The notes below the pieces were generated by a model. The model searched no databases and was not told where the DNA came from. It saw nothing but the letters and a program-made list of their open reading frames with translations. DNA of 64,000 nt from Amoeboaphelidium protococcarum X5 (taxonomy: Eukaryota; Fungi; Aphelidiomycota), in assembly GCA_023515725.1 (NCBI GenBank), contig JALDTO010000266.1, forward strand, positions 2,436,217 through 2,500,216, written 5' to 3'. Shown piece by piece: positions 1 through 64,000 of the stretch (positions within the stretch are counted from its first letter, which is position 1; every line of letters begins with the position of its first letter). Both the position numbers and the translations under genes were made by a program.

Positions 1-169
1 ACTAAAATTTGAATAGAGAGAGGACTGTACAAAAGAGCGCAAGACGAGAAACTTTAATCCGACAGAATTGTTTCAACTCCGCGCGTAAAGTGCAAAAGTG
101 GAAACGTTTCTTTTTCGTGGATCTTTCAACAGTTACGTACGTGTCTCAGTTGGTACACGCTTAATATTC

Positions 170-3100
170 ATGTAAACCCCTCTTAAAAATTGGGCTTTGG
201 ACTATGACAGCCCTGTGAATGAGCATACTAATACTCCTTAGTTATTCAAGGTGACTTTTGATGATGATTTTATGAATGTTGAAGATGTTTAGGATAATGA
301 AAATGATGGAGGTGACCGAGTTAACGATGAGAACAGATTGTATACGTAGAATATTGAAGATGGTACCGAATCAGAGTCTGCAAATCAGGATGTCACAGCT
401 TCTGAGAGTATCATGTAGTAACCTGCTGTTGTTGATGTCACTGCTTTGTAAATGAGTGGGAGATAGAAGAGAAAAGCTTCGGAGTATGCAAAGAAGCATA
501 TAAAGCGGCTGTATGTAGATCCATTTATGGATAGAGTTCTCAAGATGGACTTTGGTGATAGAGACGTTCTTCGCACTATTGCTCAGAATCCTAATGCTGA
601 TGTCACCAAGTATGATAATGATGATTTTGTATATGATGAATAGCGGCGTGAGATGGACGATGAAGATCATGGCGAGTTTAGATCTCCTTCAACGTCAACT
701 ATTAAGCGAGTCGGTTAATTGTCAGAGAAGTCCACGTTGTCGATATAAGAACTTTCAGGTCGTAAAGTACCAGCTTAAAATGAAGCCAGAAATTCTATGG
801 GGAGCATTTAGAAGAGAAGGATCAAAATTAATTCTTCAGAGAGGAAGCGGGTTGCTAAAAGTCAGAGTCGTTAACGAAGAGTTGGTAAAGGTGTACAGCG
901 GAGGAGAGTTGTACGAAGAGCTGCTAACGCGCCACGTCCCAATAGAGATAGTCGAATTGCATCGCGTTCAAAGTCAACGGCGTCTCTGAAGGATATCAAG
1001 CAAGTTGTACGCCGACTAAAGCGTATTCCGTAATCAGAAGTTTGCAAGAAAGCCAATTTGGCAGTGTAATCTTAATACATTTAAAAACGCGATGGTAATT
1101 TGCGGGAGCCTAAGACCAAGAAGGTTGTTCCTAGAAAGAGATAGAATGTTGTTGTTATCAATGAGAGGTCGTTATCTGAATAGTCAAAGTTATGCGTTGT
1201 AGATGTAGCTTCAGTTGGTTAGAGACCGGGCCAGAACCTCAGTGGTCTTTTAGTGAGAAGCTCTGATGAACTATTGACCAAGGCTATTCCTGGTAGGCCC
1301 CCTGATGGATTTATGGCTTTCTTCAGTATAGCTATTGCTAGAATTCGTTCCCAAAAGTCATTTAATGTTGATAAAGTATTATAAAAGTGCCGTACCTATT
1401 CAGTAAACTTGGATGATGGAGATAAAGACTTGTTGATGCAATATTTTGCCACCTTGGAGGCAGAGTTTTATTTAATTGACCATAGAATTGCCGAAATTTA
1501 CTTTTATATATTGATAAAATGGTAATGTTTATTCAATTCTGGTGATTAGTTGAGGCTATTTATTGATCACTCTCTGAAATCTCCATCTAATAATATGAGA
1601 TTAGTCTTATTATCTGTTTTGGTTCGTCTGCGCAATACAGATTCTGAGCGGCTGTGGTAGTTCTAGTAGTAGCATTTGAGCTCTTAAATCGCTGGCAATA
1701 AGCCGTTGGGGCTTAGTTTTCTGTCAATTGTTCTAGAATCACTTTGGTATTCAGATCTAGGACAAGTATTAGTTGCTCCTTAACATTTACCTTCATGTTT
1801 CCTAGTCAATGTATTCGAGATGATTGATCTATAGTAGGCTCTGGTGATAACAATGCAGATCTTTTAGACCAATATGGTGAGGAACAGAGAACATGTCATG
1901 AAAGAGTTACTTTAACGTGTCTTGAGGGCTTAAAGTCAGTCTTCTGCCTCATAATATTTGAATCTTTTCAGACAATTTTTGTAGATGGAAGTTGAGGATA
2001 CTGCTGTGGTAAAGTAGTTTGGTAAAAAATGCGTGGGTAAGTTTATAATGCCGTTGCTTCCCAAGACTCCATATCAGTTTGATGTTTATAATGACTATAG
2101 TGGAGATAGTTTTGGCGTGCTTTACTTGGTAGTTCCTTTATTGTGTCTAATATCTGATGTTGTGTAAGGATAGTTTGCAAATGATGTCTTGCTGATACTG
2201 TACAAGTGTATCGATTTCAATAATTGTGTCAATCCCAATGTATTCTCGATGTTAATTTCCTCCCTGCGTTCTAGGCTTATACCGCGCTTGGTTGAACATA
2301 GTGATTTGATTTGTAATGTGTGGAAGCGTTGCTTGCTCTGTCTGTCTCTATATCATCAATTTCAAGGTGCTGACATAATCCCCGATAGTATATCATCAAA
2401 GTTGAGTGGGATTAGTTTTATCGATTGCTTACAGAAGTATAATGGGTTTTTATCTGATAATCACAAGATGTAATGGCTCTAAGCAAGCAGGACGTTGTAG
2501 TCAACTATTTCTCTTATTATTGATCAGTGGATAACTCAACTTGCAGACCAGACTAGCGTTGAGTTCTCGATTTAACTGCTTCCAATTGTTAGTGTTAGCT
2601 TTTAGTATTTGCAAAATTTGGACTCCGGTCTGGTGTATAATCTTCTGGCTCTAGTTAAGAGAACACTCCATATCATGAATACATGTCTCTCTAAAATCAC
2701 TTCGTAGTGGGAACTCCTCAGCCACCAGGACATAGATGAGTTTGATTCTCTTATTGAACTGTCCGACTTGGAGACTCTGGATTAAAATGCTTCAGTCTCT
2801 CAACAGAATGCATAAATTGATATTATAAGGTAACCGGTTGATGCACTAAAACACATGCGGTCCTTGTTGCAGAGCTTGATCCAGGCCAAGTTTGGGAAAT
2901 TTCAGCAGATGGAGTTGCCAAGTTTCATTATAGCCGCTGAATCGCTCTCTCTACTCGGACATACTCTTATATTGTCCGATTCTCTAAAAATTGATGATTT
3001 CTTTTAATAGGATGGACCAGACGCCCTCTGGATATCGGCTAGTAGACTGCAATCGAATGAGTTGATAAAGGTTTATACGGTCAGCGTGATGCCAGGATTA

Positions 3101-4504
3101 CTTGATTTGTCACTTTCCAGAGCTAGACAGTTGTAAACTCTTGGGACTTTTATGTCTTCGATGGTAGATCCTTTGGTATTTAACTCCGATTAGATGTTCC
3201 TTAATCAACTCTTGATTATCTCACGTAGACTTGCATCCATGTTGGGTGTATAAGTAGATTTCAGGTGTGGTATTCCTCGATCACCGACCGCTGGTATGAT
3301 TTAGCTCTTTGATGTTCTGATGGCTAGAATTCTTTCTGCTTAACTAGTGTAAGGTGATTTGATTTAGTTAAGGACTGTTCTATATGCCATGGTACAAAAA
3401 GTCGTCCAAGCATCTAAAGACTCATCTTCTGAATACATGCAATACGCCAGTTCTATTGTTCAGGTTATTGTACAAAGAGTGCTTCTTTCTCCTCTATCGT
3501 ATCAAAATGTCTTGATTAGTGCGATAAGCTAGTACATTAGTCATTGTGAGAATGCCTAATTGCGCGAGTCGTTACTTTTAGGATCTTTGTCTTCTCTGGA
3601 ATCTCAAGATCTTGTTAGAGATTCTGCAGCTTAAAGCAAAGCGCTGGAGATACTCTAAAGCGCTTATGGAAGTTTGGATCTCAATTCTCAAAGTGGCATT
3701 CAATAATCGTGTCAAAGTATCGCTAGCATTTGCAAAATCCTTAATCGATCCTAAAATATGAAACTGTAGTCTCTATTCAATGATATATTTCTCCCAAGTC
3801 TAGTAGATGAGAGCGCTCGTCCTATATTTAATGGTCTTGCTCCTGGGATATTCTTTGTATCAGAAGTTATTAGCAATATGCGATTGTCGTGTCTTAAACA
3901 AAGTTTGAAGTCCATTATGAACTGTCTTGAGCTATGGGCTCTGGGTAGAACAACAATATTGGAAAAGATTCAATTGGCGAAACTATCCACTCATATGCTC
4001 TATTAGACTTGCTCAGAATATGGTCACGATAGAAAACTCCTATAGTTCATAGCTGCCTTGTTGTTTGAAAGCTTAAAGTAAACTTTATCTCATTGCTTCC
4101 TTCTAGACTCGCAGACCGATGATGAGTAGGCTATGTTACAGCAAAGGTGGAGCGACGTACAAAGCTTGGTTATTGGCTATGATGATGAGTATCGACAAGA
4201 CTATCATTTATATCTTGAACAGCTATTCCGCATTGGCGATAAACCAATGTCTGTACTTACACGTTTTGAAAGCCTGCAGATATCTGGAGTTGTTTACATT
4301 AGTCACGCAATGACACTGCTTGTTACTCTTCACAGCTGTGATCTAGCTGTGGATGAAGTTGAGAACTTGACTCAAGCATTAATTCGATCTCCTGCGGTGA
4401 TTCAATCTAAAGATGCCAAGTTGTAGCGGCTTCTCATAGAACACTTGCTACTTCCATTGAACATGATGAATGAAATCAACCATCTCTACAATAAACTCTC
4501 ATGA
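170..4504 (+). CDS. Large (~1444 aa) protein of unknown function with an acidic/low-complexity N-terminus and a predicted helical C-terminal two-thirds
   Basis: ATG at 170 and TGA at 4502-4504 share a frame with track ORFs 2189..2473 and 4133..4426, consistent with one ORF when TAA/TAG=Gln. Not every codon was checked and no family motif was recognised. Confidence 0.65.
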
Positions 4505-4768
4505 TGCAAAGCTAAAACTTGTTAATAGTCCTTTTATGTTCAATATAGCAAGCAATCTATCTGATTGACCGTTCTTTATACAGTAGGTAGTCTTCTTTTC
4601 GTTAACTGATCTAATGTACTGTTGATCTTCTCATCGGAGCGCGTTGGTTTCTTCTCTTTCTGACTTTCTGTCTTAAAGTCGCAATATACTGAAAGAGTGA
4701 GCAGCTGTATCTTCTACTATACTATTGGGAATATAGATTTTACAACAGTCAAGTCTAAATATCGAGAG

Positions 4769-5516
4769 ATGCCTTCTAGTAAAAATTTGCCGTATGCAGC
4801 TGAAGTTAATGCTGAATTGTCCCCATAAGAGATTGAGGTACGATGTTTATATTGATCAATTATCTCAACATGTGGTATCATCTCTTCTGAACTATGTGTA
4901 GGTGTTGGAAGATGCTTATAAGAGAGCTGCTGTCACTACCAGAGGCCAAATACCGTCTTAAATCAAGTAGGATTCGGAGGATACTCTTGATAATAAGTAA
5001 TTAAAACTTTACTGCATTATTTTGTAGATTCAATTATGCTTGGGGTCTCGTCAGAAGTAGATTTCGCGATGATCAGCTGAAAGGAGTATCAATCTTACAA
5101 GGTGAGTATTGCGTACTAATCTTGTTTTCTGGATTTTTAATTGCACTTAGTAAGCATACAAGTGTATGTATGTGTATGGGTGTAGAGCTATATGATGAAG
5201 ATGTCGAGAGAAGACGCGAGTGCACGTATTATCTGGCTCTTGGTTACTTCAAGTTGGGTAAGTATGCTGAGAGCCGCCGGTTTAATGCCATGCTGCTGAG
5301 AGATGAACCCAATAATGCACAAGCCCAGTCTTTATAAAAAGTTATTGACGACAAAGTGGCGTCTGGTAAGTTGGAATCTACATTCTTATTGCCTCATTCT
5401 AAATCTTGCCTGTTATTACTATTATGTGTGTAGAAAGCTTCATCGGAATGGCTGTCGTTGGTGGAGTTGTAGCCCTTAGCGGACTTGTACTTGGTGCTAT
5501 TCTGAAGCGAAAATGA
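4769..5516 (+). CDS. FIS1: Mitochondrial fission protein Fis1 (5 exons)
   Basis: Spliced product contains KFNYAWGLVRS, RRRECTYYLALGYFKLGKYAESRRF, EPNNAQAQSL and a C-terminal TM GMAVVGGVVALSGLVLGAILKRK-TGA. Four GT..TGTAG introns. Confidence 0.93.
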
Positions 5517-5752
5517 TTGAATGCTCTTATTTGTTGACATTGTTAGTGACATTGCAATTGGAATATATGTTAAGCTGTATTTTTATACTTATTGCTTAGC
5601 TATTTCGGTTTCAACGTGATCATTCCACATTGTATGATAAGTGAAGTTCTTTTACAGACTCGCGATGACTGCAGCCCATAGTCTTTCTAAATCTACAACA
5701 TTACCAGGGTGCATTTAAACAAAACATAAACGACAATAACAATAACAATATA

Positions 5753-8353
5753 TCAATCTATTAATTTAGATTTACTGTGATTGAGGACAAGAAGGTCGGA
5801 ACGTCGACGCGGTTTACTTGCACTAGTTAGAGCACCGAGTTTACTAATCATTACGAAAATGATCATCATAACTTACATCACATCACCGATTCTAAATGGT
5901 TCATCATCACACTTAATAACGAGGTATATGGCCATAGACGAGACCAAAACTAAAGCAACTATTTTGGAGCGTATAGTTCTGCAAGAGTATATGGATTACT
6001 GTTAGTTTATGGTAAAGTTGAACGCCAACAGCAGAGCAGTAGATGCAAAATCTTGAGGTTCGAGCATTTTAAAATCATTAGGAAGATTACGGACATAAAC
6101 AGCAATTTTCACTAGATGAAGAGGCAAGACACTGAGATACAATTACAATACCATATAGTGCCATTAGTATTCAGCTACACCATCCTAATGAAACAATTCA
6201 GAGCACTTCCAAATTTATTAAACTGTAACCATAAGAAATGTCAAATCATACGGACCGATGAATGACGCAGTAACACCAGCTATTGTCCAATACTTATTAC
6301 TAGTGATTGTCTTGTATCTACTAAAAAACTTTACTACAATTCTATATATAAAGTTGAACAACAGAATTACAGTGTCGAATAATAGACATCGAATCATAAC
6401 CAGACCAATACTGGTAAGCATATACACTGATACTATTATCCAATGAGAATTCACAAACAGGGTACCGAGAATAAGAATTGGGATTAGGTACATAACCACA
6501 ATAGAACTGATCCGAAGCAGCGACTATTAATATGTAGTAAAGTGGGGATATAGTGAGCAGAGCAGAATACACAGCACAGTGATTATGAAGGGATAAACTA
6601 GAGCAAATTACTTTCGATGTCTAACTATAGATTTTACAGTATACCAAGCACTAGGCTGAATATAGAGATATCCTGAACAATTACTTAATATGGATATGTA
6701 ATATTCTGCAGAGAAAGAGTCAATAAGAATTAGATTATCCAATCCAGCCCATTGTATCAATTATTAAGAATGACTTTCAGGATTCTTTTCAACACGAACA
6801 TAAACATAATCAGACGCTGTACATTCATTTGATATAAATCTAGCAGTAAAAGTCAGAGGGGATTCGGAATTCCGCCTGAATACAAACTTTTAGACAAAAT
6901 TCACTTATGTAGACACTGGCCATAAACTAGGAGTAATTACGACTTTATCCAACTGTTTAAATGCAGTTTCATTCCATAAGAGAATACGTTGCTAGTCTTC
7001 CATCTTCTCAATATACACAGTACTATTTCCAGGTATGACCATGCTATAATAATCATTTTATGCCTAGGGATTAAAAAAATGATAAACCAGCCGATTTCCA
7101 TCATAGAACTACTATGAGATAAACTAATCATTGACACCGTCGCAAATAACTACTTTAAACCTTGAGTCGGAGATTAATGCAAAAGCTACACCGTCCATAC
7201 TCTGAAATTTAGTCCTTTTATCAGAAAGGGGCATCATCATTGATATTCCAATATTTTACTAATTATATTGACCAGACTCATGAAATTTATCTTCAAGTCT
7301 GGGAAGATCCTGTATCGAGTCAAACTATTTAAACAAAACTTGATTGTAATAGCGATTCTTCTGACTAGCATCAAGAATTACAGTATTCATAATGATATCA
7401 GACAAGAGAACGACCAACTGATTACACCAAAGAATTGATTAATGATCAGTCTAAGTAGATACAGAGTCTAACATCTCAGTTTCCACATGCAAATAATGCT
7501 ATTCAAATTCTTCTGAGTCACTGTACTGATATGCAGATTGAGAGGAGACCATTTTATCCATATCACCACCAGAAATTGAAAGGATCGATATATTATTCAC
7601 CAACAAGGGCAATGAGTGACCACTTTAGGATACATGCCCATTCACCTTCCAATACAACTACAGGAGTCGCCTATCTAAAGGAGCTGGAGGTATGAAATGA
7701 GGAGTGCTCAAAGTGATAAGTGAATCCGCGCAAGTGAGATTGATATCTCCGTAAAGTGTAAACATTGTCCTGGCCACGAATCCAGCCATTGAATGAGAGA
7801 ATACTAAGACTTTAGAGAAGTGTAGATCCTAACACAAATGCTATAGGACTTGGTGAGCATACTGTGCCTGCCGTTCAACTACGCCGCCATCAAGACCACT
7901 CAGCTCCTCTTTAAAATCTACCGCATAAAAATCAATTCGAGGACGTTATGAGAAACCATCGACAATACCATTACTGCGATCATTAACAACATCCCCATGT
8001 TGCAATCGATTCAAAACTGTAGACGCGACAGATCTGACCTGCTTAAAACTTCCACCACTGCCAGGCAAGAATAAGACTGCATATTAGTGTTTGTCAGCAA
8101 CATCATCATCATCAATTGACCCCTCATAATACTTATAAAGACCATACTTGTAATGCAGCGTCTATTCATCTTGAATGAGTTGATACACTGGCCGCATATA
8201 AGTCATCTAACACCGACTAGGATAATCATTATGAAGATACATGGTTAGAGATATGTATAAAAAAGCAATAGTCAACACACTACCAACTATTACGGCAAGA
8301 TATCCCCTTTTTTAACCAGCTCCACCATTATTATTCATAGTACTATAAGACAT
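5753..8353 (-). CDS. PGAP1: GPI inositol-deacylase (PGAP1/Bst1 family), ~866 aa
   Basis: N-terminal TM, CQMTYMRP, VLFLPGSGGSFKQVRSVA, DFYAVDFKEEL, nucleophile elbow SHSMAG and a multi-TM C-terminus. One frame ending in TGA. Confidence 0.88.
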
Positions 8354-8683
8354 GAGAACGCACCTAGGACAATAGTTGCGAGTTGATCTTGACACTCACA
8401 ATGACTTTTTCGATAAGAAAGAAACATAAAACAGTCGGAAAGAATTGAGATCAATAGATGAAGAGTGGAGCGCTGAAACAAAACGTTCCATTATGGCCCC
8501 GTTTGTATAAAACAGGAGAGAGATGAACAGATTGATGGATAGATGCTATGGCGTATGGCTTACACTAAATCTTACTGGCAGCAACAGGTAGCAAAGATTA
8601 CCTCAAAACTTTGAAAAGAGAATACGTGAAAAAGACTTGACAGAAACACCAAGTAAAAGGGCAAGACAATGGATATGTTTATT

Positions 8684-10384
8684 TCATAATTGGATTTTAT
8701 GAACTGCCAGCTCAGACAACTTCTAACCGTGAAAGGCAACACCAACTAGAAAGCATTCACAATCGTGCAAATCGGCTACCACATAGTATTAATGATCAAT
8801 GATTTGTTTCAAGACCGTTTTAGCATCCTCCTGAAGGTCACTTTCACGCTGCGAAAGCTTGAAATTAAATACGAACACCCTATTCAAATGATTAAATCGA
8901 ATTCTGATATCATGCCTGCCAAGACCAGATTCAGGATTGGATGTCACTATGATGTTCATTCCATCATGCAACATGGAAAAAAAAGCCCCAAGGAAGAACA
9001 AGTGGCCCAGATAATCATTCATTTTCATTAGGTCGTGATCTTGTGAAGAACAAAACTTTATCATATCCTGCATCACATTTTGCAGAGCCGATATATTCGG
9101 AATCGCAGCAGTCAATGCCTTCTCAATACGAGACCTGAATTGAGGTGCGAATTGATCACGCAAGAGACCCATTATATTCGACTCCCAATAAACACGAATC
9201 TCCTTGTTAGGAATCCAAACTACACCAGATGTGATAAAAGTATTTTAATCATCACCATGATTATGGCGATAAGTCAGGTAGCCAGTGTGGACGAGAAAAT
9301 GAATGATCCTATCGATACTCCAATCCTCGCTTGAGTAATCGACCCCAGAGCTGAGTTAAGACACTTCCACCTGCTTCTGATCGTATAGCAATGCAAAGAT
9401 CTCCATTAAAGATTTCTTCAAGTGCGGTTTGAGAATGGTGGCAATAGTTTCAGTATATGACGATCCAACCTAGTAGGAACCGAAAACATCACGGCTATAC
9501 CAGCACATAAACGACCAAGGGTTGATCAGCATATCATTCCCAATACAGTATCCACTGTACCATTCTTTGACATTCTTCTTTGTGGATTCTTCAGGAATTA
9601 ATGAACCAATTTCATCCATTGAGAATCCAAAAAAGGCTGAATATCTCCTATCAGCGACCGAGTAAACTTGAACGTTATTAAGGCCAGATAGAATACCAGC
9701 GCCCCGAACTTCTACAATGCCCACTAAGCAGGCTTTCTTCAAAGCATCATTACTTTTAAGCGCAGACGAGTACAACAGGCCAAAGAAGCCTGAGGCCTCC
9801 TTATAGAAACCTTGACGAAATGCATGATTTAAAGGCGCGTCATATTCATCCACCAATACAACAACACGTTTGCCGTACTTTGTATGCAATTCAGTTGTCA
9901 GCCACTTGAGGCTCGATGCAACTCGGATTACGCTAACTGGAGGAGTCATTCTTGTAAAGTCCATATCTCTTGAGAGTAGTGTAATTTCTTCAGCCAATTC
10001 GTGTCGATGACGCAAAACCATTTCGCGAATACACTGCCATACAGATTCATACATTTGTGCCCACGATTCGCCTTTACAGTCTTTGAGATCCAGCACAACC
10101 ACAGGATATTTACCGCAGTGCTTTTCTACAATATAAATCTCCTTTCCAATGAGGTAGCGGTCAAAGTGCCTAGGCTGGGCATTCAATGACAGAAATGATT
10201 TGAGCATTGACAGATTAGTGCTTTTACCAAACCTACGCGGACGGAGAATAGCAACGACCTCGGAGCCATCATTCATGAATTCCTTTATAAAGAGACTCTT
10301 ATCAATGAATAGAGCATCAATTTCGATAATCTCATCAAAGTTGGACGCGCCTATTAGAAGTGGGTGTGTACGGCTTGGCTGCAT
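8684..10384 (-). CDS. AAA-ATPase-like plus PD-(D/E)XK nuclease-like protein of bacterial type, ~566 aa, intronless
   Basis: FIDKS, RPRRFGKSTNLSML (Walker A), VLVDEYDAP (Walker B), SGLNN, INPWS, LVHTGYLT, IPNKEI, SNPESGLGRHDI, FNFK, VGVAFHG. Track ORFs 9470..10384 and 8789..9172 join in one frame via TAR codons. Confidence 0.88.
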
Positions 10385-10806
10385 TTATTACTAATGTATT
10401 GAAGAGATAAAACTGAAAAAGTTTGTGCACAACCGTCACATCTTCCACCTTGATAGATCTCGCCTTTGTACAGTATAATTTTGCTTTGGTGTTTTACCTC
10501 CTATCCTTAACTTTTGATTAATTGATCAATTTACAAATATCTCAAAATATACTAACACAGTTTGAAGTTTTGTTAAAGTATCACGCAATGATGATCCAGA
10601 AGTTTAAAGCTCCAAATATTAATGAAGTCAAAGATTAAAGGTGTCAAAGGTCAGGCTTTCAAGATCAATATATTAAGGCTGTTCACAAAAGGTTAAAACG
10701 TCAAGTTTAATCAATTGCTTTTGTTGAGACCGCAATTGATAACTCATTATCCTTGCCATATCTCTTATCATCTTGTTGGATATCAAGAGTAAACTCCGAG
10801 ATCTAA

Positions 10807-11591
10807 GAGCATCTCCACCGGTAAATGTCCATAGATCGCCCTATAGAAATTTCTATGTGAAAATTTCTATATGGACATCGAAATCTCACACCGGTTGAAC
10901 ATAAAATTTCTATATGGATATTCATTAATGATGCAAGTTGAGAGTAATTATTACGCGATATAGTTTGCTCTTATACAAATACACGCGTTTATTCAATACC
11001 ACCCAACTCATTTTTTCATCCTCTTTTCAATGGTGGTGGTCTCGAACGAAGATGACCGATTTTGATCTAGATGCCGTCATCAATGACTTTATTTTTGATG
11101 ACGATAGTAATTTAATATTACAGCCAGCTGCTTTGCAAGTTATTTAATAGAACTTAGAGCAGGCATCTTCAGTGCACGTGGATCTTCTGTCGGCAGATCT
11201 CCAAACTTGTCTAGGAACTTATGCATTGGCTGGCACACTCTCAACTTATGGCAAAATATTTTCACTGTTCTGATCTGTACCAGCAACATGGTCTTTGCTT
11301 ATCTAAGCTCAGGCATAACATAAAATCTCATCTTAATAAATTCTCCAGATTGCTCCAGCTGGCATACTGAACTGTTTGATACGCTTGAAACAACATAGTT
11401 GCGAAGGAAAACAGCGTTTAGAGCGATCGCAAAATGTCCAACCAAAATGTCCATAGGGGGGGTCTATGGACATTTTGGTTGGAAATTTTCAAAAAATTTA
11501 TCTATGGACATTCCCGGTGGGGACAGGTTTTGATCAAAAAATATCTATACAGTACAAAAACAGCTATGGACATTCACCGGTGGAGATGCTC
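10807..11591. mobile_element. Non-autonomous PIF/Harbinger-type DNA transposon, 785 bp
   Basis: 28-bp terminal inverted repeats GAGCATCTCCACCGGT(A/G)AATGTCCATAG with 1 mismatch. TAA target-site duplication at 10804-10806 and 11592-11594. Transposase-like N-terminal remnant RGSSVGRSPNLSRN at ~11177. Confidence 0.9.
11437..11483. repeat. Perfect 20-bp inverted repeat with a 7-nt loop inside the Harbinger element
   Basis: TCCAACCAAAATGTCCATAG-ggggggt-CTATGGACATTTTGGTTGGA, re-using the TIR core ATGTCCATAG. Confidence 0.9.
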
Positions 11592-11799
11592 TAAGTATAG
11601 CCGATGACTTTGTGATACAGGTTGATTGAAATATATTTTTCGAGTGAATATTTCCAATATTTAAATGTCATATATCTAGTCCAACCTGATATTTAATACA
11701 CCAGACTTTCCATCACGCGTCATCAATGCTTTAGTGCTGATTGTTAATTTACTCATTCTTTTAATTAGCAAAAAGGACCACATCACCTTGAACTGATAT

Positions 11800-13430
11800 A
11801 GATACAGCATTAGCTACTGCGACAGATTTAGATGCCACAGCGTCTTCAACTCTTTCACCAAACTCTCTGTCCTACTATTCCTCCCTTACCTCAAAATTCG
11901 TTAGCAGCTTTTTTAATCTCTTGCACGTCAGACGCTTCTGCGTGTTCAGGGCATAATAAATTCTCACAGATTTCACTAAATCGCCATATCTCTACTTTGG
12001 TAGCTTGTTCAAGCACTTCAGAGTCAAATATTTCGAGGAAATAGACTTTTAATCAAACAGGTACTTGATGATTTTTATGCACTTGTAAGCAAACTTCTGA
12101 CTTGTGATATGGATCTTCAAAATCCTCTATCACAACGGACCAGATAATTTTCACCAACTTTTTTACTGTATCACCAAGGCCATTCAATTGTCGTACTAAC
12201 TTCCCTAAACACAGCATCATAGTCAATAAATCCATTTAAAATCTTCAAAGACGTACTAGGTGATCTTTTCGCAAAGACCCATGCAGGATTAGCTTGTGTT
12301 CTAATTCCAGTATGTTCTGATTGATTCGATCGCATCAAACGCGTACTTACAGTGCTGTACATGACACTGGAGGTGAGATATATCACTTTTTACTACTAAC
12401 GCACGTGCAGTTTCATTCTTTTAATTCTACTCCTTGCACAACCTTTTGTACTCTATCGCCACGGTGATCAATTGCCTTGCTGCGCCACCCAGTTTAACCC
12501 CATCAGCCACGTTGTCCTGAGTTGTCAGCTATACAGCTTCTTCTTCCCCTAGAACACTTTCCAAGACACCTTAAAAATCTTCACCAGCTGAATTTTCTTC
12601 TGACTAGGTGGCCTTTCTATCGGCACATTCAACGTTCGAGTCACCACTCCAGCCAACTTCTTCATGCAGTTTTTCCAGTTCTAGTTCTACAATTTCATCA
12701 GGTGTCAGGAGTTTCTTCAATATATCCTTGGCTTTCTTCGGTCATCATATCACTAACATGTTGGATATCAGAATTGACAATTAGGTCATCATTCCATTCT
12801 AGCCAGTGGTTACCTTCAAAGCGCACACCAACCTAGTCCTTACCAATTTCTTAAGACATTTTAATATCAATAAAGTGCAAATAATAATGTTTAGAAAAAT
12901 ACGCAATATTGAATATCATATCTACAAGAACTTATGCCCTCAACCTGTCAAGAAGTGTCTCATAAATTTCTCCGAGGTTCTTCAATTTGGTAACCTTACC
13001 CAGCGCGTTAGCTGCTTCAACAAATCCGAGCAGTCTTATTCACCTTACCCCGTAAAACCGTTAAACCGCGAGTCTTCCATCGTCACTCTGCATCCTAATT
13101 CAATCACCATATCATCTCAATAGACACGAAACGTAACCATTAAGCAGCTCTTGCTCGCTCTGTGGTGTTTTGTAGTTGCTAAGTAAATGGCTGGATAATT
13201 TAGTTTCCTTAATCTCTGGCTCGCCTGAAGTGCAATGATTACTGGATCCAACTGGTATCATGCCTGGTAACAGTGCCTAATCCCAAAAATTGGTTCATAC
13301 ACCTCAAATCTTCATGTATAGACTTATAACAAGCACCGTCATGGTATGATAAAGCGCCATCAACCTAACTTACTCTAGCAATAACGTTCTTTCCCGCCAA
13401 CTTTTGCGGTGGCTGTACGTTCTCGCTCAT
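11800..13430 (-). pseudogene. Degenerate coding sequence of unknown family
   Basis: ATG at 13430 is followed by protein-like stretches (e.g. EIVELELEKLHEEVGW, LQCHVQHCKYAF, track ORF 12053..12235) broken by several TGA stops and frame changes. The 3' boundary is approximate. Confidence 0.45.
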
Positions 13431-13634
13431 GTTTCAATTTTCAATCTTAGCCTTTACAGTAGAACGAACTATTGAGATGAGAACCGCTCGCGTCTTCTCA
13501 CTTTGTCATTCTTGTTTTGACTTTTCGTACCACCTTTGTACAGTATTGCAAAACGTTTGAAATATACCTTACATCTTCTTATTCTGCTTCTTCTTCTTTA
13601 CGATTTCGCTGTGGTATTTAATTGCGCCGTTGTT

Positions 13635-14618
13635 ATGACTGTTTAAATATTGGATCAAGTGAATGTGCCTTGGACAGAAAAGTACAGACCTCGCGTGCTG
13701 GAAGAGGTGGTTGGTAATGCAGAGATTGTGGATAGATTAAAAGTTATCGCCAAGGATGGAAACATGCCGCATCTCATCCTTAGTGGTCCCAGTGGTATTG
13801 GCAAGACCACAAGTATCATGTGTCTGGCTCATGAACTCCTACCGAAAGAGTGTATTGCGGAGGCTGTTCTAGAACTGAATGCCAGTGATGATCGTGGTAT
13901 CGATGTGGTGCGTAATAAAATCAAAATGTTCTGCCAAAAGAAGGTCACCCTGCCACCGAATAGACAAAAGATTGTCATTCTGGATGAATGTGACTCGATG
14001 ACTTCCGGTGCTTAGTAAGCTCTGCGGCGTACAATGGAAATATATTCTGGGACCACTAGATTCGCGCTGGCTTGCAACTTGAGTAATAAGATCATTGAAC
14101 CAATCCAGAGTCGCTGTGCCATGCTGCGTTATTAGAAGCTGAATGATAAGGAGATGTTGACCAGATTGATGGCAATCTGCAAACTGGAGAATGTCTCCTA
14201 TTCGCCAGAGGGACTGGAGGCATTAATATTTTGTGCTGAAGGTGATTTGCGTAATGCTGTCAATAATCTTCAATCCACCTGGTCCGGTTTTGGTCATGTT
14301 AATGAAGACACGGTGTTCAAGGTGTGTGACTCTCCCCACCCGGCTGTGATCAAGAAAATTCTGACATGTACAATCCAGGGTAATGTGGATGAGGCTGTGT
14401 AGATTCTGGGCGAAGTCTACGCTCTCGGCTACTCTGCACTGGACATTATTAATACTCTGTTCAAGGTTGTCAAGTTTATGCGTGAGTTGGATGAGGCGCG
14501 TCAACTGGAGTATGTCAAAATCATTGGATTCACTCACATGCGCATTCTGGATGGAGTCAACTCTCTGCTTCAACTAAGTTCATGCATTGCTCAGATGTGT
14601 GAATGTTCCATTAATTGA
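13635..14618 (+). CDS. RFC2: Replication factor C small subunit (human RFC2 / yeast Rfc4 type), 327 aa
   Basis: [48 protein letters not shown][TAG][TAA]ALRRTME, PIQSRC. Confidence 0.96.
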
Positions 14619-15115
14619 ATACACTGTGTCATAAATTGATATTTAGTTCTTGAACTTTACTCTATACAAGGATTAAATTACAAACCACGCTTTAAGCGTA
14701 CTGTGCGTAAAAGTGCATCGCATGATTACAATATTTTGTGAAAAGAAACCACCAAATTTAGCAGTAGCTTCGATGTATTCAGTGCTAAAGAGATAATTGT
14801 ATTAAATCAGTATTACGTGCTGATGAGAGATAAATAGATAGATAGAGTTGTTTCAAAGTGTAGCATGACGCTAAGAAACTGAATGAGTGCTAGATAGAGA
14901 CTTTCGTGTGTCTCGCTTGCTGGAGCTCTTTTCTGTTTTCTTCTTGTTGAAGACAACTGGCTGACCGAGTTGTTAGAACTTTGTTACAGGCGTCTGTATT
15001 TACACCGTTCTTCACTGAATTGGCTTGAAAATAATTCAGTCTTGTCAATCATAATAATTGCATTTAGATACTAGCGAGCTTCAATTTACATTCTGAAATT
15101 TAAATAGGAATAAAT

Positions 15116-16939
15116 ATGGCTGGAAAGTAGACATCGGCTTGGTCAGCGATTCTGGGCGATGATGCTGAGGATGGTGATGACTTGCATAGTGTTCCCACCA
15201 TCAAGATTAATGCTAATTAGAACTAGCATTTGATAGCGAGTATAAGATAGGCATCCAAGACTAGAAGTGCTCTGGATCAAGATAATTTCAAGCCTCAGGG
15301 TAACACTTAATAAGGTGGAGTAGCGAAGGATGCAGTTACTGGGATGTAGAGTTTAAACATTAACAATAACGGGAGTAGTAGTAGTAATGGCAAGTCTGAT
15401 AAAGACCCCTAATCGGATTTTAAAAAAGTCAGAGGAGACAGCGATGCTAGTACAATAAAGTTGAGCAAGTTGTAGAATCCTGTTCTGCAATAGAAACAAT
15501 CTGTGGATCAGGGTACAAACATTAGACTGGAAGATATCAAGAGTGACTTGGAGGATTTTCTCGGATTTGATGATGATGATGACGGTGATGATAATGGAGC
15601 TAAAGATAATTCAAGCCATAGCAATGCTGATGTATTTTAGTAATAGGGAACTACTGCTACATCTGGATCTTCTTCCAACTCCAACAATAAAGGTGGCAAA
15701 TCGGCAAAGAGTCTAACTACTTCAGGTGGAAGTGATTTTGATTTGGACGACATCTCTGCGTTGGCAGATGAGAGTTCATAGTCTAGAAAACCTCTTTAAC
15801 TTCCTCAATCTTAATCTTCAGCTAGTTCTCGTGCCAATGTCTCCAATTCTGCAAGTGGCGGTAGCAGTAATGGATCCAAGGCGTCGTTGATGTCATACAG
15901 TGATCAATAATAATAATAATAGTAACAATAGGGGAAGAAGCCTGCTTAGATTCTCACCAATAATTAGGTGGATGATATCGCTGATTTCCTCAATGATGAT
16001 GTTCTCGATGATGGCGGTGCAGCTTAGCGTAAAGGAGTTAGAAAGTAGACATCATCAGTATTCGGATCTTTCACGCCATCTTAAAGGTATGCTGCATCCT
16101 CCAAATAGCCTGCTCTTAGTGTCGCTGCTACTCAGGTTAAAGTCCAGAGTGAGTTGGTGGAGTTTGATTGTTCCTATGGTTAAGCTCTACCTGTCAGTAA
16201 TTGGGGTAATGTTATCAAAGTCAATAAGAAGACTTTGAAATACTTATGTCTATCTCAGAATGCAGTGGCCATGTTACCTGATTTTTCCATGGCATCTGAA
16301 CTTCTCCAGGTTGACGCTTCGTTCAATAAATTAAAAGCTGTTCCTAATGTCACAGGCCTAAACAAGTTGTAAGAGCTGTACTTGCAGAATAATAATATTG
16401 CCTCGTTTACTGATTTGCAGTTGGCTAATCTAAGAGTATTAGACTTGGCAAAGAATCAGATAACGTCCCTGGATGGAGTGTCGCGACTAAAGTCTCTTAC
16501 ACGACTCGATGTTAGTTGTAATTAATTGGCCGCACTTCCCTCTGATCTGTAGAAATGCACAATGCTCACCCACTTGAATGTGTCAGGCAACAAGTTGACC
16601 GCGGTGGATGACAAGTTTTTTGTTGAGCTGAAGGCACTCAAAGGTTTGCATCTAGGTAGAAATTAGCTGAAGCAGGCTCCTTCTTCCATTTCAAAGTTGG
16701 TTGAGCTACAGGAACTGGATCTATCAGGTAATGAGCCTCTGAAATCTCTTTCCAACATTTCATTTGATCGTTTTGTCAATTTGCGAGTCTTGAACGTATC
16801 TCATACCTCCATCACATCTGTTCCTGATGCTATTGGACAATGCTAGTAGATGCTGTTGTTGAATTTGCGCAAGTGCTCCATCTAAAAAGTACCGAATTCT
16901 ATAACTAAAAACAACAAGGCGATTGAAATTATTCATTGA
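15116..16939 (+). CDS. Leucine-rich-repeat protein with a long disordered N-terminus, ~607 aa
   Basis: Single frame ATG to TGA. C-terminal LRRs such as LQELYLQNNNI, LRVLDLAKNQI, LTHLNVSGNKL and LQELDLSGN. Confidence 0.85.
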
Positions 16940-17060
16940 TGTCTTGAATGATATCTATGATTGTTTTAGTTAAACTTACATTTTTTTATTCAATCGTCTT
17001 TCAAGGATTATATCCATGTATAAGTCTAAAGTTTACTACTTCATCATCATTGAATCATGA

Positions 17061-19078
<2,018 letters not shown>

Positions 19079-19304
19079 TGTATTGATTATGAATATTCAG
19101 ATACTTTTTATTTATTAACACTATACCAGACCTTAAATCATGAAAGAAAAATTAATAAACAAATTTCAATGCCGAAGCCATAGCAATCATATTTATAGAC
19201 TGCTTCGATAAGTCTGATCTCCAATGGGCGTTGAAGCCTCATCAGTCTGTAAGATCGCGCGCTTTCAAAAATCTAATATTACACAGCTTTGATATTGAAG
19301 AGGA

Positions 19305-19605
19305 ATGGACTCTATATTTGACGTGTTCTGGAGGCAATCTATCAGCTCCACATCTACTATAGATGATATAAGTTTAGACAAGGTATATTTATTTATTCAT
19401 TCAATTGAGAGCGATTGCAGTTCGAGCTTTTTAGCATCTGACTAACGTACACGATCAGGTGGAGTTATGGAAACTGAAGGTCTGCTCTATTGATGGTTCC
19501 GATAGAACTATTGAAGAATTGGAACAACTGAAAGCTACTATATACCTGCCTGAACTACAAACTGCTCAGTAAGTGTATATCCGGGCAATAGATTCAAAAA
19601 ACTGA
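19305..19605 (+). CDS. Possible small hypothetical protein (~74 aa, intron 19383-19458)
   Basis: An in-frame GT..CAG intron with a TGACTAAC branch point joins ATG 19305 to TGA 19603. No homology recognised and the 3' structure is uncertain. Confidence 0.35.
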
Positions 19606-19740
19606 TGATAAAAGTAAAGATGATGATTGTAGAGCAAATTTAGAAAGGATCAAGCAAGTGATAGACAAGAACGTCCAAAACAACAGTGCTAATAAAGATA
19701 ATCAATGATGATGACGTGGCACTGTAAAATTTACATAATC

Positions 19741-20397
19741 TCATTCTTTATAAACAGGTGGTCGATTGTCCTTGTTACGCAGCAGACGCGAGTGAAGCCA
19801 GTCAACACTTTCCCGCACGCCGTCGCCTGTAAGAGCACACAGCGGCAGAACGTTACTCTCGCGCGCACTCAGCTTTACGGCAATCTGATTGAATATCTCT
19901 TTCACCTGCTCAATCTTGAGTGATAGTGTCAAGTCTTGCTTATTGGCTAGCATGAGAATAGGTACACCTTCCACTTGATCATTGGAGATTATTTTATCAA
20001 ACACCATCTTCACCTCTTCTATTCGCTCTCTGTCCGTGCTGTCCACCATGAATATTATTGCATGACACTCGGCATAGTACGAATCCCATATTGATTGCAA
20101 ATCAGTTTATCCGCCTACACATTACTGCTTAATTACTTCAGAATGAACGATTTACTGCAATAAGCGCGTACCTAAATCCCAAAAGTTGAGTCGTATTGAT
20201 TGCATGTCAACTTTGCAAATGTTCAGACCAATAGTCGGATTGATCTTCTCTGGTGGCAGTCCTTTGGCGCCCGTGTAGATTGACTTTATTCGCTCCAGCA
20301 TTGTAGTCTTTCCAGAGTTATCCAGTCCCAGTACCAGAATATTATACTCCTCCTTCCTAGTCAAATGCCGATATAATCCACTAAAAAGAGTATACAT
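19741..20397 (-). CDS. ARFRP1: ARF-related GTPase ARFRP1 / yeast Arl3 (intron 20115-20171)
   Basis: MYTLFSGLY, GLDNSGKTT, PTIGLN, WDLGG[TAA]TDLQSIWDSYY, ANKQD. Confidence 0.94.
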
Positions 20398-20576
20398 TGC
20401 TCTTACACACTGGTAGTTCTGAAATAACTAAACCCGCCCTTTTCTTCAGTAGATACCGCTTGATAGAGAATTTCGCTTAGCGCTTTGCTCTTGTTTCTTC
20501 ACTGTCAGCTTTGCTGTGTTAAGATTAGTAAAATCGCGTCTTGTGAAGTACAATTACTACCAATTGCATACAGAAT

Positions 20577-20852
20577 ATGAATTAAATTAAATAGCCATTT
20601 GATCTACTGGCACTTACATTAGATGAAAAGGTATTTATAAAGCTGAGAGGTGGGAGAGAGCTGACTGGTCGGTTGAATGCGTATGATGGACATCTGAACA
20701 TGGTTCTGCAGGATGTCACGGAGAAGACGTTGACTGTGAATGAAGACACTGAACAGGTGCAACCTCAAATCAGGAATATGCCAATGTTATTTGTGCGCGG
20801 AGATGGTGTTCTTCTAATGTCACCACTTTTAAATAATGGCACAAGTGTATGA
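20577..20852 (+). CDS. LSM3: U6 snRNA-associated Sm-like protein LSm3, 91 aa
   Basis: PFDLLALTLDEKVFIKLRGGRELTGRLNAYDGHLNMVL...MLFVRGDGV. Not in the ORF track. Confidence 0.92.
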
Positions 20853-20928
20853 ATATAAAGTAGAAAATAGGCGTGTTTAGCAATACGATTATAATATTGG
20901 ATCTTGACTTCTATTAGTTTATATTCAA

Positions 20929-22002
20929 TCAATCGGTTTGTGAGGATTGCTGTTCATGAGAGCTAGTACCGTTGTCTTGTTGTCCAGTTGTACTATTATT
21001 AGTTTACTATAATGGAGACGATGCGGTAGGCTAATCTGACAGATGCCGCCTATCAATAGGACATGTATCGCTAGTCTTGAGCCACTGTACAATGCACTGC
21101 TCATGAAAGTAATGCTTACACTACGGAAGTGAACACAGCTTATCTCCATCCACAAAGTCGTCTTTACAAATGGCGCATTCATCGCTCTCCTACCTGCCAT
21201 CACTCGACCTACTTTCATACTTGGACCTCTTCAACTTTGCAATATCATCATCCGAAGCTGGTTTATTCTTATTATGAGCACTTCCGAATTGTTCCATCAA
21301 ACGCGTGATCACATCATCCATACCATTGGCTCCCCATGCATAATCACCAGGATTTCCAACCATGCCCATCATATGTCTCACCTGATCTTGATTGAATAGA
21401 CCGCCTTACGCGCCTAGTGCTTATTAAAAGAATTATTGAAACAAATCATTGATATTTTGCACTTCCTCTTATTATTGTGGACCTTCACTGCCAGCGAACA
21501 TACCACCACCAACACCACCCGGACCATATGAGAATGAGAATGATGACGCCTGATTAGGCCCAAAGCGGAAGGTTCTTGTATACGGTTATTACTATCGTTA
21601 TTATTGTTGATTCTAATTATTCTATCGTCCAGTAGATTAAGATCTATTATTTCCGCCAGATGAGCCATTATTGTTCTCTTATTGTTAAGCGCTGGATTAT
21701 TGCTAACCTCTATTAGTAGGTACACTGAATGGTGCACCGAATAAGCCCTATAAAACTGCATTAATGTCTAATGGTGGTATTTATGATTGACTACCAGAAA
21801 TGTCCGGAATATCAGGATCCTCGGCATCGATAACTTCATATTCAGCATCCCGACTATCTCCATCTTCCATCAACTCGACAAACTCGCTTCCGCATCTAGG
21901 ACACTACGGCTGTGATAAATAAGCATCAGACTGATCAGCAGGCGGTAATTCTGAATAAAAAGTAATTCCACATCCATGACAAAAATGATTATTCAAATCC
22001 AT
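20929..22002 (-). CDS. RING-H2 E3 ligase, RNF126/RNF115-like, ~357 aa
   Basis: N-terminal zinc ribbon FCHGC...CPRCGSEFVE, GNPGDYAWGANGMDDVITRLM and RING CAICKDDF...CKHYFHEQCIVQWL...TCP. Confidence 0.9.
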
Positions 22003-22208
22003 CTAAAAGCCTCTTTAAAAGTACGCAAGGATATTTATAAGATGAATCTATTGTGGTCGCAATAATAAATGCTGATCTGTTCAAAGAAACTCTACAACGG
22101 CCTGGAGAAAGTCAAATCGGAGCCAATGCGAGAAACAAAAGAACGCGAAAGAATGTGAAACATCGCTGAGATTTATATCAGAGGAATGATACTTAGGAAT
22201 ACTGTTAT

Positions 22209-23372
22209 TCATCGCTTTCTCAGATTCATAAACGGTGACGTATTGCTAGCTTTGTTACCATCTTTGGATATAAGAGACACACTTGGTTCCTCTTCATTGG
22301 GCAAATGAGAAGACTACTACGCAGTTGCACCGCTTTAGGAGGCAAATTCACTCATCAGACGCTCATCTCGCTTTAGAGTTTGCAATCTCAATTCAGTGAG
22401 ACGAGTCATTTAGAGACAATTGATCTAACGCATAAGAAGCGCGTGTAGTTTCTCGCCGTCTTAAAGTGGACGTAGAGGGGAGTAGACCAAGATTAACAAC
22501 ACGAGTGCAAATGCAGAGCGACGCATTATCACAATGTAGTCGTGAGTCATGAGACTAGATGCCATAGAGTCATCATCTAAAAATCCAAAAGACATTGCGT
22601 ATACGTCCAGAATTTCATTTAAATACTCTTGCGGTATGAATGACTAAGCAATATCAGCACAAAGAACCGAGAGGATGATTCCACAACAGAATACAAACAT
22701 TCCACCACGTCTACTGGATGTCCCGTATTTCCATGCTACAAAAGCATTCTCCGATACAAGAACAAGGGCGATGAATACAATAAAGTGTACATACTCATAT
22801 AGAGTGTGAAATGAATACACTGCACCGTAGTCGTACAATCCTTAACACCACGTACATTTTATAAACGTGTCATGACCGTATCGAGTGTAATACTGCTTCA
22901 GCTCTTTGCTTTTAACCAGCTCATACAAGGATGTGATAAACTAATCGTACGACTAAGTCTACTCCAGAGCCTGGGTAGTATCATAATTTAACAGTCTCGC
23001 TTTTGTCAGAGGTCTTATATAATTATACTTAGAATCTCGAGTCAGATTAGCAGCAGCGGGATCAGAGCGCAAAGTGGCCATGTAATCAATATACGCGTTT
23101 CTTACCTGGTAGTTGGGTGCATTATGAGATACTCGCAATGAGCGAAATATCGATGGCATTGGATATAACGCAGTCAGCAGCATATAATAGACGGCATAGA
23201 TTACCAACACTACGGATACTAGCCGCTCAATGGCAAATAACTTTCTAGCCTTCTCCGATTATAGATCAACTTGAGGCTTATCTCCACCGCGTCCCTTCAT
23301 TATGTTAAATGCCATCGATATAATCCAAGGTAGCCCTATAATCGTGGCCATATTGATCACCAACGATGACAT
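22209..23372 (-). CDS. Multi-pass membrane protein with a degenerate J-domain-like segment and a CxxC motif, ~387 aa
   Basis: Single frame with several TM segments. IFRSLRVSHNAPNYQVRNAY and LYELVKSKELKQYYTRYGHDTFIKCTWC. Confidence 0.7.
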
Positions 23373-23618
23373 TTTGATTAATATATTATAAAAACTATTC
23401 TACTTTCTGGTTATTTTCTTTAATAATAAACCAAGAGTAAAGCAAAATTGGAATGGCTATTGAACGTTTAAATTTTGAGATCGTGATAAAGTTGAAATTG
23501 ACCAATCAGATCAAAATCCGCTTCAGTGTGTCAAGGAGTAAAATAGCACCACAGAGGCCGCATTTATAGAATTAAAATGTTATTTAGTAGTCATCAATAA
23601 AGCAATACTATATCAGTG

Positions 23619-26076
23619 TCATTATTAAATCACTGTTAGATCAACTTGAATAGAGCCACCGAGAGCATAACTGACAAACTCCTGTAAATTGGAAGTTGAA
23701 CTCTGAGGTGAATGCAAATTTAGTGAGGAAATGTTGACATTGTTCGCCACAAACCTGACAGCCAAAGGAGTGGAGGTGCTTGATCTTTCAGCGGCTCCAG
23801 CCGGTAAACTCCATTGTGCCAGTAGTTTAATTTTAGGCGACAGTTTCTATTCAGAGTCGCGCATACTGATATTCCCAAGTCGCCATAGAATCTTCTTCTT
23901 CTCCTAGCTGTAGGCTGCGACAGGCTTAGTGATAACCGCACTGGTTCCCTCATCCACTGTCATGAGCACTGAAACATCACTTAATTAAGCAATCTGCTAT
24001 TATTTACCGTATAACGAGTCATAATTAGGTTCACAACTTATGACCATCTGAGTCTGATTAGGTTGGACATTCATTTTACCGCTTACAATTAGAGGCATCC
24101 TCAACGATGTCTACTCGACAATTTCCACAGTGTATTTGCATAACAATATGTCTTTTCCCGATTCAAAATTGCTGACAACTTTTGAAATATCAACTTTTAA
24201 CTAGGACTACTCAAAAGTGACATACTGAGGAAGATCGGTCACCTGTAGATCTTGAAGACATTAAATTTTCACCACAAATTATCCAAACGAAGCATCAAGT
24301 TTCTGTGAATTAAGTTGCAATGAGCCCATCACTTTCATGCCTTTGATTTTACCATCTTTAGACACTTGAGTCGTCATTACTTCTAGAAATTTAAATTGAA
24401 CGCCATTAGACCGGCAGAAAGAGACCAAATCTTAATCGCCATTCGTCTAACCCTGCTGTGATGAAGCAGGAATATCCTGAAAACTATCAAAGCTCAGCAG
24501 ATCCATCTGCGCATTAGTCATAACAGCTGGTTTACTAAAACCAGTATCTAAGCCATTCATAGAGCCAAATGGATCGAACGTCTAATTACTTTGAGCTGAA
24601 TTATTAGACGGTAGTCTCGCGCGTCGATTACCCGTCATCTATGATGACATTGACATTGCTGACACTTCAGACGCTGGTGTAACTTCCTGTGATGATGGCT
24701 GCGTCAGAGGAGAAGGCGACATCATGGAAGTTTATCGACGACCACGCTTCGGTTAAGACTGATCTTATACAGCTTTCACAGGGCCACTTGCAAAATTCAA
24801 ACTATTCTTCATGAAAGCAGCAGCTGAGGCCAAATCTTCAGCAGATGCTTTCTCCCCACCTTCCTTATCTTATTTCACGGATGCTGCATCAGAATTAGTT
24901 TTTATATCGATTTTGAACTTTTAAAAGTTGTTCGACAAAGCCATACTGCCACCATCCTCATCATCGCTTGAGTCATCTTCACCTCCACCAGCATTTTTAT
25001 CAGATTTCTTCTTATCAGAGCCAGATAGAATAGATGAAGCGTTCATCGGTCCATTCTTCCATTACTCTCGATCCATCTGTGGGATTCTATAGCCCTCTGC
25101 ATCAACTTTAAACTACTCATCATCTTTCGACTAATCTGCGCCATTTTCATTTATATCCTTAGTAGATGATGCTGCAGCTTTCTAAGAAGGATGGGACGAC
25201 GAGAATATGCTAGTACTAATGTACTCTGATTTAACATTGGAAGACTGGACAAACTTTTCAACCTCGGCATCAGGATCAATCTTGGCAACTTATTCCAGAC
25301 TCTGCTCCAAGTTCATGACTTGGAGCTTCAAATTATTAATCTAAAATTCAATAGTTCTCTTCAGCGTATCTTTAATAAACTCAATCTACAGCTTGTCCAT
25401 CTCCCGGAATCTTTCAAAAATCTCTGCACTCTCAGACATCCACTGCGCTGTACAAGCACCAAGTTAAGTCTCAAGTTCCTGAATCTTTTACTCACTCTTG
25501 TCATCAGCCTTTTTATTACCTTCAAATTATTTTCTAAGCTTTATCAATCTCTGCTATTTGTCATGCCAGTCTTTGGACAATCTAAGAAGAGTGGTACTGT
25601 TCTATTTAAACTTGCTCCACTTATTATCGTCTTTATCCCCAGATGCCAAATGTTCGCCAATAGAGTGGCAGACGTCCATTTTGAGTCGATCAGAAAGCAG
25701 AAGATGACACTTAGATGTCTCATGAGCACTGCCTGCCACCATAGTCCACGCCTTTCCTATTTCACCCAACACATCGGAACTGGTTTCATTAAATTCAGCA
25801 GCGGCAGTAAAACTGGATGTCTTCTTACTTAAACTAGTCATTGCACCGGCGTATGCATTCTCCATCATGGACCGCTCCTTGAAATAATCATGCACTTCAG
25901 ACTCCAATGCCCGCAGACGCTTCAACCTAGTAGTCACCGTCTGCACAGCCTGCTTAGGTTCGATCTTGTCCACCTCCTACACACAATTAATACATTAATA
26001 AACATGAACTAGAATTAAAGGAAACTGTTATATATAATAAACTTACAGAGAATATAGCCGAGTACTAGGACGCCAT
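23619..26076 (-). CDS. Muniscin FCHO/Syp1 (F-BAR plus mu-homology domain; intron 25977-26046)
   Basis: F-BAR signature YFKERSMMENAY, a disordered linker and a mu-HD-like C-terminus (PLAVRFVAN). Confidence 0.8.
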
Positions 26077-26683
26077 TTATGACAGCAATAAAATCTACTA
26101 CAAAGAGAATGAATATTGGTGAATATCCTGAGCAAGCAAAGTGTTGTAATAGTAATAACAAGAACTGAAAGAGACAAAGAAGATAAAACAATCGCCGCGC
26201 TGTGCTTTTGTTTCAACCTGTTCAGGATCGTCCAGACAAACACAGGAGTGAACCTGTCACTTTTCATACAAATTTGGATTGAAGGAATGATCTCTCTCTC
26301 TTCGTCCGTTTCTCTTGAAACACGTTACCGATTCGTTTGAAGTTATTCATCTCACTCTTGGTTGGTTGGTTAATTTAGTATAAATCATATATGGAGTTCT
26401 TCTAGAATGTATAATAATTTTTGGAAAGTAATTCATTTATGATGATAATGATATAGATATAATCAGTACATGGGTAATGAGTGCAATTCTATAATCAGTC
26501 GTGTCATGGCACATTCAGGGGTAACAAATTTGTGGAAAAGAGGCTTCCACTCAAGAGGGAAATGCTGCTGAAGAGTCATTTGATCAAGACTCCCCTGTTT
26601 GATATTACACGGTCGTCAATTTTATTAAAAAATTGTTGCTATACTCGTCAGAATTTGTATTGTATTGAAGATAATAAAAAGTG

Positions 26684-29600
26684 ATGACTTGGATTGTGCA
26701 TCACGTCAACGTTGATCGAGGTGAACGTAGACGATCTAGTGCGGAGGTGATGTCAGAATCGCTGATGGAATACGCTCTGAATTCTTACAGTAATGTACAG
26801 AGTGAGGATGTAATATTTTCAGGATTCCTGTATAAGAAGAATAGATATAAGCTCTGGAATAAACGGTATTTCGTGCTGTCTAAATAGGTGTTGTATTATT
26901 TTAAATCTAAAGAGGATTCAGTGAGATCGAATAAATTGCTGGCCGCTCTATTTCTAGACAGTAATTCCTATCTTTCTAGTGATATTCATCCAACATCCGA
27001 TGGCAAGGAGTTGGAGTATTACTTGGTTATTACTGCTTCCTAATCGGTGTCCTTTGATAGTAATCAGACTTTTGTGAACAAGTAATATATACTTAAATGT
27101 CCGTCAAAAGATGAATTTGATGGATGGATGTCCACATTACGCGAATTGATAGTCTAGCGATTACCTCCTGTTGTTGCTGCCGATACTTTTAATGATGATA
27201 TTGATGAAGGTCATTAGAAGGATTAGAGTTCTATTGATAGTTAACCCGGCTTGGAATAAAGCAATAATCAGAACACCAAAATTGATGGAGTTTAGCTTTA
27301 TAGTGATGGAAGCAAACGCGAGTCTAAAGTTAGTAGCAGATAGATGACTATGAAATCTAGACAGTCTGCTGATAATACAAAAGTTTACGCGTAAAATATT
27401 CTTACAGCGTACAAGGATGAAAGCGTACTGATACCAATTTTCAATGAAGCTCAAAGGAGCATTGAACAGTTTTAAGAGTAACTAAAGTCTAGCATGGCAT
27501 CTAAGGAACCACTGCCTAATCTTTTAGAGTTGGTTGCCGTCGCCATTAGAAGAATCAGGTAACTATTGTATTATGCAGACACTAATGTCGTCAAGTCTTT
27601 ACACTGTACGGTGGTGTCTGAGTTTGTTGCCAGACACATTGCTACTTTGATTGAGAGCACTCGCAAGGTTGGATTTCATGCCAAGAAATTATCTGAGGAG
27701 TAGGCGCATGGTCGAGAGCTGTTGAGTAACGATTTGATTCTGATGCTTGATGATTTAGTTTATGACGCGTCAATCTTTGTTAGTTCATGCGAAGCAGTAG
27801 CTGATTTGGACGAGGCGCTAAAATTTTATGACAAAGGAGAGTTTTTCGATGTTGGTCTGCTGGATTAGTTATTTGGTATTGTGGTGAACGTTTGCAAGTT
27901 TGTGTCATCATTTCAGAAGGACAGATACTTTGGTATATGCGAAGAGACTTTGCTGGTTTCGAGGGCATTTGTTATGGCGATGTAGAATCATTCACAATAG
28001 CTGAATGCTCTTCTGAAGAACAATTCTTTTTATAACAACAAGTGGTAAATGTCTTTTGCAGAGTTTCGCGGCAGTAATCAGATGATTGATTAACTTCGTA
28101 TTGATATCAAGCGCGAATGTAGTAATGCATGTGATATCTGGTCGCAGGATTACGATTTCACTCTGGCTTAATTGATATTGCAGTTGGCTCTTACATTGGT
28201 TAGAGTCGTGTCTACGCTGGCATCTGGCACGGATCCGAATATGGTTTCTCAGGTGGATCTGTTTTGGCGCACATTTTATGTTATACATGAGAATTTATAG
28301 ACTCAGGATAAAGTGAGGAGTGTTTAATAGCCACCTGGTACTAGTCTATTAGAACAAGAGGTGCCTGAGAGTTTAGATATTCTGGAGTAGAAGATGCCCA
28401 TGCGGACTCTGTCTGATCGATCGCTGTCTAGTACATTTGGCGATGATCCTCCTTCTCCTATTAACCCTATTCTGCGCGATATTGAAGCTACATTTATTCA
28501 GTCTTCTATTGGAAGTTCAGGCTCTGTCAAGGAGACATCGTACGATGTGAATGATTTACAACAACGCCTGCATGACTTTGTTATGAGAAGTCCATCAAGA
28601 TTGGATCTGCCTGGAATGGATCCGCGAAAGTTGGTTGATGAGATTCTTACCAAAGGCCGTAATCTTCCGCTGATGATTAAGATGGCCAGAGAGTCATCTA
28701 CTGTTCCGTCTCAAGTTATGTCACCGCTGTAGCGAAGTGATGCGTAGTTTGTTACCACTGAATTCTCTATCAATTAGGTGGTAGCCAAGACTATTGGTGA
28801 ACTCTCTGCTGTTGTGCTTGATGCTTCCGCGCAAATGGAGCCTCTGATTAAGAAGGGTAACTTGAATCAGATCGTGCTCGATAGAGTGGAACATGTGTCG
28901 AGTATGGTAGTAGCGGCGTGTCATTAGATTGAAGAAGAGCTGGGAGCTCTTGAGGGCCACTTTTCAGCCGACGATGAACTAACCAATATGCTCGATGATG
29001 CGCGCCAGAATCTATCTCGTTCCGTATTTTGTTATGAAGTTAGCTGTAGAAATTTGGTGCAAGGCATAACTCTTCATGATGCGTCTGATTAGGTGATTGG
29101 CGACATGGATTCTATTGTCTAGTCTTGTGGAGATGTAGTCGAGGCAGTGCGATCTCTATTAGTTCACTAAGCTGAATATATGGATCAGGGTGTACCATAA
29201 TCAATATAAGATCCGTCCGCAAAGTACAATACTGCTCGGCCACCTTCTCCTCCTTATACTCCATCCCATCATGATGTGTCGTAGACTGCAACATCGTCAT
29301 CCAGGCGCGGAAGAGCAGAAAGTATTGATAGTGTCCTGGAAGAAGATAGAAGGCTCACGGCTGAAGCAGAGAATTAGATCGATGCTCTACTTGTTCAAGA
29401 GGACGAAGAGTTTAATAGTGATTAAGATATTGTGTTCCGTAGCGTGGATGGCCAAGTAGACACTTCAATGGTTAAAGCTGGTACACTGCAAAAGTTGGTA
29501 GAGAAGTTGACGTACTATCGACTGCCATCAAGTGATTATATCTCTGCATTTCTGCTCACCTACCGATCTTTTACTGACGCGTAGACTCTGCTTGATCTAT

Positions 29601-30673
29601 TGATTGATCGCTATAATATTGAGCCTCCAATGCATTTAGATGACGAGAAACTGAAGGCTGTCTACTTCTAGAGAAAGATCATACCTGTCAGGTTGAGAGT
29701 TTTCAACGTGGTCAAGATGTGGGTGAAGAACAACTATGATGACTTTAGGCAAGATGAGAGTCTATTGCAAAAGTTGTACATCTTTTTACCAACGATGCGC
29801 GCTGATTTCTATCGCGGAGTTAAGGATTTCGAGAGCTTATTATAACGGAAGGCCAAAGGAGATGATTCTAATGGCAGATCACGTCCTGTATCCAAATCTG
29901 GCTCAACATCTTTACCCCCGGCTGTAGTGCCGAGAAGTATAACCATATTCTCTACAGTGCTAGACTTTGATCCGCTGGAGATGGCCAGGCAGATTTGCAT
30001 GTTATAATGGGATATTTTCGTATCTATTTAACCTAATGAATGTCTAAATTAGGCATGGAACAATAAAAAGCTCCATCATCAGTCGCCCAATATCCGCCGG
30101 ATGATAAAGTATTCCAATTTCCTGGTTATGTGGGTGTCTACTGAAATTATGGCCTGTGATCAGTTAAAAGTGAGAGCTACTACTATCAAGCAATTCATCC
30201 TGTTGGCGCAGAAATTAAAGTCTCTTAACAACTTTGATGGCCTGAAATCTGTTATCTGTGGTCTGCAGGCCAGTTCTGTTCGCCGACTAAAGAAGAGCTG
30301 GGACTTGGTGCCTGTCAAGTTTAGGTAAATGTTCACAGAGTTGGAAACACTTATGCTGGAAGACAAGTCATGTAAGAATTACCGCCAAATGCTTCACACT
30401 ATCAATCCTCCATGTATCCCCTTCTTGGGTGTCTACTTGACAGACTTGACCATGATTGAGTCGGGGAATCCAGACTGCCTGAAAGAGAATGATCAGTTGA
30501 TCAACTTTTAGAAGCGGCATCTGATTGCGCAAGTCATAAATGAAATGAAGCGATATCAGTGCACATTCTATAATTTCTAGGTAGTGGAATAAATTACTAG
30601 CTGGCTTCAAAGTCGTACGGTCGAAGACAATAACACACTCTACGATAAAAGTCTCATCCTCGAGCCTCGCTGA
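26684..30673 (+). CDS. PH-domain Ras guanine-nucleotide exchange factor (REM + CDC25), ~1329 aa
   Basis: PH motif SGFLYKK...WNKRYFVLS, REM motifs VKAGTLQKLVEKL and FLLTYRSF, CDC25 motifs LNNFDG, PPCIPFLGVYLTDL, ESGNPD, INF. The start codon is somewhat uncertain. Confidence 0.88.
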
Positions 30674-30945
30674 TTAATAGATTCGTGATTTTTATAAAAA
30701 ATTATTATGTTGTTACTACTGAATGACTTTTACTTTTAAATTAATTATGGTTAATGCCTTTTATATTATCTTGGTGATGCGCCTAATATATATATTGACG
30801 TGTGTACTTTCTTGTGACAACCTTCCGCTCATCATAATGCCAGAAAGCGCGTCAAGTTCTTCCTCCTTCTTTCAAGTTTTATCGCTTAATCCTTCCATTA
30901 GATAGATTGAAGTGTAATAGCTTGTGGTCAGCCCATTGTATAAAT

Positions 30946-32046
30946 ATGTAGCCTCATTATAATAACAACAACAATAATAATAACAAGTTTAATAATGTAT
31001 TGCAACAGAAATAATAACAGAAATTGTAATAATAGTAGTAATAGCCATAATAGCATGTCAACCAGTATTAGTTCCCTCAGTTCATGCAATAGCCGCAACA
31101 TGTAATGATGGGATAGCAGTAATAGCAGCAGTAGCAGTAATAATAATAGTAGTTATCTAAACCTCTTCCTCCTTTAGTAGTTACCTCTCCTCGGGCCAAG
31201 TAAACCGCTCCTCAAATCGCTTCATCACCAAGACCACCTGCTGCAGTAGATCCCGCAGTTCTATCTGTACAATAACTGGAAAATGAGAATCTGGAACTGG
31301 CCAAGAAAATCGCGTCTGCCAGGAGGACATTGCATCGACTGAAGGTTGAGCGAGTGGTGCTCTTGGACCGTATTGAACATATAGATCATGTGGATTAGAG
31401 TTCACTATTACCACTTAAGAGAAAGGCTGAAGAGTTGGATGAATATGAACCGCAATAGTCCTAGTAGTAGCGACATCTGGTCAGTAATGGCTAGCAATAA
31501 AAATAATAATAAACTGGTACCAAAAGCGACTCTATGGAATCTAAATAGGTTAAGTCAAGCGCGACTTAGTACAAAGAAGTTGATGTTGATTAAGCCGCCG
31601 CGGCCTCAGAATCTTCTCCAGAGAAAGCTGCAATAGGAGCAGCGGAGAGTGGTGGCAGTCAGTCAGTGACAAAGAAGCGAAAGAGGTAGAAGAAGGACCC
31701 AAATGCTCCTAAAAAGCCTGCGAATGCTTTCATCTTCTACGCTCAGAATCATCGGGATGTACTTAAGCAGGCTCATCCAGAGATGAATAAGGCGGAGATT
31801 GCTCGTGAGCTGGGCAACTAATGGAAAGCTATCGCGGAAGATGAGAAGAAGGAGTATTATGACATGTATGAGAAGGATAAGGTGCGATGGGAGTAGGAGA
31901 TGAAAGTTTATAATGGAGACAAGGTGCCAACCGATGTTAATACTGTCCAAGAAGATGTCGACCACGAAGATATCCAAGACCATGGCGCTGATGGTATTGA
32001 CGACTAGGATAACACTTTGGAGGAGGTTGATATGAACGATGTTTGA
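30946..32046 (+). CDS. HMG-box protein, Nhp10-like (INO80-associated), with a polyN/polyQ N-terminus, ~366 aa
   Basis: Coiled coil LHRLKVERVVLLDRIE and HMG box KKDPNAPKKPANAFIFY...LGNQWKAI...DKVRWEQEM. Confidence 0.82.
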
Positions 32047-32153
32047 TTGATGTTCGCCTGAGCATATATCGGGATTTAATGAAATTATTCTTTTTTGCAA
32101 CGATAGTCATTCACTTACATTAAATAAATAATATTTCTTTATACTTTTTAAAG

Positions 32154-33371
32154 TCAGATATCACTTTTAATCACACTCGAGCGCTAAATACCAGTTTCAG
32201 TCTCTTTTGAGTGAAGTTGAGATTAAGTCTTGGCACGATATAAAGCCAGCGAAATCAGATCATTTGCAAACTGAGGTACGCTCTCCTTGGACATTCTCAA
32301 AATTTCCCCTACAGTACTGGTGAACTCATTAACATTGAAAGACACGCCACAATTAGCATTGACTTCAAGGACATATGCATCTTGTTCGGCTTCCAGAGAA
32401 CTAGTTCTGATGTCAACTCTGGCGTAACCACTTCCACCTAACGCCTTATATGAATCGATAGTCAGCTGTTTGAGATACTGCTGCACACTGGACTGTGCTA
32501 GTGCATACCAGTAAACAGATTGTGGATTAGCCGGAACATTACCCTCAAGATCATATCCGTCCCAATATCTGTCAAATGCTAGAATGCGCTGATATCGACC
32601 AAGTTTTGGATCAAATACACGCTCAGCGACATCAAATACCTTGTATCCACTTTCATTATCACCAATAATTAACGACGTGTACTCTTTACCATCAAGGAAC
32701 CGTTCGATAAACACCAGACCGGAATCTGACAATGAATCTTCAGTAAGACACTACTTCCGCACAGCCTGTGCCTACTTTAAAGCATCTCGCGCATTATGAA
32801 CGACACTGTGATCCGTGATGGAAAGGCTCGCGTATGAAACGGATGGTTTCACAATCAGCGGATATTTTGATTCAAACGCAGTCTCTATATCCTGCTCAGT
32901 CGTGCTATCTGTGACTTCCAAATACACAGATGTAGGCACGTTGTGCTTCATAAGCTCAGCTTTCAATTTTGGTTTTGATGTAGTGATGTCATAAAACTGA
33001 GGAGACGAACCAGTGTACGGAATCTGCAGTTTATCCATCAGCTTGACCAATCCAATCCCGGGATAACCGTCTGTTTCACATCCATCGCAGAGATTAAAGA
33101 TTACAACGTCAGATAAACTATTTAGAAATTTCTGATGAATAGAACTAATTACACTCTCATAATTATCTAGACTCACTCCGCATATCTCCACATGATCATA
33201 ACCAAGGCTTTGTAGAACTGATTTCAGGTCCTGACAATTGTTTTGCTTTCCAAACTCATTACTCAATTTCACTAGAGAATGGACATCACTCGAAGATCCA
33301 CTCAGTTGTGGTTCCAAAATATAGACATGCTTGCAAAGAGGAGTGAGCGAACTAGATTAAAACACATTCAT
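32154..33371 (-). CDS. D-alanine-D-alanine-ligase-like ATP-grasp enzyme, ~405 aa, intronless
   Basis: VIFNLCDGCETDGYPG, IPYTGS, YPLIVKP, FIERFLDGKEYT, GYARVDIR, YVLEVNANCG. Two track ORFs joined by TAG. Confidence 0.85.
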
Positions 33372-33812
33372 AATAACAATTTAGGCCCAGTCTAACAACT
33401 AAGGGTGATAAATAAATTTAAACTTTGTTTGGTGAAACTATTATTCAAAGTAAAGTATGCGAATCAGTTTCTGGGAAAGCTGAAACGATTAAATCGGGCG
33501 GGGTGAAACACTTTTATGAAATCAGATTGATCATCTGATTAGAGTCATCCACAGTAAAGTGTGGCCTTTAAGCTGTTAATCTGAATTGATTACAGAAGAT
33601 AGTTTACTTGTCATAGGAATACAGCAATACACTCGAGTAATAAGAGCAAATTCATCAGTTTTTATTTCGGATGCGCTGAATAACCAAGGCGAAACTCTCC
33701 ACACTCGGAACATGACACGACCTGCTTGAAGTGTAATTTTTAAGACCGGCCGGCTGTATCACGTTGAAATAGCAATAAGGTAAAGAATCAAGTAAAATTT
33801 CAACTAGCATAA

Positions 33813-34583
33813 TCAGTAATTTAAACATTTAATGATGCAAGATAAGTCAACTACGTCTGATTCCGATGTTACTCTAAAGGATCGCTTGCAGACAGGACAG
33901 AACGGAAACTGAACGACCCATTCCATTATACACTTCCAGCAAAAGACGTGACCGCATACAGTAATACCTTTTTACCCATACACTATAGGTGATGTCAGAC
34001 AGAGAATACATTTACTCGAGTCATTAGATGGACTATCAGTTTCTGAGTGAACCATGAGATGATCATCTTGATCAAGTACAGATTCTACAGAGGAAGGAGT
34101 TTAATAGTCTTGACGCGTTCCAAGTGTATTTAAAACAAGGGCAGTGTAAGACAGCAGACCACACACAAAATAGATATTCTTAGAATTAAGCTTACTCAAT
34201 TGAGATGAAGACTGATACCGCATATTTAGTATAGAGTTTGTAATTTTGAAATCCTGGAACATGTCAAGCATCACCGCAATCTTGAAGCATCTGAGCCAAA
34301 CATTAGACCCATCAAACATTTACAAAGCAGTATCTATCAACGCGGAAACTCCTAACTTGATCACACTCCAGTTGCTTAGGGACAATCCGGTGAACTCCTC
34401 ACCCAAAGTCTATCCGTCATACCGTTAATTACACATCAGCGTCATTAAATATATTAGTCGAGCTACCAACGGACCAAGAGCTAACCACTTCCTCGGCATA
34501 TAATCTTTAATCTAACCATATAGTCGATTCACATATTCGGAATCCTTCATCTAAGCACGAATTTGCACAGACTTGTCCGCCAT
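33813..34583 (-). CDS. PEX10: Peroxisomal RING peroxin Pex10, ~256 aa
   Basis: IRA[TAG]MKD, G[TAG]TLGEEF and RING CILCL...VCGHVFCWKCIMEW...CPVCK. Confidence 0.87.
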
Positions 34584-34891
34584 AATTAAAGAGTTTTAAC
34601 AATCTGCTAAATTGTAGTATTAGTATTCTACTAGTAAATATTAAATTCTGCAGATATTAACACCTCTAAAGAATGCTCACAAAGTGGTTGCAAGACGATC
34701 TCAAACGATCGCGTTAATAAATCCTCCTTCTGATTCTCCGTTCTGTGACTGAAGTCTTCTGCTAAAGACGCGCGGCCTCAGCTAGAGAACAATTTCTTCG
34801 TTCGTTCTGCTGGCCGTTCCTTCTCTCAACTTATACATTATAAATACTAGTAGAGATCGATTAACCATATATATATATATCGCGCCCGACA

Positions 34892-36346
34892 ATGACTACA
34901 TCTCTGAACGCGGTTGTTATTAATGCTGGGCTGTAGAAATGGGGCCGCGGTATGCTGAATTCATTCAAGAGCTTGTCATCTGCAGAGTAGACGACTGTCA
35001 CCCGGTCTCTTCTTTGCCAGTGGCTCGAAGTTGGGTAGAGATAGGCGCTGCCTCAGTACTAAGTCCACAAGATTCTGCGAACGTACTTTGAGATTCTCAG
35101 CTATCATAAGAGATCAGATTTGATTCGATATAGTGTCAAGGCTATCGTTCAGAATCGATCGCTGCTCAGCGGAGAAGACCGCGGTGATTCTATTTATGAA
35201 CACGGTGATTTGAGTAAATATTCACTGCTGCATAGAGTGGGTGTTGATGCGATTAGAAATGCTGCGGCTGTAAATACTGATGGCGCCAAGTAATTGCAGG
35301 GTCAAGTGCGCGATATAATCGGAATATTTTAATAGTATTAGCCGCTTAGTGCTAATCTCAGCGTCAAGGAACGCGTCTCTCTTGTACAGGCCCTGGTGTA
35401 GAATGTCACTCGGATGTAAAATATAGCTACTTTAGATTAAGTGAAATTGATTAATCTGGCTATGAACATGATGGACATTAGTGACTTTACTGATTTTAAT
35501 GCTGCAATACTGGCCAAGTTGGTGGATATTCGGCTCTCTGTAAATCAGGATTTACTCTCTAAGGAAGATAGAGTTATGAATAAGTAGTTAGTAAGATGTG
35601 CTTTAGAAAGGAGCAAATGCACTGATAGTTCTGCATTAACATCATCACTGATTAACCATATAGATGTCGTGGATAAGTCTCTTCCTCGAGTCAAAGATAG
35701 TTAAGGCTTAGTTCATCCAGTTCTCAGAGTATTAAGTTCTCCTCAATAGCTTAGAAGTTCATAGATTTAGTATACTCTGATATCATCTATGGTTTAGAAG
35801 AACCAGCTCCCATTAGCGTTGAAGTTGATAGAGTTGGGATCCTCAGTCAATCTATCAACGCATCAGAGAATCCTATCCGAGTTGCCTCTTTCGTAGACTT
35901 AGACATTATAGCTGCTGTAATAGTTGGATAGAGAATATCTAGTGGTTGATGAACGTAATTCTCATGTCTATTATGACTATTTGGCGCGTCTTAGACTCAA
36001 TTCACATGCGTCTGTAATCCCTGCTCGTATTACATCTAAGCTGATATAAGCCCTTCATATGGTGCAATCTAATCTTGAGTGTGATGATGGATTGAGCAAA
36101 CGCGCTCACCGTAAACAGGTTCATTTCTTGTAGAACTCCATCTACTTGGGATCTTAAATATGTTCGCAGTTCCCTATTGATAGAGACTTGTAATAAGATT
36201 TTGGTGGCTGCAGGAATGCATAAAGAAGGCTGGTTGGATGGAAGCTGTTGTATTCCACCTTCGATCTGGCCGGCAAGTTTAACATTGATCTAAATCACAA
36301 TGACTGGTACTCTAAAGCAATAAGTAAGGCATTTAAATCAAAATGA
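34892..36346 (+). CDS. Hypothetical helical protein, ~484 aa
   Basis: In-frame ATG and TGA with many TAR codons. No recognised motif. Confidence 0.6.
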
Positions 36347-36557
36347 AGAAAGATTAATAAATATGTCATTAGTGATTTCTCCCTTTCAGTTTCGTGCGTT
36401 AATCAAGCGAAGCCGTTTCTCCTATTTTCCCTTTATGATCATCCTATAACGATCATTTGATTTCTTAACGCCGGTTGAATAGTTGTAAATGTCGCGGTTC
36501 GAAGCACGGTATTAAGATAATATCAAGCATGATAACAATTTCATAATTAGGCAGTAA

Positions 36558-36758
36558 ATGAGTGGATAAATTAGTAGCGGGTAGACTCAAGATGATATAA
36601 GCTAGAATCTAGTGTCCTCACTGAAAGAGTTTTAGTAGAAAGTGAATGAGAAACTCACGGAGATTGTAAATGAAGAACGCGCATCATCAGAACAAGGTAC
36701 TATTGAGCATTTAGATGATAAGGACTCTGATACTGATGATGCACCTGAAGATGATTGA
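36558..36758 (+). CDS. Small acidic protein, probable KEOPS subunit Gon7-like, 66 aa
   Basis: NLVSSLKEFQQKVNEKLTEIVNEE followed by a D/E-rich tail resembles the Gon7 helix plus acidic tail. Confidence 0.5.
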
Positions 36759-37006
36759 ATTTATATATAAAGTTCAATTTCGATTATTTTTGCTCTTTTG
36801 CTAGTCTTATAGACGCACATTCAATGTTCTGTAGTTTCTCTTGTCTCTTTCAACGCGTCTGTTTACAGGCTCGAATTCAGTTCCATTCAAAGTTTCATTG
36901 CTTTAACTCTTATTGTTCCATATTGTCATTGCTGCGAGACTCTCCTTCTAATATTCGCTGTACGTCTCATAATCTTGCCTCTTTATAATTATTGGCTTAT
37001 ATTTGG

Positions 37007-37906
37007 ATGATGGACACTGTGTATAAAAAGGATGAGAATGTGCTCTGTTTCCATGGCCCGCTGATGTATGAAGCTAAAATTCTGAAGGCTGAGTACTGGA
37101 GTGCACTGGACCACGGCGAGAATGAGGGCAACCACTACTTTGTGCATTATAAAGGCTGGAAGTAGAAATGGGATGAATGGGTACCTGAGAGCAGGATATG
37201 CAAGATCAATGAGGAGAATCTGGCTCGTTAGAAGGACCTGTAAGCGATTCATGCAATTCGAAGGGATGAAGGTAAGAAGGGTGGTGGCGATGGTGCATAG
37301 TCTATTGCTGGTAGTAAGCGTAAACATAATAATCAGACCTCCTCCAGCTAAAGGGAGACTTCGGTGGAGAGTGAAGCTGATTATTTGAAAAGACCAGAGA
37401 TATAGCTCACCATTCCAGATATTCTAAAAGTGCAGTTGGTAGATGACTGGGAATATATAACTAAAGAGTAGCGGCTTGTGTCCCTGCCTCGCCAGCCCAC
37501 TGTTTAACAAGTACTGTAAGAGTATAAAGAGCAGGCTGTATAGAAAGTCAAGCTGCAGTTGCAGAAGGATATTATCGCTGAAGTAGTGTCGGGCCTGCAG
37601 GTTTACTTTGACCGCGCACTGGGCAACATATTGCTATACAGGCAGGAGAGATTGCAATATGCTGACTTTATTAAATAGAATCCTGAATGTCTTACTTCTC
37701 CGTCACTATTCTATGGTGCGGAACATCTGCTGCGACTGTTCGTGTAGATGCCTTCGCTTGTGGCTCATACCACTATGGACTAGGATTCCATATTGCTGTT
37801 GAGAGACTAAATGACGTCCATTGTTGAGTACCTGGCGAAGAATCAGGACAAGTTCTTTATGAAAGAGTATGACAATGCTCCGCCAGAGTATTTGACGCGT
37901 CATTGA
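37007..37906 (+). CDS. EAF3: Chromatin protein Eaf3/MRG15 (chromo-barrel + MRG), 299 aa
   Basis: VLCFHGPLMYEAKI, HYKGWK[TAG]KWDEWV, LVDDWE, LGNILLYRQER, YGAEHLLRLFV. Confidence 0.94.
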
Positions 37907-38026
37907 TACTATGAAATTGTAATATATTGTTGAATTCTGTATAGATTCTTGATATTTGTGTGAACTCTAAAGAACTAAATTTATATCGCCTCACTTTGGC
38001 TAAAAAGTCAATCTATTTAGCTTAAT

Positions 38027-38875
<849 letters not shown>

Positions 38876-39349
38876 TATTAAAATTATTGTTATTTGATGA
38901 TTCTACCAGCGATGAACAGCAAAAAGTTAATTTTTCAGAAAATGAATCAAATCGAAAGCTAAAGTTACACACGCGTCTCGTTCACAAAGTACCGTAAAGT
39001 AACGTTGATTTAAACGCGAAAAATTAAAATCTTGCTGGCGATTCCGGTCTCTTTATTTCAATAAACGCGAGAAGGATTAGCTAAATGTGAGCACTGATCA
39101 TCTATGATGTATAACATGTACCACACTATGACTCGCGTTTTAATTCACAATATTATAGATATACAGTATTAGGACGTATATAATTATGAGCGCACGAGAT
39201 GATGAAGGCGCGATCTTCACAGCCATTTACTCGCCTTACATAGTCTTTGTATTTATCCGATTCGCTCTGCGATCAACTTTCGTTATCTCCACTCCTAAGC
39301 ACAGAGTTTATATAAAAAAGAAAGAAACTAATTACAATGAGTAATCTAT

Positions 39350-41107
39350 TCAACTCAGAAGCAATTGTGTGATTTGCTTAATGTTCATCTTCTTGAGGTC
39401 AGTGTAAGTTTATCCAGTGCCTATGAAGAGTATCGGTTTACCAGTCACGAACGTCATTGTGAGAGCAGCGCCAACTTTGTCATCCACAGTGTCAAACTTG
39501 GTCAAGAGAACTCCATCAATCTGACGAGGCGACGGATCTGTAGAGAAATCTTTAATAGCTTTGTTGAATCGCGTCAGTTGATCAATCGCCTCATTTCCAA
39601 CTAGAGCCTCACCGACAAATATCAACGTATCTGGACGATTCACAGATACCAGCTTGGCCAGGGAACGCATAAGCGGCTCATTATCCTACATCCGGCCAGC
39701 TGTATCAATCAATACGACATCGAATCCATTGCTAGCTGCATATGATATTGCATCTTTCGCTATTTAGGCAGCATCTTTGCCATATCCCCTCTAAAATAGT
39801 TCGAGTTATGCGCCTGGTACAACCGATGTGAGATTTCTGACATGCGTATTCAACTGCTCCACAGCACCACTTCTAAAAGTATCACACGCTGCAATTAGAA
39901 TCTTAAACTTGTTCTGCAGTAACCAGAAGCACACCTTACTCAAGTTTGTAGATTTGCCCACTCCATTAACACCAATGAAAGCCAAAACGTATGGTCTCTA
40001 TTATTTGAGGTTAGTTTACTTGATATCGAGCAGAATGTCAGTCGAATTCTTAGGAGTCAGCAACTATCGCACAGCATCTTGAACAGCCGATCTAACAGCA
40101 GACTTCAAAGTGGTAAATGCACCAATCTATGTTCCTACTAGAGCGTTCTCAACTGATTAACAAAGATGTTCAGCCACGTCTCTAGCAACATTCTTGGATA
40201 TCAAGTGCTCCATCATTGCCTATAATGTAGGCTGTAATTAGACTTTATTTAACTTTTAATTCAACGAGAGCTGAGGTAGAAAATTGAACAATGAGGTCTT
40301 TGCAGAAGCATCTAAATCTTAATCGTCCTCTTCATTAGCGGACGCTTGATCCATTTCTAAAAGATCAACACCAGCTGCAGTCCGAGCCTTTTACATTCTA
40401 CTCAGAACTTCTATGTCCACAATGTCAGATGCATCGACTTCCTTTAAAGTATCACCTGAACGTTAATCTGAAAAATCTAATGCATTGATAACTTCGTCAT
40501 TGACCGTATCATCCCATACTCTTTTCTATTTTCCCTTTGCCTTAGCCTTCTACTCATCTTAGTTAACATCGGATTTGGTCTTGTTCTTCTTCTCAAACTT
40601 TCTAGGCTTTTACTACTGCGATGATGATGAAGATAGAGCGCCGCCAACTACAGAACTTGCTCCACTGGCACTCGACTTGAACTTGGAAGAGTCTTGGAAT
40701 GACTTTGCTTTGCCTTTATCTTTCTCATCCAACTATTCTGCGGAACGTATTAAAAGTGGTAGAGACTTCTCAATAGTCCGCTTAACTCTCTCAAAATGAC
40801 CATTGACCAGAGCTTCATCAACCAGTTTACTACTCTTCAAGTGTTTCCGCAATAATTGCACCAGTTTGGGAACATACGTGTTCATGATAGACTTATTCCA
40901 GCACATGACCAAGAATACATCCAATTACCTATCATGATATCCATATAGCTGGTATTAGTCCATAAGCGTGGTACCATCCTTCTAAGCAACTGCCTCAATA
41001 AACTACTCCACAATGAATTTAGCTACGTAGTCCTCTTTCAACTCCACATAATCCTTCCTATACAAAACTACTCCAGAACACGACGTGATGCAAATGGCGT
41101 CCAACAT
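39350..41107 (-). CDS. SRPRA: Signal recognition particle receptor alpha subunit, ~585 aa
   Basis: [32 protein letters not shown][TAG][21 protein letters not shown][TAA]TYTDL. Confidence 0.95.
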
Positions 41108-41368
41108 ATTCAATACTTGAAAGATGATCGCCAAATGTTATAATATCGAGTGGATGGATAGTTGTAAACGATTTAAAAAGGAAGAAATTGAACGATCGAG
41201 CGACAATATCCAAAGCTCAACGCTTGTAGAAATTCAGTTGAGAAATAAACGCGCTGTTAAAATTACAGTAGTGGTACTCGACCTCTTAAAATTCATCTAT
41301 TTTTTTAAATTTAATCAATCATCTCATGCATCTAACTTGATGAAAGCAATCGCTTTTGTTAATTTTGA

Positions 41369-41992
41369 TCACTGCTCAAGAGAGGTTTAGATTATTTCCA
41401 AACTTTCAGCCTGATCATTGAGATAGTCTTAAAACGCGGCCAGTTGCTTTGCATTAGCGTAACGAAGAGCGAACCACTGCAAGTCGACTTGAGCCAAGTT
41501 ATTTACCGCGTCGGTTAATTCCTATACAGCCTACTTAATTGCCTGCAAATTTTGAGTAATCATAGAGAGATACTGTTGAGAATCATGATACTCTATGATA
41601 TTACAAGGACGTGTCCCAGCCTCAACTTCTTGATACGCAGTGACGAAAGCTTCCAAGACAGCTGATAGATCGATTTGCTTCGTCTCAATCACAGTGTAGC
41701 AATCAGTGCCGGCGCGTACCCCCACCTGTCGATCTAGACAACCGCCGAGCTAATTAAAATTCGACTGCATGAATCGAAGATATAGCGATTACGCGTGAAG
41801 TAAACTAAAATTCTCCAAGGTCCAATAAGGACAATTCAATGCCTGTTAGTGACCCTGTGGAAAATGAGTGTCATGATGCAAATCACCGTCTTCTTGTTGA
41901 GGCGCCTACGTATCCTATTCGATAGTCGAGTCCCCCATCACGCACACCGACACAACCATGATTTGAGCCAAAATCAATAGTAAGAGCTACAT
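41369..41992 (-). CDS. Predicted secreted orphan protein, ~207 aa
   Basis: Signal-peptide-like MQLLLLILAQIMVVSVCVMG. Continuous frame to TGA, four Cys in the mature part and a helical C-terminus. Confidence 0.7.
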
Positions 41993-42344
41993 TATATATT
42001 TTCAATAATTTTGTAAAAATTTGATCTATACGATGCGTGAAAAGATGATTGATAATCGATCTCACCACGACTTTTAAAACACATGTAGATCTCTTGAGAA
42101 TTTTCACGCCCTGAGCTGATTGTAACATTCAGTTCATAAAAAGCGTGAATCAGGGACTTGATTTTCATGTGTCAATCGACAAATTCGTGTATATTGTATA
42201 TCAATACGAGAAGAGACATTTATTAGTGGCAACAAGATTGAGTACAGTGACAATAAAAGATCAGTCTGTTAAGCTTTTGAATCGTGTTAGTTTTGTGAGT
42301 GTCGTTCTTCCCTCCTCTCTCATTCCGTCTAAAGCTCCGATACC

Positions 42345-42711
42345 ATGCCGCTGGAACTTTAGCAGTGTCCTGAGAAGATAATCATACAATTCAAGTCTGC
42401 CGGTAATGCGCCTAATTTAAATCAAAATAAGGTGAAAATAAGCTCGTAGCAGACGTTCAAGATGGTGACTGACTTTTTACAGAAGCAGTTTCTTAAAGAT
42501 GACTCTGCTCACTCAGCTTCTAGACGCGTTTACACTTACATTAATTCTGCCTTTGTCCCTCTACCAGATGAAATCTTGGCCAATATCTTTCGTGTATTTT
42601 TTCTACATTATAAAGAATCATAATGCTTATTTTGATGTTTGATTAATGTAGTGTCATGCAATTGAAGACAAGTTGTTAATCACATTCTCCTATGATCAGC
42701 TGTGGTCCTGA
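42345..42711 (+). CDS. ATG12: Ubiquitin-like autophagy protein Atg12 (intron 42594-42651), ending ...YDQLWS with no terminal Gly
   Basis: KIIIQFKSAGNAPNL, VTDFLQKQ, YTYINSAFVPLPDEILANIFRCHAIEDKLLITFS. Confidence 0.88.
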
Positions 42712-42798
42712 ATTTTATCGCTGTAATACGGAATTTGAATTGAATGGCTTTAACTATAGTGTAAATAAAGTTAATTTATTGCATTCGACATCGTATAT

Positions 42799-44079
42799 TC
42801 ACTGAGTATACTTTGATGCACTGGATTTACTTTTAATAGGTCTCACTAGATTGATTTCCAAGTAGTGAGCATCTCTCCCGGATTTCACAAATTGATCCTC
42901 AAAGAGTTCAGAGCAGTTTGGTCTCTGCAGAGGATTCTTGGTGAGACATCTTTCGGTGAAGCGTTGATAGTTTTTGGACATTATCTTTTCACTCTCTCCT
43001 TGTTCTTACATTGTCGGAACTTCGTAATGCAGCTTGCATAACAGTATTTTGAGAGCAGGCCATTGACTAAATGGAGTTTTGCCATGTGTCATTTCACACA
43101 CTGTGATTCCTAGAGAGTAAATGTCTACTTTCTAGTTAAACGTTGTTGCCTACATTATATCATTAATTCAGTTATAGAAGAGAAATTGCATTATCACGTC
43201 TTGTAATTATTCCTACCTGACTAATCACTTCAGGAGCTTACCATTCCGGATCTCCCACAAATTTATACACGGATGGTTTTAAAGTGCCTTTAGACATTTT
43301 ATCAATCAATTGATGCATCCCAGTAATCTTTATCTCTCCCGTCACATCAAGCCAGATATTGTCAGCGCGTATGTTACTACAAAAAATTCATAGTACAAGT
43401 CGGAGTCGGATCAGTATGCATGACTATAGTACTTACTTGTGGATAAGATGTTTTTCATGGAGATAATTTAAGCCTTTAATCACTTCCTTAATTATGGTGG
43501 CGACTATTTGTTCGCTTGGCAGACCATCAGGATGGTAGTCCATCATCAGCTGCTTGATAGATCCCATGCGGACAGGCTGAGTGATTGTCCACAGCTTCTC
43601 GCTCTAATCAACGAAACAAGTATAGTATTGCAAGATGCTGGGATGGCGACACAGTTTAGTGTTTCTCACAATGTTCTACCTTATTAAAGATTGGGATGAT
43701 TTGAAATAATGTTCAAAGCATAAAGTGCTTACAATCATTTCCAGTATAAGCTCATAATCTGTAGATAGACTAAGATCGGTGACTTTGACAGTAACAATGT
43801 CTCGCTTGTTGACCAGGGACGGAACATCCATTGAAGCGGGCTTGAATCTAGCACAATATGCTTGAGATATATCATCCATAATTCCAATAACATTCAATAG
43901 TTCGTAATCATCCGCAGATTGGCTATACTATACTTGAGGAGTTGTCTTTAAAGAGGATCCAAAAGCGCCAAATGATATCGCTGAAGACTACAGATATGGT
44001 ATGGTGACATTGCTCAAATATTTTATTAGGAAAATCTTACAGCGCTTTTGCTTCTAGAATGTGGTCTACTTAAACTCAT
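42799..44079 (-). CDS. STE20-related pseudokinase, STRAD-like (5 exons)
   Basis: DDYELLNVIG, RHPSILQY. HNNIRADNI replaces HRD and KITGM replaces DFG. GDPEWQAPEV, DIYSLGIT. Confidence 0.78.
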
Positions 44080-44324
44080 TGATAAACTATGATCAGTACA
44101 AATATGGCTATAAACTTTACAATATTTCTCAAAAGCATGAAACAATTGGAAAGCGAAACGACAAGTCCGGCTTGCGAAGATCGTTCTTTTAAAATGATTT
44201 CAGTAAGCTCCTTGACGTTACTTGCTGGCAATCTTCTTCCAATGGCGGAACCGTGGCAGCTATAGATAGGACAAATGCAAATGTGGTATATATTGTATGC
44301 TTAACTTCGATTTCATCTAAATAT

Positions 44325-44396
44325 GGGACCTTGGTTTAGGGGTATAATTCTCCGTTTGGGTCGGAGAGGTCGTCGGTTCGATTCCGGCAGGTCCCC
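44325..44396 (+). tRNA. tRNA-Pro (anticodon TGG), copy 1
   Basis: Cloverleaf with acceptor GGGACCT/AGGTCCC, anticodon arm CTCCG-TTTGGGT-CGGAG and T-loop TTCGATT, followed by a T5 Pol III terminator. Confidence 0.95.
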
Positions 44397-44599
44397 TTTT
44401 TGGGAGATTTAGCACCTATATCCCCTTTTTATTGTCACATGAAGTAGTAAATCTGCAACCTTAGATGTTGGCTTGTGGTCGGAACGCATTTTTTGCTCCA
44501 TTACTGCTTTATTTTAGCGTGATAAGAAGGAGATGATTAGATAGTACTGAATCTCTTTTGAGGCTATTGCCCAAGTTTTCTTTAGTAGAATAGTTCTAT

Positions 44600-45560
44600 G
44601 TAGAATGGATTGGCGAAATCTGCATTAAAGTGGTAGTGGTGAAATTCTTGTACATATACATGTTGCTTCAAATTAGTGCACTATTTCAATTAGCAGTGGC
44701 AAAGTTTACGTAAGTAAAGACTTGCACTTTCGAGGATGTGTCCAACAAGCATTAAAAATGTTGTAAAGGATGTTCAGATAGGTATACCGCGAATATTCTG
44801 CAGAATAAGCTGTACCTATACGCGAAAGAGATGATAACTTCCTTTTAGCAGCAATTGCACTCGAAGAGAGAAGTTGATCGCATTGACACCGATGTCAAGC
44901 TGCGTGTAGCTCTGTAGAATAGTTCTATTTATATGATAGATATAAAAGTAAATTGAGTAGTGTAAGTGGAGTAGCGCTGTTGATAGTCGCCTTGAGTATT
45001 TTGGATAAATACTGTCAATGAGTTCAAAGATCGTGTGGAAGTATTGTAAACCTTTTGCCCACTATGCATGAGGATGATCGCGTTGATTAGAGTATTAATT
45101 GGTTGATGCGCTGTCGATTTGAATGGTTTGAAAACAGACAAAGTACCGTTGATCATTCATGAAATCTGGGATATCTTCACTGCGGGCTCTGTTTGACGGA
45201 TCCAATCGTTATGTAAATGCATTCATGTAAGAGAAGGTCTTATTTTGTGGGCTGATCATCAAGTGCCTGCCTGATTTGTGTCCTGTTAGAGCTCTAATTC
45301 TCTGGACAAACACTGTATGCTCGGCGCTGGAAGAACGCGTTATACGCGCAACTGCAATCAGCAGGATTGGAGTATGTCATTATTGTCGAGCACCTGGATA
45401 CTCTGTAACACATCCCTGATCGCCACAGTCTGCGTGATAGATATATGGATCTTGCTTGCTTAGAAGAAGTTTAATGACCTTGATTATGATGCGCTGGTGG
45501 ATAAAAAGTCTTTAATGTTTGTAGTGAACTTGATACGTTTAGTATTGTTACGTCTCAGCG
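44600..45560 (+). pseudogene. Highly degenerate tyrosine-recombinase-like relic
   Basis: EQAVPI (~44810), DLCPVRAL (45273-45296), RHSLR (45421-45435), and AGG[TAA]K 26 codons after the His. Multiple stops and frameshifts. Confidence 0.45.
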
Positions 45561-45879
45561 CCCAAAGCGACTAGCGACTCAATTTAGTTGTTTATAAAGA
45601 AACAAGTGGTGAGAAATTAGAAGCGATGGCACATCTGCTGCTGGATTGTTTTCTACTTCAAGACAATCCAACAACCATGCAATGGTGTAACAAGTCTGCT
45701 CTCTCCTCAATACTGTATTGCAACACGATGTTCTCTCCCGGCGCCACCAGTCTTAATACTGACCTTAAAGCTGCTTTTACTGCGAATAGCTCCACTACTG
45801 CTTCTGCTGGTGATATTGTTGTTACGTCTAATTATCCATATACCCCTACTTCCATCATACACAATCCCAACATTAGGAT

Positions 45880-46290
45880 CCAAAATTACTGCATGCTAAA
45901 GCTGTAGAAGATTATTTGCAATGGTACAAGCATATCAAGTCTCTGTCACTTAGTGGCGTTTGGGAATCCTATATCAACTTTGTCATTCAACACCGAGTTG
46001 GCAATGCTAGTCATTGAACCAACCATTTCTAATGATATCGCACGTACCATGTTAGATTGCGAATCTGCTACCTAGTACTGGTCCGAGTTAGAAGGCGAGT
46101 ATGGTGGCAAGTCAACAGTCAAGAAGATAGAACACTTGCGCGCTATTGCCAAGTTCGAGTTCTCGGATGACATAAAATCTGGTTTCAAGTACGTCACAGA
46201 GCTGGAGAGAAACCTTATTGCGGCAACAGTGGCGACTCGAAGATCGATATCAAGGTTTTCGTAACCATCATTTTAAGGATTGGATATGCC
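45880..46290 (+). mobile_element. Copia-like gag (UBN2-type) fragment
   Basis: IEPTISNDIARTMLDCESATQYWSELEGEYGGKSTVKKIEHLRAI. Confidence 0.55.
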
Positions 46291-46299
46291 CCGCCAGCT

Positions 46300-47450
46300 A
46301 GCGTGATAATGATGAGAAAGCACTACGTAGGCTAAAACAAGGCACTTTCTCTGTCTCCGCCTATGCGGCTGAATTTAGATTTCTCTCTTCTGGAATAAGA
46401 TGGAATGATACCTTTTTAAAGTCTGTATTCAGAGAGAGTTTGAACAATGATGTCATACTGCTTATGTTATCTACGGATGAGCCGGAGTCTTTGTATGAGT
46501 TGGTGAAGTTAGCCATCAGTTGTGGTGAACACGATGCTGATATGAAGGCCTTAGCTGTGGTAATCGTCTATTCAGAAAGTAGCACTCATCCGTTGGATCT
46601 TATACGGCTTCTGCTCATTCTAACTCTTCTACTTCTGCTTCTAATCCTTCTTCTAGTGCTTCTCATCCAGACAACATGGAAATTGATTAAGTAAAGCGTG
46701 GTACTCTGTCTGCAGAAGAACGCCAGCGTAGACTGACTGAGAGATTATGTTTATATTGCGGTGGTGCTGGAAATATTAAAGATGACTGCTCTGTATTGAA
46801 GAATCGTACTCAAGGGTGACTCTGGAATGAATATATCTTTAGTCTAACTTCATGGCGTAGTAAAAGAGGAAGAGCTTAGCAGGACAATGAACTACCACCT
46901 TAATGTATCTAGGGTGGACAGTCCAGTGCCAATAGTTATATAGCGATTAATCCCGTAAAAAGGACTAAGTTGATCAAACTCTCCATCAAAGGTGCTGAAG
47001 CAGTACTGAGTGCCCGTCAGGGAGTAATAAAACTGAAGAAGCCTGGCTGTAACTGGAGCAAAAAATGATCAAGTGGGACGCGTGAAGAGCTGTCCAGGTG
47101 CGATGGAAATATTGGAATTGCTGACTAATCAAACAGCAATTATTATGCTGTTGCCCCCTAGGGAAGTGGTCAGTATTTTATCATATAGATGGGACCATGA
47201 GATTATCAGCCGTGTGATTCGGCTCTTTGTTTAAAATAAATTATTATTTATTAGTCTAACTTCAGCTACTTCATCAAAGATGATTCTTCCCACTTTCTTA
47301 AAGTATGGCCACCAGAGTATTCAACTTCTTTTCCTCTTAGATTCTGGTGCTGACAGCTGCTTCATTAATGAAAGAGGCGCGCATATATACTGTAGATACT
47401 TGCCTATTCGAGATCTAAATGATGAGAGAGGCGCACACTTGAAACAAAGT
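46300..47450 (+). mobile_element. Ty3/Gypsy-like gag and protease fragments, degenerate
   Basis: MEIDQVKRGTLSAEERQRRLTERLCLYCGGAGNIKDDC (zinc knuckle 46748-46789 with His changed to Asn) and aspartic protease FLLDSGADSCFI (47331-47366). Confidence 0.75.
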
Positions 47451-47514
47451 TGATGCCCCTCAGAGTCATCGATAAATACTTGATGGACGAGTGTGCCCAC
47501 ATTCCATCTAAAAA

Positions 47515-47586
47515 GGGACCTTGGTTTAGGGGTATAATTCTCCGTTTGGGTCGGAGAGGTCGTCGGTTCGATTCCGGCAGGTCCCC
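47515..47586 (+). tRNA. tRNA-Pro (anticodon TGG), copy 2, identical to copy 1
   Basis: 72/72 identity with 44325-44396, followed by a T5 terminator. Confidence 0.95.
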
Positions 47587-47797
47587 TTTTTGGCAAGTTC
47601 CAATTTCTTTTTTGGACCTTAGATGCTGAAACAAGATTAGAGATACTTTAAGAGACTAAATCATTCATATGAAGTATGGTTCTGCGAATTTGAAAGTAAA
47701 CTCATAGTGCTATTCACTTTGTAGTAGCAGATCTCTAATCGTCCCGTTGTCTTCTCAGCGTTCATTCCAGATTTCAAAGATCTAAACTCGTGCAAGT

Positions 47798-48480
47798 ATG
47801 ACGACCACTAAGGATATTATTAAATCTGCAAAGAAATCTTTGAGGAAACTCTACTCAGATAAGTTGCAATAGATTTCATAGTCAAGTATATAGAGACAAA
47901 GTAAGTTTACTTCAGTAAAGCGTCTTTGATCATTGTCTTTTATATTGTTGTAGGCAACGCGGTCTGTCAACACCTTATAACCCTGAAATCTTATTAGAAT
48001 GCTAGAAATGTCAGTGTGTATCTTTCAATGCCAGGGGAAATCGATACCAATCTTATTATTCGACACTTGTTCAATGATGGAAAGAGTGTGTTTGTTCCCT
48101 CTTGGAATAAAGATGAAATGATCATGGTCAGAATGCAGTCGTATGATGAAATCCTGACTTTGCCACGCAACAAGTGGAACATCCCAGAGCCAAAGATTTC
48201 TGATAAAAGTGTCATTGCTTACAAGCCGTCGGAAGTTCTTGATTTGATTCTCATGCCAGGTGTGTGTTTCGATCGCACTAGAATGAGACTTGGACATGGA
48301 AAGGGGTACTATGACAAGTTTATTGCCATTGCGTCAAAGTACGCGTTAGATAATGGCGTCTCAAGGCCATAGTTAATAGCTTTATCGTTGAATGAATAGA
48401 TCAGCGATGACAATGTACCTACCGATGCTCATGATTAGCAAGTTGATATGGTCATTTCTGAGTAGGAAATAATATAATGA
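47798..48480 (+). CDS. MTHFS: 5-formyltetrahydrofolate cyclo-ligase (intron 47901-47953)
   Basis: AKKSLRK, YLSMPGEIDT, NKWNIPEP, DLILMPGVCFD, RLGHGKGYYD, PTDAHD. Confidence 0.93.
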
Positions 48481-48562
48481 TTTTTGTCGTTAGTTCAAGA
48501 AGTTTTGTTAACACTTTCTTCTTTGGGCGATAGTAGTATGAAAACTTCTAAATTGGTTTAAA

Positions 48563-49509
48563 ATGGTAAACTAGCTAATATTAAACAACTCTCAATTGCC
48601 ACACTAAATTCTGTAGGGAAACGATTAAAGTTCTATATTACCAGAGAATGAAATCACAGAGACCAACAAGTCACTTCCATCAACACCTGCAGCTCTGAGG
48701 CGGTTGAATCAAGTAAGTTCTTGCCAGCATCAGAGAGAATATCAATTCATATTGTCCGATTGTAAAGGGAATTATTACTGTCAATCGAAGGTCTGAAGAG
48801 AGCGGGATTAATCAAGATTCTGATATTAAGGAACTATAGTCTTTGCCCAAGGTAATATACGTTTTTAATGTTGTATACTTGATCAATGAACTACTGTACA
48901 ATGGTGTAGTTTGCTCCGATTATACCTCAAGCTCTTGCATAAAATTAAAACGCGTTTCCGTCTCAAGTTGTAACTTCTAAGCGTAAGTGTCACATATATA
49001 TTTTTTTAATTAGTGTGTGTCAACTTTTGAATGATGTAGCAATGGGAAAAGATTAGTTACTCCGAATGCATAGCATATTGAGAGCACATACTGATGCTGT
49101 CAATTAACGCGTCACGTAGTCTTAAATTATACTTATGCGAAATATTATGGATTGCGAGAAGGTGTCTATGGATACGTAGAGATACTTGGATGATGTCCAT
49201 AAACTGTTAGACTCTGCGAACTCGGACCTCTACGTCACTATTAGCCTCTAGCGATAAGTGGTGAGTTGCAATCAGTTGGTAAAATCAATATTTGATCAAC
49301 TATCATCTCTGTCCCACACTAGTACTAATGTCAAGTAAATGCTGGACGACAATGAAAAGTTTCCGATTCTTTCATCACTGTACAGGCATAGAGTATCAAA
49401 AGGCGCCTATTAGTAAACTGGTGATGTTAGTTCCATTTAAAGAAGATAGGACACGAGCAAGAGTTCAAGCAGTGTGGCTTTATCTGAAACAAGCATAACG
49501 CGTTCCTGA
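48563..49509 (+). CDS. BORC subunit 5 (myrlysin/LOH12CR1)-like protein (5 exons)
   Basis: ATG|intron|GGA AAC GAT TAA AGT gives the myristoylation-type start MGNDQS. GIITVN...DSDIKELQSLPKFAPII is followed by a coiled coil. Absent from the ORF track. Confidence 0.68.
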
Positions 49510-49752
49510 TCTTGAATTAATCATTAGCATTAAGTCATATTTTAATAACAGTTTCTCTTTCTTACTCTTCTTGTCACTGCGGGCTGTTTCACTGTTTTGT
49601 ATTGTGCTTGAAACAAAAGATTGCATTTTAGTCCATAAGCTGCAGACGCGATGATCGCAACTTTCTCTCTTATTTCTACGTCTCACAACCGTTTCTTTGG
49701 TATATCTACAAATCAGTGTTGAAGTCATTATTATTTCACTTTAAATTGCATA

Positions 49753-52700
49753 ATGAGTAAATTGGATTCGTTGATAATTCGTGGGTTTAGATCATTTGAT
49801 CCTAATAGTAGTTAATAGATTATGTTTTAGACTCCTCTCACTTTGATTGTGGGTCAGAATGGTAGTGGAAAGACGACGATTGTCGAGTGCTTGAAATATA
49901 TAACCACTGGTGAGATGCCTTCAGGTGCTAAAGGCGTATCTTTTGTACATGATCCAAAGGTGAGTAATGAGAGGGAGGTGAAGGCTCAAGTGCGGCTGCT
50001 GTTCAATTCCTAATAGAATGAGTTGTGTTTGGCTGTGAGAAGTCTTCAGGTGACTGTGACGCGTGGTAAGGCTTCATGTAAGACGCTCGATGGTGTAATT
50101 AAGAGAAGAGATCCTGTGACCGGGGATGAAGTTTCCATCAGTTCTAGATGCGCGTCTCTTGATACGGAAATTCCTGCATTGCTTGGTGTGAGTAAGGCCA
50201 TATTGGAGAATGTTATATTCACTCATCAGGAAGATTCATTTTGGCCGTTCGCGGAACCAGCAGCTCTGAAGAAGAAGTTTGATGATATATTTGCAGCTAC
50301 TTAGTATACTAAAGCACTTGTCACGTTGAAAGATGTTCGTAAAGAGAAGACTGCCCAGTTGAACGTTGAGCTTAAAGAGCTCGAACATCTTGAATTTAAT
50401 AGTGAAAGAGCGCAGAAGATTCGCGTCCATCTGGCCGAGGTCAAGTAGAAGATTCTTGATCGTCGCTCTTCTGTGCAGTAAGATTAAAATTTGTCATTGA
50501 AACTGCAGAAAGAGCTTGATCATCTTCTGGATGAACTATAACAGATTAAGGAACTGAGTAGCAAGTATGAGCGTTTGCAGTCTGAGATTAATAACTACCG
50601 GCAGTAAATTTAGTAGCTGCAATCTTCGGTGCCTGCTATCGACGATTCTGAAGATGAAATTCGTGTAAAATTGGCGACTTGTTAAGAGTAGATTGGCAAT
50701 TTGGCCAAGGATGAGGAGTCGATTGCATAGCGCAGATCCGAGCTAAAGGTAAAGAATGAGAAATTGAATTAACAGTTGTCCAATCTTGCCTCTCAAATTG
50801 GAAAGATTGAGGCTTAGATTGAACATAGTCATCTGTTGTAGTCTCAGCTTGATTTATTGTATACTGCGTAATAATCTGAGTATGGTATACCTCATTCATA
50901 AGGTGGTGATCAAGTATATGATGAATTGTTATAGAAGCTGGCTAATTCTCAACGCGCACTCGATCAAGTATCTGCTGAGAAGTAGACGAAACTTCGTGAT
51001 ATCACAGACCGCATTAATATAGTCCAGAGGGATAGTGTTGTGGCATCGGGGAAGATCAAAGATAAACGGTCTACTAGATCTCGTAATATTCAGAATCTCT
51101 CAGAGTTATTGAATTAAATGAACTAACTGTCTCAATAAGGCCGTGATTTGGACAAAATGAGAGGTGAGCTCAACGATCTTCAAGTATAAATGGAATCTCA
51201 ATAGGCTTAGATTGAGTCGTAGAACTTTTCTTAGTAGGAGGCATAGGCTGAATCTGAGGCATAAGACATCAATAGAAAGTTGATCGCCTTGAGAGATTAA
51301 TTGTCTATTGTGAATTAGTCGGTTGAGCAAAGAGCAAAGTTATCTTTGAAATAGTCTGAGCTGAGCTCTGCTTAGAGTTCTCATGATAGATTGAAATAAA
51401 GCTGTGTATCTGATCTTTTGAATGTGGTTGGAGTGGTGCCTGAGGACCTGGACGTTGTGGAGTACATTTCCTCTCAGTATCTTGCTTATTCTGAAAAGTG
51501 CAATAGTTTGGAAGATAAGTCACAAAATGAAAAGATGCAACTGTAGAATATTGCCAATAAAATTTCGTTCAGAGAAGAATAGCAGCAGAAGTTGTAGAGT
51601 AAAGTGTAATAGTTGGAAAGTTCAATTGAATAAGTTTGCGCTGTTGATGATTTTGAGTAAGTGCTCAAGGATGTCAAGGAGTAAATTGATTAGAGTTCAT
51701 AGTAGCAGCTTGTCAATCAGAATTCATAGGAGGTTTACGAGTATCTTTTGCAGTAAGCCAATGCGGATAGTTGTTGTCCTCTATGTTCAAATGGCTTGGA
51801 TTCTTAAAGTCTTAATGTTATGAAGGACAAAGTGAAGTAGATTGCTGCTTCTTTACCCAAGTAATCCAATGATATGAGAATCCGTTTACAGTAGCTGAAC
51901 AAGAAGTACGAACAATTAATGAAGCTGCAACCTCAGGTTGATCAATTGTTGTCTTTGAAGTCAAACGAAATTAAATAGTTAACATCAGAGTTGTCTAATC
52001 TTCGTGGTGTTTAGCGCAAGCAATTGGGCGAATGTGAGGAGATGTAATAAGAGCTAGATCTGCTCAAGTCTGAGCTGGCGCTGTTTACTGATTTGAAGGA
52101 GAAATCTCGAGAATTATCGTAGTTGAAGACTTAAATCAAAAGTTTGCAGGATGAATGTTGTCTATTGCAGACGAATCTGGATAGTGCAGGAGTTGGCGAC
52201 GGTGGTGATTAATCTGCTGTCGATATCCAATCCTAAATTGACGCGTTGACCTTGTAAGAGACTCAATTATCGACTCAGCTCCAATAGATCCGACGTCAGA
52301 AAGATGACCAAATGCAGTAATTATCTCAGATAACAAAGAATTATAATGCGTTGAATTTGCAAGTTGTCGCATTGGCTGGCAATTTGTCTAAGCTTGAAGA
52401 CTTGAGAAAGAAGAGATCTGAATTGCAAGGTGCCAATGCAGATCTTGAGCGAGACATTAAGGAGTTGGAGTCTTCCGTATCTCTGTATGGTCCACAGCTG
52501 AAAGAATTGGAGGCTGAACATTAAAATATAATGACCGACTATTAGCAGAAGGAGAACGTGTAGTAGAAGGAGATCCAAAAATTGCAACAAATCATCAATC
52601 AACTCTAGTCTTTGCGTGATTAGATAAAGTAGATGGAAATTGGCCGGTTCGAATCTCAGCTAGCAGAGTATAGGAATGAGTAGAAAGCAATGTCAATTGA

Positions 52701-53676
52701 GAAGAATTCTCTTGAATCCCAAATGAACGCTGTGAATGAGGAAATTGCAGCCTTATCTCAGCGTTCGAATACTTTAGAGATTGACATTCGGAAGTATCAA
52801 GACACTTTGCGTATGCTGAGCATTGAGACTGCGGTAAAGAATTTGTCTGGGTAGATGATTGATCTTGAGGGGAGAATGAAAGTCGCTGACGCTGCAAGAG
52901 TTTAAAGGACTGTTGATGCTAAACGATAACAGTTAGAGGAATGTAATGCAAAGAAGGCTGGAATGTAGGGAGAGTTGCGTCAACTTTAGATCTAGAGAGA
53001 GTCGTATGAGAGCAGCCTTGGTGATGATTACAAGGACATTGATGACCAGCTTCGTGGATAGCGCATCAAAGTGAAGACTGCATAAGTAGCTACTCAGGAT
53101 TTGGAGAAGTATTCAAAGGCTCTTGAGAGTGCCATCCTCAAATTCCATTCCATGAAGATGGAGGAAATTAATAAGATTATCAGGCATTTGTGGTAGAGCA
53201 CGTACCGCGGCAATGATATTGACTCTATAATGATATGCTCTGATGTTGACTCGACCAATGAGAAAAAGTCCACTACAACTACGCAGCGTTCATATAACTA
53301 CAGAGTTGTCATGTAGAAAGGTGACACTTAGATGGACATTCGCGGCCGCTGCAGTGCCGGATAGAAAGTTCTGGCCTCCCTGATCATTCGTCTTGCTCTG
53401 GCAGAGACTTTCTGCATCAACTGTGGTATCCTGGCTCTGGATGAACCGACCACGAATCTGGACGAGGACAATGCCGCAAGTCTTGCTGAATCTCTGCATA
53501 GAATCATAGAGATTCGGAGATAGTAGGCCAACTTTCAACTGATCATAATCACTCATGACGAATAATTTATGCGACTACTTGGTGCTCATGAATATGCTGA
53601 AGGCTTCTTTCGCGTGTCCAAGAATATGTCCGGCTACTCTAATATTGAATTTCGCCGATTCAATCAGGCTACTTGA
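49753..53676 (+). CDS. RAD50: DNA repair protein Rad50, ~1307 aa
   Basis: [37 protein letters not shown], zinc hook CPLC, RGRCSAG[TAG][19 protein letters not shown]. Confidence 0.97.
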
Positions 53677-53814
53677 TCTCCATGTGATGCGTTCTAATTG
53701 AAATCTTAAAGCTGCATAATTGCACTCGGTCTAATAATAAGATATTCATTCGTCTTCTCTTCATAATTATTTCATTCAATTTCTCCATTTCTATATTAAC
53801 GCAAAGCTCACGAA

Positions 53815-55140
53815 TCAAATGCTCAGATCCTAAGACTTGATGTGAGGCAGACGTAGGAACGTGTCAGTTCCGTGACCAGGCATAGACATCAGTTTAAGAG
53901 AGCCACCAGCCCACTCGGCATAAATTCGCGCCATCGGGAGACCATATCCGAGACCAGCCATAGGTCCACCACTACTGTGTATAAGAGTCTCTTGACTGGC
54001 GACGGAAAGTACATTCCCTCCGCCAATCTCCTCCTACTTGTCCACCGTGGAGTATGAGTATCGCCACACATTTTCAATCTCATTGCGCGGAATCCCACCG
54101 CCATGATCCCTGATTCTGATAGTCACTACACCATCACCATCTATAAGAGTGATATGAATCTGTGGTACATGACCAATCTTATTCTTCTTCCTAGTATGCA
54201 GTATTGATGCTCTGAATGAATTCTTCAGCAACTCAGTCAAGATGTACTCCAAATGCACTTTGATATACGGGAACTGAATATCTCCATCTATCACAACCTC
54301 CGGCTCCATACCATAATGCAATTCAGACAGTTGCGATACCATAGGCACAATGCTAGACTTTAAAAGATTCCTTGGATTGATATGAAAATCCACAATACCT
54401 CGACCAGAAGACGCGCGTTATCCATAACCAAAATTGTCTTACTATTAGTCAATCGCTGCCTTGACATTTTAGTGGTGAAGATCATCTCCTGCATTTCCCT
54501 CATTTAATGCCAGATAATGCTCAGCCAGAACTCTTACTCCAATCCGCTACTGAATAGTCTTATTCAAGAACGACGTGACCAGATCCTCTGATAAATACGG
54601 TCGACATTCAGACATCCCCTGCGCCAGAGTTTATATAATTTCACTATGAGAATCTACCATTTCCTTGAGCACTTGCGGAAAGTCTTATGACTGCGTATGA
54701 GTATGCTGATGCGCTTACTTATGCATGCCTTGTCCATGTGATAATTTTTATTCCTACTATTACTACTATTATTATAATTATTACTATTCAAATAATCTCA
54801 GTCGCTCCAGACTGTCCAAGTACAACAGGTAAACTCGCTTTATATACGGATTCATTCCAACGATAAACGGCAGCGCCTGGATATTTCTAATAATTCTAGC
54901 AATCCTCGTAGGCAGTTCCCTCTATACCAGTTGCGTAGTCTTATCATCATTGGACCAACTGAGTAACTCTGACAAGGATAGTCGCGTTATAGGTCTCGCT
55001 GCGTACTCAGCGACATGGTCATCATAGAATGAATAGTCGCTACTACTACTGACTTTACTTTGAGGATGCACCAGCGGTCTTTTCTGAATAGATCTAGTGA
55101 CGGGTATTATCCGTTTAAAGCATTACGTACGCAGAGCCAT
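53815..55140 (-). CDS. Mitochondrial alpha-ketoacid dehydrogenase kinase (PDK/BCKDK family, Pkp2-like), ~441 aa
   Basis: [55 protein letters not shown], with a polyQ insertion. Confidence 0.92.
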
Positions 55141-55469
55141 AATAATAATGCAGTGATTCGAATTTTAATTTCATGGTGAGCGGAGAAGAAGAGACAAAAC
55201 TTGAAAATATACCAGTTGCGATTGTATCAAATACAAAGTGAATTCGCCAAGACAAAGCAACGCTGTCACAACCATCATTAGCTATCAAATTTATTAGACA
55301 CGTTTTAAATCAATGCCCAAGATAAGAAAATGGCAATTCTATACTGTAGAACTCGTAAGTAAATCGTTTCATCAGCAAATCCGATTAGTGGTCACCGAAT
55401 AATAATCACATAGATGGATGAATAAAATGCAACCCCTGGTGTGCCTTACAGTGTATTTCCATCAGTTTG

Positions 55470-56990
55470 TCCGACAAACATTATATTCGGGCGATAAAAT
55501 TTCTGAGCCATCGGCATTGATGCAGACAGTTTGAGCGCGGCGACGACCAGGCAGTATGTTCTTTACCTTCTTGTGTCGACACTTGGTCATTATTTCATGC
55601 TCCCAGTGAAAATCTGCATGACATAGTGAGTGCTGCTTGCTACTTTAATACTCAGGAATACAGTAATCACTACCAATGCTCTTCTACTCAACTCAAACGC
55701 GAACTTTCTTACTGGAACAGGAGGATTACCACGCACGTGTTTCATGCCAGCATCACAAACGCAATCACCGGATGCTTATCTGGAGGTAGTAAATTGCCAT
55801 AAGATTATCGTAGTTTGCGCTTCCATTTCTATGCAGCTTTACCTCGGCACCGATCACATATAATTGAGACAAGTAGTTTTGGCCGGCCATTACAGATAAA
55901 ATAGATGTAGACAGAATCTCAGACTTTGCGCGTAATCCAGTTTATTATCAATAGTCTAGATGGCCTCCAACAAGTAAAATAGATTTTGACAATGCGTACA
56001 ACTTGTGATCGGGTGCCACATATCATGAAAATGACATTACCAAACGGAGGACTTGATCTTGCATAATCGCCGAAATCGCCAGCTACGATGGAATGATTTA
56101 GGGTAGAAGGCATAGACGTCCTCAAAGTATCTGATGTAGACACCAAGATACTACTGGCTACTGTTTGATTAGGCCATCTCTTACTCCATCAGCGTGATTT
56201 CAGCTGGTTTGATGTACAACAGGTGGGCCTCAAATTCCGTGGTCAAATGCCAGACATTGCCAGTATCCAGAAGATATCCGACCAGTTTCTTTGAACTCCC
56301 TCTTGGATTCTTTAAGCGTAGTTGCACCTTCGACATTCGCCTCATCGCCCCAGACCAGAACGTTCTTCTTACCAGGGTCAATACCAATTAATCTTGTACC
56401 ATCCAAGCGTTACTCTAGATTCCGGCAGTTTTCCTAAGCAAAACCCCAACAGTTACTTGAGACACGTCAGTATTTCGTGCCTTTCTCCGCAGGTCTGAAG
56501 CTTCATAGGCATACGCTATCCGACTTGATAAGAATTAGTGCTTAACGCCCAAAGCTGACCTTAATGTTTGGAGATGTACTTGACACAATCTCCTATTCTC
56601 TTGCCAGGGACCAAACAATTCATCAGCTAGTAATCACTGATAGTTAAGAAAGGTAGTTTAGCCGAGACGACAGGCAATATGGAGCAATACTTGACATCGT
56701 AATGATTGAGTAGCTTGGTACAATGATGAAACAGTTTCAGATAGACAAACCAAAACTTCTTGAATGCTCTTATTCTATAGATAGTTCAGGCTACGCCGAC
56801 GTGCACAGCAACCTTCTACTTCTACTCAGCGATTGCTTCTTTAACCATTGTGCAGAATGAACGCATAATTTTCTTTAATTCAGCCAGATCATTTTATAGA
56901 GCTGCTTTATTAGCCATCAAACAGTAATTAAAATCCTCTTGATCCTACTACAACTCATCTTAAACTTCCTATTCAGTCTGTGGATATAAA
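55470..56990 (-). pseudogene. Degenerate Fanzor1-like (eukaryotic TnpB-family) RNA-guided nuclease gene
   Basis: Motifs in order: CSILPV/PFLTISD; RuvC-I RLIGIDPGKKN (56371-56388); VYAFYPKSFHRSWRFRR; PVIAF(G)DAGMKHVRGNPPVPVRKF (~55700-55770); RuvC-II IPEYQSSKQHSLCH (55618-55659). Several frameshifts and TGA stops. RuvC-III is not visible and the ends are approximate. Confidence 0.8.
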
Positions 56991-57493
56991 CCAAAGAAAA
57001 TTTTATAGTAATATGTTAATTGTATATGCCGTGTGCCTTATGTCTACCATTCAAGGATCAAAAGCCAATGAGTGTGGTGATGGCTTCTTGATCATTTATA
57101 AAAAACTTTGCCAGCTTCGGTTCAGGGGCATACGTTCTGAACATCACTTCCAACACATATACTCTCTATACAGTACTTGATCGCCTAATCTTTGCAACAA
57201 CTGCAGTAGATGTAATTGGGAAAAACTTTTGAAGAAAATCCGCGCGATTTAAACTTCTCAACAGTTGAAACAGCGTACCACGGTGCCATTGTTGGAGAAC
57301 CGCGTAAGTTGGTTTAACATATGCAGAATCAATAAGTAGTTCTCTTACTCAGATGGTAATTCTCAGAGACTAAGACAAGATTATACTTTCGCGCATAATT
57401 GATACGATATATTTCGAATACTAATACTGTGTCTTTGAGATATAAACGTGTTGTTGATGATTAAAATGACATTATAAGATTGAAACAACTGAT

Positions 57494-57577
57494 GGTGGCG
57501 CAGGCAAAATAAGGTGGATGTGGCGCATGCTAAAGTAAGTGGATGTGGCGCATGCAAAATTAAGTGGAGGTGGAGCG
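57494..57577. repeat. Short tandem array, ~25-bp period, ~3.5 copies
   Basis: GTGGATGTGGCGCATGC at 57514-57530 and 57539-57555, with degenerate copies at 57494 and 57564. Confidence 0.85.
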
Positions 57578-57645
57578 ATATAGCTTGGTAGATGTTTGCT
57601 CAGCCGCTTCCTTCTTATCAATACACTAATATAAGACAATTCTGC

Positions 57646-58662
57646 ATGAAGTCTGTTACGCAGCTATTATTTTGTGTGATTATTTTGGCCAAGTTGTGCG
57701 TTTCTCCACCAACTTTGTACGACGATGGAGATGATCTGAGTTTTAGCAAGGAGGAAGAGTATTTGAAGCTGATAATTGATAATGGCAGTGCTTTCTAGCC
57801 ATTCGATGATAATCGCGAGGCTACTGATGACAATGGCATTCCATATACGTACGCTCGTCGTGCCACTTTAGGTGAAATGCACAGACGCTGTGATCCAGAA
57901 GTGCAACAGTAAGATGTCGTGGTGGATGGGTACGTGTTTGAAGATTTGCTGAATGCCAAAAGATACATTAGAGCAAAAATAGCGTACCTGGCAGATATTA
58001 ACAATTCTGAAAAGTTTTAGATGGTCGTAGAAGAACGCGATTATGTCGACGAATATCTGGATAGTTGTCTGCCTGATGGTGCTTTGTAGGTCGGCGTTGT
58101 CAACGCGGCTACAGGAGATAAGGTCAAATTACCGGGGGTGGAGTTTTCTAGGCGCTGGGTGTCCTGGAAAGCGTCCATTACTGTCGACAAGTAAAAGTAC
58201 ACTATTGGATACTTTGACCACTTAATATATGCTGCCTACGCGTATGATCAAGTCAAGAAGAAGCAAGGCGGCAATCCCAGAACAAGCGGTTTGAAGTTTG
58301 CCAATGTTGTTAAAAAGTCCATAGTGCGAACTGCAATTTAACAATCTCAACGAAACATTGATAATTTGTGGGGGTTTTTAGTTCCTACCGCCGAGATTGC
58401 CGATTTATCAGAGTTGCAAAATGATCAAGATGATTAAGAATTGTCTGAGGAAATTGACGCTCTGGAAGCAGAGCTATAAGCGGAAGGGTCATCATTCGAA
58501 CCGTTCTAGGCAGAGGTGCGACAGGGAAATCAATTGCCACAAGAACAAGAGTTTAATCTACGCTCTTTTGAAGATGCACCTGGTCTCGAAGAACGCGTAT
58601 AGGAGCCCAAAAGAACTTGGTTCAGTTTCATGAATCCCTTCAAGAGAACGCGCACTGGTTGA
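57646..58662 (+). CDS. Predicted secreted acidic orphan protein, ~338 aa
   Basis: Signal-peptide-like MKSVTQLLFCVIILAKLCVS followed by a continuous frame to TGA 58660. Confidence 0.72.
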
Positions 58663-58958
58663 TTACTGAATATTGAGAAGCTATTATAGTGCGATTTATA
58701 ATATTTGAGAACCAAAATTTCACTTTAAAAATCAAACCGACTGTAAAGCCTTTTAATAAATTCTATGACCATCTTCGGATTACTTGAATGTCACTATTTG
58801 GCTCTTGGTATCCTTCGAATTGAGTAAGACGATGACCATCAGATGAAGATCTTTATATCACAAAGCATCAGGGTGTCAGACGATAAAGGAACACCATCAC
58901 CCCGTTGAAAGATTCAATGCTTTAAAGAACCTAGGAACATTCTATAGTTAAATTAAAA

Positions 58959-60494
58959 TCACATTTTATTGTATAGATCGAAAAGTTCACTTGCTTAAGG
59001 CACCTTTAAAGTTACGGCAATTTAAAGGTGTTTCAGACCATCCTAGACAGTTTATGACGCGGATTTAACCATCAATGCATCTCCATTAGCACCAATCACC
59101 TCCTGATAAAGGTAATGAATAGCAAGGCACATGGAACTATATGCGTACCCATATGATAACTGAAGCTCTTAATCGTCCTAATCTGAAGCCATTTCCCATA
59201 ATCTCAGTGCGCCTCTAACGTCGTGGGCACATCCCATGCCGCGGTATCTCAGCAGGCCAAGCCAATAAGCAGCGGTCGGAGCCTGTGGAGACAGAGACCG
59301 AGTTAATTGTCTGACTGCTCCAGCCCAGTCACTATTTTGCATCGCTTTAAATGCCTTCTCTATAGTTTAAACATTACTCTAAACTACATCAGACGAATGC
59401 ATTGAGGATATTAACTCGGATTGATCAACCTTTTAGTCTTGCAACTCGTTCATTAGCCGAGTCAGTAGAAGATTTAAATGGTCTTTCACTTATCGATCAT
59501 CATCATCATCGTCATGAAGGTTGTGTGCTTAAGATTTTTACTTGACACCTTATAGAGACTCAATCTCTTCTAAATGATCAGAAATGGTCTAATTATACGG
59601 ATCAAGTTCCTTTGCATCGAGAAGGGATTACTTACAGTCTGAATACCGCTTCGTCTACTGATACACTAGAGCCAATCTACAATGAGCTTTCCACCATTCC
59701 GGGCATAATTCTACAGATTGTTAGGCATCAGAGAAGGCATTCTTTAGCAAAGTCTTCCGATTACTACTAGAAGATTCGCGCTTAACAGTATCATCATCAT
59801 GTGCATTGACCAACATGGATAATCGCGCCTGAGATCTATTAGAATACAAAACAGCCAAGTCAAAATCATCAACACCCTTCACCATCAATGCTTCAGTATA
59901 AAACACGATCGCCTTTGAAAAGTCTTTATTGCGGAACGCTTAGTTGCCCAATGCTTTTAACTCAACCAATTTTGCAGGTGGCTGATACAAAGCATCGCGG
60001 CATCTAAGTGCATCTATCTCAAGTTCACCTACCCCCAATTACACTAATGCATATTTAGCTTTACTAAACCATTCAGTAAATTCTTTTCTACTAACAGACA
60101 TTTAATGCAGATGTGCCATATAATTCCGTAAATCTCTAATCACTAGAACGTGCCGTTAATCATTCGCTGATGCATCATCTATCTACGGAGCATTGTCTTT
60201 AGATTGAGTACTGGCACACATTGACAAGATCAATCCACAAATCAGAGTAATGTCCCATTAATCTAAGTTCCCGCTGATAAGTAGATCGCGCTGATCTCTG
60301 TGCAGAGATTTGGTGTAAGATTTAACTTGCGCATCGTCAAACAGACGCCTACATTTGTTGTCATCATCTGGCGACCATTATATACCAAAGTACTCAGCGT
60401 ATCGCTTCTCAAACTACTCTCTCAGCACTGGTAGACTATAATCATGAAGCAGCTTATTCAATAAAATGTAATAGTTGTTATTAGCGGTAGTCAT
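58959..60494 (-). CDS. HEPN (DZIP3-like)-TPR-SEL1 protein, short paralog, ~511 aa
   Basis: WDITLICGL...IRDLRNYMAH (60111-60128), TPR LKALGNQAFRNKDFSKAIVFYTEAL...LYSNRSQARL and SEL1-like YWLGLLRYRGMGCAHD. Confidence 0.82.
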
Positions 60495-60682
60495 TTATAA
60501 AATCAATCAATCAGCTTCAATATCTTGAATAGAAATCAAAGGTAAAGTAGATGCACTCTTCCGTGATGGTGAAAGAAAAGCAAGCTGCCAATGACAGAAG
60601 TAAAATAGCATGGATATATAATTTATTAAATTTCATTTCGATATCCACGCCATTGTCATTAAATTATAAGAGTATCTTAAGG

Positions 60683-63600
60683 TCAGTAGATTCTGCTGTA
60701 GAGAGAGCAAAGTTCATTATGTTTCAACTCTTTCCAGTCCATCAATTGACATTCGCGCGAACAATAGGTGGCCATCTTGCACTTGGAGCACTGCTTTACT
60801 GCTTTCAATTCAATTCCACAACAGCAGCATACTTGCACCTGACCGATAAAATCTATACTACTAGGGTCGTCCACGCGAATTCCAGTCTAACCATCAGCGA
60901 ACATGCGACAAAACGGTTCGTTGATGACAATCTATGCGCCAATCTTGAAGTGATTTCTTAACTAGTCTGGCACGTTATAGCAGGTAATGAGGCATAAATC
61001 CCCATTTTGATCAACAATCATCACAGGAAGTGACGGCGTATGCACATTGTTAACATCCAGGATAGTGGCAGACAGACGACAGCCCTTCATAACCTAATCG
61101 CGGTTAAACGACATCTCTCTCAAGGCGACCTCTTTTAAATTACTCTTACTAATGGTGCGATTCTCATTCTATGGCGCTTTAAAACTAAAATCTGTTTTGT
61201 ACACCTTGCCAGAAATTTTTGCCACCACAGATAGATGATCCCTAAACTTTTTGAAAATTTGTTTGTTTACAATACCAAGAGGTCTTTCAGACGGTTAGGT
61301 GGTAGATGAAGAAGCAGACGTTGTAGATTGGCCAACAGATGAAGATCCATTCTAGCTTTTTACTTATTTTTTCGCTTTATCAGAAGATGAACCGTTTTTC
61401 AAGTCATACATCAAGTCAAGCGTGCTCTTTGCCGTACTCTCATAAGGCAAAAATATTGGCAACAGACGCTTCTCCAGCACTTGTCCTTTCAGATACCACT
61501 TGCGAGCACTCTCACGATCCCCCTCTTTATCCAAATATAGCAAAGCGAGATTGTAACAAACTTCTGGTGATTTACGATGATCATAAGGCGCAAGTTTGAG
61601 AAATAGTTCAGCCTTTTCCACGTAACTGCTCATAGGTATGCCGTCCACCGCGCGCATACACGAGAACTAATCAAAGACACAAGAGAAGCTATCTTCACCG
61701 ACTAGCTCACATGCTTTGTTGGCATCCCTTAGAGCATTCTCATACTTGCCACTCAGAAAGTTGAGAACCGCTCTCTGGCCATACAATTTCCCACCCTCAG
61801 CCGGATACTTGGCAATGTAACGAGTACACATGGACAACGTGCGAGCAACATCAGTAAAGTTGAAGACGACATTACATGCCGCAGCCTTCCCTTGGAATTC
61901 TGAGCTCTTACTCTTTGTAAGCACTTCCAACAATATCTCACTGAATTTCTTCTTCAAATCACCGAAAAATGTGGCCACAATCTCAGTTCTAATGAAGCAC
62001 TAGTACAAGTTCTCCGTAATCTCCTCCTTCTGGCTCATGGATATATCCTTGACATTCTTATACTTGAATACTATAGTAGCAGCATCCCAAAAGAACAAAC
62101 TAGACTCGAGAAGAAATTTACCAAATTCGGACCCTTTCACAGCATACTCATTCAATTTATCTGGATGATACTAGAAATCCGCAACATTGCTCATTTTCTC
62201 AAGACCAGCTCCAGATGAGTTAAGACTGGATTCACGAAGAATTGAAGTCAACTTGTTCAGAGTCTCAATGTCAGTTGAAGTGACTTTCTTCTTCATATCG
62301 CGACATTTATTCATGAAAGACTTCGCCTCTGTGATGGCCGGTACAAACATCAGTGCTACCGCCTTCTTATGGTACATCATCGCGTCATCAAACTTCCCTT
62401 GCTCCAGACTCAAGTGGGCAAGAGCATGAACGGCTTGAGGATAATCAAGTCGAGCCGAAAACTAAAGCAACTGCATGGCTTTATCCTGATCTTTAGGTAC
62501 GCCCTGGCCATTCATGTACATCTAGGCCAGATTAAATCCAGCCGGTGAGTATCCATTATCTACAGCCTTCTGGTAGCACATAATTGCATCTGCCATATCT
62601 TCAGACACTGGCCGAGTGCTTCCGATCCTATGGTCATAATGAACACCAAGTGCAAATTGAGCATCAGCTACTCCATACTTTTTACCAACACGACCATTAG
62701 GATTCTCAGCAGCACACTATTTGAACAATCTCACCGCCTCCCAGATATCATGCTTAGTGCCGCGGCCCCAGTACTTACAGAATGCAACTTTATACGCCGC
62801 CTCTGGACAAAACTTAATCTTCAATGCTTGGCAGTACAGTCTATAAGCCTTGTGGAAATCATTTTCAACTTCGAAAGCCTCATAAGCCTGACTAAGAAGT
62901 TGCTCCCGCTAGCCCTTTCTAAACACTCCCAAATTTGGCACAAATCCAAATCTCTCTTAGAACTCCTCCTAAAATTCTTCCATAGAAACTGCAGTAGCAG
63001 CAGACTCCTCATGGAATCCGTATTACTCTTACTACTTCAAGATTTAGACCACTGCTTTCTCATGCAAAATATCTTTATCCTGTTGTTAATTAATAGCCAG
63101 ACACATGTTGTACGACTCAATAGATGCATCGTACTCTTTCTTCCTCATCTATGCTCTACCAAGCACAAGGAACGCTTATGCGAAGTCAGGATTTAGCTTC
63201 GCAGCACGTTTACCATCCTTGATTGCCTCATTTAACCTGCCGACATCAATATACGCCTGACCGCGTTAAGTCAAAATATATGCCAAATCCTTATCAGTCA
63301 AGTCTCCATTATCGATAATCTGACTAAATACTTTGATTGCATCCTTGAAATCAAACGACTCCATAGCCTCTAAACCAGCTTTAACTTATGCTTAGACTTG
63401 AGCAGAGCACTCGGGAAATAGCGCCTGTGATGATGACTGTCCTTGGATTGATAAATCAATGTCAGCCTACGTCTGACCAAGCTTTAACAAGGCTGAAGTT
63501 AAAGTAGACAGGTGGGCTTTGTAAGAATCATCCTGCACAACAAGGGAACTCATATGAACCAGAGCATTACGAATATCGCGAATAGATTTAACAGCATCCA

Positions 63601-63889
63601 ATTGATCGCCAGTCAACTTTAACTTCCAAGGAAACTGAAGCAGGACTAAGCAGAGAAGAGAGACATCCCAGAGCATAGCATTTCCACTCTCAATCTTGGC
63701 CTTCTAATCTGATCTCAAAGAAGACATGAATGCAGCATTATGAGCATAAGCTTTAACGACTTTCTTCTAGTCCAGAGAGGATTGCCCAAACTACTCCTGA
63801 TGCTTACTTCCAAACAATCTTCTCAGAGCCTAAATACCGTTCTCATTAATCAGTCTAGACAGATTATAGTAGTAACCAACTTGATTCAT
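60683..63889 (-). CDS. HEPN (DZIP3-like)-TPR-SEL1-TPR-zf-MYND protein, ~1068 aa
   Basis: WDVSLLCLVL...IRDIRNALVH (63554-63571), TPRs, several SEL1 repeats (FNLAQMYMNGQGVPKDQDKA) and MYND CCCCGIELKAVKQCSKCKMATYCSRECQLMDWKELKHNELC. Five track ORFs share one frame. Confidence 0.87.
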
Positions 63890-64000
63890 ATTTGATGATG
63901 CCTTTATAATGTGATATTAGTTACTAGGAGTGAATACGTAAGAGTAGTTTAATAAAAAGTTGAAAGTAACTGTACAGGTTTGAAAGAGAAGAAACGCGTA

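Follow-up and report, generated by a model that had tools for sequence, protein, structure and literature searches.

A tandem pair of diverged HEPN-TPR-SEL1 genes in the aphelid Amoeboaphelidium protococcarum belongs to a scattered eukaryotic family of predicted RNases

The window analysed here, the whole stretch of 64,000 nucleotides of the A. protococcarum X5 contig JALDTO010000266.1 (assembly GCA_023515725.1, positions 2,436,217 to 2,500,216), carries two genes on its minus strand that stand 188 bp apart (Table 1). Translation of the region with table 11 gave fragments only, whereas with table 6, in which TAA and TAG are read as Gln, two intact ORFs were obtained. The initial annotation described two adjacent, co-oriented and strongly diverged paralogs, which agreed with our results, as the long and the short protein show 24% identity over 470 aa (E 5e-22) and the homology of the long copy to the short copy begins at residue 5. 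The genes were also said to be apparently intronless. In four RNA-like runs of one study, one long contig spans each gene without a splice joint, and the same four runs skip GT..AG stretches in neighbouring genes (47900-49040), indicating that they behave as spliced RNA. Among the pieces listed from these runs, no contig bridges the two genes, which are covered separately; the labelled RNA run X14, with five short low-depth pieces only, was left out.

The neighbours of the pair in the window are mostly housekeeping genes. Frameshifts or pseudogenes were ruled out, as the table 11 stops are Gln codons that are used as in the neighbouring genes. A recent horizontal arrival in the aphelid was also rejected, because the GC content (0.40-0.42), GC3 and TAA/TAG use all match those of host genes.

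Table 1. Genes and features of the pair, with positions in the window (translation table 6)
Feature	Position	Strand	Details
Long gene	60683-63889	-	1068 aa, P0002; intronless, transcribed
Long copy DZIP3-like HEPN, aa 1-149	63443-63889	-	W74, D75, R107, N108, H112; Pfam, model, structural matches, Atlas 0.94
RNALVH (R-x4-H), long copy	63554-63571	-	motif located in DNA
Long copy co-chaperone-type TPR, five clamp positions changed	63020-63403 (approximate)	-	V169, L173, Q208, Q238, V242
Long copy SEL1 repeats, about aa 325-530	62300-62917 (approximate)	-	Pfam Sel1 E 3.7e-16; alignment
Long copy second helical/TPR region, about aa 531-830	61400-62299 (approximate)	-	carries family motif DHRKxPE
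Long copy OB fold, aa 906-1015, TTC5/Teb1-like	60845-61174	-	Pfam, model, Foldseek
Long copy MYND zinc finger, aa 1021-1061	60707-60829	-	Pfam zf-MYND 26.1 bits vs cut-off 22.7
Short gene	58959-60494	-	511 aa, P0001; intronless, transcribed; stops after SEL1 region
Short copy DZIP3-like HEPN, aa 3-165	60000-60488	-	W80, D81, R123, N124, H128; Pfam above cut-off
RNYMAH (R-x4-H), short copy	60111-60128	-	motif located in DNA
Short copy TPR, intact two-carboxylate clamp	59565-59972 (approximate)	-	K180, N184, N219, K269, R273; STIP1/HOP alignment
Short copy degenerate SEL1 region	58995-59372 (approximate)	-	Pfam Sel1 aa 406-441, weak, E 0.025; alignment to long copy

The DZIP3-like HEPN identity proposed for the N-terminal domains was borne out by Pfam for the short copy and by the structural matches of the long-copy model. 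HEPN_DZIP3 (PF18738) scored 39.4 bits in the short copy (gathering cut-off 27, E 6.5e-10) and 17-21 bits in the long copy, under the same cut-off of 27, the isolated domain reaching E 3.5e-4. PF18738 is present in 11-38% of the members of the Atlas neighbours of the long-copy HEPN. The structure was modelled for the long copy only, giving an all-helical domain (pLDDT 88.8) whose top two matches among 48,161 solved chains were Csm6 (Z 8.7, rmsd 3.9, 115 aligned) and AbiF (Z 7.8, rmsd 4.2, 139 aligned). Roquin, Swt1 and a second Csm6 ranked lower. As a Z of 8.7 is middling for a helical bundle, the structural support for the HEPN fold is moderate. Foldseek with this model gave no match at E <= 0.001, and a HEPN protein stood at rank 47 (E 2.9). 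No PADLOC family was hit at E <= 0.01 by either protein or either isolated HEPN domain, and neither protein had a Pfam match to a NACHT or NB-ARC NTPase.

Each domain was said to carry WD(I/V)(T/S)L and an intact R-x4-H motif; WDITL and WDVSL are both present, and R-N-x3-H lies in both copies where it had been placed. A degenerate R-x4-H pattern was found twice in the DNA against 0.5 expected, and at least two occurred in 9 of 100 shuffles; this count by itself is within chance, and the weight rests on the domain context. The motif is conserved in 24 of the 26 aligned family members, at 20-30% identity, among them all five new full-length members recruited via the OB domain and not via HEPN. 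Neither of the two sequence-level objections foreseen in the initial annotation, a non-HEPN model and a poorly conserved motif, was thus borne out. The residues R, N and H are the same in all 30 rows of alignment A5, whereas most of the remaining columns vary, which is the pattern of catalytic residues; the catalytic R is missing in two Orchesella paralogs. HEPN RNases have a single active site assembled from two R-x4-H motifs. The HEPN of both genes is predicted to be an RNase that would cut RNA as a dimer, and a regulated RNase is likely.

The domain list of the initial annotation, with HEPN, TPR and SEL1 in both copies and MYND in the long copy, stood, but it overlooked the OB fold and the clamp nature of the first TPR. 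Clamp TPRs bind the EEVD tail of Hsp70/Hsp90. In the three-TPR domain of the short copy, K, N, N, K and R align with the clamp of STIP1 TPR1, and clamp residues equivalent to these five were described in PMC2865030. The clamp is complete (5/5) in all three short aphelid copies compared and absent (0/5) from all three long ones; among 20 non-aphelid members, seven have 5/5, another seven have three or four and six have at most one. The short-copy TPR is a predicted binder of the Hsp70/Hsp90 EEVD tail. The clamp is also lost in Orchesella and in the relative P0058, and no second HEPN gene was found within 10 kb on either side of a P0058-type locus, indicating that clamp loss needs no partner.

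The OB fold of the long copy scored under the Pfam cut-off for TTC5_OB (21.7 bits, cut-off 30; E 1.6e-4). Its model (pLDDT 80) matched the OB-B domain of Teb1 (E 1e-5) and TTC5 (E 1.9e-5) in Foldseek. Single-stranded nucleic acid is the ligand of OB folds of the TTC5/Teb1 type. A test for a link from the OB domain to the P0047 N-terminus gave no significant result. The short copy is without the second TPR region, the OB fold and the MYND finger.

The family has the architecture HEPN-TPR-SEL1-TPR-OB fold-MYND, and most relatives carry clamp residues and the OB-MYND tail within one protein. Its members are patchy in eukaryotes (the aphelid, rotifers, springtails and an amoeba); Orchesella and rotifers have several paralogs. 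The aphelid pair consists of diverged, transcribed members of this scattered eukaryotic family. Hits to TPR/SEL1 proteins overwhelmed a profile search based on the full-length alignment. No relatives were found in viral contigs, prokaryote genomes or phages by scans that reach close relatives only, so this absence is weak. Both relative loci that were read hold a full-length relative without a short neighbour; one adjoins ADP-ribosyltransferase-like genes and an ART-amidase (PGRP-type) fusion, and the second has ordinary genes around it. The patchy spread, the Orchesella and rotifer paralogs, the ART neighbours of one relative and the HEPN_DZIP3 immune arrays of the oyster (PMC9646362) give a defence flavour.

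The system was initially called undescribed, which does not hold for the HEPN_DZIP3-TPR fusion, already in print as a proposed defence RNase (PMC3710099, Table 1; PMC9646362). The full HEPN-TPR-SEL1-TPR-OB-MYND architecture was not found in literature that took in few subscription papers, and the full architecture lists of PMC3710099 may bear on whether it is new. In the same mostly non-subscription literature, nothing relevant was found on HEPN with an Hsp90/EEVD clamp and RNase, or on HEPN with MYND.

The DZIP3/hRUL138-like HEPN family (PF18738) shares the R-N-x3-H motif, the N-terminal place of the effector and a listed TPR fusion (PMC3710099, Table 1), and it has been proposed as an antiviral RNase with lineage-specific expansions (PMC3710099, PMC9646362), being expanded in oyster immune gene arrays (PMC9646362). 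Its published partners are RING, ankyrin, CARD, NACHT, DEATH, LRR or TPR, mainly in animals. In contrast, the aphelid genes have no NTPase and join HEPN to the clamp TPR, SEL1, OB fold and MYND, and the present family takes in an aphelid and an amoeba. Csm6 and AbiF (PDB 4rgp, 8vz6), the best structural matches, are dimeric R-x4-H RNases, but the aphelid genes are eukaryotic, have neither CARF nor a CRISPR/ncRNA context and share ~11% identity with them. HOP/STIP1, SPAG1, SGTA, CHIP and UNC-45 have the three-TPR domain with the K, N, N, K, R clamp seen in the short copy and many relatives; however, none of them has an RNase, and the clamp is gone from the long aphelid copy. In IRE1/RNase L (KEN) and Sacsin, HEPN is also tied to a proteostasis or infection sensor (PMC3710099, section 9; 10.64898/2026.09.30.754977), whereas the aphelid genes are without kinase, transmembrane helix, ankyrins, Hsp90-like ATPase or J domain, and their HEPN is N-terminal and of another subfamily.

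TTC5, the tubulin autoregulation factor, also has a TPR array followed by an OB fold, and the OB models match. It ties protein recognition to mRNA decay, which it triggers at ribosomes (PMC10403363), but it is without nuclease, SEL1 and MYND and recruits SCAPER/CCR4-NOT. The long copy falls outside the TTC5 family, with TTC5_OB under the cut-off and with the extra HEPN, SEL1 and MYND; the fold is common to both, and no sequence match to TTC5 was found in the PDB.

The long/short pair recurs, with near-identical proteins, at two loci of the named A. protococcarum strain, where adjacency was taken from consecutive locus tags, so that it is kept at three loci in all. The searches turned up a single long and a single short type in the aphelid, and no expansion is thus seen there. 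Hypervariability of the sensor repeats, as might be expected of an immune family, was not seen when protein differences were counted among the aphelid copies, where the HEPN region proved at least as variable as the repeats. The tree leaves a common origin of the pair neither shown nor rejected (p-AU 0.47). The losses are complementary: the short copy keeps the clamp and is without TPR2-OB-MYND, while the long copy keeps TPR2-OB-MYND and has lost the clamp. The jobs were probably divided between the two genes by an old duplication in the aphelid lineage.

A long/short heterodimer would reunite these split jobs, and we regard it as possible but doubtful. By a narrow balance we favour separate homodimers with different triggers, the adjacency being a mere trace of tandem duplication. 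Each copy keeps a whole R-x4-H, the full-length relatives read stand alone, the transcript contigs are separate, and an Atlas cluster of 568-aa HEPN-TPR-SEL1 proteins (60 members, mostly rotifer; score 0.86, a lead only) suggests that short forms are recurrent. Against this, the complementarity of the losses is exact, and the genes, though diverged to 24% identity, are still adjacent at three loci. The homodimer reading bears on stoichiometry, and it can stand together with the RNase part of the explanation given below.

The clamp in one copy and the OB-MYND tail in the other suggest that the pair likely forms an RNase that is switched by stress or infection and whose labour is shared out between the copies. 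We consider the best explanation, with a probability of about one half, to be that the family HEPN is an RNase cutting as a dimer, with Hsp70/Hsp90 docking and the repeat scaffold as its likely switch in stress or infection. While bound to the chaperones, the protein would stay folded but inactive. The HEPN domains would pair once the SEL1/TPR arrays sense a trigger or the chaperones are depleted, and the OB fold may bring RNA to the pair. The outcome would be translation shut-off or the destruction of foreign RNA.

It seems rather unlikely that the protein serves RNA quality control or proteostasis and not immunity, coupling a nascent or unfolded protein state to the decay of particular mRNAs as in TTC5 or IRE1. 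The co-chaperone clamp, the low copy number, the host-like GC and codon use and the conserved repeats would fit such a role, as would the ribosomal mRNA decay set off by TTC5 (PMC10403363), which is among the top matches of the OB model and among the best Atlas matches of the family features (0.80, a lead only). On the other hand, the TTC5 match of the OB ties with Teb1 and is not specific, the scatter over unrelated eukaryotes is unlike housekeeping conservation, and the paralogs diverge fast, two having lost the catalytic R. A more specific defence version of the chaperone-switched RNase is also unlikely. The family would be a scattered eukaryotic defence RNase guarding Hsp70/Hsp90 and turned on by viral or parasite chaperone hijack, with RNA or ribosomes targeted through the OB fold; the aphelid version would be a two-gene heterodimer whose short copy is the chaperone sensor and whose long copy supplies the targeting tail.

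We think it very unlikely that the HEPN is a non-nuclease RNA- or nucleotide-binding dimerisation module of a co-chaperone scaffold. The RNase activity of DZIP3-like HEPN has been termed putative (PMC9646362), Swt1-like HEPNs can be inactive (PMC3710099) and R is absent from two Orchesella paralogs, but the invariance of R, N and H across alignment A5 speaks against this reading. Amoeboaphelidium protococcarum is an intracellular parasite of algae. A secreted toxin delivered into the algal host, as might be imagined for such a parasite with HEPN domains common among toxin effectors (PMC3710099), is highly improbable in view of the missing hydrophobic N-terminal leader (mean hydropathy <=0.26 over the first 40 residues, a rough check) and the homologs in free-living rotifers, springtails and an amoeba.

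Immune gene arrays of invertebrates are rich in DZIP3-like HEPN domains, whose RNase activity is still called putative (PMC9646362). With this family, compact and intronless test cases are at hand, and so is a specific, checkable idea of control, the EEVD clamp lying beside the nuclease and the OB fold at the far end. In the aphelid pair the protein has been dissected naturally, since the two copies retain different halves of its control parts. If the proposed explanation is true, chaperone load would be coupled directly to the destruction of RNA in the cytosol, and the aphelid, rotifers, springtails and an amoeba would have an innate defence module in common.

The window is eukaryotic and reads TAA and TAG as Gln: translation table 11 yields just 5 ORFs of at least 150 aa, and table 6 gives long ORFs throughout. 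The initial annotation had described two adjacent, co-oriented and diverged paralogs, and both ORFs indeed lie on the minus strand, 188 bp apart, with proteins 24% identical over 470 aligned residues (E 5e-22). The RNALVH and RNYMAH motifs are present at the coordinates that it had given, and the TPR and SEL1 repeats and MYND finger that it had claimed were recovered as Pfam matches to TPRs, Sel1 and zf-MYND, besides a weak TTC5_OB match. Both genes are host-like in GC, GC3 and Gln codon use. Amoeboaphelidium protococcarum proteins match the long copy at 95-97% identity and the short one at 88-94%, and because the locus tags of these near-identical proteins are consecutive in two cases (MP228_002337/002338 and 002943/002944), the tandem pair recurs.

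Positions of the gene pair, its motifs and other ORFs in the window
Feature	Position	Strand	Length
Long gene ORF	60683-63889	minus	1068 aa
RNALVH motif (long copy)	63554-63571		
Short gene ORF	58959-60494	minus	511 aa
RNYMAH motif (short copy)	60111-60128		
Convergent AP2-like neighbour	57592-58662	plus	356 aa
AAA-ATPase-domain ORF	8684-10384	minus	566 aa
ATP-grasp ORF	32154-33371	minus	405 aa

RNA-like evidence came from four runs of one study, their kind not being on record. The runs behave as spliced RNA because GT..AG stretches are skipped in genes at 47900-49040, where short introns of 51-58 nt were confirmed by joints in the contigs. In all four, the long and short genes lie under separate long contigs (60607-63944 and 58990-60541 in the X5 run), joint-free among the pieces listed, in line with the apparent lack of introns noted before. 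This supports transcription of both genes, without introns, as separate transcripts; contig depth is unsuited to ranking their expression. The convergent neighbour matches an AP2 domain weakly (E 0.015) and has contig coverage in 4/4 runs. Elsewhere in the window, one ORF with only 5 TAA/TAG codons matches a predicted AAA-ATPase domain of bacterial type (PF09820, E 3e-35), and its C-terminal part resembles a PD-(D/E)xK nuclease tail by eye; it is possibly a conflict-related or horizontally acquired gene. Another, also with 5 such codons, has an ATP-grasp domain resembling that of D-Ala-D-Ala ligase (E 2e-12), unusual for a eukaryote.

HEPN_DZIP3 scored 39.4 bits in the short copy and 17.2 in the long one, against a cut-off of 27. 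When the N-terminal 180 residues of the long protein were searched against 1.84 billion representatives, 29 matches were obtained, 13 of which match HEPN_DZIP3 at E <= 1e-4. The AlphaFold model of this domain is all helical (pLDDT 88.8, 18-row alignment). Foldseek returned no match to it at E <= 0.001; a wider structural aligner, run on 48,161 chains, ranked Csm6 first (Z 8.7, rmsd 3.9, 115 aligned, chain residues 94-233) and AbiF second (Z 7.8, rmsd 4.2, 139 aligned), middling Z values for a helical bundle, followed lower down by Roquin, a second Csm6 and the Swt1 C-terminal domain. Language-model features scored 0.94 in the Atlas, a resource of protein clusters. Sequence, features and predicted fold agree on a HEPN domain, as first proposed. 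The R-x4-H motif, expected to be conserved, is intact in 24/26 aligned family members, both exceptions being Orchesella paralogs. The OB domain was also used alone as query to avoid bias from finding homologs through HEPN; its 13 matches comprised 5 known and 5 new long members, 2 C-terminal fragments and 1 other architecture, and all five new members carry HEPN with R-N-x3-H.

Full-length members with the same domain order occur in bdelloid rotifers, namely Rotaria and Adineta steineri (aligning with 94% of the long copy at 27% identity), in Orchesella dallaii (four paralogs, three of them on contigs of equal length), in Folsomia candida (w/o a MYND match), and in Echinamoeba exundans and metagenome eukaryotes; Brachionus has an N-terminal piece. 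In the Atlas, the long form belongs to a 149-member cluster and a 568-aa HEPN-TPR-SEL1 form to a 60-member cluster (score 0.86, a lead only), both mostly rotifer. Viral contigs, genomes of prokaryotes, phages and PADLOC yielded no relatives in searches of limited reach. A 583-aa JGI metagenome protein (P0047) combines a MYND-like finger with a HEPN of this subfamily at its C-terminus (HMM E 1e-23), these modules standing in another order than in the family described here; its link to the OB domain was not significant. An 835-aa protein (P0056) has the HEPN-TPR-SEL1 unit twice in succession, which points either to a fused pseudo-dimer or to an error of assembly. In the cluster of P0134, many of the 15 members listed sit on 8.57-8.61 kb contigs; as the relative locus L001 has ordinary flanking genes and no evident mobile-element gene, this is probably one organism assembled repeatedly.

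Two features were absent from the initial annotation: the clamp character of the first TPR and the OB fold of the long copy. Clamp TPRs bind the EEVD tail of Hsp70/Hsp90 through five residues. The TPR after HEPN best matches the co-chaperones SPAG1, STIP1, SGTA and CHIP. Aligned to STIP1 TPR1, the short-copy clamp positions are K180, N184, N219, K269 and R273, equivalent to residues described in PMC2865030; all five are kept in all three short copies and none in the three long copies. Among 20 other members, 7 have five, 7 have three or four and 6 (one truncated) have at most one. Residues 906-1015 of the long copy model as an OB fold (pLDDT 80), best matching Teb1 OB-B (E 1e-5) and TTC5 (E 1.9e-5), then tRNA-synthetase and Pot1 OB domains. 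Clamp and OB-MYND stand together in one chain in several relatives, among them Adineta, Rotaria sordida and the protein P0034. The aphelid pair has apparently split these parts, the short copy having HEPN plus clamp and the long copy HEPN plus OB-MYND.

HEPN RNases need dimerisation for a composite centre, according to 10.64898/2026.09.30.754977. A long/short heterodimer would fit the complementary losses and the lasting adjacency of the two genes; it is less likely than not, as other members have lost the clamp with no HEPN neighbour present, phylogenetic trees, in which each copy sits on a long branch, do not settle whether the two are sisters (p-AU 0.47), and relatives at L001 and L002, two loci whose flanking genes were read, are each a single HEPN gene, with no second one within L001's 9.3 kb or within 10 kb on each side at L002.

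The reading that we favour, at a probability of about 0.5, is a chaperone-controlled, signal-switched cytosolic RNase with a suggested defence role. Chaperone docking would keep the predicted enzyme off or mature it, a signal detected through the SEL1/TPR arrays would turn it on, and the OB fold may carry it to RNA. Defence is suggested by the scattered range, the paralog clusters and the fact that some paralogs have lost the catalytic R, by oyster immune arrays in which HEPN_DZIP3 is expanded (PMC9646362; PMC3710099), and by the genes at L002, where an ADP-ribosyltransferase (ART)-like ORF run and an ART + amidase_2 (PGRP-type) fusion lie directly upstream of the family member on a rotifer-like contig; a CAP-domain ORF belongs to the same stretch (4009-9839). 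Flanking genes at L001 are ordinary, with no evident mobile-element gene, and those of the aphelid pair mostly so. No expansion was seen among the aphelid homologues that the searches found. Protein differences in HEPN vs repeats were 11/150 vs 26/680 and 8/150 vs 10/680 for long aphelid copies, and 19/165 vs 11/346 and 18/165 vs 43/346 for short ones, so that the differences do not cluster in the repeats. On these grounds a TTC5- or IRE1-like quality-control role is an alternative (for the TTC5 type, see PMC10403363), though one that we regard as unlikely.

The system had been called undescribed. Targeted literature searches did not find the full HEPN - clamp TPR - SEL1 - TPR - OB - MYND architecture, MYND has 0 occurrences in the text of PMC3710099 (its large supplement lay outside the search), and in databases the members are labelled just 'MYND-type domain-containing protein'. 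The term is too broad for HEPN_DZIP3 with TPR as a defence RNase, a proposal already in print (PMC9646362; PMC3710099). Taken together, the pair is real and the variant is new, on a known HEPN_DZIP3 plus TPR theme; it would become more notable if chaperone gating or a split heterodimer were shown.
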